Shown here: in pieces, positions 1 to 64,000 of the stretch
Layout of the letters: the number at the start of each line of letters is the position of its first letter
Numbering within the stretch: position 1 is the stretch's first letter
From: an uncultured Candidatus Binatia bacterium
GTDB taxonomy: Bacteria; Desulfobacterota; Binatia; Bin18
Reading direction: 5' to 3'
Length of the DNA stretch: 64,000 nt
Assembly (NCBI GenBank): GCA_965200965.1
Contig: OZ241744.1
Coordinates: 2,944,001-3,008,000 of the forward strand
Translations under genes and position numbers: made by a program
The notes under the pieces: generated by a model
Seen by the model: only the letters and a program-made list of their open reading frames with translations
Database searches by the model: none
Told to the model about the DNA's origin: nothing

Positions 1-1797
1 GTTCTCGCCCGCCTTCTTGAACAGCAGGCGTACATCGGCCTCGCGTTCTGGAGAGAGCTGGAGGTCGGCGACGAGCGGCCGGTCAACAATATCGGCGGCG
101 TTGCGGGTATAGACCGGCGCGGTCCAGGCGGGCGGCAGGAGTGCGTCGAGGGCGCGCTTGTACTTGGCACAGGCTTCGCGGTTCACGCCGACCAGGAACG
201 CCTTGTAGCCGAGTGGCGCGACATTCTCCCTGAAGTGCCTGGCGACAAAGGCAGCGACCTTGTCTATGCGGTCATCCGCGGTCAGGAAGGTCCGCAGGCC
301 AACCGCCCGGTCAAGGACGGTGTTGAGTTCGTCAATGTCGCTCACGCCCTCAGTCTCGGCCAGGGCAAAGAACTCGCGATCGAGCCGCTCGGCCGGCATG
401 GTCATGGTGCTCGGGGCCAGGGTGTGGCGGAGCGGCAGGGTTGTTTCGTCTCTGATGGACTCAGCGATGGGGTACTTGTCGAGATATTTCTGGTCGTCGT
501 CCGCACCGAATATCTTGAAGGTGCTCTCGCCCTGCGTGGTCCGGTCAATCGGCGTGCCGGTGAATCCGATGATCGTGGCCTTGGGCACAGCCGCCATCAG
601 GTAGGTGCCCAGCTCTTTGGCGACCGAGCGGTGCGCCTCGTCAATGAACACATAGACGTTGTCGCGGGTGGTGGCGTCTTTCTCCAGACCCTCAAACTTG
701 TGGATCATGGACAGGATCAGGCCACGCTTGTCGGTGCTGAACAGCTCCCGCAGTTCGGCTCTGGAGTTTGCGTGCCACACCGCGATGTCCTGCCGCTGCA
801 TCTCGCCGAGCAGCTTTTCGACCCAGCCCGCGAGCTGGCCTTCGAGTTCCCTGCGGTCCACCACGACCACCACGGTCGGCGTGCGGAACCGGTGGCGGTC
901 TTCCAGGATCAGCCGCGCCGCGGTGAGCAGGGTAAAGGTCTTGCCCGACCCCTGGGTGTGCCAGATCAGCCCGCGCCGCTTTGTCGGGTCGGCGCAGCGT
1001 TCAACGATGCGGTCCACCGCGACGCGCTGGTGCTGGCGCAGCACCGACTTCCGCGTCTCGCCGTCTTCGACGTAGAAGAGAATCCAGTCGCGCAGGGTGC
1101 GCAGGAAAGCGGCCGGCTCGAAGAACGACTGAACGGCAAAGCGGTAGCTCTCCTGCGGCCGTTCCTTCCAACGCGCCATGAAGCGGCGCGAGGCGTTCCA
1201 GGTCACGCCGTACCAGTAGTCAAGGAGATGGGTGACGTTGAAAAGCTGGGCCGCGGCCAGCAGCTCGGGCGTCTCTTTTTCATAGCGCTGCAACTGGGTG
1301 ATACCCCGTTTAATGGCGTCGGCGTCTGTCGGGTTCTTGTGCTCAACAATGGCGGCCGGTACGCCGTTGACAACGAACATCAGGTCTGCACGGTTGCCCT
1401 TGCGGGCCGGGGGCTTGAGCCTCCACTCCCAGCTCACATGCAAGGCATTGGCGGCCGGCGTCTCAAAATCAACGAGCCGGACGGGCCGCTGACGCCGCTC
1501 GGCCTCGTCGTAGCACTGCCGCTCGCCACGCAGCCAGGCGAGCATCTCACGGTTGCCATCTATCGTTGGTGGCAGCGCTTCGAGCTTCTCGATCACGGCG
1601 CGGATAGCGTCCGCGGGCAGCCACGGGTTGAAGCGCCCAAGGGCGGCCTCGACCTCATCGCGCACCAGTGTCCCGGCCTCGCCCCCGCGCTTGCGCAGCG
1701 CGGCATGGGGCGCAAGCGGCGTCCAGCCGACCGCCGCGACGTGGCGGATCATCGGAAACTGGACGCTGGTTGCCTCGGTGATACTGAGGTCGGTCAC
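1..1797 (-). CDS. hsdR: Type I restriction endonuclease subunit R (partial, continues beyond window left edge)
   Basis: Not in ORF track (no stop in window). Manual translation from GTG at 1797 gives nuclease motifs [10 protein letters not shown]...IVEHK and QLQRY, Walker [13 protein letters not shown] box (IDEAHRS) and FTGTP. Start overlaps the upstream stop (GTGA). Confidence 0.95.
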
Positions 1798-1800
1798 GAC
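1568..1800. repeat. 233-bp direct repeat copy A (5' end of intact hsdR)
   Basis: Aligns by eye with 3659-3891, 8 mismatches, no indels. Confidence 0.95.
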
Positions 1801-3485
1801 GAAACTTCCCTGTCGGCCTTCAGCAGGGCGTGAACAAGGTCGGCCCGGCGGAAGGTTGCCGACAGGCGTTGCAGCGTCCGCTCTCTGTCGCTGAACAGCG
1901 GGGCAAGCGCCTCTCCAATCTGTTGCTCGGCCCGCGACACATAGCTGTTCGCCTCGTGTTCGATCAGGTCCCGCGCCTGCCCGAAGTTCCGGTGGTCAAG
2001 CTGCTGGAGCTTAACCTCCATATCTTTCAGGAGATAGCGACCCATGAGCATGGCGATGAAACGCGAACCATAGGCGAGAAAGTCAGGCGCGTCTTGGGGC
2101 GGCCTCTTGCGGCGGTTTTCCGCGTGTCTGAGCAACAGGGCGGCGCTGATCGCTTGTGCTCCGTTCAGGTTTTTCTCAAAGATCGTATCGTACAACGCGC
2201 CGAAACGTTCCCGGCCCCTGAACCTGGCCTGATGCGGACGGTTACGCCAGACCGCCAGGACCGCTTCGGCAATGACTGCACTCGTAAACTCATCAGCCGT
2301 CACCGTCCGGTCCTCACGTTTGGCGCGGTACTTGTAGCCCAAACCGGCAATCGCCTCGGCGAGGTTTTTTTGATGTGGATCGTTGGCTTTCAAATCTCGC
2401 AGATCGACCGGATTCTGGCTGTTGGTGGCGAAGGTAATGGCCTCAACAAGTTCGCTGTCGTCCGGCGGAAGCTCGTATATGCGGACAAGCACTTCCGCCG
2501 CTCCGATTTCTGGTCCGATTTCCGCGTATACCCGCTGAACGGTGCGGGCGGTCTGTACGCCGTTCACGATTTGCAGGTCGTTCACCTGCACGGGCCAATT
2601 GACCCGTTGCAGCGCGTTGTGGCGAAACTGGGAGCAGGTGAGGGTGAGGCCATTGTTATAGAAATAGAAGTTGGCCCGCTGGTCCGGGTCGCGCAACGTG
2701 TCCGCCACCGCTTCGTTCACGCGGTTGCCGGCAAGGCCCAGATAGTGGCGGATATTCCTTTCAAATAATTTATTGTCGTAGGTCGTGGTCAGATGGACGA
2801 GTTCGGCGACGGACATGCGCCCGATCAAGACCCGCCGAAAGTCAAAGGTTTCGACGGTCGCTTGCCCGCTGAGCTTCAACTCGGCGCTGATCGGCTGTCT
2901 GGCCTTCAAGAGTGCGAGGATATCTTCGGGGCCAATATAGCGCCATTCGACCTGCCTGCTGAACTCCTTTTCGGCGTTGTTGATACGTTGCTGCGCTTCC
3001 CCTGTCCACCGCTTCCCATTGTTTGCCGCAACCGCGGTCACGCGCGGAATTGCGCCCCCTTTGACAAACGACCGGATTTCTTCGACCCGCTGCTCGAGTC
3101 GTTGATTCAAACTGACGGTGGTTGTCGGGTCAAAGAGTGTGCCGATTGCGTCAATCATCCTGGCGATTGCGTTTTCGGGGAAGGCTGAGTCTCCGCTGAG
3201 GTCTGTTTTGTATTTTCCCTGGATCAGGATGATGGGGATCTCACCGTTATCGGGCGGATAAAAGTACAGCGCGTCAACCCCGAAATCGTTGCCGCCATCG
3301 ACAATGCCGTCAAACGCCTCCTCGTCGGTCAGGTCGAATGCCGTTTTGGCGACAAGGAACAGGAAGGCTGCGGTGCGTTTCTTGTGCTCGTCGCTTCCTA
3401 GCCGCAGTTCAGCGGCAAAAGTATCGGTGTGTTTCTCGATGATGCCGGAGACCTGCTGGTCAACGATCTGCGTCGCTAGAGACAT
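1794..3485 (-). CDS. AIPR family protein (abortive infection phage resistance)
   Basis: Motifs [47 protein letters not shown]; GGAGGAGG RBS; type I RM context is typical for AIPR. Confidence 0.9.
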
Positions 3486-3658
3486 GGCCCTCCTCCATTA
3501 TCTACTGTTGGTCATATAGCTCCTGCTTCGGCTACTGACGTGCTGGCACGAGACCTTTTGCTTGAAATGTAGTTGCGCATGGCCTTGCCCTCAAGAACTT
3601 GCTGGTAAGTTGAAGATATCGCGCTTCAGTTGTTCGTACACGGGCATTCCTGGTTTTC

Positions 3659-3891
3659 GGTGGCAGCGCTTCGATTTTTTCAATCACGGCGCAGATAGCG
3701 TCCGCGGGCAGCCACGGGTTGAAGCGCCCAAGGGCAGCCTCGACCTCATCGCGCACCAGTGTCCCGGCCTCACCCCCGCGCTTGCGCAGCGCGGCATGGG
3801 GCGCAAGCGGCGTCCAGCCGACCGCCGCGACGTGGCGGATCATCGGAAACTGGACGCTGGTTGCCTCGGTGATGCTGAGGTCGGTCACGAC
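3659..3891 (-). pseudogene. Truncated duplicate of hsdR 5' end (direct repeat copy B)
   Basis: Encodes [19 protein letters not shown]...EALPP, nearly identical to the HsdR N-terminus, then runs into unrelated sequence (track ORF 3532..3909). Confidence 0.9.
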
Positions 3892-3909
3892 AATTCCTAT
3901 CAAGTCCAA

Positions 3910-4512
3910 CTATGAGTTGGCCCGTCTCATTGGTCGGCTCAAGTCGTACTGGCAGCGGCTGCGATCCTCAAAGGCTGCATCAACCAGGGACTTGAGTCTC
4001 CTCACGTTGAGTCTCTTCCAGGGTATGACCGAAATTTTAGCCTCCGGCTTCAGGAAATTGTCGATAAGCCGGTCAGGCATGTAGGGATATCTGCGCTCAT
4101 ACTCCGCCCTGGTGTTGAGCGATGTCCACGAGAAGTCTGGATAGATCTCCTTTTCTGCTTCTCCGTGAGATATCCGAATTTCTTCGTCACCGCTGTATGG
4201 GGTAGGCAGTGTGATAACTAAGATTCCCGACTTCTTATTGACCCGACCATCGTACATGCTTGAATAGATTTCCCAATCAACATGCTTCCTCCGCTTCGTC
4301 TGGGTTCCAACCAAGACAATCGTCACCGTGGAGTCTCTGAGATAATCGTCCCTGATTTTCTCCCGGATGCTCTCATCACTGAGGCTGTCCGAAATGTCGC
4401 CTGTATCGACCGACTGATCGATGAATATGGAGTGTTGCTCCCCCCAATTAACCAGGCTCTCTTTGTACCGCTGATCGTTCTCGTGGTGATAGCTGATGAA
4501 TACCTTATGCAC
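3910..4512 (-). CDS. ThsB-like TIR domain protein (MTH538/DUF1863 type)
   Basis: GTG start after AAGGAGG; HKVFISYHH...IRDDYLRDSTVTIVLVG...RKHVDWEI with the predicted catalytic Glu. Confidence 0.88.
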   Translation of the reverse strand: MHKVFISYHHENDQRYKESLVNWGEQHSIFIDQSVDTGDISDSLSDESIREKIRDDYLRDSTVTIVLVGTQTKRRKHVDWEIYSSMYDGRVNKKSGILVITLPTPYSGDEEIRISHGEAEKEIYPDFSWTSLNTRAEYERRYPYMPDRLIDNFLKPEAKISVIPWKRLNVRRLKSLVDAAFEDRSRCQYDLSRPMRRANS

Positions 4513-5353
4513 TGGGGCCTCCTTTGGATTTGATATCAGTCGGATCACGGAGTATCTGCTTCAGACCCCGCGATACGAGCGTGACCGCCTGGTCGATATG
4601 CGGCGTCCGAGCGAGAAGGGCGTTCTCTTCGTCAGATAGTCCGTTGTGCAGATCGTTCGGCGAGTAGTGCGCAAAGCCCGGGCGACCGTCCCAGGTGCCT
4701 CGAGACCCGGCCCAGGAATCTACAAGCCCGAGCGTTTCCGCGATATCACGAGCACAGCCACCGAAGCCGCCAATCAGGAAGAGCGACTGGCCAGTCTCAA
4801 GCGACAGCAGGGCTTCTTCGGCGATGCCTGGCATCCGTCCTTTGTAGCCCTCTACCCGCCCGCCGAGCACGATACGCGCGTGGGTCTCATCCCGCATAAC
4901 AACCCGCATCGTTGTCAGACCTTCGGCCCACTCATTGGCGTCAGGCTCATGTGTCGGGAGTTTCAGGCGTTGCTCCGGCTCCAGGCGAGCGCCGTCCTGT
5001 GCAAGAAAGATGAGCGCCGCTGAGCTTTCATGGCCAGCCGAAAAGTCAGTAAGGGCGGCCGCCGTCATCCGGATGTGAACGGGCCAAGCCAGGTAGTCGG
5101 TCACGGCAATCTGTCCACCGTGATCGGGGTGGCCCCGATAGCGCGCAAGCAGTTCAAACAACAGTTCAGTAAAGCCATGAGTGCGCAGGTCGCCACCGTA
5201 TGCCAGACATGTTCCTGAAGAGAGCACCTGCAACGCAATCTTGGCCATCGCATATTGCAGGTGCTCGTTGCTCAGTCCGAACACCGCCATATCAGGACTT
5301 TCCGATATCGAAATTGCGACCGTAGGCAGTACCTTGGCGTCTTGAAGTATCAT
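4505..5353 (-). CDS. Stand-alone SLOG superfamily protein (LD/SLOG cluster 2-like)
   Basis: VAISISESPD...LAYGGDLR...ARIVLGGR..GYKGRMPGIAEEA...LIGGFGGCA are SLOG nucleotide-binding motifs; ATG at 5353 after GGAGG overlaps the upstream stop. Confidence 0.8.
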   Translation of the reverse strand: MILQDAKVLPTVAISISESPDMAVFGLSNEHLQYAMAKIALQVLSSGTCLAYGGDLRTHGFTELLFELLARYRGHPDHGGQIAVTDYLAWPVHIRMTAAALTDFSAGHESSAALIFLAQDGARLEPEQRLKLPTHEPDANEWAEGLTTMRVVMRDETHARIVLGGRVEGYKGRMPGIAEEALLSLETGQSLFLIGGFGGCARDIAETLGLVDSWAGSRGTWDGRPGFAHYSPNDLHNGLSDEENALLARTPHIDQAVTLVSRGLKQILRDPTDIKSKGGPSA

Positions 5354-6546
5354 TGGATTTCCTCCAGCCATTTCTTCAGTGTCCGCAGGCGCACATTCGG
5401 TGCAATCTCCTGGAACAAGCGAGCCTCATCAGTGCCTAGGAGCGGTTCAGGATAGACAATTGTCGAATCTCTTCCACCCTGAAGCTCTTGCAACGCAGCT
5501 AACAAGATCAGTTCCGGCGGTCGAGCCGTGAACAGCACCTGAGGGTAGGCGTCTTTGAATCGCTCGACACGGCAGCGCCATAGGTAGGTTCGGAAAACTT
5601 CGGCAAGCAAGCATTCGATGACCGCATCAATCCGGCCCTGCCGATCCTGCTGATCTGGGTTCATCCGAACGATCGGAACATTCCCCATGTACGGGATACC
5701 GCGCTGGTCGGTGTCGCGCAGGCAATCAACGACAATCATCGGTACATGGCGGCGCTTGGCCTCAATGACCTCTCGCCGGCACCACTCGCGGCACGAATAG
5801 GAGTCCGTGTGCAACGCCATGACGATGCTGGTTTCGATCTCATGTAACAGAACCTTTTGGAAGGGCGAGCCAGCCGGGATGTCAAGGACATCGAAAAAAC
5901 TCGCCAAAGCACTGTGCTTATGGAGCCAATTCCGAATCCTCCGCGCAACAGGTTCACCGTCGTTGTCGTGCTTCGAGTGGCTGATGAATACCTGAATTTT
6001 CTCCAGGTAACTTGCAAGCGGTGCCTCTGCTGTTTCAGGTCGGCGGAGCAGGCTGAGGCGATGCCTGAGCATTCGACTGAACTCATAGGTCAGACTGCTG
6101 ACGAGGCGTTGCTCCCGTTCCGGGTGTGATCCTTTCCAACGGTCCCAACGCAATGCCTGCTCCTCAAGGCGAAGATCAAGGCCCTTGGGCTCCATCACAA
6201 CAGGGATGAGCCGAGTGGTGAGATCTCTCGTCTGGGTGTTCTGTGCCAGTTCACGAACATAGTCTGTCCATGCCCGATCGTCGACAAGCGCTGCGTCTAG
6301 CAGAACAACAGCGGTGGTCGTTTCTGCCTCGTCCCACTCGATCGGCAATGGCGCAAGCGCGCCGGCTGGCGCTTGGTTACGGTAGAGAACGCTCAACCCG
6401 GAGTCTCCGGCAACGTTTCGATGGCAGTCTCGCCCGAAACGCCTGCGAAGCAGGTCCGCCACTTGGCCGCCGTTTGCATTTGAGGGGTGCCAGACGACAT
6501 AGAGAGCGAAAAGTGGCCGGGTTGTTGTTTCCATGTCGTCGTTCAT
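5350..6546 (-). CDS. Tandem TIR protein (degenerate N-terminal TIR-like domain plus intact TIR domain)
   Basis: C-terminal TIR VFISHSKHD...FFDVLDI...WCRREVIEAK; N-terminal LYVVWHPS...AVVLLD...RLIPV repeats the strand pattern without the WCxxE motif; ATGA overlap with hsdS stop. Confidence 0.8.
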   Translation of the reverse strand: MNDDMETTTRPLFALYVVWHPSNANGGQVADLLRRRFGRDCHRNVAGDSGLSVLYRNQAPAGALAPLPIEWDEAETTTAVVLLDAALVDDRAWTDYVRELAQNTQTRDLTTRLIPVVMEPKGLDLRLEEQALRWDRWKGSHPEREQRLVSSLTYEFSRMLRHRLSLLRRPETAEAPLASYLEKIQVFISHSKHDNDGEPVARRIRNWLHKHSALASFFDVLDIPAGSPFQKVLLHEIETSIVMALHTDSYSCREWCRREVIEAKRRHVPMIVVDCLRDTDQRGIPYMGNVPIVRMNPDQQDRQGRIDAVIECLLAEVFRTYLWRCRVERFKDAYPQVLFTARPPELILLAALQELQGGRDSTIVYPEPLLGTDEARLFQEIAPNVRLRTLKKWLEEIQ

Positions 6547-7817
6547 GCCTGAAGAGCCGGCGTTACCCCTGACAAATCAAGCTCACCCACTCGAATCTCG
6601 CCCGTCATCAGCTTGTGCAGCAACGCCTTGAACAGGTCGTCCAGCGCCGCCCGTTTCCTGCGGTGCAGGTCAATTTTGCGGTCTATGGCGTCAAGGATGA
6701 TGACGATTTCACGTTGCTCGTCAAGATTGGGAGCAGGCATCAAGAGCTCGCCGAGCCGTGCATGTGAAAGGTTCGGAATCGTCGTGCGGTTGCCGGCACC
6801 TTCATAAATGCCTCGATGAAGAAAGCCTTCCTCAAGCCAGAACATTGCAAATTTTGGGACGATCCGCCCAGGGGCCAGGGGACGCAAGCGGTGTAGGTGG
6901 TTCTGAAATGTGGTGTTTGTGCCCTTAGCCTCATCCTCCCAAACGGCGGCCCGTCCAATTTCTCCTCCCTCGCATACTAATAAGTCTCCTTTCTTCAGGT
7001 CACGGTCTCCAATCGACGCCGGGTCAATGCGCATGTGACTCACCGTGCTTAACTCTATACGTCCCCAATAGACATTGGATGTGCGAAGGAAGGGAACGCC
7101 CTGTCCATTTTCCGACAAATTCCTTTTCAGAGAAAATCCTTGTACAATATCAAAAAGCGTACCGAACGGTGTCGGCTGCCAACTCTCCGGTATTAGGCCG
7201 ATCTCGGTTTCCTTCTGGGCTTCGCCCCGCAGGCCGCGTGTGAACAGCGTGTGCATTGCGGAGCGTTTGAGGTCATGGGCCGCAGCTAATGCGTTGTCCT
7301 GGTTCGCTATTGAACGCCTGACGAAATCGAGCGTACTGGCTATTGAAGACTGCTCCTCGAAAGACGGAACAAAAATATCTATCCGGTTGATCTTTTCACG
7401 GTTCAAGGTATTTCCCTTGATTTGTCGGTCTTGTAGAGCCGTGTAGTCAACCTGTGAGAGAAAATAGCCGAGGTATCTCTGATTGATTCCGCTCTTTGGG
7501 ATAATTGAGATTATCGCTTCGTTGTGACAAGCGTTGATTCCGAGTGTTGCAATGCGTCCTATAGTCAATTTGAAACTCATCAGAAGAGTTCCGGCGGGAA
7601 CGATCTGTCCACGGAACACATTCTCCATTGCTTCGGAGGTAACTGTTTCTTTCGTTTTGGTAATCAGACCGAAGTCATTCATGTCTGATATCGTGACCCA
7701 TGGGACATTTGCATTGCTTCCTTGCCAATAAGCAGAGTTATCCCGAGCTGGAGTACGACCAGCTTTGTAGGTTGCTATGTCTTCAAAACGACATACTGTC
7801 CAGGAATCAGGAATCAT
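6543..7817 (-). CDS. hsdS: Type I RM specificity subunit S
   Basis: Two TRDs separated by P..EEQ..I...LFTRGLRGEAQKETEIGLIPESW; IPDSW/IPESW repeat; C-terminal LLHKLMTGEIRV. Confidence 0.95.
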   Translation of the reverse strand: MIPDSWTVCRFEDIATYKAGRTPARDNSAYWQGSNANVPWVTISDMNDFGLITKTKETVTSEAMENVFRGQIVPAGTLLMSFKLTIGRIATLGINACHNEAIISIIPKSGINQRYLGYFLSQVDYTALQDRQIKGNTLNREKINRIDIFVPSFEEQSSIASTLDFVRRSIANQDNALAAAHDLKRSAMHTLFTRGLRGEAQKETEIGLIPESWQPTPFGTLFDIVQGFSLKRNLSENGQGVPFLRTSNVYWGRIELSTVSHMRIDPASIGDRDLKKGDLLVCEGGEIGRAAVWEDEAKGTNTTFQNHLHRLRPLAPGRIVPKFAMFWLEEGFLHRGIYEGAGNRTTIPNLSHARLGELLMPAPNLDEQREIVIILDAIDRKIDLHRRKRAALDDLFKALLHKLMTGEIRVGELDLSGVTPALQA

Positions 7818-9069
7818 TGTCAGGGGCCCTTTTAGGAATGTTGAACGCCTGGACAGCCAGATAGATATCCCTGCCAGGATCGTTTTTTTGCCGAAATGAG
7901 TATCGGGTATGCGTATCGTTGACTTTGCGCAGTTTGCGCTTGAAATTTGGATGCTGGGGAATAGTTTTCTCTATGCGGTTGAGGACATTAGTGAAATCAG
8001 CATTCTTGCTGAATATCACCAGCGCTGCTTTTGTATCTCTCCATGTAAGATATCCAAGAATCTGCTCTATGGCAGCGTGCATCGCCTTTGGTCCAGACCA
8101 GAACTTGCATTCGGCTATGAACACGTTCCGACCATCTGCACGGATCAGAATGTCTGTCTTGCCCTGTGCGTTGAATGTCTCACCAGTCGCTCCGCCCTCG
8201 TAGAGACCATTTAGGCTCACCAAGATAAGATCTCGTATCTGTTGTTCCTCCAGATGCACAAAGGTACTCGGGTTTCGCTCAATTGATATGGAGAGATTAT
8301 CAATGACCTCTAAAATATCGTTGTATTGAGCATCAGAAAGCTCTGGCTCCGGCTTGAATGTTTCTTTGGGCGATGATGGTACGTCAATTTTGCGTTTCTT
8401 TCGGACTATTGGGATAGCGGCAGTAGCCGCGGTGTTCTCACGTCTCTTGAGCGGTAAACCAATGGCCTTCACCATATCGGCTTGTTCGAGAATCCGCTGC
8501 TTGCGATCTCGTACACACTGCTCGGCTAAAGATTGAACACGCCCATTCCAGCCATTGCAGTCGTTTTTCACATAGTTCAAATTATGTTCAATACGATCTA
8601 TTTCGTTCAGAATTGCTTGACGAGTTTGATGAGCGTCAAGCCTAACATCTTGAAACGAGATTAGAATCTCAGATTCCGATATGCGTCCACGCGGCGGATT
8701 GGATGCAAAGGTTGATGCTTGGAATCTGAAGAAATCTCCGTCTCCCTCAAAGGGAATAGAGATGGTTACATATGACCCGGAAACGTAATGCGGATGGCTT
8801 CGATCAAATATCCCATATTCAAAACGGCCGCTTACGTCAATGCGCGTTTCGCCCTCGCTTTCGATATACCTTTGGTCGGGGAGCAAGCGGGGTGGATCAA
8901 GCGTGAATTTTTCGACAAGGTAGGCAACCAGATCGGATTCACTCGTCGCTAGAATCTTGTTTCGCTCCCAACCCTCCACCTCCTTGATAATCTCAGTCTC
9001 ATAGGCGTCTATCAATGCGCGAAGATCCTTTTCGCGGAAGAGAAGATAGTGTTCTGAACGTGACATCAT
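7807..9069 (-). CDS. Hypothetical protein with C-terminal PD-(D/E)xK nuclease-like domain
   Basis: E..IRD...GETFNAQGKTDILIR...FIAECKFW..AIEQILGY resembles a restriction-endonuclease-fold active site; ATG at 9069 after GGAG; AT-richer than flanks. Confidence 0.65.
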   Translation of the reverse strand: MMSRSEHYLLFREKDLRALIDAYETEIIKEVEGWERNKILATSESDLVAYLVEKFTLDPPRLLPDQRYIESEGETRIDVSGRFEYGIFDRSHPHYVSGSYVTISIPFEGDGDFFRFQASTFASNPPRGRISESEILISFQDVRLDAHQTRQAILNEIDRIEHNLNYVKNDCNGWNGRVQSLAEQCVRDRKQRILEQADMVKAIGLPLKRRENTAATAAIPIVRKKRKIDVPSSPKETFKPEPELSDAQYNDILEVIDNLSISIERNPSTFVHLEEQQIRDLILVSLNGLYEGGATGETFNAQGKTDILIRADGRNVFIAECKFWSGPKAMHAAIEQILGYLTWRDTKAALVIFSKNADFTNVLNRIEKTIPQHPNFKRKLRKVNDTHTRYSFRQKNDPGRDIYLAVQAFNIPKRAPDNDS

Positions 9070-9138
9070 TTTTACTCCATGCCCAGCGTATTGACTATAC
9101 AAGATCGCAGTCCACAAATGAACATTCTTCCGATCTCG

Positions 9139-11016
9139 TCAATTGTTCGGCAGTTCTTGAACAGAAAATTCATCAGACTCAGGCAAATGCAAGAGAGATT
9201 CCATCAGCGTCGCTAGGGAGGCGTTAATTTGGTGCGCTTCCTCATCAAGACGCTGCATTTCGGCCAGGATATCCCTGATTGGGCGCTGGGTTGTGGCGTC
9301 TGTCTGCCCCACCCACCGGCTCGGGCTCAGGTTGTAGTCGGCTGCCGCTGCCTGCTCTCGGGTGATGACGGCAAGCTCGCCGTCAACCGGCTCGCCCTTC
9401 AGGAAGGCCGCGGCCAAGGGCCGAATGTCCTCCTCGGGGATGAAGTTCTTGGGCCGGCCTTTGCGGACGTGGCGGCTGGCGTTCAGCAGCACGATGGTGT
9501 CCTGGCGGGCCGGCGGCTTGCGCTTGGACAGGACCACGATCACGCCGGCGGCACTGGTGTTGTAGAACAGGTTGTCGGGCAGCAGGATCACGCCGTCAAT
9601 CAGGTCACGGTCCACAAACCACTTGCGGATGTTGCGCTCCCGGTCCTCATGCCTGCTGCCCGACCCGCGTGTCACCGCGCCGGTGTCAAGCACAACCGCG
9701 GCCCGCCCACGCTCGTTCAGGCAGGCTAGGCTGTGCTGAAGCCAGGCCCAGTCTCCCTTGCCGCTGGTCACGCCGCCCCGCAGGCGAAAACGGTCAAACG
9801 GGTCGTTGGCGAAGACCTCCGAACCGAAGGGCTGGTTCCACATCGGATTGGCAATCACAATGTCGTGGCTGGCGAGCTGGCCGGAGGCGGTCTTGAACCT
9901 GGGGTTGAGCATGGTGTCGCCGCGGTCGATTGCAACCGTCATGTCGTGGATGATGGCGTTCATGTGGGCCACGGCGTAGCTCTCGGGCTGAAGCTCCTGG
10001 CCGGAGAGCTTGAGCGGCACCCGGCTGATGGGGTCAAGCGCACGCGCCACAAGTTGCAGCTTGACCAGCAGCCCAGCTGAGCCGCAGGCGTAGTCATGAC
10101 AGTCCTCGCCGGGTTTGGGGCGCATCAGGTGGGCCATCAGAAAGCCGACCTCGGTCGGGGTGAAGAACTCGCCGGCACTCTGGCCCGAGCCCTCGGCAAA
10201 CTTGCGCAGCAGGTATTCATACGCCCGCCCCAGAAAATCGGGCTGCACATCGGCCAGGCCGAGCCGGTAGCGCGGATCGGAAAAGGTCTCAACCACCGCG
10301 GTGAGCTTGGCCGGGTTGATCTCACGCTCGCCATTGCGCTCGGCGGCAAAATCAACCAGGTCAATCACGCCCGAAAGCGAAGGATTGTGGCGGACGACCG
10401 CCCGCACCGCCTTGGTCAGATGCTCCCCAATGTCCCTGGGCCGGGTGCTCTGGCCCTGCTCGTCAGCCGGCCACTCATAGCCTTCACGGCCGCTGATCAC
10501 GCCCCAACGCGCTTCCGGCGGCAGGTAGAAGCGCAGCAATTCGTGGTCGCGCTCGGCAATCTCCCTGGCAAGCTCGCGGTCCGCGTACTCCTCGGCCAGC
10601 CGCTCAAGCTCGTCGTCAAAAACGTCCGACAGACGTTTGAGGAAGAGCAGCGGCAGCAGGTAGTCCTTGAACTTGGCGGCGTCTTTCTCCCCCCGGATGG
10701 AGCAGGCCGCGTCCCATAACATCTGCTCCATCGTCTTTGTTGACGCAACCGCAGAACGGCTGTCTTTGCGTCGCCTCCGGCGTGTCACCCGCGCCGCGGC
10801 TTCGGGAGGGGCCGATTCCATTGGGTTGATGCCGGCCTCCGCGGCCAGGGTGGCGATAGCCTCCTGGGCAGCCTTCTGCGGCTTGGTCACGCCGCCCTCC
10901 CAGCGGTTGATGCTGGCGAAAGAGACACCGAGCCGGTCGGCAAGCTGTTCCTGGCTGAGATCAAGGCTGGCGCGCAGGGCGCGCAGGGTAGCCGGTATGG
11001 CGCGTGAATCTGTCAT
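9139..11016 (-). CDS. hsdM: Type I RM methyltransferase subunit M with N-terminal XRE-type HTH fusion
   Basis: [23 protein letters not shown] (HTH), [24 protein letters not shown] (SAM binding), NPMW catalytic motif; ATG at 11016 after AGAGG. Confidence 0.93.
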
Positions 11017-11035
11017 GTTTTCCTCTATGAGAGAG

Positions 11036-11064
11036 CAGATATGACAGATATCGCAGAAAGTCAA
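11036..11064 (-). promoter_or_regulatory. Putative sigma70 promoter of the RM operon with ATATCTG direct repeats
   Basis: TTGACT-N17-TATCTG on the minus strand, 20 nt upstream of the hsdM ATG; two ATATCTG copies overlap the spacer and -10 box. Confidence 0.5.
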
Positions 11065-11219
11065 GCGGGTCAGGACTCAGACTAAGGCAGCATCGAACCG
11101 TCCAGTTTTTCATACAGGAGAGCCTTACCGTGGGCTGGAAGAGGCGGATCGCCGCATGGGGCGGATTCGTGCGTGTCGTCCCTGCCCCAACTTCGGACGG
11201 CGCATAGACGGGACGGCGG

Positions 11220-11696
11220 CTAGTCGGCCAGGCGGCGGTATTTGCCTTTGTAGAACAGCAGGGGCTCGGCATCGGCGGTGGCTATGGTCTGGACCTCGCC
11301 GGTGTAGATGGTGTGGTCGCCGCCCGTGTAGCCGGCGGCGACCCTGCATTCGATATGGGCGATAGCTCCGTCAAGCAGCGGCACGCCAAGTGCGCCAAGG
11401 CTGTAGGGGACGCCTTCAAACTTCTCAATGCCCTTGGTGGCAAAGCGGGTGGACAGGGCTTCCTGCTCCAGCGACAGCACATTGACCGCAAAGACCCCGG
11501 AGTCTTCAAAGCAGGCGTAGCAGTCAACGGTTTTATCAACGCAGACCAGCAGCAGGGGGGGGTCAAGCGACAGCGAGCTGAACGCATTGGCGGTCAGGCC
11601 AAACGGCTTGTCGCTGCTGTCCTTGGTGGTAATGACGGTCACGCCGGTGGCAAAATGCCCCATGACGTTGCGGAGCTCGCGCGAATCAATAGCCAT
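11220..11696 (-). CDS. Flavin reductase (HpaC/DIM6/NTAB family)
   Basis: LRNVMGHFATGVTVIT, SSLSLDPP, GGDHTIY, PLLFYKG. Confidence 0.95.
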   Translation of the reverse strand: MAIDSRELRNVMGHFATGVTVITTKDSSDKPFGLTANAFSSLSLDPPLLLVCVDKTVDCYACFEDSGVFAVNVLSLEQEALSTRFATKGIEKFEGVPYSLGALGVPLLDGAIAHIECRVAAGYTGGDHTIYTGEVQTIATADAEPLLFYKGKYRRLAD

Positions 11697-11726
11697 GCCG
11701 CCCTCCTTGGTTGTGCTGTATGACTG

Positions 11727-12851
11727 CTACCAGAGGCGGCCAGGGGCGTCAATTGCGGGGGCGGACGGTGAGAGGAGCGCACGGGCCACATCCCTGTCAC
11801 AGCCCGGTGCCCGCCCAAACACCTTCTCCCACACCGGCGCGGTTTCCATGCACATGTACACGGGTACGCTGGGTGCGGCGTGTCTGAGCCAGCGGCTGAG
11901 GGTCCGGTACATGGTGACCCGCAGGGGTTGAAAGGTGCGCCATTTTCCGTCGGCGCAGCGCACCTGCTCGCCCGACAGCAGACGGGTCTGGGGGAAGCGG
12001 CGGCGCATGGTGGCCCGCAGGGCCGGGGTGAGACGCAGGCTGCCGAGACTGAGCCAGGCGACGCCCTGAGGGTCAATGGCGGAAAACAGGCGGTCAATGG
12101 TCTGGCGATAGCCGGCCTGCCAGTCGGGGTACTCAATCAGCGGATCAAAATGAAAGCCGAGCCGATAGCCGGCCCGCTGGGCCCGGCGGCCCGCTTCGAG
12201 GCGGTCGGCAAACGACGCTGTGCCGTGTTCTTCGGCCTCGGCGATCTCTGGCGGGGTGATCGTCCACGACACCACCGTGCGCCCGTTGTGGTCCAGCCCG
12301 AGCAGCCCCTCAACGCAGTCGGTCTTGGTTTTGAGTTCGAGCACGACGTTTTTGCGCTGGGCAAAAAACGGCACCAGGTCTGCCGAAAAGCCGAGCAGTG
12401 GATCAAGGGCCAGGCTGTCGGATAATTCTCCGGTCCCGATGCGGAATTGCTTCCACGGCTGGCGGTCAACCGCAGCCGCCACCTCGTCAAGCATGTCGTT
12501 CACATTGGTGTACACGGTCAAGAGCGGGTTGTTGGCCAGATAGTCCTGGAGAAAGCAGTAGCTACAGTCCATCGGGCAGTTTGAGATCAGGCTGACCACC
12601 AGGTAGTTACAGCACACCAGACCGGGCGTTCCGGCCGGGCAGTGTTCGAGAAAGCGGGCGCGGTTGCGGGTGAACACGAGGCTTTTTTTGCCGGCTGCAA
12701 ACGGGTCCGGCGGCCCGTCGGCGGCGGTCCGGGGGGGCGTGTCCACGCTGCGGACCGGCACATGGGGCAGGCCTTGCAGGGTGCGCCGGACAACGGGCGC
12801 GTGTTCTTCGCCCCGTTCAATCAGAATTTCGTGCGGCTGATAGTGGTGCAT
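11727..12851 (-). CDS. Spore photoproduct lyase-like radical SAM protein
   Basis: CPMDCSYC (CxxxCxxC) followed by FLQ; RIGTGELSDSLA, ELKTK, GFHFDP, YMCME. Confidence 0.85.
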   Translation of the reverse strand: MHHYQPHEILIERGEEHAPVVRRTLQGLPHVPVRSVDTPPRTAADGPPDPFAAGKKSLVFTRNRARFLEHCPAGTPGLVCCNYLVVSLISNCPMDCSYCFLQDYLANNPLLTVYTNVNDMLDEVAAAVDRQPWKQFRIGTGELSDSLALDPLLGFSADLVPFFAQRKNVVLELKTKTDCVEGLLGLDHNGRTVVSWTITPPEIAEAEEHGTASFADRLEAGRRAQRAGYRLGFHFDPLIEYPDWQAGYRQTIDRLFSAIDPQGVAWLSLGSLRLTPALRATMRRRFPQTRLLSGEQVRCADGKWRTFQPLRVTMYRTLSRWLRHAAPSVPVYMCMETAPVWEKVFGRAPGCDRDVARALLSPSAPAIDAPGRLW

Positions 12852-12908
12852 GGCGGAGGACGGAGCATAAAACGTCGCCCCTGAAACGTCAAACCTGAAT
12901 CCCGATCC

Positions 12909-13442
12909 TCAGGCTTCGTCAAGCAGCTTGAAGAGGCGTTGGAATGAGCCGTCTGTGAGGCGTTGCCGGAGGCGGGACAGGACAGCCTCAAGCTCTTCTG
13001 CGCTCTTGACCCTGACTTCGAGCGTGACCTCATCGCCCTCAAAGGCGGGCGGAAAGGCAAGACGGACCTGGCGGCCGAGGGCGAGGGCTGTGACGCCGGA
13101 GTGCAACTCGCGCTCTAAGCGGGCGAGACGTGGGTAGCGCAGGGTGCGCAGCGCCGCCTTGACCGCTTTGAGCTTGTCGTTGCGGGATTGCCGCTGTTGC
13201 AGGGGCCGCCGTATCTCTGGCCGCTGCAACAGCGCCGCAATACTGCCCCCGTCCCGCAGCACAATCTCCTCCAGCCAGTCCAGAAAGTCGCGGACTTGAT
13301 TCTCGCCCAGTTGGAGGGCGTGGGCCAGACCGAGCAGCGCGCGCTGGTCGGACTCAGCCCAGGCCAGCCAACGGGCGAGCGTTGGCTGGCTCACCCGTTT
13401 TTGCTCGGCATAGCTCTCAAGAGACGGCAGCGCGGTCGCCAT
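12909..13442 (-). CDS. Hypothetical helical protein (possibly ParB C-terminal-like)
   Basis: Overlaps the GT2 gene; LRTLRYPRLARLE...PPAFEG; start uncertain (13442 or further upstream). Confidence 0.55.
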   Translation of the reverse strand: MATALPSLESYAEQKRVSQPTLARWLAWAESDQRALLGLAHALQLGENQVRDFLDWLEEIVLRDGGSIAALLQRPEIRRPLQQRQSRNDKLKAVKAALRTLRYPRLARLERELHSGVTALALGRQVRLAFPPAFEGDEVTLEVRVKSAEELEAVLSRLRQRLTDGSFQRLFKLLDEA

Positions 13443-14286
13443 AGCCCTCTCGGCGTCTTTCCCCCCCATAGGCTGCCGCCAGCCGCTCATAGGCCCGACC
13501 GCTCTTGCCCCGTTTCCTCGCGCCTCGGGCCAGGACGGCGCATTTTTTCTGCAAGACCCAGACAGTCAGGCGTCGTTGCCCGGCGGACAAGATGCCGGAC
13601 TCGAGCAACTTGTGGAGTGCCCTGACCCGAAACCGATCCATGCCCCAGAACCGTTGCGAGAGCTGATCCGGGTGGCCGCCGCGCCTGATGACCAGGGGCG
13701 CGTCAAGCAGGTGGATGGGCTGGGTCGCCCCAATCCGCAGCCACAAGTCGTAGTCTTCGCAGGCCGGCAGGCGCGGATCAAAGCCGCCGACCCGGTCAAA
13801 GACGGCGCGGCGGAGCATCACGGCCGAGGGACTGACCAGACACCGCTCCAGGCTGCGGGCAAAAATGTCTCCGCCCGTCTTGCGGTGCTTGGTGTGCGGA
13901 TTGACCCGCACGCCGCGGCGGAGCCAGATTTCCCCGGTTTGACAGATGGACGCCTGGGGATGCGCACCAAAGAAGGCCAGTTGGCGCTCCAGCTTGGCCG
14001 GTTGCCACACATCGTCTGAGTCGAGGAAGGCCAGGTAGCGTCCGCGGCTGAGGGCGACGCCGGTGTTGCGCGCGACCGAAACGCCCCGGTTGGCCTGACG
14101 GACATAGCGCATGCCCGGACAGACCGACGAGAAGTCAGCGGCCACAGTCCCGGTATCATCGTCCGAGCCGTCATCAACCACAATCAACTCAAAGTCCTGA
14201 CAGGTCTGGGCCACAACCGAGGCGATCGCGTCCCGAACATACTCGCGGCGGTTATGGGTGGGGATGATGACAGACACGGTGGGCAT
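13417..14286 (-). CDS. Glycosyltransferase family 2
   Basis: VSVIIPTHNR, VVDDGS, FLDSDD, EDYDLWLR. Confidence 0.93.
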   Translation of the reverse strand: MPTVSVIIPTHNRREYVRDAIASVVAQTCQDFELIVVDDGSDDDTGTVAADFSSVCPGMRYVRQANRGVSVARNTGVALSRGRYLAFLDSDDVWQPAKLERQLAFFGAHPQASICQTGEIWLRRGVRVNPHTKHRKTGGDIFARSLERCLVSPSAVMLRRAVFDRVGGFDPRLPACEDYDLWLRIGATQPIHLLDAPLVIRRGGHPDQLSQRFWGMDRFRVRALHKLLESGILSAGQRRLTVWVLQKKCAVLARGARKRGKSGRAYERLAAAYGGERRREGYGDRAAVS

Positions 14287-14297
14287 GACACGGCCTC

Positions 14298-14912
14298 TCA
14301 GCGGGACGACGATCTCTTCCTGAGGTCATCATCGTCCACCGTGCCGGCAAGGGCCTCCAGGGCGGTCCACAACTCGTCTTTGCCGGTGCCGTCCTGGGCA
14401 GAAAACAGCAGGGGCGGATAGCCGCCGAGGCGTTTTCCCAGAGCCTGACGCTGGCGCTCACGTTGGGCGCGTTTCAGTGTGTCGCACTTGGTCGCCACCA
14501 CCACAAAGGGCCGCCGGTGATGGGCCAGGAACTCGCACAGGGCGTACTCTTCGTCTTCCGGCCCGCGGCGCAGATCGACAAGAATGACTACGCCGCACAG
14601 CTTGGCAGCGTGGATCACATAGTGTTCAACCAGGCGTTGCCACGCCCGGCGGTCCTGCTTTGAGACCTTGGCATAGCCGTAGCCAGGCAGATCAACAAAG
14701 GTCAGGGCGCTGTTGACAACAAAGAAGTTGAGCTGCCGGGTGCGGCCCGGGGTGCTGCCGGTGCGGGCAATTTTGCGATTGAGCAGGCGGTTGATCAGCG
14801 AGGACTTGCCGACATTCGAGCGACCGGCAAACGCAATCTCGGGGTAGGGCAGGGCCGGGGTCCGGTCCGGTGTTGCCACCGCCCCGGCAAATTCAACGCC
14901 TGAGACCTTCAT
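14298..14912 (-). CDS. engB: Ribosome biogenesis GTP-binding protein EngB/YihA/YsxC
   Basis: GRSNVGKSS, TPGRT, DLPGYGYA, TKCD. Confidence 0.93.
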   Translation of the reverse strand: MKVSGVEFAGAVATPDRTPALPYPEIAFAGRSNVGKSSLINRLLNRKIARTGSTPGRTRQLNFFVVNSALTFVDLPGYGYAKVSKQDRRAWQRLVEHYVIHAAKLCGVVILVDLRRGPEDEEYALCEFLAHHRRPFVVVATKCDTLKRAQRERQRQALGKRLGGYPPLLFSAQDGTGKDELWTALEALAGTVDDDDLRKRSSSR

Positions 14913-15050
14913 GTGGGCTTGGGCTTAGCCGGCTTTGCCGGCTGGCGCAAGGGCCGCCCGGTCTCAACACAAGGTGCTCGGAGCCTGCTCTTTCTTCTGT
15001 GCGCCTTTTGCGCTAGTGAGGAGCCCAACGCCACCACGCGAGTGTCTGCC

Positions 15051-15443
15051 ATGAATCAATTCTCCGGGTTGCTGATTACCGCCCTGTCTGTCCTGGCCGC
15101 CGCGATTGTTTCGGGCCTGCGTCTGAAACCGTATATCGACGCCGGGGCGGCGCGTACGCCGGCCTCATTCATGCTGTATCCGGTCCTCGTCACCCTGGCC
15201 ATCACCGTGCCGGTGGTCTTCCTGCTGCGCAAAATCCAGGGCAAGAAAGATATTGACATCGGTCCGGTCCGGTTCAACGACCGGATGTCATTTATTGCCC
15301 TCGGCTGTATCGTCTATGCGCTTATCTCGCTGACCTTCTTCTACGACCGGGCCCCGGTTGTCAGGCCCGCTCCTCAGCGCTTCCAGCCGGCCGAGCCGCG
15401 GCCGGCTGAGCCGCTGAACATTGTCTTCCCGGCAGCCCGGTGA
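15051..15443 (+). CDS. Small membrane protein
   Basis: Three hydrophobic segments from ATG 15051; upstream of the thioesterase. Confidence 0.6.
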   Translation: MNQFSGLLITALSVLAAAIVSGLRLKPYIDAGAARTPASFMLYPVLVTLAITVPVVFLLRKIQGKKDIDIGPVRFNDRMSFIALGCIVYALISLTFFYDRAPVVRPAPQRFQPAEPRPAEPLNIVFPAAR

Positions 15444-15455
15444 CGGAGCGCAGCA

Positions 15456-15842
15456 ATGGAGACGTGGCAACCCGACCAGTTTGCCCTGGTGCTTGGCGTA
15501 CAACTCCAGGAGCTGGGTCCCGACCGGTGTCGGATGCGCCTGCCGTTTCAGCCGGGGATCCGCACCGGCGGCGAGGTGGTCCACGGTGGTGCGATTGCCA
15601 GCCTGATTGACAGTGCCGGGGTCGCCGCCGCCTGGTCAAACGTCACCACCTCGCCGAGCCGGGGGGCGACGGCAGCTATGACCGTCAGCTTTCTGTCGCC
15701 GGCCGCGGCCACCGACCTGTTTGCCGAGGCACGGGTCATCCGCCGGGGCCACCGCCTGGTTTTTGTGGAGATTGACGTGACCGGCGCGGCTGGCCAGCCG
15801 GTCGCCAAAGGGCTGCTGACCTATAAGCTGAGCTATGGCTAG
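15456..15842 (+). CDS. PaaI family thioesterase
   Basis: VHGGAIASLID hotdog motif. Confidence 0.9.
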   Translation: METWQPDQFALVLGVQLQELGPDRCRMRLPFQPGIRTGGEVVHGGAIASLIDSAGVAAAWSNVTTSPSRGATAAMTVSFLSPAAATDLFAEARVIRRGHRLVFVEIDVTGAAGQPVAKGLLTYKLSYG

Positions 15843-15894
15843 AACGGCCGGCCCGCCCCTTTCCAAGCCTGGGGCTTTGGGTTAGATAGACGCC

Positions 15895-16929
15895 ATGGCA
15901 TTACCGCTTCCGGGCAACTGGCGTCGTCAGCCGCCCCTCGCGTGGTCTCCTCCGCTTCCGCCCCAGACCCCCCAGCGACGGCTGCCGCTGCTGCCCGTCA
16001 TGCTCTTTGTGACAACCCTGGCCACCACCACCCTTGCCGGGGCTTTTCAGCGTGGCATAGACCCGCTCGTTGACCCCGGAGCGATTGTGCTGGGGCTGCC
16101 TTTTGCCCTCACCCTGATGGCCATCCTGCTGTCGCATGAAATGGGCCATTACTGCTTGGCGCGTGTCCACGGCGTGCTGGCGAGTCTGCCGTATTTTTTG
16201 CCGGCACCCCCGTACCTCTTTCCGATCGGGACCTTTGGCGCTTTTATTCGGATGCAATCCCCCCCGCATGATCGACGGGCGCTGTTTGATGTGGGGGCGG
16301 CTGGGCCGTGGGCCGGCGTGTGCGTGGCGATCCCGGCGGTCATGGTCGGCCTGTCTCTGTCCGAGGTGCGCCCCCTGTCTCGCTTTGAGGGCGGCCTGAT
16401 TCTGGGCGACTCGCTGCTGTTCTCGGCCCTCACCTCCCTCGTCCTCGGCGTGGATGCCGATCAGGTGAGCGTGATTCTGCATCCGGTTGCGCTGGCCGGC
16501 TGGTTTGGCCTGTTTGTCACCTGTCTCAACCTGCTGCCGGTCGGGCAGTTGGACGGCGGCCATGTGGTGTACTCCCTGTTTGGCCCTGGTCATCGTTGGA
16601 TTGCGCGGGCGTTCCTGGCCGTCATTTTTGTGCTGGGCTATCAGTACTGGTTGGGCTGGTATGTGTGGCTGGTGTTGCTGGTGGTCCTGGGCATCAACCA
16701 TCCACCGGTCCGCGACCTGTCGTCACCGCTTGACCCGCGCCGAAAAATCTACGCCTGGTGTACGGTCGGGCTGTTTGGGCTGACCTTTATGCCGATGCCG
16801 CTGAGTCTTGCCGAACCGCACCCGTTTCCCAGCGCGGAGGCGACGCCGGTCGCCTACCGGCCCGCCGCGGCCCGACCCGACCCGTTCCGTCACGCGCCGT
16901 CCGGCGTGGTGGTGGTCTATCGGCCATGA
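15895..16929 (+). CDS. Site-2 protease (peptidase M50)
   Basis: HEMGH and [12 protein letters not shown], multiple TM segments. Confidence 0.93.
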
Positions 16930-16939
16930 GGGCGCGGCG

Positions 16940-17443
16940 ATGAGGGCACGGCTGTCGTGGGATCACTACTTTCTCAATATCACCCGTCAGGTGGCGGAAC
17001 GTTCGACCTGCCCCCGGGCACAGGTCGGGGCGGTGATTGTACGCGACCGGAGTCTGCTGGCGTCCGGCTATAACGGCGCACCCTCGGGTCTGCCCCACTG
17101 TAGCGAGGTCGGCTGTCTGGTCTATGAGTCGCGCAACCCGGATGGACAGATCGAGGAGAACTGTTACCGGACGATTCATGCCGAGATCAATGCGATTGCA
17201 CAGGCCGCCAAGCATGGGGTGAGTATTCGGGACGCGGACATCTATGTCACCCATACCCCGTGCGTCCACTGCCTCAAAGTCTTGGTCAACACGGGCATCA
17301 CACGCGTCTTCTACGACCGGGTCTACAAGCTGGAGACGGTCCGCCACCTGCTTGAGGCCGCGGATGTCCGGCTCATCAAGATCGGGGCGGCACCCGCCGA
17401 GCAGGCCGCGGCCCGGCCCGAGCGCGCCACCTGGCCCGGCTAG
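16940..17443 (+). CDS. dCMP deaminase / ComEB family
   Basis: RSTC...VGAVIV, GYNG, HAEINA, PCVHC. Confidence 0.92.
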
Positions 17444-17646
17444 GGTTCGGCTGTGACCTGGTTGGTGGCCTGCTCGGCTGAGACCGGGGCTGGCACCTGT
17501 TCATAGCGGCCGAACTGCTGGGCCGCGGCCAAGAGCACGACGGTCAGCACCAGAACGGCAAGCAGGAGGTCCAGGATACTGATCCCCCGGACCTCTGCGC
17601 CGAGCGACGCAAGACGGCGAAAAAACGAGTGACGGAGTACGGGCAT
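17440..17646 (-). CDS. Small single-TM hypothetical protein
   Basis: 68-aa ORF with one hydrophobic helix, after an AAGGA RBS, downstream of the acyltransferase. Confidence 0.5.
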
Positions 17647-17691
17647 GACGAATCCTTACAGGGCGCATCTTGGGCGGCTTGGCTTGGTCGG

Positions 17692-18660
17692 TCAAGAGTA
17701 GAGCGGCGTTTCACCCGGCCGGCGGCGCTTCCAGCGTTTATGAATCCACAGCCAGTGGTCCGGGTATTGCTCAACGATATGTTGAAACACCGCGGTAAAC
17801 TTTGCCGTGGTCGCCACGAGGTCGGCCGCCTGATTGCCGGTGCGAATGGGCGCAATCGGCGGTAGAATGACAATCCGATGCTGCCAGGAACCCCGCTCCC
17901 GGATCAGAAAGGCCGGGATGACCGGAACCTGGGTGGCCAGGGCCAGGCCGGCCAAGCCGGTTGAGGTCGAAGCCGCGTGTCCGAAAAAGGGCACAAAGAC
18001 GCCCATCCGGCCCGAGGCGTTCTGATCGATCGCGGCCACCACCACGCCGTTGTTGCGAATGGCGCGAAAGACATCCAGGCCCGCGGTGGTTTTGCGGATG
18101 ACGCGGTTGCCGCTGTGGCGACGCTGGGTGACGATAAACTCGTCCACAAACGGATTGCGCAGCCGTCGATGAATGATATGCACCGGGACGCCGTAACAGG
18201 CGTGGGCGTGGGCCAGGAGTTCCCAGTTGCCGAAATGTCCGGTGAGGACGAGCACGCCGGTGTGCTGGTATTGTTTGACCAGGCTGGACCACTGGGCCCT
18301 GTCGGCAAACCGGACCCGCTCGGCGATATTGTCCGGGGTCAGGCTGTGGAGGTGGCAGAATTCGGCGATCAGACGCCCGAGGTTCAGCCAGCTCTCGCGC
18401 AGAATCCTGGCCCGCTCGGCCGGCTTCTTGTCGGGAAACGCCAGCGAGAGGTTGGTCAGCCCGACCCGGCGGTGGGGCCGGTCCAGCCAGTACAGCAGCC
18501 GCCCGATGCCCTCGCCGAGGCGAAAGGCGAGGGGAAACGGCAGCTTTTGAAAAAAGAAGAAGACGCCCCGCAGCAGGATGTGCTCGCAGCGCGCCAGCAG
18601 CCAGCGCTTTTGACGGGCGGGGCGAATCCTCTTTTTTTTGCGTTCAGGGGCCGGGGGCAT
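17692..18660 (-). CDS. Lipid A biosynthesis lauroyl/myristoyl acyltransferase (LpxL/HtrB family)
   Basis: HFGNWEL, DQN, VPFFG, PDHWLWIHKRWK; start inferred at 18660. Confidence 0.9.
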   Translation of the reverse strand: MPPAPERKKKRIRPARQKRWLLARCEHILLRGVFFFFQKLPFPLAFRLGEGIGRLLYWLDRPHRRVGLTNLSLAFPDKKPAERARILRESWLNLGRLIAEFCHLHSLTPDNIAERVRFADRAQWSSLVKQYQHTGVLVLTGHFGNWELLAHAHACYGVPVHIIHRRLRNPFVDEFIVTQRRHSGNRVIRKTTAGLDVFRAIRNNGVVVAAIDQNASGRMGVFVPFFGHAASTSTGLAGLALATQVPVIPAFLIRERGSWQHRIVILPPIAPIRTGNQAADLVATTAKFTAVFQHIVEQYPDHWLWIHKRWKRRRPGETPLYS

Positions 18661-19240
18661 CGGAGAAGGAAAAGCCGAAGGCTTCGCGCTCTTTGGCCTC
18701 GAGGTCGGCAAATACCGCCCGGTCAATCGCCCGGTAGCGCTCAAGGCTGGCCAGTGCCTTGTCCGGCCCGCCGCCCGCCGCGGCCAACTCAGCGAGCTTG
18801 CCCGTGATCCAGCCGATATGCCACTTCTCGTCCTTGGTCACTTCGTGCAGGATGCGCAAGGTCTGCCGATCGACATCCGGACGCTGGGCGTGTTTGAGAT
18901 AGCGCTCTTGGGCGCGCTCTTCAACAACCACCGTGAGGGCGAACAGGTCAAGCAGGGTCTTGGGAATACGGATCGACTTGCCGATCCGCGTCTGATAGCC
19001 GTCGTCTATTGGTACCGGAGCACAACCAAGGTCGGCGATATGCTTGGTCCACAGCCACGCATGGCGCGTTTCGTCGGCCAGGTGGCGGGACAGTTTGGTC
19101 TGGGTTTCGGGATCATCAACGCGCCTGATGAGCTTGAGCAGCAGGCTTGCCCCGCGCAACTCGGCGTCACGGTAGTAGCTGAACAGATGAATCATCCGTT
19201 GATCCACTGGCGTCACTCTTGTATCCTCCACTCCGTACAC
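18644..19240 (-). CDS. Ferritin-like domain protein
   Basis: Two ExxH motifs (DETRH, DEKWH) in a four-helix pattern; start uncertain. Confidence 0.8.
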   Translation of the reverse strand: MYGVEDTRVTPVDQRMIHLFSYYRDAELRGASLLLKLIRRVDDPETQTKLSRHLADETRHAWLWTKHIADLGCAPVPIDDGYQTRIGKSIRIPKTLLDLFALTVVVEERAQERYLKHAQRPDVDRQTLRILHEVTKDEKWHIGWITGKLAELAAAGGGPDKALASLERYRAIDRAVFADLEAKEREAFGFSFSDAPGP

Positions 19241-19401
19241 CCTTTCGTCCCATCAAAGCCTGCTCCTGGATGTAAAGCAAGCGTCAGACAAAAGCAATAA
19301 CCCCGGTTCCCGAGCCATGTGTCTGAACATTGACAAATACTGATGTTTTTGTCTTTTCATAACCTGTTGTACGCTACCAGACTTGAGCGTGGGCTGGCAA
19401 G

Positions 19402-20442
19402 GTGAGCCGACACATGGACAATTGGGCCATGCACGACAGGATTCCAGTGCGTACAGGCGGCGGCTGGCGGCTGCTCATCGGCTTGGTGGTCGGCCTGCTC
19501 GGCTGTGAGCGGCAGACCGCCGAGGTCCTGATTGGTCAACCCGCCCGCCCCTACCATATGGAGTTGAGACTTGAGCCGGCCGTGCCGCGCGCCGGACACG
19601 AAACGCAGCTGCGCTTTCGCCTGTTGGACACGGCCGGCGGGCAGGCGCTCGGCCCGCTCCAAATCCTGCACGAGCGGGCGCTGCATACGTTTATCGTCAG
19701 CCGTGATCTGCGCGTTTTTGCCCATACCCATCATGAAGACTTTTTCCCCCTGACCGCTCAAGACCTGGACGCGGCCAGCTTTCGTTTTCCGCATGTGTTT
19801 CCCTGGGCCGGGGAGTATATGATCGTGAGCGAGTTTACCTACAAGGACCGGAGTTGGGTGAAGCAGTTTCGGGTCCGGGTGGATGGAGCGCAGGCCGCTG
19901 AAGGGGAGGCGGCCGCCGAGCCGGAACTCAGTCGGGACAAAGCCTTCGGCCCATATCGGGTCAGCCTGCGGACCTCGCCCGACCCGCCGCTTGCCGGCCA
20001 CGAGGTTGAACTGGTGTGTGTCTTCAGCCGGGGCGGGACGCCGGTGAGCGATATGGGGCTGTATCTGGGGACCGAGGTGCATATGGCCAGTTGGCGGCTG
20101 GACGGCGAGCATTTTGGCCACCAGCATACCTATACGCCACAGATGGCGGCCCTGATGAACCGGATGAGAACGATGGCGGACGGCTCGGGCCGGGCCGGGG
20201 AGACGGCCGCCCGGATGAACCGGATGATGGTCGAGCTGATGAGCGGGCCGGCCACACAGGCATACTCGGGGCCCGAACTGCCGGTCCGCCATGTCTTTCC
20301 GACCGCGGGTTTGTACAAGCTCTTTTTTGAAACCGCTCCGGGCGGTGAACGCCTGGTGGCGGATTTCACCGTCCGGGTGGTGGACTACGAGGAGGGGCGC
20401 GATACCCGCATTGAGTCCATTGTGGCCGGAGCCGATTTGTGA
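19402..20442 (+). CDS. Putative exported His/Met-rich metal-binding lipoprotein
   Basis: Lipobox-like LLGC; LHERALHTFIVS..FAHTHH and HMA...HFGHQH; twice-repeated FP..G.Y motif; Met-rich linker. Start uncertain. Confidence 0.6.
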   Translation: MSRHMDNWAMHDRIPVRTGGGWRLLIGLVVGLLGCERQTAEVLIGQPARPYHMELRLEPAVPRAGHETQLRFRLLDTAGGQALGPLQILHERALHTFIVSRDLRVFAHTHHEDFFPLTAQDLDAASFRFPHVFPWAGEYMIVSEFTYKDRSWVKQFRVRVDGAQAAEGEAAAEPELSRDKAFGPYRVSLRTSPDPPLAGHEVELVCVFSRGGTPVSDMGLYLGTEVHMASWRLDGEHFGHQHTYTPQMAALMNRMRTMADGSGRAGETAARMNRMMVELMSGPATQAYSGPELPVRHVFPTAGLYKLFFETAPGGERLVADFTVRVVDYEEGRDTRIESIVAGADL

Positions 20443-20463
20443 CGCGCGGCTTGGCTGAAGGTA

Positions 20464-21168
20464 GTGAACGTGTCGCCTTCCTCCCGAGCTGATGACACGT
20501 TCACTCCTCCCCGACGGGCGAGACCGTGCCTGTGGTCGGGGCTGGCCGGCGGTGCGGCGGCGGCGTGTCTGATGGTGGCCGGGGCCTGGGCCGGCCACGG
20601 CTTTATGAGCAGCTTTGGCACTATCGAATGGCTGCCCGAGCCGGGCCGGACCCCCGACAGTGCGTGGTATGCCTTGGATAGCTGGGAAGAGGAGGGCCGC
20701 TTGTGGCGCGCCCAGGATGCCGCCCGGCAGACTCCGCTCTACCTGAGCTTTGCCCGGGAAAAGCTGGCCGAGCTTGAGGCCATGATCAAGGCCGAAAATG
20801 CGGCCGCGGCACACATAGCGGCCGACCGCTACCGGGACTATATGGCCCGCGCCGGGCGGCTGATTACTGCGCTTGACCCCGCTGCCTCAGACAAGGAAGA
20901 GTTGGCCGAGGCCGCGGCGACCGCTCTGCTGGAACACCAGTATATCCTGGCCTTTGTCTATGAAGAGCTGCCGGTCGGCTCTCGGGGCATTGTTCCGGTG
21001 CTGCTCAGAGCGGCGCAAAATTACTATGGAGACATCAGCCCACTGTTGTCGCCCAAGAAAAAAGGCGCGTTGTTCTTCAAGGAGGAAGAGGTCCGCTGGA
21101 ATGTCCAAATGGTACTCCGGGCGGACGAAGAGGCATCACCAGGCGCGCCTGGTGGGGCTGGGCGGTGA
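20464..21168 (+). CDS. DUF5667-like helical protein
   Basis: TM segment followed by PGRTPDSAWYALDSWEE...FAREKLAEL. Confidence 0.65.
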   Translation: MNVSPSSRADDTFTPPRRARPCLWSGLAGGAAAACLMVAGAWAGHGFMSSFGTIEWLPEPGRTPDSAWYALDSWEEEGRLWRAQDAARQTPLYLSFAREKLAELEAMIKAENAAAAHIAADRYRDYMARAGRLITALDPAASDKEELAEAAATALLEHQYILAFVYEELPVGSRGIVPVLLRAAQNYYGDISPLLSPKKKGALFFKEEEVRWNVQMVLRADEEASPGAPGGAGR

Positions 21169-21210
21169 TCGGCAGAATCATAATGCAACAGCGAAGAAGG
21201 AGGGAAGGCT

Positions 21211-21951
21211 ATGGAGACACGCGAATTTGTCAACACTCTCCGCTCGTATATTCAACACCAGGACCGGCAGCCGCTGCTGGGGCCCGGTTTTTACCAGGGG
21301 GTGATTGACGGGCAGTTGTCCCGCGAGCAGCTCAAGCGCTGGGCCTTGAATCTGTTCTATGTCACCGGTCAGCACATCCGGGCCTTTGGTGGTATTTTCA
21401 TGAATACCGGACTCGGGCCGATGGACCAGCGTATCCGGCGGCATATCGTCGAGAACCTGATCGACGAAGAGACGATCATGGGCCGTGGCGACGACGCCCA
21501 CTGGATGCTGTCCATGCGGCTGGCCAGAGCCTTGGGTGCCGGCGACGAAGAGCTTATGCGTCCGACCGTGGCCAAAGAAGCGGTTGAGTATGTGGACTGG
21601 GTGATTGAACTGGGCCGCCGCGAGTACGGCTTAGTGACCCTGGCCGCGATGTCGATCGGCGGAGAGACCCGCAGCGACAGCGCAATGAAGGGGCTGCTCA
21701 CGGCGCTGCGCGACAAGTACGGCCTGAGCAAACACGAGTTGGGGTTTTTCTACGCCCATGTCGGTGAGGCCGAAGCCCACGGCGAGCCGGTCTTTGAGAT
21801 GGTCGGCGAGTATGCCGACAGTGCCCAGAAGCAGCGCAAGATTCGGGACAGCGTGCAGACCTGGTGCGAGAAGTTCAGCGCCGCCCAAGAGGGGGGCTAC
21901 CGGGTTGCGATGGGGCTGGACTCGGGTATACAAGTTGATCTGCGCCACTGA
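21211..21951 (+). CDS. Heme-oxygenase-like diiron protein (TenA/PqqC/CADD family)
   Basis: ENLIDEE...H, E, FFYAH..AE.H metal-ligand pattern. Confidence 0.8.
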   Translation: METREFVNTLRSYIQHQDRQPLLGPGFYQGVIDGQLSREQLKRWALNLFYVTGQHIRAFGGIFMNTGLGPMDQRIRRHIVENLIDEETIMGRGDDAHWMLSMRLARALGAGDEELMRPTVAKEAVEYVDWVIELGRREYGLVTLAAMSIGGETRSDSAMKGLLTALRDKYGLSKHELGFFYAHVGEAEAHGEPVFEMVGEYADSAQKQRKIRDSVQTWCEKFSAAQEGGYRVAMGLDSGIQVDLRH

Positions 21952-21989
21952 TGGTCACAGGCGCAGCCCACGAACACACAGGAGGTCAT

Positions 21990-23681
21990 ATGTACGATCT
22001 GATTATTGACAACGCCCGGATCGTTGACGGGACGGGCAAGCCGGGTTTCCACGGCAGCGTGGCGGTCAAAGACGGCCTGATCGCCGCGGTCGGCAAGAGC
22101 GCGGGTGAGGCCGCCGACAGGAAAATCAACGCCGACGGCCTCGTGCTCTCGCCCGGTTTTATTGACCCCCATACCCACTACGATGCCCAGGTCGCCTGGG
22201 ACCCGCTGCTGACCTGCACATCCTGGCACGGCATTACCAGCGTGGTGATGGGCAACTGCGGGGTGGGCGTGGCCCCGGTCCGGCCCAGGTCGCGCGATAT
22301 CGTCATGTGGGACCTGGTCAATGTCGAGGCCATCCCCTATGAGGTCATGGAAAAAGGCATTGACTGGCAGTGGGAATCCCACGCCGAGTACCTGGACGCG
22401 CTCCAGCAACGCGGCCTGGGCATCAACATTGCCTCGCTGGCGGCCCTGACCCCGATCCGGCACTACGCGATTGGCGAAGCGTCGTTTGAGCGGGCTGCCA
22501 CCGCCGACGAAATCGCCGCTATGCAGCGCTTGTTCCGGGACGCCATGAAGGCCGGTGCGTTCGGTCTGACGACCACGATTCTGAACAACCACATCGGTTT
22601 TGAGGGCCGGCCGCTGGCCTGCCGGAACGCCAGCCGGGACGAGTTGAGCGCGCTGTGTCAGGTGATGAAGGAAGCGGGCCGGGGCACAATTGAAATTGCC
22701 CTGACCGGGACCAATGTCGGCCAGGTGTCCGACGACGAGTATGAGTTGCTGAAGTTCCTGGTTGATGAGAGCCAACGGCCGGTAACCTTCCTGGCCCTGT
22801 TCAACAAGCCGGGCAAGCCCGAGTCCTACCTGAACGCGGTGGACAAGGTCAAACCCATCCTGGCCTGGGACAAGGCCGTACCGCAGGTGACCTGCCGTCC
22901 GCTGCGGGTCCAGTTCAACATGAAGAACCCCTTTCTGTTCGCCATCTTCTCGTCCTGGCACCAGGTGTTCAACAAGAGCGTAGACGAGCAGATGAAGCTC
23001 TACGCCGACCCCGGCTTCCGCAACGCCTTCCGGGATGAAATGAATCGCCGGCGCATTTTTGCCGGACAGTGGGGCCGGATGACGGTCATTGACGCCAAGA
23101 GCGAGGCCGTGCAGGCCCACGTCGCCAGCAAAAAAACCGTGGCCCAGATCGCCCGCGACCAGGGTAAAGACCCGGTTGATGCCTTCCTCGACATGGCGGT
23201 TGCCGACGAACTCGAACTCCTGTTTGACCTCCAGGCCTTCAATTTTGAGCCAGAGGGGGTCAAGAACCTGGTCAGTGACGACCGGTTCATGATCGGCCTG
23301 TCCGACGGCGGGGCGCACGTTGATATGCTGTGCGACGCCGGCTATGCGACCTACCTGCTCGGCACCTGGGTGCGTGAGCATCAGGTGTTGAGCCTCGAAG
23401 AGGGGGTGCGCAAGCTGACCTCAGTCCCGGCCGACCTGTTCGGCATCCCCAAACGGGGCCGGATCGCCCCGGGTATGGCGGCCGACCTGACCATCTTTGA
23501 TCTGGAGACGGTAGACGCCGTTGATCCCGAGTATGTGTGGGACCTGCCGGGTGGCGGCAAACGTTTTGTCGCCAGGTCCAAAGGCATCAGGAACACCATT
23601 GTCGGCGGCCACATTCTGTACCAGGACAACGAGTACCAGGGCGGAATGCCGGGCCGGGTGCTGCGCAGCTACGAGCGCTGA
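21990..23681 (+). CDS. N-acyl-D-amino acid deacylase-like amidohydrolase
   Basis: PGFIDPHTHYD, MGNCG, SDGGAH; ATG after GGAGG. Confidence 0.9.
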   Translation: MYDLIIDNARIVDGTGKPGFHGSVAVKDGLIAAVGKSAGEAADRKINADGLVLSPGFIDPHTHYDAQVAWDPLLTCTSWHGITSVVMGNCGVGVAPVRPRSRDIVMWDLVNVEAIPYEVMEKGIDWQWESHAEYLDALQQRGLGINIASLAALTPIRHYAIGEASFERAATADEIAAMQRLFRDAMKAGAFGLTTTILNNHIGFEGRPLACRNASRDELSALCQVMKEAGRGTIEIALTGTNVGQVSDDEYELLKFLVDESQRPVTFLALFNKPGKPESYLNAVDKVKPILAWDKAVPQVTCRPLRVQFNMKNPFLFAIFSSWHQVFNKSVDEQMKLYADPGFRNAFRDEMNRRRIFAGQWGRMTVIDAKSEAVQAHVASKKTVAQIARDQGKDPVDAFLDMAVADELELLFDLQAFNFEPEGVKNLVSDDRFMIGLSDGGAHVDMLCDAGYATYLLGTWVREHQVLSLEEGVRKLTSVPADLFGIPKRGRIAPGMAADLTIFDLETVDAVDPEYVWDLPGGGKRFVARSKGIRNTIVGGHILYQDNEYQGGMPGRVLRSYER

Positions 23682-23718
23682 TCGTCCGGCCAAGCCGCAC
23701 TAGCAAAGGAGAACACCA

Positions 23719-24492
23719 ATGGCTCTCCGTCTGCGCCAAGTCTGCCTGGTGGCCCAAAAGCTGGCCCCGGTCGTTGATGACCTGAAGACCATCTTTGGTC
23801 TTGAAGTGTGTTTTGTCGATCCGGCCGTCAAGGGCTTTGGCCTGGAAAACTCACTGTTTCCGGTTGGCAACAACTTCCTGGAGGTCGTCGCCCCGATTCA
23901 GGACGATACCGCGGCCGGCCGCTATCTCAACCGCCGCAAGGGCGACGGCGGCTATATGGTCATCTGCCAGTGCGACCGCCATGAGACGCAGCTGGCCCGC
24001 AAAGCCCGTGCCGCCGAGCTTGGCGTCCGCATCGCCTTTGAACACGAGGAGCAGGGCTTCCACGTCATGCAGCTCCACCCGGCCGACACCGGCGGAGCGT
24101 TTTTTGAAATTGACTGGGACGCCAAGATGGAGCCCGAGGGCCACTGGGTACCGGCCGGTGGCGACGGCTGGCCGGCCCAGCGGCGGACCGGGATCATCAG
24201 CGGCTATGCCGCGGTCGAACTCCAGTCGCCCGACCCCCGGTCTCTGGCCGAACGCTGGAGCAGTATCGCCGAGATTCCCCTGCGCCAGGACGCCGAGGGC
24301 CGGACCGAGATGCCGCTCAACAATGTTGGCGTCCGCTTTGTTGAGCTGGGCGATGACCGGGGCGAGGGTCTGGCCGGGCTTGACATCACCGTCGCCGACC
24401 GTGACCGGCTGCTGCGCAGCGCCGAGCAGCGCGGCTGCCGGGTGTCCGATAATCAGGTCGTGGTGTGCGGGCTGCGTTTCACCCTGCTCTAG
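23719..24492 (+). CDS. VOC/glyoxalase-like protein
   Basis: LRQVCLVA, FLEVVAP, GDGGYMVI, QLHP.DTGG.FFEID. Confidence 0.8.
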   Translation: MALRLRQVCLVAQKLAPVVDDLKTIFGLEVCFVDPAVKGFGLENSLFPVGNNFLEVVAPIQDDTAAGRYLNRRKGDGGYMVICQCDRHETQLARKARAAELGVRIAFEHEEQGFHVMQLHPADTGGAFFEIDWDAKMEPEGHWVPAGGDGWPAQRRTGIISGYAAVELQSPDPRSLAERWSSIAEIPLRQDAEGRTEMPLNNVGVRFVELGDDRGEGLAGLDITVADRDRLLRSAEQRGCRVSDNQVVVCGLRFTLL

Positions 24493-24700
24493 CCGGCCGC
24501 CACCAGTGAGGAGGGGCTTGGCGCGTGGCTGACGGCCACGGCGCTCGGCGCTTCGTGTACCTTCGGCAGCCTGCAACCCCAAGACGCCCGCTATCGGGTT
24601 GCGCTGATTGACGAGTTCCATACCGGCGATGGGGCCTTTGCCAGCGCCCGGGAGAGAAAGACCGCCGGCCGTCTGTCCCGCCGTCCGGTGACTGCCTGTA

Positions 24701-24765
24701 GTCAAAAAACACGGCAATTAATTTTTCGCGTTTGCATAAGATGAGCGGATTCAATAAAAACAGGC
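24701..24765 (-). repeat. AT-rich dispersed repeat, inverted relative to 32634-32719
   Basis: Reverse complement contains CCTGTTTTTATTGAATCCG (19/19 match), then CTTATGCAAA and a TTTT.TGAC tail, all shared with the 32.6 kb copy. Confidence 0.7.
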
Positions 24766-24918
24766 ATTACAGCGCAAATTTGGTCAGAAAACTTGGAAAT
24801 TTTATTCCCCATCCCCAGCCGCCGCGAGCGTACCGAACAGTCATACGCCTGTTTGAAAAAGAGCCAACCTAAAACCGAAAAGACGCCAAGCTCCTGCTAC
24901 GCCGAGCAGACGCCATTC

Positions 24919-26073
24919 TTAGCTTGAAAGAAATCTCCAGTCAGACGGGAAATCACGGCTTCGGGCAATGGAGAGTAGCGGCCCAATTGCCCCTGACAAC
25001 GCTTCGCGCAAGGCCGCCTTGTCTGGAACCCGGTCAATCACATCCAGATTCAATTCCGTGGAGTACGAGTCGAACAGGTCTTCCCATTTCTTCCTGTCGG
25101 GAAAAGTGTGGAACGAGGTAATGGCCAGGAATTGCAAGTCGGTGAATGCGTCGAAATAGGCCGCATTGTCAGGCAGCTTGTCGGACTTTTCGGCGTTGCC
25201 GAATACGCTGACCGGGGCCAGATTCCACAGGTTGTCATGGACGACAAAGGACCACGGCACATAATGGTCAAGGGCGAAGTTGTCCGGGGCAACGCTCTGC
25301 CGCGTATACATGCAGGGGAATTGTACTCCCCGCGCCTCTATCACCCGCCGCCAGAAATTGCGCTGGCGTCTGGTGTTGGGCTTGGCGTTCTCATCGAGTT
25401 TGGTGACAACCGCCGGGGTCACGGGATTCATCCTCTGCATGTAACGCGCCCAATGCCACAAGGTCCATGATTTGAGAATGTGTTCGTTGCGGACGATGTA
25501 TTCCACCCATTTCGGATGAACGATGACATCGCCGGTAGGCGAAAAACGATAGGGCGGCGGTGCGCTCTGCTCGAAGCCCGCTTGTGCCAGATCACGGATG
25601 CGCTGAAACTTCGGCGGTCCGGTCATGCCGCGAGTTTCGGCCTCAAAGAACGGGCTGAGGAAGAGAGAAGGCACATACTTTGTCAGCCCCTCAACGATAG
25701 TGCCGGGAATATCTTGAGGCCGGGCGGCAAATACCTTCCCGCGTAGACGGGTGAGAAGTTTACGCCCCCATTGGGGCGAATCTTCCAGTTGCCGGAACCA
25801 CAGCCCTGTCTGGTCATCCTTGCCGGAACGGAGGCGAAAGACGCATATCGGCCTGCGCGCCGCGTCCAGCATTCCAGCCGCTAAACGCCGCAGGGAGATT
25901 TTCGCAGAACGCACTCCCTCTTCCGCCAGGATGGAAAACAGAGCCGATGCCCAGAGAAACTTATAGGAGGTATTGGTGGACCGGAACGCCGTTGCGAACT
26001 TGGCGATATCCAATCCATCACAGGGAGGCGGGACAGTCCGGCTTCCGCCACGGGGATCAATGTCGCTGGGCAT
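24919..26073 (-). CDS. HNH endonuclease domain protein
   Basis: N-terminal TNTSYKFLW; C-terminal CMYT...LDHYVPWSFVVHDNLWNL.....N..KSD HNH motif. Confidence 0.85.
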   Translation of the reverse strand: MPSDIDPRGGSRTVPPPCDGLDIAKFATAFRSTNTSYKFLWASALFSILAEEGVRSAKISLRRLAAGMLDAARRPICVFRLRSGKDDQTGLWFRQLEDSPQWGRKLLTRLRGKVFAARPQDIPGTIVEGLTKYVPSLFLSPFFEAETRGMTGPPKFQRIRDLAQAGFEQSAPPPYRFSPTGDVIVHPKWVEYIVRNEHILKSWTLWHWARYMQRMNPVTPAVVTKLDENAKPNTRRQRNFWRRVIEARGVQFPCMYTRQSVAPDNFALDHYVPWSFVVHDNLWNLAPVSVFGNAEKSDKLPDNAAYFDAFTDLQFLAITSFHTFPDRKKWEDLFDSYSTELNLDVIDRVPDKAALREALSGAIGPLLSIARSRDFPSDWRFLSS

Positions 26074-26279
26074 GGGAAACCGGACATGAATGCGGGGCGG
26101 ACGCGCGTCCGCCCCGCCGGTGACAGATGGTGTCAGGCCCGGGCCAGGGGGCCGCGCAGGAGTTGGCCGGGCAACGCCCCGGTGTGTTCGTTGTTGGGCA
26201 GTACGACTTGGCCGCTAACCACGGTGGCAGGAAACCGGCCGCTTTCTGCTTGAGCCGGCGGGCACCGGCCGGCAGGTCG
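26061..26279. repeat. 219-bp direct repeat (degenerate copy of amidohydrolase 3' end plus palindrome)
   Basis: Matches 27535-27754 with 3 substitutions and a 1-bp deletion. Confidence 0.95.
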
Positions 26280-26540
26280 CGCGTCTTCCGCAGTTTCGGG
26301 ACCGCCCTGATCCCTCTCTCTCAGGTCCGTTACCTCCCCCACTACGAGTCCTCCCGGTCCTCAATAGCCCAGAGTTCTCACGGAGGCAAGAGATCAGGCC
26401 AAAAGAGGGGAGAGGAAAAAGGGCGGGGGGCGGACGCTCCCGCTCCGCCGGGGACACGCAAAATGCAGAACGTCTCAGAAATCCAGCGGATTTCGGTCAA
26501 ATTGACAATGGCGAGCGAAGGGCGTTGATTTTTCTTCTCT

Positions 26541-26606
26541 CTAAGGATTTACTTTTCTCTAAGAAGGGTGTTACTAAGGATTTACTTTTCTCTAAGAAGG
26601 GTGTTA
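26541..26606. repeat. 33-bp perfect tandem duplication upstream of the Fic module
   Basis: CTAAGGATTTACTTTTCTCTAAGAAGGGTGTTA x2. Confidence 0.95.
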
Positions 26607-26651
26607 CTCTCGCAGCGTACTACCAATCAAGGTAGGAAGGAGGAGGGACCA

Positions 26652-26864
26652 ATGGCTCACCGCAAAATCGCTGCACACAAGAGTCCAGAACGCCCCGAGT
26701 TGCAGAGGCTCCTGGACAAAGCGAAGGAGTCGGAGATAACTGAGGAACAGCTACAGCAGCAGCGTATCAGTTTCATCTATGGCAATGCGCCAGAGGGATC
26801 AGGAATCACCAAAGAGATTGCTGAGCGCGCAGCTTCTCGGATACGAGTTACTGACGAGTCGTAA
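26652..26864 (+). CDS. 70-aa protein, putative Fic partner/antitoxin
   Basis: ATG after GGAGGAGG; immediately upstream of the Fic gene; QQRISFIYGN segment. Confidence 0.65.
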   Translation: MAHRKIAAHKSPERPELQRLLDKAKESEITEEQLQQQRISFIYGNAPEGSGITKEIAERAASRIRVTDES

Positions 26865-26897
26865 GGGCGGCATCAACCTTTCCTCACTTGGGAAACT

Positions 26898-27470
26898 GTG
26901 CTTATTCTTGAGAAGGACGACCCAGCCCTGTTTCGTCGAGTCCAGGCGCAAAACCTGAATCGACAATATGGGCTTCTTATGAACTGCATCGAAGTTGGTA
27001 TTGAGAAAGGACCAGTTTCCTTTGATAAATATCTGCTTTGGGCGCTCAATCATGTGGCAGTAGCAAATCTCTGTCAATTGGGTGGCCGATTTCGTAAGGA
27101 GCCCGTTTCTATCGGCAATCACCAGCCTCCCCATTTCTTGGAGGTTGATGATTTGATGGACCGCTTCATTACTACTGTCCAGGAAAACTGGTTTGATCTA
27201 ACTCCAACAGCACTTGCCGCTTATGGCCTTTGGCGGTTGAATTGGATACACCCATTTGTGGATGGTAACGGAAGAACAGCCCGTGCAGCCTGCTATTTTC
27301 TAGTATGCGTCCGTGCCAAGTCGTTTTTACCAGGAACAAAAATCCTTCCCGATCGAATACGAGAGTCCAGGGAAAATTACATAGCTGCACTAAGGGCAGC
27401 TGATGAAGCCTGGGAGAGAGAGGAGTCTTGGACTTTTCCCAAATGGAAGAGTACATTGCTCAATTGCTAG
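26898..27470 (+). CDS. Fic/DOC family protein (probable frameshift near C-terminus)
   Basis: Canonical HPFVDGNGRTAR motif; an alternative frame after the (GA)n run gives GVLDFSQMEEYIAQLLGEQLSHP ending at 27493. Confidence 0.88.
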   Translation: MLILEKDDPALFRRVQAQNLNRQYGLLMNCIEVGIEKGPVSFDKYLLWALNHVAVANLCQLGGRFRKEPVSIGNHQPPHFLEVDDLMDRFITTVQENWFDLTPTALAAYGLWRLNWIHPFVDGNGRTARAACYFLVCVRAKSFLPGTKILPDRIRESRENYIAALRAADEAWEREESWTFPKWKSTLLNC

Positions 27471-27534
27471 GTGAACAATTATCACACCCCTGAAACAGGA
27501 AAAGCGATAGAGCAGCAAACCGTTCTCTGGGCAG

Positions 27535-27754
27535 TGTCGCTGGGCATGGGAAACCGGACATGAATGCGGGGCGGACGCGCGTCCGCCCCGCCGGTGACAG
27601 ATGGTGTCAGGCCCGGGCCAGGGGGCCGCGCAGGAGTTGGCCGGGCAACGCCCCGGTGTGTTCGTTGTTGCGCAGTACGACTTGGCCGTTGACCACGGTG
27701 GCCAGGAAACCGGCCGCTTTCTGCTTGAGCCGGCGGGCACCGGCCGGCAGGTCG
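27535..27754. repeat. 220-bp direct repeat (intact copy in amidohydrolase 3' end)
   Basis: See 26061-26279. Confidence 0.95.
27566..27591. terminator. 26-bp perfect GC palindrome downstream of the amidohydrolase (also at 26092-26117)
   Basis: GCGGGGCGGACGC|GCGTCCGCCCCGC; no long U-tract, so terminator versus REP-like element is unresolved. Confidence 0.45.
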
Positions 27755-29322
27755 TAGGTCAGCTCGGGCATGAGCGGGGCTACGGTGTCGGGGTTGAAGA
27801 CCACCACATCCGCGGTCATTCCCTCACGCAGCAGGCCGCGGCTGCTCAGACCCCACTGCGAAGCCGGCACAAAGCTCAGCATCCGCACCGCCTCTTCAAG
27901 CGTCACCTGCTGTTTCTCGCGCACCCAATAGCTGAGCAGGTGGGTTTGCAGCGAGGAGTCCATGATCTGGGACACATGCGCCCCGGAGTCCGAGAAGGTC
28001 ACGACCGAACGCGGGTGCTTAATCATCTGGAGGGCGTGGTCTTGGTCCTCGTTGGCCAGGGGTTGCAGGTAGAACTGCTTGAGGCCCTTGTCAAGGGCCA
28101 GGTCAATGAACACCTCGGCCGGGTCCTTGCCCTGTTCCGCGGCGACCTCGGCCACCGAGCGGTGGGGTGGGGTGGGCCGGTCCATGACGAACAGCCAGTC
28201 ATAATCCGCGGCCCGGGCTTCGGGACCGGTTCCCCGGCCGCCATCCGGCTCCTGGGCGCGGGCCTCTTCAAGGAGGTGGCGGCGGAAGTCGGGATCGCGC
28301 AGGGCGGCTTCTTTTTCCTGGAGCGAGCCCATCTTTTTCAGTCGCCGCCAACTTGGCAGACGGTCAAACGGGGTGTTGGTTTCAAATGACAGCACGGCGT
28401 TCAGCGAGCGGCTGTGGACCTGGAGGAACATCCGGCCGCCGGCCGCCGCGGTCTCATCGGCCAAGTCATAATAGGACTGCCAACAGTCCGGGGCCCGCCG
28501 CATGGTGAACATGCCGTAGGTCACGGGCACGCCGGTATCGACTGCCAGGGCCTTGAGGCGGTCCTGATAATCCCGGATGCGATCGGGGTCGCGCCCGGTG
28601 TCTTCGCCGGCGATCTCAAAAATGCCGGCCCCCAACTCGCCCATCACCCCGACCAGTTGGCGGACTTCCTCCCAGTTGGCCAGGCGGCTGGCCACCGGCT
28701 GGCGCTGTGGCGTCTGGTGGTTGCGCGTCCGTGAGGTAGTAAAACCCATTGCGCCGGCCTGAATGGCCCCGCGCACCTGCCGCTTCATGCGATCCAGGTC
28801 ATCCTCGGTCGCCTCGTCGCTGAACGCCCGCTCGCCCATGACATAAGTCCGCAGCGCCGAGTGGCCCATGTAGGCCCCGTAGTTGATGCCCTTGGGCAGA
28901 CGCTCCACGCTGTCGAGATACTCGGGAAAGGTCTCCCAGGTCCAGTTGATGCCGGCGTTCATGGCCTCGGGCGCAATGTCTTCGGCCCGCTCCAGGTTGC
29001 GCATCACCATGTCTTTTTCGCTCTCCTTGCACGGGGCGAGCGAAAAGCCGCAGTTGCCCATAATCACGCTGGTAATGCCGTGCCAGCATGAACACGTCCC
29101 CAGCGGGTCCCAGGATACCTGGGCGTCCATGTGGGTGTGGCCGTCGATAAAACCGGGGGCGACAACGTGGCCCTCGGCGTCAATCGCCTGTGTGGCGCGT
29201 GCTCCCCGAATGCGGCCAATTGAGGCGATTTTGCCGTCAATGATGCCGACATCGGCCCGAAAGCGGGGCAGGCCCGAGCCGTCCACCACCGTTCCATTGT
29301 GAATAATCAGATCGTACTGCAT
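27607..29322 (-). CDS. N-acyl-D-amino acid deacylase-like amidohydrolase (paralog of 21990-23681)
   Basis: PGFIDGHTHMD, MGNCG, SDSGAH. Confidence 0.9.
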   Translation of the reverse strand: MQYDLIIHNGTVVDGSGLPRFRADVGIIDGKIASIGRIRGARATQAIDAEGHVVAPGFIDGHTHMDAQVSWDPLGTCSCWHGITSVIMGNCGFSLAPCKESEKDMVMRNLERAEDIAPEAMNAGINWTWETFPEYLDSVERLPKGINYGAYMGHSALRTYVMGERAFSDEATEDDLDRMKRQVRGAIQAGAMGFTTSRTRNHQTPQRQPVASRLANWEEVRQLVGVMGELGAGIFEIAGEDTGRDPDRIRDYQDRLKALAVDTGVPVTYGMFTMRRAPDCWQSYYDLADETAAAGGRMFLQVHSRSLNAVLSFETNTPFDRLPSWRRLKKMGSLQEKEAALRDPDFRRHLLEEARAQEPDGGRGTGPEARAADYDWLFVMDRPTPPHRSVAEVAAEQGKDPAEVFIDLALDKGLKQFYLQPLANEDQDHALQMIKHPRSVVTFSDSGAHVSQIMDSSLQTHLLSYWVREKQQVTLEEAVRMLSFVPASQWGLSSRGLLREGMTADVVVFNPDTVAPLMPELTYDLPAGARRLKQKAAGFLATVVNGQVVLRNNEHTGALPGQLLRGPLARA

Positions 29323-29340
29323 GGGACCTCCTTGTGTGTC

Positions 29341-29763
29341 CTAGGGGTCAATCCGGGCCGAGGCGTAGCCGCTGATCACTTCGGCCCCGTCCTGATTCAC
29401 GGTCGAGACATCGAGTTCGACAATCGGCTGCTCTCCCTCCATCCGAATCTCTTTGACAGTTGCCCTGGCGGTCAGGCTGTCGCCCGGCCAGACCTGGCGG
29501 GTAAACCGCACCCCGTACCTGGTCAGACGCCCGTCGCCAACATAGTTGGTCAGCATTTTGCCGGTCATGCCCATGCTGAGCATTCCGTGGGCGAACACCG
29601 ACGGATAGCCGGCAACCTTGGTAGTAAAAACCTCATCGGTGTGGACCGGGTTGTAGTCCCCGGAGGCACCGGCGTACTGCACCAACTGGGTTCGGGTCAG
29701 GTTCTCGACAATGTGCTCTTCGTGGCGATCGCCGACTTTGAGTTGCCGTGCTGATAAGGCCAT
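29341..29763 (-). CDS. MaoC family dehydratase
   Basis: YAGASGDYNPVH, AHGM. Confidence 0.92.
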   Translation of the reverse strand: MALSARQLKVGDRHEEHIVENLTRTQLVQYAGASGDYNPVHTDEVFTTKVAGYPSVFAHGMLSMGMTGKMLTNYVGDGRLTRYGVRFTRQVWPGDSLTARATVKEIRMEGEQPIVELDVSTVNQDGAEVISGYASARIDP

Positions 29764-29774
29764 GCTTCTCCTCC

Positions 29775-30266
29775 CTATTGGTCAACCGGGCGCTCGGTCT
29801 GCACCCCAACACCGCGGGCGGTAATCACCAGCTCACCGTTCTGATCCCGATACTCGGTAATGGTCTCTGAAAAAATCAGCTTGCCCGAGCGCTTGCCCTG
29901 CTTCTCCCACATCTTGCCCGGCTTCTCGGTGGCGGTCAGCACATCGCCCGGCCTGAGGTGGCGGTGATACTCAAAGTGCTGCTCGGCGTGCAGCCCGCCG
30001 CCTCCTCCACCGCCGCCGCCTTCCTTTTTCTGGACGCCGGTCGCTTCCTTGCCCGAACCGAACCACGGCTTGCCGACCTTGGGCCGCAGGAAATAGTCCG
30101 GGTCAAACTGGGCGCTGGCCTGGGCAAAGGTCGGCGGGGCGATGATCGTCCCCGGCTCGGTGCCCCGGGCGTAGTCTTCGTCAGAATAGATGCGGTTCTC
30201 GTCGCCAACCGAACGGGCAAACATGAGGATATGGCTCGCCTCAACCGGGAATTTGTCTACTGCCAT
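29775..30266 (-). CDS. MaoC-like (FAS1 N-terminal hotdog) dehydratase partner
   Basis: FARSVGDEN, APPTF, LHAEQHFEY; adjacent to the MaoC gene. Confidence 0.85.
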   Translation of the reverse strand: MAVDKFPVEASHILMFARSVGDENRIYSDEDYARGTEPGTIIAPPTFAQASAQFDPDYFLRPKVGKPWFGSGKEATGVQKKEGGGGGGGGGLHAEQHFEYHRHLRPGDVLTATEKPGKMWEKQGKRSGKLIFSETITEYRDQNGELVITARGVGVQTERPVDQ

Positions 30267-30304
30267 GATACGCTCTCCCTTCTCCTCGTGGGCCACAGGC
30301 TGCG

Positions 30305-31066
30305 CTAGGCGCTGAGGTGTTTGTCGTAAAACGTCAGGACCCGATGCCACATGTCCTGGGCGGCAACCGGCCGGTAGCTGTCCCGGTAGTCGGCAAAAAA
30401 GGCGTGGCCGGCCTTGGGATACATCCGCATTTCATAGGGCTTGCCGTGCCTGTCAAGCTCGGCCTTGAGCCGCTCGGCGTGCTCGGGCGAGGGGTTGGGG
30501 TCTTCTTCGCCAAACAGCCCCAGCAGTGGACAGTTCAGGTCCTTCACCAGGTCAATCGGCGCGACCGGACGGGTGTCCGCATGATCGTTGGGTCCGTCCT
30601 GGGTGATGAAACCGCCGGCCGAGTCCACCGCGGCATCCAGGTTTTTGCTGGTGCAGCCAAACATCAGGGTATAGCGTCCGCCCGAACAGAAGCCGATCGC
30701 GCCCACCTTGCCGTTGGAGTCGGCCTGGCTCTTGATGTATTGGGCACCGGCGTCGAGGTCGCCCATCGCTTGCGCGTCAGGAACCGAGAACATGACCTTC
30801 ATCACGTTCTGGAGCATGGTGGCCGGGTTGCTCAGGTCGGGGGTGCCTTCACGCGTGTACATATCCGGGGCCAGGGCAATACAGCCTTCTCTGGCAAAGC
30901 GGTCGGCCACATCCTTGATATGATCGTTCAAACCAAAGGCTTCCATAATCACAATCACGCCGGGGTGCGGGCCAGGCGTGGTTGGCCGGCTCAGGTAGGC
31001 GCTGACGGGAGTGCCGCCATGACCGGGATAGTGCATCATTTCAGACTGGACCTCGGGTGGTCTCAT
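30305..31066 (-). CDS. Dienelactone hydrolase family
   Basis: EAFGLN, GFCSGG, D..P, HAF; ATG after GGAGG. Confidence 0.92.
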   Translation of the reverse strand: MRPPEVQSEMMHYPGHGGTPVSAYLSRPTTPGPHPGVIVIMEAFGLNDHIKDVADRFAREGCIALAPDMYTREGTPDLSNPATMLQNVMKVMFSVPDAQAMGDLDAGAQYIKSQADSNGKVGAIGFCSGGRYTLMFGCTSKNLDAAVDSAGGFITQDGPNDHADTRPVAPIDLVKDLNCPLLGLFGEEDPNPSPEHAERLKAELDRHGKPYEMRMYPKAGHAFFADYRDSYRPVAAQDMWHRVLTFYDKHLSA

Positions 31067-31338
31067 ACGCTTCACCTCCTGGAGAGAATTGTGTGATACC
31101 GGGAGCATACGTCCGCCGCCCTTTTCTTGCAAGCCTCGGCGGCACTGGCGACAGGACGCGCCTGGCCTCGCTGGTAGCCATGACAGCGGGACTCGGGGCC
31201 TCCCTCCCCCTTCTTCGTGTGGCTTGTGCCTCTGTATGGCGCGGAGGGGGCAGCGTGGGCCAGAACAACATACACCTGGGTTCTTGCCCTGGTTTTCATC
31301 CCGTTTAGTATAGCGATACTCCGACAGAGCTACCGGAT

Positions 31339-32604
31339 ATGAAAATGGCTGGCACACCTGCGGCAGAGACGCTTCATATCGGGATCGTGCTCCCGAGCCT
31401 GAAAGGGGGCGGAGCAGAGCGGATTATGCTCACCTTGGCAAAGTCGCTCATTGAGCGCGGCCACCGAATAGACCTGGTACTGGAGCGGTGCGCGGGGGAT
31501 TATCTGGCCGACCTGCCCAAGGATATGGGGCTGTACTATACGAGGACGCGGCTGTGGAAGGCTGACCCGGAGTTGCTCCGTCACTGCCGTGAACGTGGTA
31601 TCACGGCGCAGGCGCTACCCATCAACCCGCTCGGCGTGGCCCGGGCCTGGCTTGCTCTCAGGCGGAAGCGTCTGGGCGTACCCGTCAAGCGCAGATATGC
31701 CCTCTATGCCTATGGAATTGCGCGTTACATTCGTGCGGCGCAGCCCCAGTTGCTGCTGTCGGCACTGGTGCCGGCAAATGCCCCCGCCCTCTATGCAACA
31801 GAGTTGATGGGTCACTCCCTTCCGGCGGTTGTCTCGGTCCACAATAATGCCGGTTTGAGCTACACTGAAAATCAGCTGGCCACGGCAAGAGTGCTGTACC
31901 CCAGAGCGGATGCCGTGGTTGCGGTCTCCAAGGGTGCAGGCAGCGAGGTCAGTGGGCTGTTGGGAGTGCCAGCCGCCCGTGTTCATACCGTCTACAATCC
32001 CATCTCTTCCAGCGACATCTGGCGGCTGGCCCAGGAGGAGGTAGCCCACCCCTGGTTCAGGGATGGTGAGCCGCCGGTTATTCTGAATGTCGGGCGAGAG
32101 ACGGCCGCCAAGGACTACCCCACCCTTGTTGAAGCGTTTGGGCTGGTGCGTCGTCAACTTCGGGTGCGGCTCGTCATTCTTGGGCACTTCTCGGCGTCGT
32201 ACCGGGCAGGGCTGATTGCTCAGGCCCAAAGCCACGGGGGAGAAAGAGACTTGGCGTTTGTGGATTTTGACCAGCACCCGTTTCGGTACATGCGCCGGGC
32301 GCGGCTGTTCGCGCTCTCTTCCCGGTGGGAGGGCTTACCAACAGTGCTCCTGGAAGCCCTGGCCTGCGGGACGCCCGTGGTGAGCACGGCTACGCCTTAC
32401 GGGCCGAGCGAAATCCTTGACGGAGGGCGCTGGGGCAAACTTGTCCCGGTCGGAGACGCCCCGGCCCTGGGGCAGGCGATGGTTGAGACCCTGCAAGGCG
32501 ACCGGCCAGCGGAAGAAGTGCTCAGACGCCGGGCTGCGGACTTCTCTTGCGAACGGGCTACCGGCGCATATACGGCTCTGTTTGAGCAACTGATGAGGAA
32601 CTGA
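31339..32604 (+). CDS. Glycosyltransferase family 4 (GT-B)
   Basis: GGGAER, SSRWEGLPTVLLEALACG. Confidence 0.92.
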   Translation: MKMAGTPAAETLHIGIVLPSLKGGGAERIMLTLAKSLIERGHRIDLVLERCAGDYLADLPKDMGLYYTRTRLWKADPELLRHCRERGITAQALPINPLGVARAWLALRRKRLGVPVKRRYALYAYGIARYIRAAQPQLLLSALVPANAPALYATELMGHSLPAVVSVHNNAGLSYTENQLATARVLYPRADAVVAVSKGAGSEVSGLLGVPAARVHTVYNPISSSDIWRLAQEEVAHPWFRDGEPPVILNVGRETAAKDYPTLVEAFGLVRRQLRVRLVILGHFSASYRAGLIAQAQSHGGERDLAFVDFDQHPFRYMRRARLFALSSRWEGLPTVLLEALACGTPVVSTATPYGPSEILDGGRWGKLVPVGDAPALGQAMVETLQGDRPAEEVLRRRAADFSCERATGAYTALFEQLMRN

Positions 32605-32633
32605 CATAGAGTACACAAAAATCTCCGTAAGCA

Positions 32634-32719
32634 CCTGTTTTTATTGAATCCGACGTGGGGGGTAGAGGATCAGTTGAGCTTATGCAAAGATCGGGAAGTC
32701 AATCTCCATCTTTTCTGAC
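32634..32719 (+). repeat. AT-rich dispersed repeat, inverted relative to 24701-24765
   Basis: CCTGTTTTTATTGAATCCG...CTTATGCAAA...TTTTCTGAC. Confidence 0.7.
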
Positions 32720-32820
32720 CAAAATTCCCATTTTGGCGAGATGGGGCGGATACCGCTCAAGGTCCCAGGCTTGCCCGTCCCCAGGGGCGAGGTCCAGCTT
32801 GGCGTACAAAGGAGGAGCCT

Positions 32821-33681
32821 GTGGCACTGATGAAAGACTACGCCCATCCTGAGACCCTGGTTGACACCGACTGGGTCGCCGTCCATTTGCACGACCCGCA
32901 GGTGCGGATCGTTGATGTGCATATTGACCCGACGCCGTACAGATCGGGCCATATCCCCGGGGCGGTTTTCTGGAACGCCCCTGAGACCCTGCTCAAACCG
33001 GACTGGAGCATCAATTTTGACAGGCAATCGGTGGAAGAGTTGTGCGGCCGTTCGGGCATTGCCAACGACACCACCGTCATCGCCTACAGCGACCATAGCG
33101 CGATAGCTCCGTGGGTGTTCTGGTTTCTCAGGTCCGTCGGTCACGCCGATGTGCGCGTTCTCAACGGCGGACGCAAGAAGTGGGTCGCCGACGGCCACCC
33201 GCTGACGACTGAGGAGCCGACCGTCTCGGCCGCCAGCTATCACGCCCAGGACCCCAACCCGGACCTGCGCGCCCTTCAGGACAGGGTCCGGGCCGCGGTT
33301 GGAAAAGAGGACCGGGTCTTGCTGGATGTCCGAACGCCCGAGGAATACCGGGGTGAACTGTTTCTGCTCGAAGCACCCCAGGGGACTGAGCGGGCCGGCC
33401 ATATTCCCGGGGCAACCCATCTTTATTATGAGGCCGCCCTCAACGAGGACGAGACGTTTAAGGCCGCGGACGAACTGGCGGCCCTGTACGCCGGCCGGGG
33501 CGTCAGCGCGGATAGGGAAACGATCACCTATTGCGCGGTCGGCATCCGCTCGGCCCATACCTGGTTTGTGCTGACCCAGCTGCTCGGCTATCCCCATGTC
33601 CGCAGCTTTGACGCCTCGTGGAATCTGTGGGGCCGGCTGCCTGACACGCCGGTTGAGGGGAAAGGAGGGGCCGTATGCTGA
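32821..33681 (+). CDS. Tandem-domain rhodanese / sulfurtransferase
   Basis: GHIPGA twice, LNGG, YCAVGIRS active-site loop. Confidence 0.92.
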   Translation: MALMKDYAHPETLVDTDWVAVHLHDPQVRIVDVHIDPTPYRSGHIPGAVFWNAPETLLKPDWSINFDRQSVEELCGRSGIANDTTVIAYSDHSAIAPWVFWFLRSVGHADVRVLNGGRKKWVADGHPLTTEEPTVSAASYHAQDPNPDLRALQDRVRAAVGKEDRVLLDVRTPEEYRGELFLLEAPQGTERAGHIPGATHLYYEAALNEDETFKAADELAALYAGRGVSADRETITYCAVGIRSAHTWFVLTQLLGYPHVRSFDASWNLWGRLPDTPVEGKGGAVC

Positions 33682-34922
33682 ATCGCTACCGGGTTCTTGA
33701 CCTGACAACCGAGCGGGGTTTGCTGTGCGCTCAGATTCTGGGGGATCTGGGTGCGGATGTGATTAAAGTCGAACCCCCGGGCGGTTCACCCGCCCGGCGA
33801 CTTGGACCGTTCTACCAGGATCGGCCCGACCCCGACACCTCCCTGGTGTGGTGGGCGTATAACCGCAACAAACGCAGTATTACGCTGGATATCACGACAG
33901 ACGAAGGCCGGGATATCCTGCGCCGTCTGGTCAAAAGCGCCCACTTCTTCATCGAATCCGACATGCCCGGCACGCTGGCCGAACTCGGCTTGGGTTATCC
34001 CGAGCTGGCGGCTGACAACCCCGGCCTGATCTACGTTTCGATCACCCCCTTCGGCCAGAACGGCCCCAAGGCCAGCTATGCCGATAGCGATCTGGTCATC
34101 CTGGCGGCCGGCGGTCCGCTGATTCTGACCGGTGACGACGACCGGCCTCCGGTCCGGGTCAGCGTGCCCCAGGCCTATCCCCACGCCAGCGCGGCCGCTG
34201 CCGCGGCGGCCATGATCGCCCTCTACGAATCCCTGCGCTCCGGTCAGGGACAGTACATCGACATCTCGGCCCAACAGGCGGTTGCCCAGGCTACCCAGTC
34301 AACCCTGCTGGCGGCTCCCCTGGGCGACGCCGACTCGCAGCGCATGTCGGGCGGGGCCAAGCTGGGCGACATTCCGATCCGCCTCATCTGGCCGGCCAGG
34401 GACGGCCATGTGGCGATCAGCTATCTGTTTGGCTCGGCCATCGCCCATTTTACCCAGCGCCTTATGAACTGGATCTGCGAAGAGGGCTTCTGCGATGAAG
34501 CCACCCGCGACAAAGACTGGGTCGGCTACGGCGCGTATCTGTTCAGCGGCAGCCAGGAGGCGATTGATGACTATATCGGCCTGACCGAACTGCTGGAACG
34601 CTTCACCATCACCAAGACCAAGACCGAGTTGTTGGAAGGCGCGCTTGAGCGCGGGCTGTTGATTGCGCCCATCACCACGACCGAAGAGGTGGTCCACAGC
34701 CCACAACTGGCCGCGCGTGACTACTGGCAGACGCTGGAGCATCCAGAGTTGAGGCAGAGCTTTGGCTACCCGGGGCCGTTCGCCAAGTTCAGCACCTGTC
34801 CGATCAGCTATCGCCGCCGTCCGCCGACCGTGGGCGAACATAACACCGAGATATATCTTGACGAATTAGGCCTGAGCCGCCAGCGGCTGGCCGACCTCAC
34901 CACGCGGAGGATTATCGCATGA
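33675..34922 (+). CDS. CoA-transferase family III subunit
   Basis: LGDLGADVIKVEPPGG, NRNKRSITLD, GEHN. Confidence 0.92.
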   Translation: MLNRYRVLDLTTERGLLCAQILGDLGADVIKVEPPGGSPARRLGPFYQDRPDPDTSLVWWAYNRNKRSITLDITTDEGRDILRRLVKSAHFFIESDMPGTLAELGLGYPELAADNPGLIYVSITPFGQNGPKASYADSDLVILAAGGPLILTGDDDRPPVRVSVPQAYPHASAAAAAAAMIALYESLRSGQGQYIDISAQQAVAQATQSTLLAAPLGDADSQRMSGGAKLGDIPIRLIWPARDGHVAISYLFGSAIAHFTQRLMNWICEEGFCDEATRDKDWVGYGAYLFSGSQEAIDDYIGLTELLERFTITKTKTELLEGALERGLLIAPITTTEEVVHSPQLAARDYWQTLEHPELRQSFGYPGPFAKFSTCPISYRRRPPTVGEHNTEIYLDELGLSRQRLADLTTRRIIA

Positions 34923-36136
34923 CACACACCGATGCACTGGCCGGGGTCAAAATTCTGGACTTCATGTGGGCGATTGCCGGGCCGGCCTCAACGCGCATAC
35001 TGGCCGATTACGGCGCGACCGTCGTGCGGGTCGAGACCACCACCCGCTTTGACGCGGTGCGGACCGTCGGACCGTTTCATGGCGGCAAACCGGGGTTGGA
35101 GAACGCCGGCATGTTCTACAACATGAACGCTGGAAAGCTGCCGATTACCCTGGATTTAGCCAAGCCGGCGGCCCGTGAAGTTGTCCTTGACCTCGTCCGC
35201 TGGGCCGACGTGGTGGCCGAGTCCTTCTCGCCCAAGACCATGCAAGCCTGGGGCTTTGACTACGCATCCCTGCGGCAGCTCAAACCCGACATCATCATGC
35301 TCAGCACCTGTCTGATGGGACAGACCGGACCGAGGTCCAGGTTTGCCGGGTTTGGCAATCTGGCGGCCGCCATCTCGGGCTTCTTTCATCCCACCGGCTG
35401 GCCCGACCGACCGCCGGCCGGCCCGTTTGGCGCGTATACCGACTACATCGCGCCGTGGTACAACGCTACCGCCATCATGGCCGCCCTGACCCATAAACAC
35501 CACACCGGCGAGGGCCAGCATATTGATCTGTCCCAGGCCGAAGCCGCGCTCCAGTTTCTCGGTCCGGCCCTGCTTGATTATACCGCCAACGGACGCATCC
35601 AGGGGCCGGCCGGCAACCGCGACCGGAACTTTGCCCCGCACGGCGTCTATCCCACGCGCGGACACGATCGCTGGATCGCTATTGTGGCGGAAAACGACCA
35701 ACACTGGCAAGCGCTGTGTACGGTCATGGGCCGTCCGGAACTGGCCAACGACGCCCGGTTTGCCACCCGAACGGCACGGCTGGACAGCCAGGACGAGTTA
35801 GACAGCCTGATTGCCGACTGGACCCGCCAGCACGATATGCTTGAGGCCGAGGCACGCCTCCAGGCCCAGCGCATACCGGCCAGCGCACTGCGCAGCGTAC
35901 GCGATCTGTACGACGACCCGCAGCTCCAGCAGCGTCAACACTTTGTCGATCTGTCGCATCCCAAGCACGGCACTACCACCGTCGAAGGCTCACGCTTCAA
36001 ATTTTCCCGCACCCCGGCCCGGGTAGAGGGTGCCGCGCCGACCCTGGGCCGCGAAAACGCCTATGTGCTGGAAACCATCCTGGGCTACAGCCAGGAGCGG
36101 ATTACCGAACTCGTTGCCGCCGGCGTGCTGGAGTAG
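34919..36136 (+). CDS. CoA-transferase family III subunit
   Basis: LADYGATVVRVE, NAGK..ITLD, AYTD; ATGA overlap with the paralog suggests a heterodimer. Confidence 0.92.
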   Translation: MTHTDALAGVKILDFMWAIAGPASTRILADYGATVVRVETTTRFDAVRTVGPFHGGKPGLENAGMFYNMNAGKLPITLDLAKPAAREVVLDLVRWADVVAESFSPKTMQAWGFDYASLRQLKPDIIMLSTCLMGQTGPRSRFAGFGNLAAAISGFFHPTGWPDRPPAGPFGAYTDYIAPWYNATAIMAALTHKHHTGEGQHIDLSQAEAALQFLGPALLDYTANGRIQGPAGNRDRNFAPHGVYPTRGHDRWIAIVAENDQHWQALCTVMGRPELANDARFATRTARLDSQDELDSLIADWTRQHDMLEAEARLQAQRIPASALRSVRDLYDDPQLQQRQHFVDLSHPKHGTTTVEGSRFKFSRTPARVEGAAPTLGRENAYVLETILGYSQERITELVAAGVLE

Positions 36137-36189
36137 CCCGGGCAGCCGCGCTGCGACACAAGAAGGAACGGCGTTTTCTGGAGGTGCCA

Positions 36190-37338
36190 ATGCTCAAACG
36201 CCTGTATGTCAACAACTACAAGTGCCTGGTGAATTTTGAGTTGTCTTTTGCCCGGACGACTCTGCTTGTGGGCCTCAATGGCAGCGGCAAATCCACCGTT
36301 TTTGACGTGCTGGAATATCTGCGCGAGTTCGTAGTGGGTGAGGCGTTAGAAGATGAGGCGGATGTTGAGGAGATTTTCCCGTCCGATTCACTGACCCGAT
36401 GGCAGAGTTTCAATCTGCAAAGGTTTGAACTGACCGTAAGCGGGGGGCCTGCCGGAGTTAGCGAGGACTACCACTACCTCCTCGAACTGGAACACGACCG
36501 CGCCCGTCAACGCCGTCGAGTGCATAGCGAGACAGTACAGACATCTACCGACCTGCTGTTCCGGTTCGAGGACGGAGAAGTGAGCTTGTTTCGGGATAAC
36601 GGCTCAGCAGGCCCGCAGTTTCCCTTTGACTGGACCCGCTCCGGCCTCACCACCGTAGTAGAACGGCATGACAATACGCGCCTGTCGTGGTTCAAAAGAT
36701 GGCTTTGGGACCTGCACACAGTTCGTCTCAACCCATTTTCCATGCGCAGCCAAGCGCGGCGGGAAGTGTTCCACCCGAGGACGAACCTGTCTGACTTTGC
36801 TCGCTGGTATCGCCATCTGATGCAGGAACATCCGAGAGAAGTCAGTGATCTGTTTAACTCGCTGGGCCAAGTCCTTGACGGCTTCCGCGCCTTGGAACTC
36901 ATCCAGGACGGAGAAGTCGGCCGAACGCTCAAGGTCCGGTTTGCAACGGGACACGAGGGGGAGCCTCAGAAATCTTTTCAGCTTGGCTTTCGGGAGTTGT
37001 CGGACGGGCAACGGGCACTGATCGCCCTGTACACCTTGCTGCACACGACAAAGGGTCAGGCGACCACGCTGTGCCTGGATGAGCCCGGCAATTTTGTCGC
37101 CCTGGCCGAAATTCAGCCCTTGATCTTTGAGTTCTGCGACGCAGCCGAGGAGAATGGCCCCCAGGTCGTTTTCGCCTCGCACCACCCGGAGATCATCGAT
37201 CACCCGGCTATCGAGAGCAAGCTCCTCTTTCGCCGGGATAAGGGCGGGCCAACGCGCATTGAGCCTCTTGAGCGCACGACCCTTCCATCCTCAGAGGTCA
37301 TAGCGCGCGGCTGGGAGAATGATGAAGCGATACGCTAA
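36190..37338 (+). CDS. ABC-type ATPase (AAA_15/AAA_21-like)
   Basis: NYKCL, GLNGSGKS, LSDGQR signature, LDEP, SHHP H-loop. Confidence 0.88.
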   Translation: MLKRLYVNNYKCLVNFELSFARTTLLVGLNGSGKSTVFDVLEYLREFVVGEALEDEADVEEIFPSDSLTRWQSFNLQRFELTVSGGPAGVSEDYHYLLELEHDRARQRRRVHSETVQTSTDLLFRFEDGEVSLFRDNGSAGPQFPFDWTRSGLTTVVERHDNTRLSWFKRWLWDLHTVRLNPFSMRSQARREVFHPRTNLSDFARWYRHLMQEHPREVSDLFNSLGQVLDGFRALELIQDGEVGRTLKVRFATGHEGEPQKSFQLGFRELSDGQRALIALYTLLHTTKGQATTLCLDEPGNFVALAEIQPLIFEFCDAAEENGPQVVFASHHPEIIDHPAIESKLLFRRDKGGPTRIEPLERTTLPSSEVIARGWENDEAIR

Positions 37339-37867
37339 GGTTATTGTTCTCGGCGAAGACCGCGCCCATAGAAACTTCATCCGTCATTACTTGAAGAAAC
37401 GGGGCTTCAACCATCGGCAAATCCATGTTAGACGGCAGGGGTCGGGAAAGCAGTTTGTCTTGGAAAACTATGCAACAGAAGTGAAAGCCTATCGTAGCCA
37501 AGCCAACCACTTGTCGCACGCCCTGGTAACGGTCATTGATGCGGATACGCAAAAAGTCCGGGACATTCATCGTTGTCTTGAAAAACGGTTACAAGGTGAC
37601 AGCATTCATAACCGTCAGACAGACGAACGTATCGCCGTTTTGGTCCCAAAGCGGAATATCGAGACCTGGATGGTGTATCTTCTGGGTAGCACCGTTGATG
37701 AAGAAAAAAACTACAAAGAGCACCAGCTAGCGAAAGACCCGCAAGCTCCCAAGCGGGCCGGCATCACCTTAGCCCGACAACTCGGACAAGAGCCAGGGGC
37801 GGACTGTCCGCAGTCGTTGCAGGCGGCAGGGTCTGAGTTGAAGGACCGCCTGCCTGGGCAACGATAA
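37319..37867 (+). CDS. TOPRIM-like (DUF4276/RloB-like) partner of the ATPase
   Basis: VLGED...VIDAD...P.RNIETW; overlaps the ATPase 3' end. Confidence 0.65.
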   Translation: MMKRYAKVIVLGEDRAHRNFIRHYLKKRGFNHRQIHVRRQGSGKQFVLENYATEVKAYRSQANHLSHALVTVIDADTQKVRDIHRCLEKRLQGDSIHNRQTDERIAVLVPKRNIETWMVYLLGSTVDEEKNYKEHQLAKDPQAPKRAGITLARQLGQEPGADCPQSLQAAGSELKDRLPGQR

Positions 37868-38016
37868 CGAGTCACCTGTTTTGGTCCTCACCATCCCCGT
37901 CTTTGATTTCTTGTTCCAACTCAGGAATTTCTTCATAGCTGGGAAGGACCGGCGTGCTGGAGTAGGGTGGCCGGCCTTCATCCGGCCACCCCCATTTTTG
38001 GGCGGATAGCAGCAGA

Positions 38017-39192
38017 TTATCCCACCTCAATGCTTGGGAGTCTCTCAATAATCCGAGCTTGCAAAACCTTGTATCCTTGAGCGCCAGAAAACTGGCCGCT
38101 AACGCCCTCAGAACCACTTTTCCAAAAGTCGGCACCCTCAACAAAGACGCCTTCTGAATTGCGTCCCCCCATTTCAAGCGGTGTCCTCATAATTTCAGCG
38201 TATCTAGCCGGATCAAAGACAGAGTAACCTTTCGATACCATTATAGCCAACACGTTGACCAGGACCGCATGTAGCTGGGTCACCCCCAATGTACCCTGCA
38301 AGTTGTACCGTTCAGGGTCCTGCATAGCCTCTGGAAGAATCTGCTTGATGCCTTCCCAATATGCCTGGAGAACCTTGGATTGCTGGTCTTTATCGCCGAG
38401 TGCCTGGAAAACCCCAGGCAGTTCCACCAAAGGTTTCAGCGACTTCGTCATACCATTGTTCTTGATCAAAGTATCACCCTTTTTGTCGCCCGGGTATCGT
38501 ATTTTGCCGCGCCAAATTTCCGATTTCGAGAGTTTGTCGGTCAACTTACCGGCCTCTACTATCCACGCCTTCCCGGTTTCGATCAGATGGTCTCTAACCG
38601 CTTCAGATTTCTCCGCCCGTTGCCCCAGCAACTCATACGCCAAGCCGGTAGGTATACTCTTGGCGTTGCTGTTGACCACATGAAATTCGTTCATTTCCCC
38701 GTCTCGGTCTGCGCCAAGCAGGCACACGAACGGCAAAGAGTAGCCTTCCCATTCCTCAGCGTTTTCTTTGTTTTCCTTGAAGAGAGAAACCGACGCTTCT
38801 ACTCGATGCTGACCGTCCACCACATACAGGCGGTCGTCAGGGGAAAGCACCAACTCAGTCTGCTCGGCCAAAATGTTGAGGTGGCAGCTCTCATTGAAGT
38901 CTCTCAGGTTCAGGAGAATCGCTGTGGGAAGGTCAACTCGACGATCTTCCAAATCCTTCTTGAGAGAATTGACCCGACCCGAGGTAGGCATACGTTGATA
39001 CCCTTCTTGATTGTCGGGCGTTCGACGATCAACCTCGAAAAGTTTGGCAAGGACTGGAACTGGTATGGAACCGATGGCGATTCGCCTGCCTTTTTGCGAG
39101 ATCCAATCGTTATCGTTATACCTGAGATCCGGTAGCTCTTGCACAATAATGGGTAGCCGGTAAGCCTCCGTGGTCGTTTTCTGAATAGCCAT
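38017..39192 (-). CDS. DGQHR domain (DndB/ParB-like) protein
   Basis: GYQR, PTAILLN, VVDGQHR, F.VVN..AK; ATG after AAAGGAGG; AT-richer than flanks. Confidence 0.88.
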   Translation of the reverse strand: MAIQKTTTEAYRLPIIVQELPDLRYNDNDWISQKGRRIAIGSIPVPVLAKLFEVDRRTPDNQEGYQRMPTSGRVNSLKKDLEDRRVDLPTAILLNLRDFNESCHLNILAEQTELVLSPDDRLYVVDGQHRVEASVSLFKENKENAEEWEGYSLPFVCLLGADRDGEMNEFHVVNSNAKSIPTGLAYELLGQRAEKSEAVRDHLIETGKAWIVEAGKLTDKLSKSEIWRGKIRYPGDKKGDTLIKNNGMTKSLKPLVELPGVFQALGDKDQQSKVLQAYWEGIKQILPEAMQDPERYNLQGTLGVTQLHAVLVNVLAIMVSKGYSVFDPARYAEIMRTPLEMGGRNSEGVFVEGADFWKSGSEGVSGQFSGAQGYKVLQARIIERLPSIEVG

Positions 39193-39377
39193 TGCAGTTC
39201 CTCCTTTCTGGCATCTTGATTCAGGATAGCGATTTGAAAACACGCTGTCACTATTTGATTCGTTATTTTGCATCAAAAATTTGATTCACGAAGAGCTTTG
39301 ACGTTCTGTCGCCATCTGGTTCGCCTTGACTCTCCCCGCAAGAATTGCGACCTTGGGAGAGACAAGGAGGTCCGGTC

Positions 39378-39488
39378 ATGTCCCCCAGACTGACGCCATT
39401 GGTCAAAGAGATGACGGACGGCGTGATGTTTGACATTTCGCAGACCGGCTGGGTCGGCCCCGACCATCGCCGTGAGAAGCAATCCTGA
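39378..39488 (+). pseudogene. 36-aa ORF, probable internally deleted VOC-family remnant
   Basis: AAGGAGG + MSPRLTPLVKEMTDGVMFDISQTGWVGPDHRREKQS; DG..FDIS..GW resembles VOC protein C-termini. Confidence 0.4.
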
Positions 39489-39511
39489 GCAGTCTGGTAA
39501 TAAAGGGAGGA

Positions 39512-40381
39512 ATGAGGATGAACACATCTCAGATTGGCGTGGTCAAAGACTTGTTTCGTTATCCGGTGAAATCCATGCTGGGGGAACGTCTCGGCGAGCT
39601 TGACATCGGCCCTACGGGCGTACTTGGAGACCGCGCCTACGCCCTGCGCGAGGCCAACGGCCGGGTAGTGACGGCCAAGAAGTGGGCGCAGATGTTGGAG
39701 TTCTCGGCCCGCTATGAAACCCCACCCACCACGGCTGGCTTGGCCCCGCTCAGCATCAGCCTGCCGGACGGGCGGCAGGTGCAGGCCGAGGCTCCGGACG
39801 CCTCGGCCACGCTGTCCGACGCGCTCGGACGCCAGGTCACGCTCGAGCGCGCCCAGAGCGAGCAGCGCAACAAGGCCGAGATTGATCCGGCCACGGTCTT
39901 TGGTGACGTGCCGCTCAAAGAGGCCGCGCCTGAGTTTGCCGCCAAGCCGCTGCCCGACTTTTTCCCCCTGCCGCCCGGCACCTTTTTTGACTCGGCCAGC
40001 ATTCATGTCCTGGCCAGCGGTACGCTGGCCCATGTGGCCACGCTGATTGGCGACGACGCGCAGCTTGAGGCGCGCCGTTTTCGGCCCAATATCGTCGTTG
40101 AGACCGCCGCCGGACAAGCGGGCTTTGTTGAGGATGACTGGCTGGAAGGCAGCCTTGAGATCGGCCGGCAGCTCACGATCGTCCAGCTCCAGCCGGCCCT
40201 GCGGTGCGTGATGACCACCCACCAACAGGAGGAGCTCAAGCGCGATATGCGGATTCTGCGCACGGTCGCCCGGCAGCATCACAACAAGCTCGGCGTGTTT
40301 GCCGCGGTCGGCAGGCCCGGTACAGTCCGGGTTGGCGATCCGGTCTTCCTGCTCAAAGACCCGTCCGGCACAAGATCATGA
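39512..40381 (+). CDS. MOSC domain protein
   Basis: RYPVKSM.GE, GDR.YAL, RRFRPNIV, RCVMTT. Confidence 0.92.
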   Translation: MRMNTSQIGVVKDLFRYPVKSMLGERLGELDIGPTGVLGDRAYALREANGRVVTAKKWAQMLEFSARYETPPTTAGLAPLSISLPDGRQVQAEAPDASATLSDALGRQVTLERAQSEQRNKAEIDPATVFGDVPLKEAAPEFAAKPLPDFFPLPPGTFFDSASIHVLASGTLAHVATLIGDDAQLEARRFRPNIVVETAAGQAGFVEDDWLEGSLEIGRQLTIVQLQPALRCVMTTHQQEELKRDMRILRTVARQHHNKLGVFAAVGRPGTVRVGDPVFLLKDPSGTRS

Positions 40382-41112
40382 CACTTGACGAACAGATTCG
40401 ACAGGCCAGAATTGACCTGACCGCGGCCCTGCGCTGGGCGGACCGGCTGGGGCTTGGCGAGGGCATCTGTAATCACTTCAGTCTGGCCGTGCCCGGCGCG
40501 ACCGATCGTTTCCTGCTCAACCCCCAGGGTCTCCACTGGTCCGAACTATCCGTCAGCGACCTGCTCAGCGTCGATGTGGCCGGCCACATCGTTGAAGGCC
40601 ACGGCCAGACCGAGCCGACCGCGTTTTTTATTCACTCCTGCATCCACCTCAGCCACCCGTCAGCCAAATGCGTCCTCCACACCCACATGCCGTATGCGGC
40701 CGCGTTGTGCGCGCTTGACCGCGGCCGGCTTGAATGGGTCAGCCAGCAATCGCTGCGGTTCTACGAGCGGGTCGCGTATGAACACGAGTACAAGGGCCTG
40801 GCCCTTGACGAGGCCGAGGGGCAGCGGATCAGCGACAAGCTCACCACCAACACAGTGGTCTTTCTGGCCAACCACGGGGTGATCGTCACCGGGCCGGATG
40901 TGGCTACCGCGTTTGACGACCTGTACTATCTGGAGCGGGCATGCATGGTCCAGGTCCTGGCCCAGTCCACCGGCCGGCCGCTCAAACGCCTCCCCGCCGA
41001 GGTCTGCCGGCGCGCCCGCCGGCAGTTCGAGACCGAACGCACACAGGCCCACTCGCACCTCGAAGCCATCAAACGGATGCTGCGCCGCGAGACGCCCGAG
41101 TTTTTGGAATAG
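40378..41112 (+). CDS. Class II aldolase/adducin family
   Basis: CNHFS, FFIH..IH, LHTH, NHG. Confidence 0.9.
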   Translation: MTLDEQIRQARIDLTAALRWADRLGLGEGICNHFSLAVPGATDRFLLNPQGLHWSELSVSDLLSVDVAGHIVEGHGQTEPTAFFIHSCIHLSHPSAKCVLHTHMPYAAALCALDRGRLEWVSQQSLRFYERVAYEHEYKGLALDEAEGQRISDKLTTNTVVFLANHGVIVTGPDVATAFDDLYYLERACMVQVLAQSTGRPLKRLPAEVCRRARRQFETERTQAHSHLEAIKRMLRRETPEFLE

Positions 41113-41180
41113 GGTCTGGCCAAGCCTGTTGTTGCCAGCCGAGACAATGCTATACACCTGATAAGAAGGAGGGACGATGT

Positions 41181-42182
41181 ATGGCAAAAGACTTTACCAT
41201 CTGCGTAGGAACGGTCGGGGCGGGCGTGTGGTACAGTTCAAACGGCGGGGACAACTGGCGCAGGAGCAAAATGAACCTGCCCTTTGCCGATGAGCCGGGT
41301 GAAATCCAAATACGGGCCCTGGCCGTTTCGCCCCACAACCCGAGCCAGATCTATGCCGGCTCTGAGGCCGGCATCTACCGCAGCAACGACCGGGGAGCGA
41401 GCTGGGACTATATTGAGTCGCCCATGTACGGCAAGCAGATCTGGTCGGTGGCGGTCAGCCCGGACGATCCAAACGAGGTGTGGACCGGCACCAAACCGCC
41501 GGCCGTGTACCGTACCACAGACGGGGGCCAGACCTGGGAGCGGGCCGCGGTCGAGACGGCCAAGGAATGCCTGGCCGGTGCTCCCAAGGTGACGAACATT
41601 ACCTTTGACCCCCGGGACTCCAGAACGCTGTGGGTTGGGGTTGAGATTGACGGCGTATATCGCAGCCAGGACCACGGGGAGAGCTGGGAGCGTCTGCCCG
41701 ACCTCGGCGACAGCGTCCTCAACCAGGATGTCCACGGCCTGACCATCAGCAACGGGCCGGAGCCGAAGGTGCTGGTGTCAACGCCGGACGGCATTTGGTC
41801 CAGCCCCAACGAGGGAAAAAACTGGGCCTTGCACGGCTTTCCCCGTTTTTACGAAAAAGACCAGATTTCCTACTGCCGCGGCATAGCCGTCAAAGCCGAC
41901 GACCCGGATACCATCTTTGTCGGCAACGGCGATTTTGTGCCGGGCAAGATCGGGGCCATCCAGCGTTCGACCGATGGGGGCAGAACCTGGCGGGCGGCCG
42001 ACCTGCCGGTGACGCCGAACTCAACGATCTACTGGTTTGGTACCCATCCGGCCGACCCGGACATCATCGTGGCCAACAGCCTGCACGGCTATGTGTATAC
42101 CAGCACCAATGGTGGCACCTCGTGGGAAAAGGTTGAGCGTGAGTTTGGCGAGATCCGGGCCATCGCCTGGACACCGAACTAG
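41181..42182 (+). CDS. BNR/Asp-box repeat beta-propeller protein
   Basis: Repeated S.DGG.TW (Asp-box) motifs. Confidence 0.85.
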   Translation: MAKDFTICVGTVGAGVWYSSNGGDNWRRSKMNLPFADEPGEIQIRALAVSPHNPSQIYAGSEAGIYRSNDRGASWDYIESPMYGKQIWSVAVSPDDPNEVWTGTKPPAVYRTTDGGQTWERAAVETAKECLAGAPKVTNITFDPRDSRTLWVGVEIDGVYRSQDHGESWERLPDLGDSVLNQDVHGLTISNGPEPKVLVSTPDGIWSSPNEGKNWALHGFPRFYEKDQISYCRGIAVKADDPDTIFVGNGDFVPGKIGAIQRSTDGGRTWRAADLPVTPNSTIYWFGTHPADPDIIVANSLHGYVYTSTNGGTSWEKVEREFGEIRAIAWTPN

Positions 42183-42247
42183 CCCACCTGGGAGCGGCCA
42201 CCCGCTGTCCCGCCAGCGCTGAACTTCGCCCCACGGGATTTATGAGA

Positions 42248-42670
42248 TGGACGGCTTTGACGAGGCCACACAACGCCTGCCGAATGACCGGGACATGGCC
42301 CGCATCCTGAAGCGCTTCCACGGGACGATGCAGGCCGGAGCCACCGGCTGGTCTCGCGCAGCACGCTCCAGTGCGACTACGGCGGCACACCGATGATTTC
42401 GGACATCCTGCCCAAGGACTTCTGTCTGACCCTGGCCCGCAAGCCGGGCAAAAGCGGCGGGGACGGCTTTATCCGGATTACGCAGTCCACGGTCGAGGCC
42501 GGCATTTGGTATGAACAGCGACATCGACTTCAGCACCCGGATGGTATCGGAGAGCGGCTGCTCGGTGCTGTTCACCGCCATTGTGGCCAACGGCGAGCCG
42601 CTTTTTGAGGATGGGAGTTGCACCGGGGCAACCCTGGGCAAACTCCTGCGTAACGGCCAGGCCGGGTAGA
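42248..42670 (+). pseudogene. Fragmented D-aminoacylase-like amidohydrolase remnant
   Basis: Across frames: GFDEATQRLP...MQAGATGWS / QCDYGGTPMISD...GFIRIT / ...IVANGEPLFEDGSCTGATLGKLLRNG*, where the last part resembles the C-termini of the two intact paralogs. Confidence 0.55.
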
Positions 42671-42735
42671 GCCGGTCCGGCAGCCTGCCCCCCGGGCCCT
42701 GCCTGGCCCGGGGGTGCCTGTATTGGAGGAACGCT

Positions 42736-43704
42736 ATGGACATGACACACCGGCTGGACCCGGAACTGACCGGCCCGCTCAACACTTGGCTCAAAGTTAC
42801 CGGCGGCGGGATCAGGCTGCACGACATTCCAGCCGCACGGCGGATGATGGACGACCTGGTGGCAGCCCAAATGGCCAAGGTGGCACCGATTGAGGGGATC
42901 AGCGCTGAGGACCATCAGGTGCCCGGTCCCGAGGGTGGACCCGAGGTCTTTGTGCGGGTCTATCAGCCCGAGGACCGACCGGCCAGCCTGCCCGCCCTGG
43001 TATGGATTCATGGTGGCGGCTATGTCCTGGGCAGTGTTGAACGGGACGATGTGCTGGCCAGACACCTGTCTGGGGTCGGGCAGTGCCTGGTGGCCTCGGT
43101 CGAGTACCGGCTGGCCCCCGAGCATCCCTTTCCGGCCCCGGTTGAGGACTGCTACGCCGCGCTGAAGTGGCTGGCGGCCCACAGCGATGACTTTGGGGTC
43201 GATCGGTCGCGGATCGCCATTGGCGGAGCGAGTGCGGGCGGGGGGCTGGCCGCGGGTCTGGCCCTGCTGACCCGCGACCGGGCCGAGGTCGAGCTGTGCT
43301 TTCAACTGCTGATCTATCCCATGATCGACGACCGCAACGTTGCCGCGGCCAGCCACACACGGCCGGATACCCTGGTGTGGAGCCGGGAGAACAACCTGAT
43401 GGGCTGGCACGCCTATCTCGGTCGTGAGCCGGGCGGGCCGGAAGTCTCGCCGTATGCCGCCGCGGCCCGGGCGACCGATCTCCGCGGCTTGCCGCCGGCC
43501 TATATTCCGGTCGGCGACCTGGACCTGTTCCTGGATGAGAATATGAGCTACGCACAGCGGCTGCTGGCGGCCGGGGTGCCGACCGAACTGCATATCTATC
43601 CGGGCGGCTTTCACGGCTTCAACGGCTTTGTGCCCGGGGCGCAGATCTCGCAGCGCTTTAATACCGAGCGCGACAAGACCCTCAGACGTATGCTCCACCG
43701 CTGA
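42736..43704 (+). CDS. Alpha/beta hydrolase (HSL-type esterase)
   Basis: HGGG, YRLAPEH, GASAG, D, HGF. Confidence 0.93.
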   Translation: MDMTHRLDPELTGPLNTWLKVTGGGIRLHDIPAARRMMDDLVAAQMAKVAPIEGISAEDHQVPGPEGGPEVFVRVYQPEDRPASLPALVWIHGGGYVLGSVERDDVLARHLSGVGQCLVASVEYRLAPEHPFPAPVEDCYAALKWLAAHSDDFGVDRSRIAIGGASAGGGLAAGLALLTRDRAEVELCFQLLIYPMIDDRNVAAASHTRPDTLVWSRENNLMGWHAYLGREPGGPEVSPYAAAARATDLRGLPPAYIPVGDLDLFLDENMSYAQRLLAAGVPTELHIYPGGFHGFNGFVPGAQISQRFNTERDKTLRRMLHR

Positions 43705-43794
43705 CCGCCCCCGCCCGTCCGGCGTCGGCCCGGCCCTCGTATCCGCTCGCCCATAGTCGCCGGGTTCGGCGAATGGCGGGACGGCCCTTTCGGC

Positions 43795-44448
43795 TCAGTG
43801 GGGGGTCAGCGCCATCGCCATCATGACCGAACGCTCAATCTCGGCGATCACGCCGGCGACTTCGCGGCCGATCAGGTCCATCTTGCGCAGTTGCCGAACG
43901 CGGGGAGCGGCCCGCTCGATCTCCCGGGCGGAGAAGATGTCGGGCAGGAAGTTGCAGGCATCAACCAGACAGATGAGGGCGACATCCCTGGGGTCAGGGG
44001 TATCGTCAGACAGCAACACGTCTGCAATCCGCAGCCTGACCTCGCGTTCGACCCGCCCGTCAATCGTCGGATAGCGGCGTGAACGGAAGACCCACAGAAA
44101 CTTCTCGTCCTGCGCCTCCAGAATGCCGCGCTCAATCAGACTGGCCAGGGCCTGCCGCCGGATTTCGGTCGCCCCCTGCCCGGCTAACTCCTCTATCCAG
44201 CCTTTGGTGTCCTGTGTTTCGCCGGAATCCGCAATACGGTCCAGGACCCGGTCGAGCATGGGGTTGCCGGTCGGTGTCCGGTCGAGGCACACGAGGCGCT
44301 CTGGGTCGGTGTCAATGCGGTTGGCGAAGGCCAGATCAATCAGGACCGCGCCGGCAAGGACATGTTCCACCGAGCCACCGCGAACTGGCAGGAACATCCC
44401 GTCGTCGTCCAGCATCAACAGCAATATCTCTTCGGCGAAGGTCAGCAC
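43795..44448 (-). CDS. GPP34/GOLPH3 (Vps74) family protein
   Basis: LTFAEEILLLMLDD, AGAVL.DL, KFLWVF..RRYP, P.PRD..LI.L. Confidence 0.85.
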   Translation of the reverse strand: MLTFAEEILLLMLDDDGMFLPVRGGSVEHVLAGAVLIDLAFANRIDTDPERLVCLDRTPTGNPMLDRVLDRIADSGETQDTKGWIEELAGQGATEIRRQALASLIERGILEAQDEKFLWVFRSRRYPTIDGRVEREVRLRIADVLLSDDTPDPRDVALICLVDACNFLPDIFSAREIERAAPRVRQLRKMDLIGREVAGVIAEIERSVMMAMALTPH

Positions 44449-44457
44449 GATGCATCC

Positions 44458-44793
44458 TCACGACTCTGCCGCCAGAGCGGCTTCGCGCGTGTCGTAGTGC
44501 TTGAGCATCGTCAGGAAGCCGCTGATCTCCATGACCGATTTACACCCCGGCTGGAGCGCACAGATCGTCAGCTTGCCGCCGCCCTGCTGGCATTTTTTGG
44601 CCCCAACAAGCACGGCCCGCAGGCCGGCACTGCTGATGTAGTTCATCTTGCCGCAGTCAAGCAGAATGCGGGGATCGCCGCGGGCGATGATCTCCGAAAT
44701 ACGCTTCTCCACGTCCGGCGCGCTGAAGCCGTCAACACGTCCGTCAAGCGCGACAACGACCACCGAATCTTCAGTTGTCTCTTCGATTTCCAT
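44458..44793 (-). CDS. STAS domain anti-sigma factor antagonist
   Basis: L.GRVD, LDC..MNYISSAGLR, EISGF. Confidence 0.92.
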   Translation of the reverse strand: MEIEETTEDSVVVVALDGRVDGFSAPDVEKRISEIIARGDPRILLDCGKMNYISSAGLRAVLVGAKKCQQGGGKLTICALQPGCKSVMEISGFLTMLKHYDTREAALAAES

Positions 44794-44992
44794 TGGGCAA
44801 CCTTTCCCTTCAATCTCGATGTGGACACCCACGTTCAATCGTCAACAGCGGGGTTCGCCCGCCCCTCAGACAGGTGTCCATAGCACGACGGCTGAGAGAC
44901 GGCAACCCGTCGTGAGAGCGGCAATTCGTCACCTTGGCGAGGCCGGCAATTAGTGGCAGAATACGCGAACATTCCAGCAATCACACGAGGAG

Positions 44993-46219
44993 ATGAGTAT
45001 GCACAACGGGATTCTCTCAGGACTGCGGGTGATCGACTGTGGAACCTATGTCGCCGGACCGGCCTCGACCACAATCATGTCGGATTTCGGGGCCGAGGTG
45101 GTCAAAATTGAGCGGCCTCAAGGCGGGGACCTGTACCGCTTCATGGGCGAGCTGCCAGGGTTTGCCAGGGCCGAGCTCAACTGGCCCTGGATTCTGACCA
45201 GCCGCAACAAGAAGAGCGTCGCCCTTGACCTTGATTTGGACCAGGGCCGGGAAGCCCTCATCCGTCTGGTCAAAACCGCGGACGTGTTTGTCACCAACTA
45301 CCAACACCCGCTGCTCGCCAGGTTCCGGCTGAACTGGGACGATCTGCGGCCCGAGAACGAACGCCTCATCTACGCCCATCTGACCGGCTATGGCGATACG
45401 GGTGAGGACGCCGACGCGCCGACCTTTGACGCGCTGGCATATTGGGCGCGCTCGGGCTTGATGATGAGCGTAGTCGGCATGGATGGCACGCCCGGCGGTC
45501 CACGGCCGGGCATGGGCGATCACCCGACCTCGGTGTCGCTGTTCGGGGCCATCATGCTCGGTCTGTACCACCGCGAGCGGACCGGACAGGGGCTCAAGGT
45601 CGGGACCTCGCTGCTGGCCAGCGGTGCCTGGGCCAATGCCTGCGACCTCCAGGCCAGCTTCTGCAAGGCCAGTTTTCCGGAACGCCGCAGCGACGGTACG
45701 CCCCCCAACCCGCTGGCGGCCGGCTATCGGAGCCGCGACGGCAAAGCCTTTCTGGTGGTGCTGCTCGACCCGGACAAGGAGTTCCCCAATCTGTGCGCAG
45801 CACTCGGTCAGGCCGAGCTGGCTACCAACCCGCTGTTCACCACCAATGAGGCCAGAGCGGAAAACGCCGCGGCCCTGTTCGCCATTCTGCAATCGCAGTT
45901 TGAGTCGCGCGATCTGGCCGAATGGCGCGGGCTGTTCAAGCGGTCTGATATCAAATGGGCCCCCCTGCCCCGGCGCGACGAGGTGCTTGAAGACCCCCAG
46001 ATGCGGGCCGCCGGGGCGTTTATTGACCTGGAGTACCCCGGCCACGGGCAATTGACGACCATCAACAGCCCTATTTTTACCAGCGCCGGCGACAAGCGAC
46101 CGCCGACCGCGGCCCCGCAGCTCGGCGCACATACCCGCGCCGTGTTGCAAGACCTGGGCTATAGCGAGGAGGCAATTGCCGGCCTCATCGAGAATGGCAC
46201 CGCGGCCACGGGCGATTGA
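44993..46219 (+). CDS. CoA-transferase family III
   Basis: SDFGAEVVKIE, RNKKSVALDL, GMGD, LGAHT. Confidence 0.92.
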   Translation: MSMHNGILSGLRVIDCGTYVAGPASTTIMSDFGAEVVKIERPQGGDLYRFMGELPGFARAELNWPWILTSRNKKSVALDLDLDQGREALIRLVKTADVFVTNYQHPLLARFRLNWDDLRPENERLIYAHLTGYGDTGEDADAPTFDALAYWARSGLMMSVVGMDGTPGGPRPGMGDHPTSVSLFGAIMLGLYHRERTGQGLKVGTSLLASGAWANACDLQASFCKASFPERRSDGTPPNPLAAGYRSRDGKAFLVVLLDPDKEFPNLCAALGQAELATNPLFTTNEARAENAAALFAILQSQFESRDLAEWRGLFKRSDIKWAPLPRRDEVLEDPQMRAAGAFIDLEYPGHGQLTTINSPIFTSAGDKRPPTAAPQLGAHTRAVLQDLGYSEEAIAGLIENGTAATGD

Positions 46220-49200
46220 TGAACCTGAGCGGCGCAGTCGAGACCTACCTGAGCGAGTTGGGCCGGGTGCGGGCCTCGGGCGGGGCCACCGGCGAGCGGT
46301 CCTTTTATGGGCCGCTCGCCAATCTGCTGAACGCCATTGGGAGTGCGCTCAGGCCCAAGGTCGTCTGCGTTGGCGAGCTGGCCGACCAGGGGGCCGGCCA
46401 TCCCGACTTTGGCCTGTACGCGGCCAGGCAACTCCAGAAGAACCAGCCCAAGCAGGGGCAAATTCCAGAACGGGGTGTAGTTGAGGTCAAGGCCGCGGCT
46501 GACGACGCCTGGCTGACCGCGGCGAGCCAACAGGTCAGCCGCTATTGGAGCCGCTACCGGCTGGTGCTCGTCACCAATACGCACGATTTTGTGCTGCTTG
46601 GCGAGAACGCCGCCGGCGGGCCGGCCACGCTCGAAACCTTCCGCCTGGCTGACAACGCCGCGACATTCACCCGTCTGCTTGAAACGCCCCGGGCCTCCGC
46701 CGGCAAGCTCGGCCCCGGCCTCGGCGAATACCTGGCCCGTGCGCTCTCACACCGGGTGCGCCTGGCCGACCCCAAAGACCTGGCGTGGCTGCTGGCCTCC
46801 TACGCCCGTGACGCCCTGGCCCGGGTTGAGGCGGCCGGCGACGCCCCGCAACTCGCCACCATCCGCGCCGCGCTGGAAGAAGCCCTGGGCGTCCATTTTG
46901 AGGGCGAGCGCGGGGGCCGCTTCTTTCGCTCCACCCTGGTTCAGACCCTCTTCTACGGGGTGTTCTCGGCCTGGGTGTTATGGGCGCGGCAGCGGCCAGC
47001 ACCCGCCTTTGACTGGCGGCTTGCCGTGTGGCATCTGCGCGCACCCGTTTTGCGGGCACTGTTTCAACAACTGTCTGACCCCGGTCGTCTGCGTACGCTG
47101 GGCCTGGTCGAAGTCCTGGACTGGACCGCCGCGGCCCTCGACCGGGTAGACCGGGCGGCCTTCTTTACCCGCTTCAGCGAAGGCGACGCCGTGCCCTACT
47201 TCTATGAACCCTTTCTCCAGGCCTTTGACCCCGCACTCCGCAAGCAACTCGGTGTCTGGTACACGCCGGCCGAGGTGGTACGCTACATGGTTGCCCGCGT
47301 AGATGGTGCCCTCAAACACGACCTCGGCATTGCCGACGGCCTGGCCAGCGACAAGGTGTATGTCCTTGACCCGTGCTGCGGCACTGGGGCCTATCTGGCC
47401 GAGACGCTGCGCCGGATTGCCGCCAATCTCGCCGGCAAGGGCCTCGGCGCGCTGACCGGGGCGGCGATCAAGCGGGCAGCGACCGAGCGGGTGTTCGGCT
47501 TTGAGATTATGCCCGCCCCGTTTGTGGTGGCCCACTTGCAGGTCGGCCTGACCATGCAGGAGCTTGACGCCCCGCTCGCGGACGATAGCGCGGAACGCCC
47601 CGGGGTCTTCCTGACCAACGCCCTGACCGGCTGGGAGCCGCGGACAACCAAACCCCTGCCGTTTCCGGAACTCGAAGACGAGCGCGACCGGGCCGAGCAG
47701 GTCAAGCGCGACACGCCCATCCTGGTCATTCTGGGCAACCCGCCCTATAACGGCTTTGCCGGCATGGCCATAGACGAAGAACGCGAATTGTCCGACGCCT
47801 ACCGCACGACCACGCGCGTCCGCCGACCCGAAGGCCAGGGCTTGAATGACCTGTATGTGCGCTTCTTTCGCATGGCCGAGCGGCGGATTGCCAAGACCGG
47901 CCAGGGTGTGGTGTGCTTCATCTCCAACTATTCGTGGCTGGACGGCCTGTCGTTTACCGGGATGCGGGAGCGCTATCTCGAATCCTTTGACGCCATTCGG
48001 CTCGACTGCCTGAACGGCGACAAGTACAAGACCGGCAAAGTTGCGCCGGACGGGACGCCCGACCCCAGCATTTTTTCCACGCCCAGCGATACCGTCGGCA
48101 TCCAGGTCGGCACCGCCATTGCGACCCTGGTCCGCAAAGCCGACCACGCCCCGGCCCAGACCGCCGGCTTCCGCCACCTGTGGGGGCAGGCCAAGCGGGA
48201 CGCGCTGCTGGAGAGCGCAGAGACACACCCGGCCAGGCTGTACGATCCCCTCACCCCGGCCCTGCCGCTCGGCCTGCCGTTTACGCCGGCCGCGGTCAGC
48301 CCTGAGTGGTCGGCCTGGCCGGCCCTGCCCGAACTGCTCCCGGTGTCGTTTCCGGGGGTTAAGACCAGCCGGGATGGGTTTCTTGTCGATATTGATCTCG
48401 ACCGGCTGAAGGCACGGCTCTGCGACTACTTCAATCGGGCCCTGGGCCATGAAGAAATTGACCGGCGCTATCCCGTGGCGATGAAGACGACAGGCCGGTT
48501 TGACGCGCGGGCGGTGCGTGATGCCTTGCTCGCACGCGGAGGCCCCAATGAAGCGGGCTTTATCCGCTACGCCTACCGGCCTTTTGACAACCGTTGGCTC
48601 TATTGGGAGGGGGATACCAAGCTGCTTGACGAGAAGCGCACTGACTACAAGCACCACATCTTTGACGGCAATCTGAAGCTACTTGACCGCAACCGCGCCG
48701 ACTACAAGCCACATGTATTTGGTGGAAACCTGGGGCTGGTTACGCAGCAAAAGCCACGCCGAGAGTGGTCGCCTCCGCAAGTGATTTCACATATCGGTTG
48801 TTTGGATCTAATGGACCGGGGTGCCACTACGTTTCCGCTTCGGCTCCGCAACGACGGCGGCCTCGAAAGTGCCGGAAACAGCCCGCAACACCGGCCTAAC
48901 CTGTCAGCCGCCGCCCGTCGCTATCTCGACCGCCTCGGCGCAAGCGTGGAAGACCTGTTTCACCACATCCTGGCCGTGCTGCACGACCCCGCCTACCGGG
49001 AAGCCAACGCCGGTGCTCTGCGCATGGAATGGCCGCGCATCCCGCTGCCCGGCTGGCCCGACGGCGGGAACGATGCCGCGGCGGAAGCGCTGGCCCGGTC
49101 CGCGGCCCGGGGCCGGGAACTGGCCGGCCTGCTCGATCCCGACACGCGCGTGTCAGGCGTCACCCAAGGCGATTTACGCCCGGAACTTGCCGTGATTGCC

Positions 49201-49581
49201 GTGCCGGCCACCGCGGATGGGCGTAACATGACCGGCGATGACTTCGCGCTGACCGCCGGCTGGGGTCACTTCGGGACGGGCGACGCCGTAATGCCGGGCC
49301 AGGGCCGGGCGGTAGAACGGGAGTACACCACGCCTGAAATAACAGTACTCGGCGCAAGCACCTTCGACATCCACCTGAACGCCCGCGCCTTTTGGCGCAA
49401 CGTGCCGGCCGCGGTCTGGCGCTATAAGCTCGGCGGCTACCCGGTCCTCAAGAAATGGCTCTCCTACCGCGAGCGGAAAGTGCTGGGCCGGCCGCTGTTG
49501 CCCGAGGAAGTGCAGCGCTTCACCGACACCGCCCGACGCATTGGGGCGATACTGCTGATATCTGCTTTGACTGAACTGTAA
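46216..49581 (+). CDS. Single-polypeptide RM enzyme (N6-MTase plus type ISP-like C-terminal TRD; no helicase)
   Basis: N-terminal HPDF...VVEVK nuclease, GVWYTP, DPCCGTG, GNPPY, DLYVRF, YRPFD, PRIP, YKLGGYPVLKKWLSYR. Confidence 0.88.
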   Translation: MMNLSGAVETYLSELGRVRASGGATGERSFYGPLANLLNAIGSALRPKVVCVGELADQGAGHPDFGLYAARQLQKNQPKQGQIPERGVVEVKAAADDAWLTAASQQVSRYWSRYRLVLVTNTHDFVLLGENAAGGPATLETFRLADNAATFTRLLETPRASAGKLGPGLGEYLARALSHRVRLADPKDLAWLLASYARDALARVEAAGDAPQLATIRAALEEALGVHFEGERGGRFFRSTLVQTLFYGVFSAWVLWARQRPAPAFDWRLAVWHLRAPVLRALFQQLSDPGRLRTLGLVEVLDWTAAALDRVDRAAFFTRFSEGDAVPYFYEPFLQAFDPALRKQLGVWYTPAEVVRYMVARVDGALKHDLGIADGLASDKVYVLDPCCGTGAYLAETLRRIAANLAGKGLGALTGAAIKRAATERVFGFEIMPAPFVVAHLQVGLTMQELDAPLADDSAERPGVFLTNALTGWEPRTTKPLPFPELEDERDRAEQVKRDTPILVILGNPPYNGFAGMAIDEERELSDAYRTTTRVRRPEGQGLNDLYVRFFRMAERRIAKTGQGVVCFISNYSWLDGLSFTGMRERYLESFDAIRLDCLNGDKYKTGKVAPDGTPDPSIFSTPSDTVGIQVGTAIATLVRKADHAPAQTAGFRHLWGQAKRDALLESAETHPARLYDPLTPALPLGLPFTPAAVSPEWSAWPALPELLPVSFPGVKTSRDGFLVDIDLDRLKARLCDYFNRALGHEEIDRRYPVAMKTTGRFDARAVRDALLARGGPNEAGFIRYAYRPFDNRWLYWEGDTKLLDEKRTDYKHHIFDGNLKLLDRNRADYKPHVFGGNLGLVTQQKPRREWSPPQVISHIGCLDLMDRGATTFPLRLRNDGGLESAGNSPQHRPNLSAAARRYLDRLGASVEDLFHHILAVLHDPAYREANAGALRMEWPRIPLPGWPDGGNDAAAEALARSAARGRELAGLLDPDTRVSGVTQGDLRPELAVIAVPATADGRNMTGDDFALTAGWGHFGTGDAVMPGQGRAVEREYTTPEITVLGASTFDIHLNARAFWRNVPAAVWRYKLGGYPVLKKWLSYRERKVLGRPLLPEEVQRFTDTARRIGAILLISALTEL
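48619..48732 (+). repeat. 57-bp imperfect in-frame tandem duplication inside the TRD
   Basis: KLLDEKRTDYKHHIFDGNL followed by KLLDRNRADYKPHVFGGNL. Confidence 0.85.
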
Positions 49582-49632
49582 GTCATGGTAGAACACAGTT
49601 GACAATGTATCGTTTCGATATCTGGATGCATC

Positions 49633-50082
49633 ATGAAAAACGCTGAACGCGCCGGGGCAGTTTCTCTCGTACTCGTAAGCGTAGGGGTGTCCGCTCTTTT
49701 TGCGTACATAGCGGCCACGCGTGTCTCGACCAACCTGGAGAGCGTCCTTTTTCAGGTTTTTACCTTATGTACGGGACTGACTGGTTCGTTCATTTTCGGC
49801 CGCCAATCGGCCAGCGATGCAGCCAAGGCAATCATCAGACCGCACGCGCGATCCGCGTTCCGCCGTCTCCTCTCCCTCTATTCCAGTCTCCGTCGGGTAG
49901 CGCTGGCCATAGAAGGTTGCAAGTCTCCTGCCGAATACCCAACAACGCTTGCTACGCTCAAAGCAATTGTTGTTGAACAATTGGCTACAGCGGATGACGC
50001 GCTGGAAGATTGGGTGGATATCGTTCCAGAAGAGGTGCAAGAATTGCGAGAAAAATTATTGACAGCGAGGGATGGACAATGA
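49633..50082 (+). CDS. Two-TM hypothetical protein
   Basis: Two hydrophobic helices then a helical tail; AT-richer; ATGA overlap with the next gene. Confidence 0.7.
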   Translation: MKNAERAGAVSLVLVSVGVSALFAYIAATRVSTNLESVLFQVFTLCTGLTGSFIFGRQSASDAAKAIIRPHARSAFRRLLSLYSSLRRVALAIEGCKSPAEYPTTLATLKAIVVEQLATADDALEDWVDIVPEEVQELREKLLTARDGQ

Positions 50083-50570
50083 CCAAAGCGATCCACGGGA
50101 AAGTTGCCCGAGTTCTTAACTCGCGTGAAGTTGCGCTCAATATCGGCTCCGCAGACGGGGTGGCCGTCGGCCTGTACTTCGACATCATGGATGCGAAAGG
50201 GGAAGATATCACAGACCCTGATACGGGTGAAACATTAGGGTCCATCCAACGTACAAAAGTCAGGGTTCAAGTTATTCATGTTCAAGAGAAGTTGTCTCTC
50301 GCGGCTACATACAGGCAGAGAAGAGGCGGCAGCAGGAGACTGTTTAACCCGGGTCTCGCGGAGTTTCTCATGCCACAAAAATGGGTGAATGAATATGAAA
50401 CCTTGAAATCGCAAGAGAAAACGTGGGAGCCGATGAGTGAGCAAGAGAGCTATGTAGAAATCGGAGACCCCGTTGTTCAAGTCCTTGACAATAGGGAGGG
50501 AGTAGCAAGGGAAACTGAGTTGCCTCAGAACCTCGCAACCGCCTCTACTGAGTCCCGGAGGTCGGATTAG
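50079..50570 (+). CDS. FlgT C-terminal-like beta-barrel protein
   Basis: VARV....VALNIGSADGV..G..F.I......I.DPDTGETLG...V.V..VQEKLS.A. Confidence 0.65.
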   Translation: MTKAIHGKVARVLNSREVALNIGSADGVAVGLYFDIMDAKGEDITDPDTGETLGSIQRTKVRVQVIHVQEKLSLAATYRQRRGGSRRLFNPGLAEFLMPQKWVNEYETLKSQEKTWEPMSEQESYVEIGDPVVQVLDNREGVARETELPQNLATASTESRRSD

Positions 50571-50585
50571 CGCAGCGTAACCCGA
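50559..50585 (+). repeat. GTAG-type REP palindrome (degenerate)
   Basis: AGGTCGGATTAGCGCAGCGTAACCCGA. Confidence 0.75.
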
Positions 50586-50608
50586 TCGACGGGCTATCGT
50601 CACCAGAC

Positions 50609-50887
50609 ATGGACAACCCGCCACACCCCGGGGGAATCGTGAGACGGCAGTGTCTTGACGCACTCGGCCTTTCTGTGACGCGGGCGGCCCAAGGCTTGGG
50701 GGTCACACATAAAGCGCTGTCCGATCTGGTCAACGAAAAATCCAGTATCTCGGTTGAAATGGCCTTACGCCTCTCCAAGGCGTTCGGCTCAAGCCCCGAG
50801 ACCTGGATCGGCATGCAGATGGCCTATGATCTCTGGCAGGCACGAGAGCAAGCCGCCCACCTCACGGTTGAGAAGTTCACGGCCTAG
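50609..50887 (+). CDS. higA: HigA/VapI family antitoxin (no adjacent toxin)
   Basis: NPPHPG, LSVT.AA..LGV, MALRLSKAFG.SPETW..MQ..YDL. Confidence 0.92.
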   Translation: MDNPPHPGGIVRRQCLDALGLSVTRAAQGLGVTHKALSDLVNEKSSISVEMALRLSKAFGSSPETWIGMQMAYDLWQAREQAAHLTVEKFTA

Positions 50888-50894
50888 CCGTGCC

Positions 50895-50928
50895 TGTCGG
50901 ATTACGCCCGCGGTGAATCCGACCTACA
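50895..50928 (-). repeat. GTAG-type REP palindrome
   Basis: Reverse complement TGTAGGTCGGATTCACCGCGGGCGTAATCCGACA. Confidence 0.8.
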
Positions 50929-51043
50929 GCCGGTTCTCTTGTTGCGATGAAATGGATGCCGAATACCCCGAAAGAGGCCAGTCTCCCGGTCCACGGCCTC
51001 GCCGCGCTTGACGGGCCGGACAGCGTACAGTAGGACAGAGCGC

Positions 51044-51394
51044 ATGGCCGGCTTGGCATTTGACACCCATAAAGCCGTCAAGGCCCTCCGGGAAGCCGGG
51101 GCGGACGAACCCTTGGCCGAAGCCGTTGTGGTGACGATTGGCGATGCGCTCGGTGAGCATGTCGCCACCAAGGCTGATGTGGCCGAAGTCAAGACCGGCT
51201 TGGCCGAAGTCAAGGCTGAGCTCAAGGCCGATGTGGCCGAAGTCAAGGCTGAGCTCAAGGCCGATGTGGCCGAAGTCAAGGTCAACCTGGCGGAAATGGA
51301 AACCCGCCTCTACCGCCACCTGTGGATGATGGCCGCCGGCATTGTGGGGCTGACGGTCAGCCTCACTGTTGCCCTGGTGAAGCTGACCTCGTGA
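51044..51394 (+). CDS. CCDC90/DUF1640-like head-neck-stalk-anchor protein, copy 1 (116 aa)
   Basis: FDTHKAVKAL..AG....AEA head, VATKAD neck, coiled-coil repeats, C-terminal TM anchor. Confidence 0.85.
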   Translation: MAGLAFDTHKAVKALREAGADEPLAEAVVVTIGDALGEHVATKADVAEVKTGLAEVKAELKADVAEVKAELKADVAEVKVNLAEMETRLYRHLWMMAAGIVGLTVSLTVALVKLTS

Positions 51395-51408
51395 CCAGGC
51401 CGACAGCC

Positions 51409-51432
51409 CGGATTAGCACAGCGTAATCCGAC
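51409..51432 (+). repeat. REP-derived palindrome between array copies (also 51991-52014)
   Basis: CGGATTAGCACAGCGTAATCCGAC. Confidence 0.8.
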
Positions 51433-51505
51433 GGGCGCGTTGCTGCTTGGCCGTGCCGGCCGCTTCCTCTTGACGGGCCGGACGGTGTGCAGTAAAAGGG
51501 AGCGC

Positions 51506-51976
51506 ATGGCCGGCTTGGCATTCGACACCCATAAAGCCGTCAAAGCCCTCCGGGAAGCCGGGGCGGACGAACCCTTGGCCGAAGCCGTTGTGGTGACGAT
51601 TGGCAATGCGCTCGGCGAGCATGTTGCCACCAAGGCTGATGTGGCCGAAGCCAAGACCGCACTCAAGGCTGACGTGGCCGAAGTCAAGGCTGAGCTCAAG
51701 GCTGACATGGCCGAAGTCAAGACCGAGTTGGCCGAAGTCAAGGCTGAGCTCAAGGCTGACATGGCCGAAGTCAAGACCGAGTTGGCCGAAGTCAAGGCTG
51801 AGCTCAAGGCTGACATGGCCGAAGTCAAGGCTGAGCTCAAGGCCGACATGGCCGAAGTCAAGGTCAACCTGGCGGAAATGGAAACCCGCCTCTACCGCCA
51901 CCTGTGGATGATGGCCGCCGGCATTGTGGGGCTGACGGTCAGCCTCACTGTTGCCCTGGTGAAGCTGACCTCGTGA
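51506..51976 (+). CDS. CCDC90/DUF1640-like protein, copy 2 (156 aa)
   Basis: Same head and anchor as copy 1; stalk 11+11+7+11+7+11+11. Confidence 0.85.
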   Translation: MAGLAFDTHKAVKALREAGADEPLAEAVVVTIGNALGEHVATKADVAEAKTALKADVAEVKAELKADMAEVKTELAEVKAELKADMAEVKTELAEVKAELKADMAEVKAELKADMAEVKVNLAEMETRLYRHLWMMAAGIVGLTVSLTVALVKLTS

Positions 51977-52087
51977 CCAGGCCGACAGCCCGGATTAGCA
52001 CAGCGTAATCCGACGGGCGCGTTGCTGCTTGGCCGTGCCGGCCGCTTCCTCTTGACGGGCCGGACGGTGTGCAGTAAAAGGGAGCGC

Positions 52088-52537
52088 ATGGCCGGCTTGG
52101 CATTCGACACCCATAAAGCCGTCAAAGCCCTCCGGGAAGCCGGGGCGGACGAACCCTTGGCCGAAGCCGTTGTGGTGACGATTGGCAATGCGCTCGGCGA
52201 GCATGTTGCCACCAAGGCTGATGTGGCCGAAGCCAAGACCGCACTCAAGGCTGACATGGCCGAAGTCAAGGCTGAGCTCAAGGCTGACGTGGCCGAAGTC
52301 AAGGCTGAGCTCAAGGCTGATGTGGCCGAAGTCAAGGCTGAGCTCAAGGCTGATGTGGCCGAAGTCAAGACCGAGTTGGCCGAAGTCAAGGCTGAGCTCA
52401 AGGCTGACGTGGCCGAAGTCAAGGTCAACTTGGCGGAAATGGAAACCCGCCTCTACCGCCACCTGTGGATGATGGCCGCCGGCATTGTAGGGCTGACGGT
52501 CAGCCTGACCGTTGCCCTGGTGAAGCTGACCTCGTGA
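52088..52537 (+). CDS. CCDC90/DUF1640-like protein, copy 3 (149 aa)
   Basis: Same head and anchor; stalk 11+11+11+11+7+11. Confidence 0.85.
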   Translation: MAGLAFDTHKAVKALREAGADEPLAEAVVVTIGNALGEHVATKADVAEAKTALKADMAEVKAELKADVAEVKAELKADVAEVKAELKADVAEVKTELAEVKAELKADVAEVKVNLAEMETRLYRHLWMMAAGIVGLTVSLTVALVKLTS

Positions 52538-53200
52538 CTATCCGCACGGGCAATTCTTACGAATTTGACCCACCAGGATGGCCGGCAACTCGTGGATGGA
52601 TTGCACGACACGGCTGGCGTGCGAAAAATCCTGGGATTTGGTGAAGGCGTGTTCAATGACGATACACTCCAGGCCGGCCGCCACCGCGGAGCGCAGACCG
52701 CGTTCAGAATCCTCAATCGCAATCGCTTCGTGGGGCTCAGCCCCGAACCGCTCCAGCGCGATCAGGTAGGGGTCGGGGGCCGGCTTGCTGCGCGCATAAT
52801 CACCGTTGGCAACCACAAAGTCCATATAGGACAGGAGCGTCCGGTCTTGGTGGATCAGGGCAAAGTCATCCTTCTTGGCCGTGGTGACAATCGCCATTGA
52901 AAAGAACGGCGACAGTTCGGCCAGTACGCTCAGTACGCCCGGAATCTCAATGTTTTCGGTCCGCAGACGCTCCTGGTAGGATCGGTTCCGCCGGCTGCGA
53001 TGGACGGCGATGACTTCTTCCGAGATGCCCCGCTGCCGGGCCAGCTCCCACATGGTCTGTCCCTGGGTCGTCCAGGCCACATATTCGGCTTTGTCAAAAG
53101 ATATCCCAAGTGCAGCCAGGGCGTGCCGGGTCGAGAGGAAGTACCAGTGTTCGGTATCGACCAGTACGCCGTCGTGGTCCCACAGAATGTATTTCAACAT
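52538..53200 (-). CDS. HAD family phosphatase
   Basis: DHDGVLVD, VTT, KPAPD, EDS..G. Confidence 0.92.
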   Translation of the reverse strand: MLKYILWDHDGVLVDTEHWYFLSTRHALAALGISFDKAEYVAWTTQGQTMWELARQRGISEEVIAVHRSRRNRSYQERLRTENIEIPGVLSVLAELSPFFSMAIVTTAKKDDFALIHQDRTLLSYMDFVVANGDYARSKPAPDPYLIALERFGAEPHEAIAIEDSERGLRSAVAAGLECIVIEHAFTKSQDFSHASRVVQSIHELPAILVGQIRKNCPCG

Positions 53201-53222
53201 TGGGGTGTCCCGCGGCGTCTCC

Positions 53223-53681
53223 TCAGTCTTTGTCCGCCCAGCTCTTTTCGTAGTCGGTACTCATCCGCAGCCGGGCCCGCAGGTGTTTGATCTTCCATGC
53301 GCCGTCAATTTTGACGTAGTCGTCCTGGTAGCGGGCGGCCAGCCATTTGGCCTGATTGTTGTGATAAAATGTGAACGGTCCAAAAAAATACCAGCGTGCG
53401 GTCGCCCGGTCGCCGTCGAGCGTGATGACCGGGTTGAGCACCTGGTGCTGGGAGAAGCTGATCAAGGTCTGGAACTTTTTGAACAACTCACGGATAGCCG
53501 CATGCCCCTGAGCCTGCCCAAAGCCGCCGCCCTCCCAGATGCCGTCCGAGGCAAAGATCGTGGTGATGCGGTCCGGGTTATGGTCATCGTCGCAGATGTC
53601 GCAATACTCGGCCTTGAGCTGCTTGATGGCCTCAATATCCTCCATACGGGTCAGGCGTTTTTCGAGTTCGGTCATGTCCAT
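53223..53681 (-). CDS. SnoaL-like/NTF2 family protein (BaiE/LinA-like)
   Basis: EDIEAIKQLKA.YC..CD, H...NP.I, Y.DDY...DG.WKI. Confidence 0.85.
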   Translation of the reverse strand: MDMTELEKRLTRMEDIEAIKQLKAEYCDICDDDHNPDRITTIFASDGIWEGGGFGQAQGHAAIRELFKKFQTLISFSQHQVLNPVITLDGDRATARWYFFGPFTFYHNNQAKWLAARYQDDYVKIDGAWKIKHLRARLRMSTDYEKSWADKD

Positions 53682-53882
53682 TGGGGGTCCTCCTTTCATG
53701 TACAGGGCAGCACCTGTTCTAGGAGATCAGCCCCCGGAGGTCAACAATCCGGCGGGCGACAGCGTGCTGTATATGGCGGCTCTGTTCTGGCGGGGGGATG
53801 GTGAAAGACCAGGCCGGTGTGAGGGCCGGTCTTGGCCACAACGCCGCCGGGGTGTACGGTGTGGCGAAAGGAGGACAGACAC

Positions 53883-54410
53883 ATGGCACGCATTCCATAC
53901 GTTGAGAAAGACACCGCGAGTGACGAGACCAGGGAGTTGTACGCCACGTTTGAGCAACAGTTCGGCATCGCCGAGGTCCCCAATGTCGTCAAGGCGCTGT
54001 CCAACAGCCCCGGGCTGGCCAAGCGCATCTTTCCACTGGCCAATTACTTCATGAACGAGTCGGCCCTTGACCCCCGGCTGCGGGAACTGGCGGTGCTGAC
54101 GCTGATGGACCGGCTTGACTGCAAGTATGGATTTGTCCGGCATATTGAGATTGCCGAACGAAGCGGCATTTCGCGCCAACAGATCGACAGCATCGGCTCG
54201 TATCAGACCAGCGCACTGTTCAGCGACGACGACAAGCTGATCATCCGCTATGCCGAAGAGCTGACCCGGAAGGGACAGGTTGACGACGCGCTGTTTCGGC
54301 AGGTCCAGGACCTGATCGGGCAGGATGGTGTCCTGGAGCTGACCGCGGCCACCGCCTTCTGGAACATGATGGCGCGCAACCTGAACGCCCTCCGGGTCGA
54401 TCTGGAGTAA
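53883..54410 (+). CDS. Carboxymuconolactone decarboxylase (AhpD-like) family
   Basis: LDPRLRELAVL......C.Y...RH; ATG after AAGGAGG. Confidence 0.85.
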   Translation: MARIPYVEKDTASDETRELYATFEQQFGIAEVPNVVKALSNSPGLAKRIFPLANYFMNESALDPRLRELAVLTLMDRLDCKYGFVRHIEIAERSGISRQQIDSIGSYQTSALFSDDDKLIIRYAEELTRKGQVDDALFRQVQDLIGQDGVLELTAATAFWNMMARNLNALRVDLE

Positions 54411-54417
54411 GAGGGCA

Positions 54418-55710
54418 CTACGGCTCGCCCTCCACACCGGGGACGAAGCCAGGATGGTCGGCCAACTCCGGGGCTGCGGTCGCGGCCCCGGCCCCGAGGC
54501 TGAACAGCCCGATACAGCCCCCAAACGCCCAGTCATAGCTCCCCATATGGTCAAAAATCGCTCCGGCTATGACCGGGCCGGCGGCCCCCCCGAAGCTGAG
54601 GCCGATTGTGCCCAGCACCCCGGCGATGGTCCCAAACGCCCGCCGACCAAAATCATGGCCAACGGTCAGGGGCCACAGCACGATCATTCCGCCGTAGCCC
54701 AGACCAAACAGGGGAACGAACAGGGCGAGGCTCCAGACCCCCAAGGGCTCAAGATACATCAGAAACCCGGTCCCGGCCGCCTGCATGAGCAGACAGACCG
54801 CCAGAATATAGTGCGGACGGGGAAAGTGCTCACTGACCCAGCCGGCCGCAAAGCGTCCGGCCATGCTCATGCCCAGGCTGACGCCGGTCAGCGTTGCCGC
54901 CAGCTCGAGCGACTGCCCGGCGTCCTGCAGAAACGCGACCTGGTGGGTATGGACCGCCCCGGCCGCCATCAGCCCCAGACAAAACGCCAGCCCCAACAGC
55001 CAGAAGGTCGGGGTGAAGAGGGCTTCTTTGAGCGTCCAGTCTCTAGCCGCCGGGGCGGTGTGGGTGTCAGCCGGGCCGCCCTGGCCCAGCGCACGCAGCC
55101 CCTTCTCCTCCGGGCTGTTGGCCACAAAGAACCAGATGAGCGGAAACATGAGGCCGAGCGACAGCAGGGCCAGGGCTTGGTAGGCCAGCCGCCAACTGAA
55201 CTCGGCGATCAAAAAGCCGCACAGCGGCACCAGGACCAGCCCCCCGCCGCTGGCCCCGACCAGAGCGATACCCATCGCCAAGCCCCGCTTGGCCACAAAC
55301 CACTGGGTCACGACCTTGCCCACCGGCATTGGTCCAATGCCGGCCAGCCCGACGCCCAAGAGCAGATACCAGCCGTAATAGCTGCTCAGGTCTTCGACCG
55401 CACTCAGGAAGAGCAGGGCCACGCCGTCGATCACCGCGCTGAGCAGAAAGACCCGTCTGGCCCCAATGTGATCCACCAGCCAGCCCCAGCCGGGCAGGAC
55501 CAGCCCGCCGACCAGCAGGTACAGCGAGAAGGCCGTTGCGGTTTCGGCCCGTGACCAGCCAAACTCTTCAGTCAGCGGCTTGAGAAAGGTCGAAAAGGTG
55601 TAGGTGAAGCCGCCGTCAATGATCGACACCACAAACAGGACAGCAATAATGAACCAGCCATAGAAGAAGCCGGCCGGTCCTTGGCCGTCCGTAGCGTGGG
55701 TGTCCATCAT
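54418..55710 (-). CDS. MFS transporter
   Basis: About 12 TM segments; G.LVDHIGARR motif A, WF..KRGLA.G. Confidence 0.92.
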   Translation of the reverse strand: MMDTHATDGQGPAGFFYGWFIIAVLFVVSIIDGGFTYTFSTFLKPLTEEFGWSRAETATAFSLYLLVGGLVLPGWGWLVDHIGARRVFLLSAVIDGVALLFLSAVEDLSSYYGWYLLLGVGLAGIGPMPVGKVVTQWFVAKRGLAMGIALVGASGGGLVLVPLCGFLIAEFSWRLAYQALALLSLGLMFPLIWFFVANSPEEKGLRALGQGGPADTHTAPAARDWTLKEALFTPTFWLLGLAFCLGLMAAGAVHTHQVAFLQDAGQSLELAATLTGVSLGMSMAGRFAAGWVSEHFPRPHYILAVCLLMQAAGTGFLMYLEPLGVWSLALFVPLFGLGYGGMIVLWPLTVGHDFGRRAFGTIAGVLGTIGLSFGGAAGPVIAGAIFDHMGSYDWAFGGCIGLFSLGAGAATAAPELADHPGFVPGVEGEP

Positions 55711-55749
55711 GCGAAGCTGAGCAGAGGCCGGCTTCCCAGCGGCCTGGGC

Positions 55750-56883
55750 TCAGTCAAAATGATATACCCGGGCGGCATTCCCGCCGGCGATCTTGGCTTT
55801 TTCCTCCGCGCTGCAATCGGCCAGAATATCCTCCAGAATCTGCCGGGTGCGGGGGAAGGTTGCCTCTGGGTGGGGGTAGTCTGAGCCCCACTGGAGATTG
55901 TCCACGCCGATCAGGTGGCGGTGCTGGATGCCGAGGGCGTCTTCCTGAAAGCCCAGAAACACATTACGGTGGAAATACTGGCTGGGCAGCATGTCGCCTG
56001 GGTAGCGGTCCCAGTAGCCCTTTTTGAACAGGTCACGCGCACGTTGGGTATAGTTGTAGTCGAGCCGGTCAATGAAGTGTGGCACCCACGACAGTTCCAT
56101 CTCGACCGCGCCGACCTGGAGTTTGGGGTAGCGGGCAAAGACGCCGCTGTAGATCATCTGGGCCAGCGACATCCGCACCCAGTAGTCGGCGTTGGCCACA
56201 AAGGCCGGCGTCAACTCGTCAAACACAAAGGTCTGGCCCGGGCCGGGCCGGTTGGTGCCGATGTGGAGGCCGAGCGGCATCTCCAGGTCTTGGGCCGCGG
56301 CCCACAGCGCGTCGTACTCGGGCAAGTCGTAGGTCTGGCCCTCGCGCGGATAGCAGGTAATCATGGCCCCCGCCAGCCCCATGTTGGCGCAGCGCTCCAG
56401 CTCTGTGATGCCGGCCGGCAGGTCATCAATGTCGAGCATGGCGATGCCCTTGAGCTTGTTGGGAAACGGCCGGCAGAACTCGGCCAGCCAGTCGTTGTAG
56501 GCACGAAAGATGGCCGTCATCAGCTCACTCTCCGACATGGTGAACAGCAGCAGGCCGACCGTCGGATAGAGGACCCCGCCGTCCACCCCGTCCAGTTCCA
56601 TATCCTTGACGTGTTCCTCCGGCAGGTAGCCGCCGGGCCGGACATTGTCCATTGTGTCAGCACTGCTGAGTTTTTCGGGTTCCTCAAAGCGCCGACCGGT
56701 CTGGGCACCGGCAAAAGCGCCCATGACCTTGCGACCGTCGCAGAACCACCAGTCACCCCCGTCGTCAAGGCGCACAACATGCGGGGCGCGCTCACGCCAC
56801 TTGGGCGCAACCCTCGTTGCCCACAGGTCGGCCGGTTCAAAAATGTGATTGTCCGAAGAGATGATCCTGTATATGTCGGTCAT
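55750..56883 (-). CDS. Amidohydrolase_2 family protein
   Basis: ISSDNH, YPT, YNDWL, LHI, WGSDYPH. Confidence 0.92.
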   Translation of the reverse strand: MTDIYRIISSDNHIFEPADLWATRVAPKWRERAPHVVRLDDGGDWWFCDGRKVMGAFAGAQTGRRFEEPEKLSSADTMDNVRPGGYLPEEHVKDMELDGVDGGVLYPTVGLLLFTMSESELMTAIFRAYNDWLAEFCRPFPNKLKGIAMLDIDDLPAGITELERCANMGLAGAMITCYPREGQTYDLPEYDALWAAAQDLEMPLGLHIGTNRPGPGQTFVFDELTPAFVANADYWVRMSLAQMIYSGVFARYPKLQVGAVEMELSWVPHFIDRLDYNYTQRARDLFKKGYWDRYPGDMLPSQYFHRNVFLGFQEDALGIQHRHLIGVDNLQWGSDYPHPEATFPRTRQILEDILADCSAEEKAKIAGGNAARVYHFD

Positions 56884-56968
56884 AGTCCCTCCTTTATCGT
56901 GTCAGACAGCGGCGTCGGAGCGGACCAGCCGCCCCAACGCCGGCCCCCCAGGCAGTCGGACACCGGGG

Positions 56969-57391
56969 CTACAGTTCGGGCGGGGCCAGAATCGTGAAGC
57001 CGAAGAACGGATCGCTGCCGGTCCGCAGGGTATGCGGAGAGCCGGCCGGAATCATCAACACGTCACCGGCCTTGAGGTCTTGTTCTTTGCCCGACACCCG
57101 GGCGGTCGCCCCGCCGTCGATCACATAGATGATCTGGTCGCCCTTGTGGGTATTCTCGCTGTCGTTGCTGTAGTTGGCCGGCAGATTGAACACCACCGTC
57201 TGGCTCTGCTCGGTCTCCTGGAGCTTCTGGACCGGCTTGTCCTTGTAGTCAAACACATTTGCCACGTCCAGACCGCCGGCCCCGTTGGCCGCGCCCAGTT
57301 CGGTCATCTGGGCCTCGAACAGTGCATCCGAAATCAGCCCTTTGCGGTACGCCTTGAGGAGTTGCTGTACCTCAAAATCGCGTGTTGCCAT
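56969..57391 (-). CDS. Cupin domain protein
   Basis: NTH..DQIIYVIDG...LKAGD...IPAG.PH. Confidence 0.85.
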   Translation of the reverse strand: MATRDFEVQQLLKAYRKGLISDALFEAQMTELGAANGAGGLDVANVFDYKDKPVQKLQETEQSQTVVFNLPANYSNDSENTHKGDQIIYVIDGGATARVSGKEQDLKAGDVLMIPAGSPHTLRTGSDPFFGFTILAPPEL

Positions 57392-57460
57392 AGTGTGTCT
57401 CCTTTCCTTGCTGGTTTCCCTCCGCCATACCCCCAGATCAGCCCGAAAGTCAAGCTGCAA

Positions 57461-57481
57461 GAGGGCTTGCCTTCTCCGCCC
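57461..57481 (+). repeat. 21-bp direct repeat (also 58192-58212) containing a -35-like TTGCCT
   Basis: GAGGGCTTGCCTTCTCCGCCC exact at both sites; the first copy is followed at 17 nt by TAGTCT. Confidence 0.85.
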
Positions 57482-57552
57482 TTGTTTTTTAGTCTCGTGA
57501 CGAATTGAGCCTTGGAGGAAGACTGTTCAATCTCACCAGCGAGGGAATGCGC

Positions 57553-57756
57553 ATGATGAATACGATCCTGGCCGTCGTCCGTGAAGGCAAAATCGTCCCC
57601 TTGGAAGCGATGCAGCTCCCTGAAGGAACGCGGGCTTTGGTCACACTCCTGCCTGAAGATGAGGCGAGCTTCTGGCGAGCGGCAAGTGCGTCTTCATTGG
57701 AGGGGGTATGGGGGAACACAGCGGACGATGTCTATGCCGAGCTCCTTGAAAAATGA
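57553..57756 (+). CDS. Putative antitoxin (AF2212/DUF104-like)
   Basis: I.AVVREGKIVPLE...LPEG.RALVT; acidic W....DDVY tail; overlaps the toxin gene. Confidence 0.75.
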   Translation: MMNTILAVVREGKIVPLEAMQLPEGTRALVTLLPEDEASFWRAASASSLEGVWGNTADDVYAELLEK

Positions 57757-58078
57757 GATTGTGCTTGTCCGCTATCCGTTCTCCGACCTCAGCAACTCAA
57801 AGGTTCGCCCTGCCGTCGTCGTCAACGCGCCTCATCCGTCCCAAGACCTCCTCATTGTCCCGCTCACAAGCAGGACCCCAGCATTGCTCAGGGGTGAGTT
57901 TGTCCTCGCTGAATGGAAGAGAGCAGGTTTGAACGTCGAGACAGCCGTCAAGCGTGGTCTCTTCACCATAGATCAAAAGCTGGTGAGAAAGAGTATCGAA
58001 ACCCTGCCGAAAGAGGATGCTGACAAGCTGGAAAGATCATTATGTGAATGGTTGGATTTGGCCTGTAGGTCGGATTAG
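57734..58078 (+). CDS. PemK/MazF family toxin
   Basis: EIVLVRYPFSD....KVRPAVVV......IVPLTS. Confidence 0.9.
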   Translation: MPSSLKNEIVLVRYPFSDLSNSKVRPAVVVNAPHPSQDLLIVPLTSRTPALLRGEFVLAEWKRAGLNVETAVKRGLFTIDQKLVRKSIETLPKEDADKLERSLCEWLDLACRSD

Positions 58079-58130
58079 CGTAGCGTAATCCGGCATGTTG
58101 GCTTACACTTGACGGTTAAGCCGACCTGCG
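58064..58130. repeat. Inverted REP doublet (REPIN-like)
   Basis: TGTAGGTCGGATTAGCGTAGCGTAATCCGGCA directly followed by the inverted TGTTGGCTTACACTTGACGGTTAAGCCGACCTGCG. Confidence 0.8.
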
Positions 58131-58235
58131 GCTGACACACAGCACGCAGAGGCCGGCATTGGGCCGGTTCCTGCAAACTTCAGGGCTTGAGGAGGGCTTG
58201 CCTTCTCCGCCCGCATCTGGTAGGCAGGGCTGATT

Positions 58236-60467
58236 ATGGAGATGGAGAGAGCGCAACGAATCAGTGATATCATCTCGAAGCGGAAGCCCTTCGTTTCGAA
58301 AATTGAAGCCGTGAAGGGCAATCTCAATTCTCTGGGGACAGCGTTCGTCGCCTTGGAAAGACAGCGGGATAAACTCCTTGACCTCCTCGGTGGTGACGAT
58401 AAAGATACTGTTGAAAACCTGCGAAAAATTGAGGTCAATTCTCTTCCGCGAGAAATCGTTGAACAGACCAGTTCCCTTGACAGACTCAAAAAACGCTTTT
58501 CGCGCAAGACCCTCAACATTGCGGTTATCGGACGGGCCCGCCAGGGCAAGAGCCGCCTGCTGCAAAGTTTAAGCGGGCTTTCACCCACAGAAATTCCCGA
58601 CGGCAGCGGCCAACATTGCACCGGGGTGCGGAGTACCATTTTTCACGACGATCGAGCGTCTGAAACTTCTGCTGAGGTCGTTTTTCACACGGAGCGGTCT
58701 TTCCTGGAGGAGGTGATTTACCCTTACTACGAGGAGTTGGAGTTAGGCCGAAAACCTACCTTCGTGGACGATTTTTCCCGGGATCCCCTGCCACCGTTAT
58801 CGGACGGTAGCAGTGCAGCGGATAAAGCCAAATATGAGCATTTACAGCGCTACAAGACCCACCTTGATAGCTACGGTGGCTTGTTGAACGAATCTCCGCG
58901 GTCCATTCCGGGCAAGGAAATCCCCACCTACGTCGCTCAGGACGGGGGGAACTATCGTTATATGGCGGTTCGAGAGGTAAAAATTACCTGCCACTTTCCT
59001 AAAGAAGACGTGGGGCAGATTGCCTTGGTTGATCTCCCCGGGTTGGGAGATACCGGTATTGGTGATGCGGAACGATTGATCAAAACCCTGAGCCAGGACG
59101 TTGACTTCGTGCTCTTCGTCAGAAAACCGAATCCGAGCGGGGACTTTATCGCCGATGTCGACATCAGCCTGTATGATACCGCCCGTTCGGCGCTGAGGGA
59201 AATTCCGCTGGAAGAGTGGTCTTTTATGGTGTTCAACACAATTGACCCCTCTTCCAGAGGAGAACAAGGCGACAACTCAGATTTGTGCAGAGAGCTTTCT
59301 GAAAAAGTAAATGAAGGCTCAACCATAAAGGTTTCCGAGACTATCATCGCTAACTGCGCTGACCCTCAATCGGCGTCAACAGGTATCCTGGACCCCTTAC
59401 TCGACTACTTGGAGGGGCACATCACAGCCCTTGATGAAGGGTACCTCTCAGCTTGTCTCGACAAGCACGAGCGGCTGCATCGCACAATTAACGCGGAATT
59501 AGAGAAGGCCCGGACTGCTCTGGGTAAGGCAGAATCAGACGATGTAGAATTCGTAGCGCTCTTTCGAGAGTTGTGGAGAAATCTGAATCGCGGGCTTACA
59601 GCCTTACTTCGAAGATTCGAAGGGATCCGTGAGGCGGAGAACAGTCAGTACAGACAAGACTTTCAAAAATCTGTGGCAGCAATCATAAAGGAGTGTCGTG
59701 ACAGCACAAATTCGATTATTCCAACTCTGGAGCATATCGAAACAACAATAGACACCGAAAACTCTGCCCAGAGTGCTTACAACGTCTACCTTGACCAGAC
59801 TCGGGCTCACCTGTCGCAAAAATTCTTGAAATTGGATGAGGGCTTGACGCACTCTTTTGACATGATGAAAGCCCAGGTCTCCGAAGTTCTTATAGAAAAG
59901 GGACGCATGGGAGGACTGACCGATTCCAGAGGGCCGAAGTTTCTCGAAGAAATAAAAAATCAACTTGAAGATATCAAGGAACATACGAAAGAACTAAAGG
60001 AAGGTTTTGAAATCCTTTCCGATTTCACGCTATCCTACAGAGGATTTGCGCAGCACCGCATTCGCAAGCGTTTTGACGACCTTACCACCGATACGTCCCG
60101 GCGTAAGCTCAATTCATTCTCCTTGTCGAGGATAATAAAACGTCAGGAGGTCTCGGACGCAGAGAAGATTCGAGAGAATCTGGAATTCCTATACAACGAA
60201 GCCGTTTCCAAATGCGAGATTGCGCTGAAGGAGTTGCTTCCTGAGCCTTCTGAAGCGGCCTTTGCAATCGTCGAAGAATTTAACGATCGCGTTTTAAGGG
60301 CGGAAAACGTTCAGGACGAATGGCGGATATTCCTCCGCCTAGAGCGTCATAGGATATGGCCGGAAAAGTTCGGACTCATCGGCGAAGGGACCAAACTGCG
60401 TGAGGAGTGGTATTCCATAATAGAGCGCATCGAAAAGGCGAATAAAGAAGACCCCCTACTCGCTTAG
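58236..60467 (+). CDS. Bacterial dynamin-like GTPase
   Basis: G1 GRARQGKS, G2-like CTG, G3 DLPGLGD, long helical C-terminal region; AT-richer than flanks. Confidence 0.8.
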   Translation: MEMERAQRISDIISKRKPFVSKIEAVKGNLNSLGTAFVALERQRDKLLDLLGGDDKDTVENLRKIEVNSLPREIVEQTSSLDRLKKRFSRKTLNIAVIGRARQGKSRLLQSLSGLSPTEIPDGSGQHCTGVRSTIFHDDRASETSAEVVFHTERSFLEEVIYPYYEELELGRKPTFVDDFSRDPLPPLSDGSSAADKAKYEHLQRYKTHLDSYGGLLNESPRSIPGKEIPTYVAQDGGNYRYMAVREVKITCHFPKEDVGQIALVDLPGLGDTGIGDAERLIKTLSQDVDFVLFVRKPNPSGDFIADVDISLYDTARSALREIPLEEWSFMVFNTIDPSSRGEQGDNSDLCRELSEKVNEGSTIKVSETIIANCADPQSASTGILDPLLDYLEGHITALDEGYLSACLDKHERLHRTINAELEKARTALGKAESDDVEFVALFRELWRNLNRGLTALLRRFEGIREAENSQYRQDFQKSVAAIIKECRDSTNSIIPTLEHIETTIDTENSAQSAYNVYLDQTRAHLSQKFLKLDEGLTHSFDMMKAQVSEVLIEKGRMGGLTDSRGPKFLEEIKNQLEDIKEHTKELKEGFEILSDFTLSYRGFAQHRIRKRFDDLTTDTSRRKLNSFSLSRIIKRQEVSDAEKIRENLEFLYNEAVSKCEIALKELLPEPSEAAFAIVEEFNDRVLRAENVQDEWRIFLRLERHRIWPEKFGLIGEGTKLREEWYSIIERIEKANKEDPLLA

Positions 60468-60488
60468 GAGGGAGAAAGTGAGGAGCAT

Positions 60489-60929
60489 ATGCCCAAAAAC
60501 TCGATCCAAAATCAACTGCACACCCCTCTGGGAAGGGCTTTGCGTGATGCTGGCATGGTGAACTGGGGAGAAGAGCAACAAGTCCGGCCGGGAAAGCTCT
60601 ATGGTTGGACGACGACGGGTCAGAATGGGCTAGGTGTGGGTGTATATGCGCGAGAAGCGACGGACAAGGTTGTCTCGCTGTTCCACATCAGGACTTGTGA
60701 GGAGGATGAAGTCAAGTTCGCCACTCGTCGGCATATAGCCGACTATCTCCCGGATATTCCATCTGAGGTGCTGGATTCCTGGATGGACTTCATTGAGACC
60801 TTGGAGCCTGTGCGACGCACGATATCTGACCAGCAGTACCTTGTAGTGCAACTGTCCCGGGTTGAGGAGAACGTTGACAGGATGATCGAGTTGATGAAGC
60901 CATTGTATCGTACAATGGATTCGAAATGA
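60489..60929 (+). CDS. Hypothetical protein downstream of the dynamin-like gene
   Basis: 146 aa after GAGGAG; C-terminal short coiled coil; no family recognised. Confidence 0.65.
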   Translation: MPKNSIQNQLHTPLGRALRDAGMVNWGEEQQVRPGKLYGWTTTGQNGLGVGVYAREATDKVVSLFHIRTCEEDEVKFATRRHIADYLPDIPSEVLDSWMDFIETLEPVRRTISDQQYLVVQLSRVEENVDRMIELMKPLYRTMDSK

Positions 60930-60955
60930 TAGCGTACAGGTTGGATCAGTTGAGT

Positions 60956-60990
60956 TGTCGGCTTACGCCTGACGGCTAAGCCGACCTACG
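60956..60990 (-). repeat. GTAG-type REP palindrome
   Basis: Reverse complement CGTAGGTCGGCTTAGCCGTCAGGCGTAAGCCGACA; same orientation as 58096-58130. Confidence 0.8.
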
Positions 60991-61273
60991 CCCAGCACGC
61001 CGGGTCGTGTTGGAGGCCGGCGACATACTCCTTGAGCGACCACAGCAATCCGGGCCGGTCGCCCTGGAACAAGTGCCGCTCCAGACGCTCCGCAACCGCG
61101 GCGGCCGCATATCAAAGGCCATTTCCGCGGCGCACGAGGCATGGTGGGAATCCTCGTCGCCGGTCAGGTAGACTTTTCTCACGGCCGCCCATTCGGCAGG
61201 GCTGAGGACCGCCCCGACCTGCCGATCAAGCGGGCCGGTCAGATGTCGCCAGTTCGTCGGCCAAGCCTTCCAT
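60991..61273 (-). pseudogene. SIS-domain sugar isomerase/aminotransferase remnant
   Basis: GGAGG + ATG; across frameshifts LTGPLDRQVGAVLSPAEW / VRKVYLTGDEDSHHASCAAEMAF / AVAERLERHLFQ; the second segment resembles the SIS G.GDS loop. Confidence 0.5.
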
Positions 61274-61451
61274 CTGCCTGACCTCCTCCTCCGGTTTGAG
61301 TAGCCCCCGGGTCACTCCAGACCGTGCATGATATTGACCTGTCCGCCCCAAGCGCCGCGCTCAAGACAGCGTCCTACAAACGTCCCGCCCTTGCCAGCCC
61401 CCGGCTCGGCGGAGTAATGAACACAGGAGCACGAATCAGAAGGAGGATCAC

Positions 61452-62306
61452 ATGGACATCGGCGTATTCTTTTTCACCTCGGCCGAGTCGGCAGACCCGG
61501 CTGTTGTCGCCAAAAAAGCCGAAGCCCTCGGCTTTGCCTCAATCTGGGTCCCGGAACATCCGGTCCTGCCGGTTCACACCACCGTCGGCTACCCGGCCGC
61601 ACCCGACCGACCCATTCCGCGCACAATCGGCATTATCTCCGACCCGTTTGTGTCCCTGGCCCGGGCCTCGGCCACGACGAGCACGATCAAGCTCGGCACC
61701 GGCATCTGCCTTGTTCCAGAGCGCAACCCCCTGCTCCTGGCCAAAGAGATCGCCACCCTCGATCATTACTCCGGCGGGCGCTTTTTGTTCGGCATCGGTG
61801 CCGGCTGGCAAAAAGAAGAGTGCGAGGTCATGGGCGGAGATTTTCCGCGGCGTTGGACCCAGACCCGCGACTCGGTGCTGGCCATGAAAGAGCTGTGGAC
61901 CACCGACGAGTCCGAGTATCACGGGCGGTATTATGACTTTCCGGCCCTCAAATGCTTCCCCAAACCCGCCCAAAAGCCCCATCCGCCGGTCCTGTTGGGC
62001 GGCTCGGCCAAGAATGTATTCAAGCGCACGGTCGCGTGGGGCGACGGCTGGATGCCGGTCAGCACCTCGCCCACCACGATCAAGGACGGCCGCCGGAAAC
62101 TTGACGAGTTGGCCGCCAAAGCCGGTCGTGACCCGGCCTCCATCAGCGTCCTGGCCTTTGGCCAGCCCGGCCAGTTGCGCAAGAAGGACGAGCTCCACGC
62201 GCTGGAAGAAGTCGGGGCTGAGCACGCCATTATCTGGCTCAACGCCTTTGAGCAGGATGCCGTTGTTGCTGAGTTGGAAGCACTCGCCGCCGAGCTGTTG
62301 GGCTAG
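61452..62306 (+). CDS. LLM class (F420-dependent-like) oxidoreductase
   Basis: AEALGFASIWVPEH, DPF, LGTG, ATLD..SGGR...GIG.GW, P.P.Q.PHPP. Confidence 0.92.
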   Translation: MDIGVFFFTSAESADPAVVAKKAEALGFASIWVPEHPVLPVHTTVGYPAAPDRPIPRTIGIISDPFVSLARASATTSTIKLGTGICLVPERNPLLLAKEIATLDHYSGGRFLFGIGAGWQKEECEVMGGDFPRRWTQTRDSVLAMKELWTTDESEYHGRYYDFPALKCFPKPAQKPHPPVLLGGSAKNVFKRTVAWGDGWMPVSTSPTTIKDGRRKLDELAAKAGRDPASISVLAFGQPGQLRKKDELHALEEVGAEHAIIWLNAFEQDAVVAELEALAAELLG

Positions 62307-62336
62307 GTGAAGAGCCGCCGACACAAGGAGGTGAGG

Positions 62337-62846
62337 GTGAACTCTCAGCGCATCATTATGGTCGCCGTGCTGATCCTGACGGCCATCACGCTCAACTGGG
62401 GCGTGCTGGCACTCTTTGACCAGAAGAGCGCCGACCGGGCCGCACACAGCCTGGTCGGGATTCTGCTGCTCATGGCCTATGTGGCCCTGCGTGCCAGAAA
62501 GCGCGCCGTCGGCGTCTTTTTCGTTGCCCTCATCCCGTGTTACCTCGGCACAGTGTTTCCAGACCTGGACATCAAGCTGCTGGGCATTGGCGGCCACCGT
62601 AACCCCCTCTTTCACAGCAGCCTGTCTTTTTTCGGGCTGGCCTTGCTCGTCGGGCCGCGGGCCGGCTTCCTGGCCGCAATGCTGGTTGGCTATGGGGTGG
62701 GCCTGGCCAGTCACCTGTGGTGGGACGCGATCTATTACGGCGATGTCCGCTGGCTGCCGGGCAGGACCCTTGACCGCCTGTGGCTGGGCGCTCATGGCCT
62801 GCTGTGCCTGAGCACGCCGGGGGAAGCTAAAAACGCTTTTGGCTAA
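62337..62846 (+). CDS. Membrane metal-dependent hydrolase (YdjM-like)
   Basis: PDLD......HR....HS and SHL..D within TM helices. Confidence 0.75.
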   Translation: MNSQRIIMVAVLILTAITLNWGVLALFDQKSADRAAHSLVGILLLMAYVALRARKRAVGVFFVALIPCYLGTVFPDLDIKLLGIGGHRNPLFHSSLSFFGLALLVGPRAGFLAAMLVGYGVGLASHLWWDAIYYGDVRWLPGRTLDRLWLGAHGLLCLSTPGEAKNAFG

Positions 62847-62909
62847 GCTGGTAAAAACCGCCGGCTCGGTGTAAGACACAGGCAGGACGGCAGTATCAAG
62901 GAGGGGAAT

Positions 62910-64000
62910 ATGCGACAGGTATACACAAACGCCCGGCTGATTGACGGCTTGGCAGACCACCCCCAGGCCGGCGTGTCCATTGTTGTTGAGGGCGAGCGCA
63001 TCACCAGGGTCAACTCCGGCCAGGTGCCAACCCCGGCCGGGGCCGAGCTCATTGACCTGACCGGCAAGACGGTCGTTCCTGGTCTGATCGACACCCATGT
63101 TCATGCTACCTTCCTGGACAGCGAATCGCTGCCCCTGTTTCTGGCCGCCGGCGTGACCACCGCCCGGGATGTCGGCGGCAAGCTGGAGAAGGTCAAACAA
63201 CTGCGTGAAGACCTGAAAACCGGCACCAAACTCGGCCCTCGCCTGTTCATCCTCGGCCCGCTGCTCGACGGGGTAGACCAGAGCTTTGACTACAACAGCG
63301 AACTGGGCGAGATGCTCGACAGCGTACCCTCACCAGAGGCCGTGCCGGACAAAATCGGCGAGCTGCTCAAGGCCGGCGTTGACGGGGTGAAGCTGTACTT
63401 CACCCTCCCGCCCGACACAGCCAAAGCGATCATCCGCTTTGTCGATAGGCGTGTGCCAGTTACTGGGCACCTGGGCTATACCCACTCCCTCGACCTCATC
63501 AAGGAGGGCATTGACGGCCTGGAGCACATGTGGATCTCGCCCTACAACGAGTTCTGCGCCCTCGACATGCAGTTTGGTGCCGGCGCATCCATGATGGACC
63601 CCGATTTCTGGACCCGGATTACCAAAGGCTGGGAAGAGGCTGACCTCCAGGGCGAAGGGGCCAAGACCTGGTTCGGGGCAATGGTTGACAAGCAGGTCAA
63701 CATGGGCACGACGCTTGACCTGTTGTGGCTGGCCAAGTTCGGCACCGAAGCCGCCCTCAATGACCCCGACCGCCGCTATATCCCCCCGATGGCCCTGAGA
63801 CGCCAGCGGGCGATGGCCGCCCGGCTTGGCGAACGGCCCGATTGGGACATGCACCCCGGCGTGTTTGATCCCGCACAATGCGGCAAAGCCCTGGAGAAAC
63901 ACCAGGAGGCGACCCGCATCCTGCACGAGTCCGGGGGGCTGGTGGTTGGCGGGACCGACTGCGGCGGCCTGCCCTACCCCCCGCCGGGCTTTGCCCTGCT
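62910..64000 (+). CDS. Amidohydrolase family protein (partial)
   Basis: Manual translation MRQVYTNARLIDG...PGLIDTHVH, GVTTARD.G, GLEH, GGTD; runs off the window. Confidence 0.88.
   Translation, partial: MRQVYTNARLIDGLADHPQAGVSIVVEGERITRVNSGQVPTPAGAELIDLTGKTVVPGLIDTHVHATFLDSESLPLFLAAGVTTARDVGGKLEKVKQLREDLKTGTKLGPRLFILGPLLDGVDQSFDYNSELGEMLDSVPSPEAVPDKIGELLKAGVDGVKLYFTLPPDTAKAIIRFVDRRVPVTGHLGYTHSLDLIKEGIDGLEHMWISPYNEFCALDMQFGAGASMMDPDFWTRITKGWEEADLQGEGAKTWFGAMVDKQVNMGTTLDLLWLAKFGTEAALNDPDRRYIPPMALRRQRAMAARLGERPDWDMHPGVFDPAQCGKALEKHQEATRILHESGGLVVGGTDCGGLPYPPPGFAL

Follow-up and report, generated by a model that had tools for sequence, protein, structure and literature searches.

Three overlapping genes on the minus strand of the window, the 64,000-nucleotide stretch of DNA analyzed here, encode a double-TIR protein (TT), a stand-alone SLOG protein and a ThsB-type TIR. 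The reading that explains them best, and that we place a little above even, is a Thoeris-type system in which SLOG and TT constitute one split effector and the signal of ThsB would lead to NAD+ depletion. An anti-phage role of the trio is quite probable, and we lean toward TT as the NAD+-draining output. The trio is best filed next to type III Thoeris, as a sister variant without a name.

Organization of the Locus

Along the minus strand, HTH-hsdM (11016-9139) is followed by PDC-S54 (7807..9069), hsdS (6543..7817), TT (5350..6546), SLOG (4505..5353), ThsB (3910..4512), an hsdR stub (3659..3891), an AIPR/AbiU-like gene (1794..3485) and hsdR (from 1797 leftwards). HTH-hsdM, hsdS and hsdR belong to the type I RM operon of the host, hsdS being context only. 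PDC-S54, a nuclease-like PADLOC candidate (E 5e-147), is a passenger, as is the neighboring AIPR/AbiU-like gene, which lies outside the system. Pfam matches bear out the first-pass annotation, which had placed overlapping genes for a double-TIR, a SLOG and a ThsB-like TIR protein here. It had sited them between hsdS and hsdR, which is right as to position, though the hsdR stub and the AIPR gene intervene.

The SLOG start was corrected to 5353, where SLOG and the end of TT share an ATGA; the hsdS/TT junction is an ATGA overlap too. The ThsB start was likewise corrected, to a GTG at 4512 that stands behind AAAGGAGG and overlaps the SLOG stop. The GC content of the three genes is 0.57, 0.59 and 0.51, compared with 0.615 genome-wide.

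Coupling of TT and SLOG

Using SLOG, 104 loci were collected, comprising 3 from GTDB, 10 from relatives, 11 from plasmids and 80 from metagenome contigs. The GTDB loci came from a single-protein query, L017 was dropped as a duplicate of L001, and the metagenome contigs are skewed toward the close, split clade. At 90% identity the set was reduced to 83 loci, and to 54 when 1.5 kb was required on each side. TT lies directly upstream of SLOG, or is fused to it, in all 79 non-redundant loci with at least 300 bp upstream; the other 4 of the 83 had too little upstream DNA for TT to be scored. A small number of copies are disrupted by a frameshift or by an IS element. Searches by TT and by SLOG recovered an identical set of 11 plasmids, with both genes adjoining. 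Furthermore, 36 of the best 150 distant TT representatives are TT-SLOG fusions of about 680 amino acids. The fused and split states change 13 times on the TT tree and 23 times or more in shuffles, indicating several switches between the two states. The constant place of TT before SLOG and the frequent fusions argue that the trio is not effector-less by truncation.

The modeled TT-SLOG complex reached a score of 0.88, whereas the best of three controls reached 0.00; its contacts agree at 87% or more and the partner pLDDT is 87 or more. Of solved pairs, 116 of 157 attain the score mark used; of mismatched pairs, 2 of 215 do. Since the halves of split genes usually pass this test, the pass mainly adds the interface. 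On TT, the modeled interface covers residues 8-74 and 368-395, in the dead TIR and the C-domain, with none listed on the catalytic TIR; on SLOG it covers residues 23-46, 71-77, 214-216 and 246-265, with the putative pocket residues outside. Judged from this model, TT and SLOG very probably form a complex through the dead TIR.

At E 1e-10 the family comprises 1,058 representatives. Its plasmid carriers span five phyla, and among 5,426 complete genomes of E. coli it is present in 16, the inspected record giving it no name. PADLOC and NCBIfam did not call the family as a system, and a search of annotated phages with P0122 gave no match.

Domains and Conserved Residues

TT (398 amino acids) would be the enzymatic half of the split effector. 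Its AF2 model, built from a 124-row alignment (pLDDT 95, pTM 0.93), shows three alpha/beta domains: an N-terminal degenerate TIR (about residues 8-170), a catalytic-type TIR (183-320) with S189, W255, C256 and E259, and a small C-domain (335-398). Residues 186-277 match Pfam TIR_2 (E 6e-13). The WCRRE motif (W255-E259), described as intact at first pass, is indeed conserved: E259 is kept in 123 of the 124 rows and W255, the WxxxE tryptophan, in 118, and F187, S189 and C256 are invariant. Among the best 1,000 Foldseek chains, the closest structural match of the central TIR is the SARM1 TIR (Z 17.3, rmsd 2.2, 125 aligned), and the TIR-APAZ protein of SPARTA reaches Z 16.7. Nearness of fold to SARM1 and SPARTA alone shows no function, which calls for caution in regarding TT as an NADase.

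When hhalign compares the N-terminal 165 residues of TT with the central TIR, they align across 123 columns (E 3e-4, probability 39%), and W93 falls over W255 and Val97 at the position of the catalytic Glu. This position is V, L or I in 107 of 124 rows, and in this N-terminal region the AF2 model shows a domain of alternating strands and helices. The earlier description of the domain as a degenerate TIR is thus modestly supported. The C-domain contains PPEL and YPxP motifs and conserved positions P344, E345, P366 and E374; a search for its fold led to no assignment. Sequence searches of solved structures gave no close relative of TT or SLOG.

SLOG (282 amino acids), the predicted receptor half, matches Pfam LD_cluster2 (PF18163, E 5e-68). 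The SLOG clusters reportedly go back to a 2015 paper by Burroughs. The best fold match of the SLOG model (pLDDT 91) is the SLOG domain of BcThsA with 3'cADPR (Z 16.0, rmsd 3.4, 184 aligned), followed by other ThsA chains, TM1055, Moco carriers, TRPM2, DprA (12.4) and LOG (12.3); sequence searches of solved structures returned no ThsA alignment. Across 59 sequences, R150, G176 and E180 are invariant and S15 and S17 near-invariant. According to the available text on BcThsA, 3'cADPR is contacted through S290, R371, G399 and E403 (10.1101/2022.05.07.491051). The spacing from G to E is four residues in each protein and that from R to G is 26 compared with 28, and S17 corresponds to S290 when the 8-to-281 offset from the structural alignment is applied. 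By this spacing, and not by a residue-level alignment, the conserved residues may be the equivalents of the ThsA pocket. SLOG probably holds an ADPR-signal pocket, as predicted from its fold and these residues.

The third gene (200 amino acids), a predicted phage sensor and signal maker, matches ThsB_TIR (PF08937, E 8e-23), and Glu81 of its VDWEI motif is kept in 77 of 77 rows. A ThsB-profile match occurs within 4 kb in 47 of the 54 loci and within 400 bp in 35. The seven loci lacking one within 4 kb speak against the split-effector reading and fit a different division of labor, in which TT would be both phage sensor and toxic or signaling enzyme, SLOG an inhibitor or a signal-degrading threshold enzyme, and ThsB would be a member of other modules that simply rides along. 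ThsB often leads an Nmad2-MazG-UDG module, and a glycosidase role has been proposed for SLOG domains alongside sensing in the accessible part of PMC9503650. However, the receptor SLOG of ThsA is a closer fold match to the SLOG of the trio than LOG hydrolases are. In addition, the ThsB start and the end of SLOG overlap in this locus, ThsB is often near SLOG elsewhere, and frequent fusion suits a receptor-effector unit equally well or better. This division of labor is therefore considered unlikely.

Gene Neighborhoods and Candidate Effectors

Of the 428 neighbor ORFs in the 54 loci, 224 were scanned: cluster representatives, singletons of at least 110 amino acids lying no more than 3 kb away, and a small number of others. 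Another scan took in 55 proteins of these loci. Five families at most were listed for each multi-domain protein, and spurious ORFs dilute the neighbor list. Among the matches listed, caspase PF00656 (L117), TIR-CHAT-TPR (L093) and SIR2_2 (L047) were each found in one of 54 loci and on the opposite strand, and Macro was found in none for the selected neighbor ORFs. A truncated Argonaute-associated SIR2 is present in L001. No Macro domain, as in the TM-Macro effector, occurs in the trio. In the whole genome, PF00656 had no match (its control matched in 1 of 14). The genome has two SIR2_2 matches, both a long way from the window, and ThsA_Macro and STALD had no match, their controls being silent everywhere. 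The first-pass annotation had recognized no caspase, SIR2 or Macro-TM gene in the window, in keeping with these searches, the Macro control being silent, and had supposed an effector-less or alternative-effector variant. The locus counts support the view that the family normally has no separate SIR2, Macro or caspase effector.

The hsdR stub lies inside ORF 3909-3532 and is a 233-bp duplicate of the 5' end of hsdR, 97% identical (225/233; coordinates from the blastn alignment). It is an insertion scar and no effector. An assembly artefact was rejected, as contigs of other runs bridge its junctions. A scar right behind ThsB might suggest truncation, with the effector of a former type IV or type I Thoeris lost at this site. 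Nevertheless, neither a caspase nor another effector was found at the corresponding position in related loci: ThsB is followed by AIPR in the same-genus locus L001, by a 117-aa ORF without Pfam match and then hsdR in L002, and by hsdR in L105. The rare caspase and SIR2 matches lie on the opposite strand, and type IV has no SLOG as characterized in the available portion of its description (10.1101/2024.10.24.620036). Truncation is thus the least credible reading of all, with hardly any weight.

The trio rides the type I RM operon as an exchangeable cassette. In contigs of X3 and X5, two runs from a single sponge-metagenome study, it is almost unchanged while about 7274-9311 is skipped, with part of hsdS swapped and the PDC-S54 gene absent. 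The same strand and overlapping junctions in the window, and the AIPR gene after the trio in L001, could be taken to mean that the signal targets the PDC-S54 protein, AIPR or an RM enzyme, and the first-pass annotation had offered the 9069-7807 product and AIPR as targets and had linked the trio to hsd loci. These proposals do not hold across the family: PDC-S54 occurs in none of the 54 loci, AIPR in one and flanking hsdS plus hsdR in four, and the X3 and X5 strains keep the trio without the 9069-7807 gene. On this co-occurrence the three were rejected as effectors, and a signal directed at any of them is very improbable.

Other neighbors recur more often. Patatin was found in 5 of 54 loci among the matches listed, once fused to SLOG, and also in P0235; unlabeled genes with at least two predicted membrane helices are chained in 3 of 54, and Nmad2, MazG and UDG clusters occur in 14, 15 and 13 of 54, respectively. 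All of these are possible second effectors, which counts against the split-effector reading, as does the conserved W255, since the WxxxE tryptophan is associated with cyclizing, signal-making TIRs in the consulted text of 10.1101/2022.05.07.491051. TT-SLOG could instead be a relay or amplifier, in which a TIR signal would act through SLOG on a TT cyclase whose second signal reaches a variable or distant effector. Fusions of TT to metallophosphoesterase and cNMP-binding domains exist, and the module adjoins many kinds of TIR proteins, with WD40, TPR, pentapeptide, FGE, DUF1883 and receiver domains common among them. On the other hand, besides the TT-SLOG pair, 14 of 54 gene chains contain TIR genes alone or no gene at all, no partner effector is common to most loci, and the genome search found no known Thoeris effector, two of its controls being silent. 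We regard such a relay as possible, at about one chance in five.

Proposed Mechanism

Under the split-effector reading, ThsB would sense the phage and convert NAD+ into an ADP-ribose-type signal, as expected from knowledge of its family. The signal would then bind the predicted pocket of SLOG, which in the complex model is seated on the dead TIR and C-domain of TT. Finally, the central TIRs would self-associate, drain NAD+ and abort infection; this step is the least sure. Because SLOG is modeled to dock there, the dead TIR may serve as a docking and relay module, and pairs of active and inactive TIRs are known in other systems according to the available text of 10.64898/2026.10.19.760177. TIR NADases require TIR self-association (10.64898/2026.03.01.708072, in the portion seen), and it is this step that the signal may trigger. 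Overall, the logic would be that of type I with a TIR replacing SIR2, and the parts belong to families that are sisters to those of the ThcB4-ThcA core. The first-pass idea that SLOG senses the signal and switches the double TIR on as an NADase is favored by the constant coupling, the fusions, the complex model and the fold matches.

A broader proposal, which we hold as a tentative minority view, is that TT-SLOG is a general hub reading the signals of ThsB, TIR-WD40, TIR-TPR and TIR-pentapeptide proteins, where the dead TIR would switch on the second TIR to make a new messenger; this might be the hidden mechanism of type III. In the literature searched, no such two-tier TIR cascade was found described in bacteria. 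If the long TIR and SLOG are one split effector, the puzzle of the missing killer would disappear for both sister families. If true, this would also establish a TIR effector controlled by a TIR-made signal, the dead TIR acting as adaptor. The trio makes the open type III question testable at TT E259, SLOG R150 and E180, and ThsB E81.

Comparison With Known Systems

Type IV Thoeris shares only ThsB-like TIR signaling with the trio. It had been taken at first pass as TIRs plus SLOG plus a caspase-like protease, which was mistaken, as the available part of its description gives two genes, a TIR and a caspase effector without SLOG (10.1101/2024.10.24.620036); the trio genome has no PF00656 match. 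The central TIR of TT has its best structural and profile matches in TIR NADase effectors (SPARTA TIR-APAZ, SARM1 and Cat1), whereas TT is predicted to be gated by SLOG via a dead TIR and not by Argonaute, ARM or CARF. With type I the trio shares a ThsB-family TIR with its catalytic Glu kept, beside a SLOG joined to a domain of NAD-cleaving type, and its own SLOG is most similar in fold to that of ThsA. Unlike type I, it lacks SIR2, its SLOG is LD_cluster2 and not STALD, and its predicted effector is split and contains a dead TIR.

Type III is the closest relative. It was described in December 2025 as a set of several TIRs and a SLOG effector, now renamed ThsD, whose signaling the accessible text calls uncharacterized; the same text notes that some TIRs of unverified Thoeris types may be NAD-depleting effectors (10.64898/2025.12.03.692087). 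Its SLOG differs from STALD, as stated in the available part of PMC13276650. The comparison was made through the NCBIfam models NF058525 (ThcA, cut-off 110) and NF058526 (ThcB4, cut-off 220) and citing texts. Both systems have several TIR genes and a stand-alone SLOG without SIR2, Macro or caspase; in L132, which passed both cut-offs, a 380-aa TIR protein lies directly before SLOG, and a ThcB4-SLOG fusion exists (P0470). In contrast, the SLOG of the trio is an LD_cluster2 protein of 282 amino acids and ThcA an LD_cluster3 protein of 203, and the trio locus has a single ThsB.

The window SLOG had no match to NF058525 at E 0.01, and two of its relatives scored 19 and 23 bits compared with 151-160 bits for true ThcA. 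TT scored 42.3 bits against NF058526, over residues 185-273 only, compared with 241.6 bits for the positive control. That control comes from the true type III core of G489 (ThcA 151 bits), whose gene order is the same as in the trio. Against a 107-row ThcB4 profile, TT aligned collinearly over 273 columns (TT residues 74-382, probability 96.4, E 1.1e-9); of the single domains only the central TIRs are significant (N-domain E 0.018, C-domain E 0.037). ThcA and the trio SLOG align weakly over 149 columns (E 0.0026). Searches for ThcA, ThcB4 and STALD across 201-401 genomes from the phylum of the host gave no match, and neither did their controls.

To call the trio an undescribed system was therefore an overstatement, since several TIRs plus SLOG already define type III in the consulted text (10.64898/2025.12.03.692087), though the LD_cluster2 variant is unnamed. 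No LD_cluster2 or TIR-TIR-SLOG system is described in the literature searched, and the type III source paper, the 2015 Burroughs paper or the preprint tables may hold an earlier description. The trio would work in the manner of types III and I. Missing the NCBIfam cut-offs, yet sharing the gene order and a collinear architecture with ThcB4-ThcA, the trio is placed beside type III as a sister and, by the available models, not within it.

Gene exchange within the hsd operon

Comparison between strains revealed an exchange hotspot at window 6698-9311, where PDC-S54 and the recognition region of hsdS are exchanged or missing. In the same comparison, the trio of TT (the double-TIR gene), SLOG and ThsB genes carried very few differing sites and the AIPR gene many. 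The AIPR gene is flanked on both sides by copies of the hsdR 5' end, which is present twice as a 233-bp direct duplication (97%; window 3659-3891 and 1568-1800) and was confirmed as real in other sequencing runs. This bracketing suggests a route by which cassettes enter this hsd operon. The hsdM product (window 9139-11016) bears an HTH_3 domain at its N-terminus, as also seen in L002, L019 and L105. In the same-genus relative L001, hsdS and TT are separated by a short pAgo together with an Argonaute-associated SIR2 that is truncated (L001:2029-4799), and the terminal part of this SIR2 ORF is composed of pieces of AIPR and hsdS sequence.

Neighbours and fusion partners of TT-SLOG

TT-SLOG is repeatedly neighboured by a ThsB-Nmad2-MazG_C-UDG module, which was found at 14-15 of the 54 related loci (e.g., L024, L053, L061, L068, L096 and L117) and occasionally includes a 5-hmdU kinase-like gene. 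The host genome itself carries a UDG-like gene, a long ORF and a ThsB gene consecutively at a site apart from the trio (G000:C1:1879057-1882717). PADLOC gave no match for the module in the scanned representatives, and a literature search did not find it described. Possibly, it acts as a nucleotide-modification sensor serving the predicted TT-SLOG effector, or it constitutes a separate system in its own right.

In Escherichia coli (NZ_CP031653.1), an island (L128:7287-17353) contains a membrane protein, two ThsB, TT and SLOG; this group faces a cluster of thymidylate synthase, nucleotide kinase, ThsB and an Nmad2-like gene, and RefSeq gives the system no name. Elsewhere, a patatin protein (~770-890 aa) for which several membrane helices are predicted lies beside or is fused to the TT-SLOG module (L020, L036, L091, L098 and L103; also the TT-family protein P0235), ThsB being missing from four of these five loci. 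In other fusions, a calcineurin-like phosphoesterase or cNMP-binding domain precedes TT (P0190, P0214, P0229 and P0169).

Co-occurrence with type III Thoeris

A single genome, G489 (loci L003, L131 and L132), harbours the LD_cluster2 system together with two type III ThcA loci, one of the latter being interrupted by IS elements.
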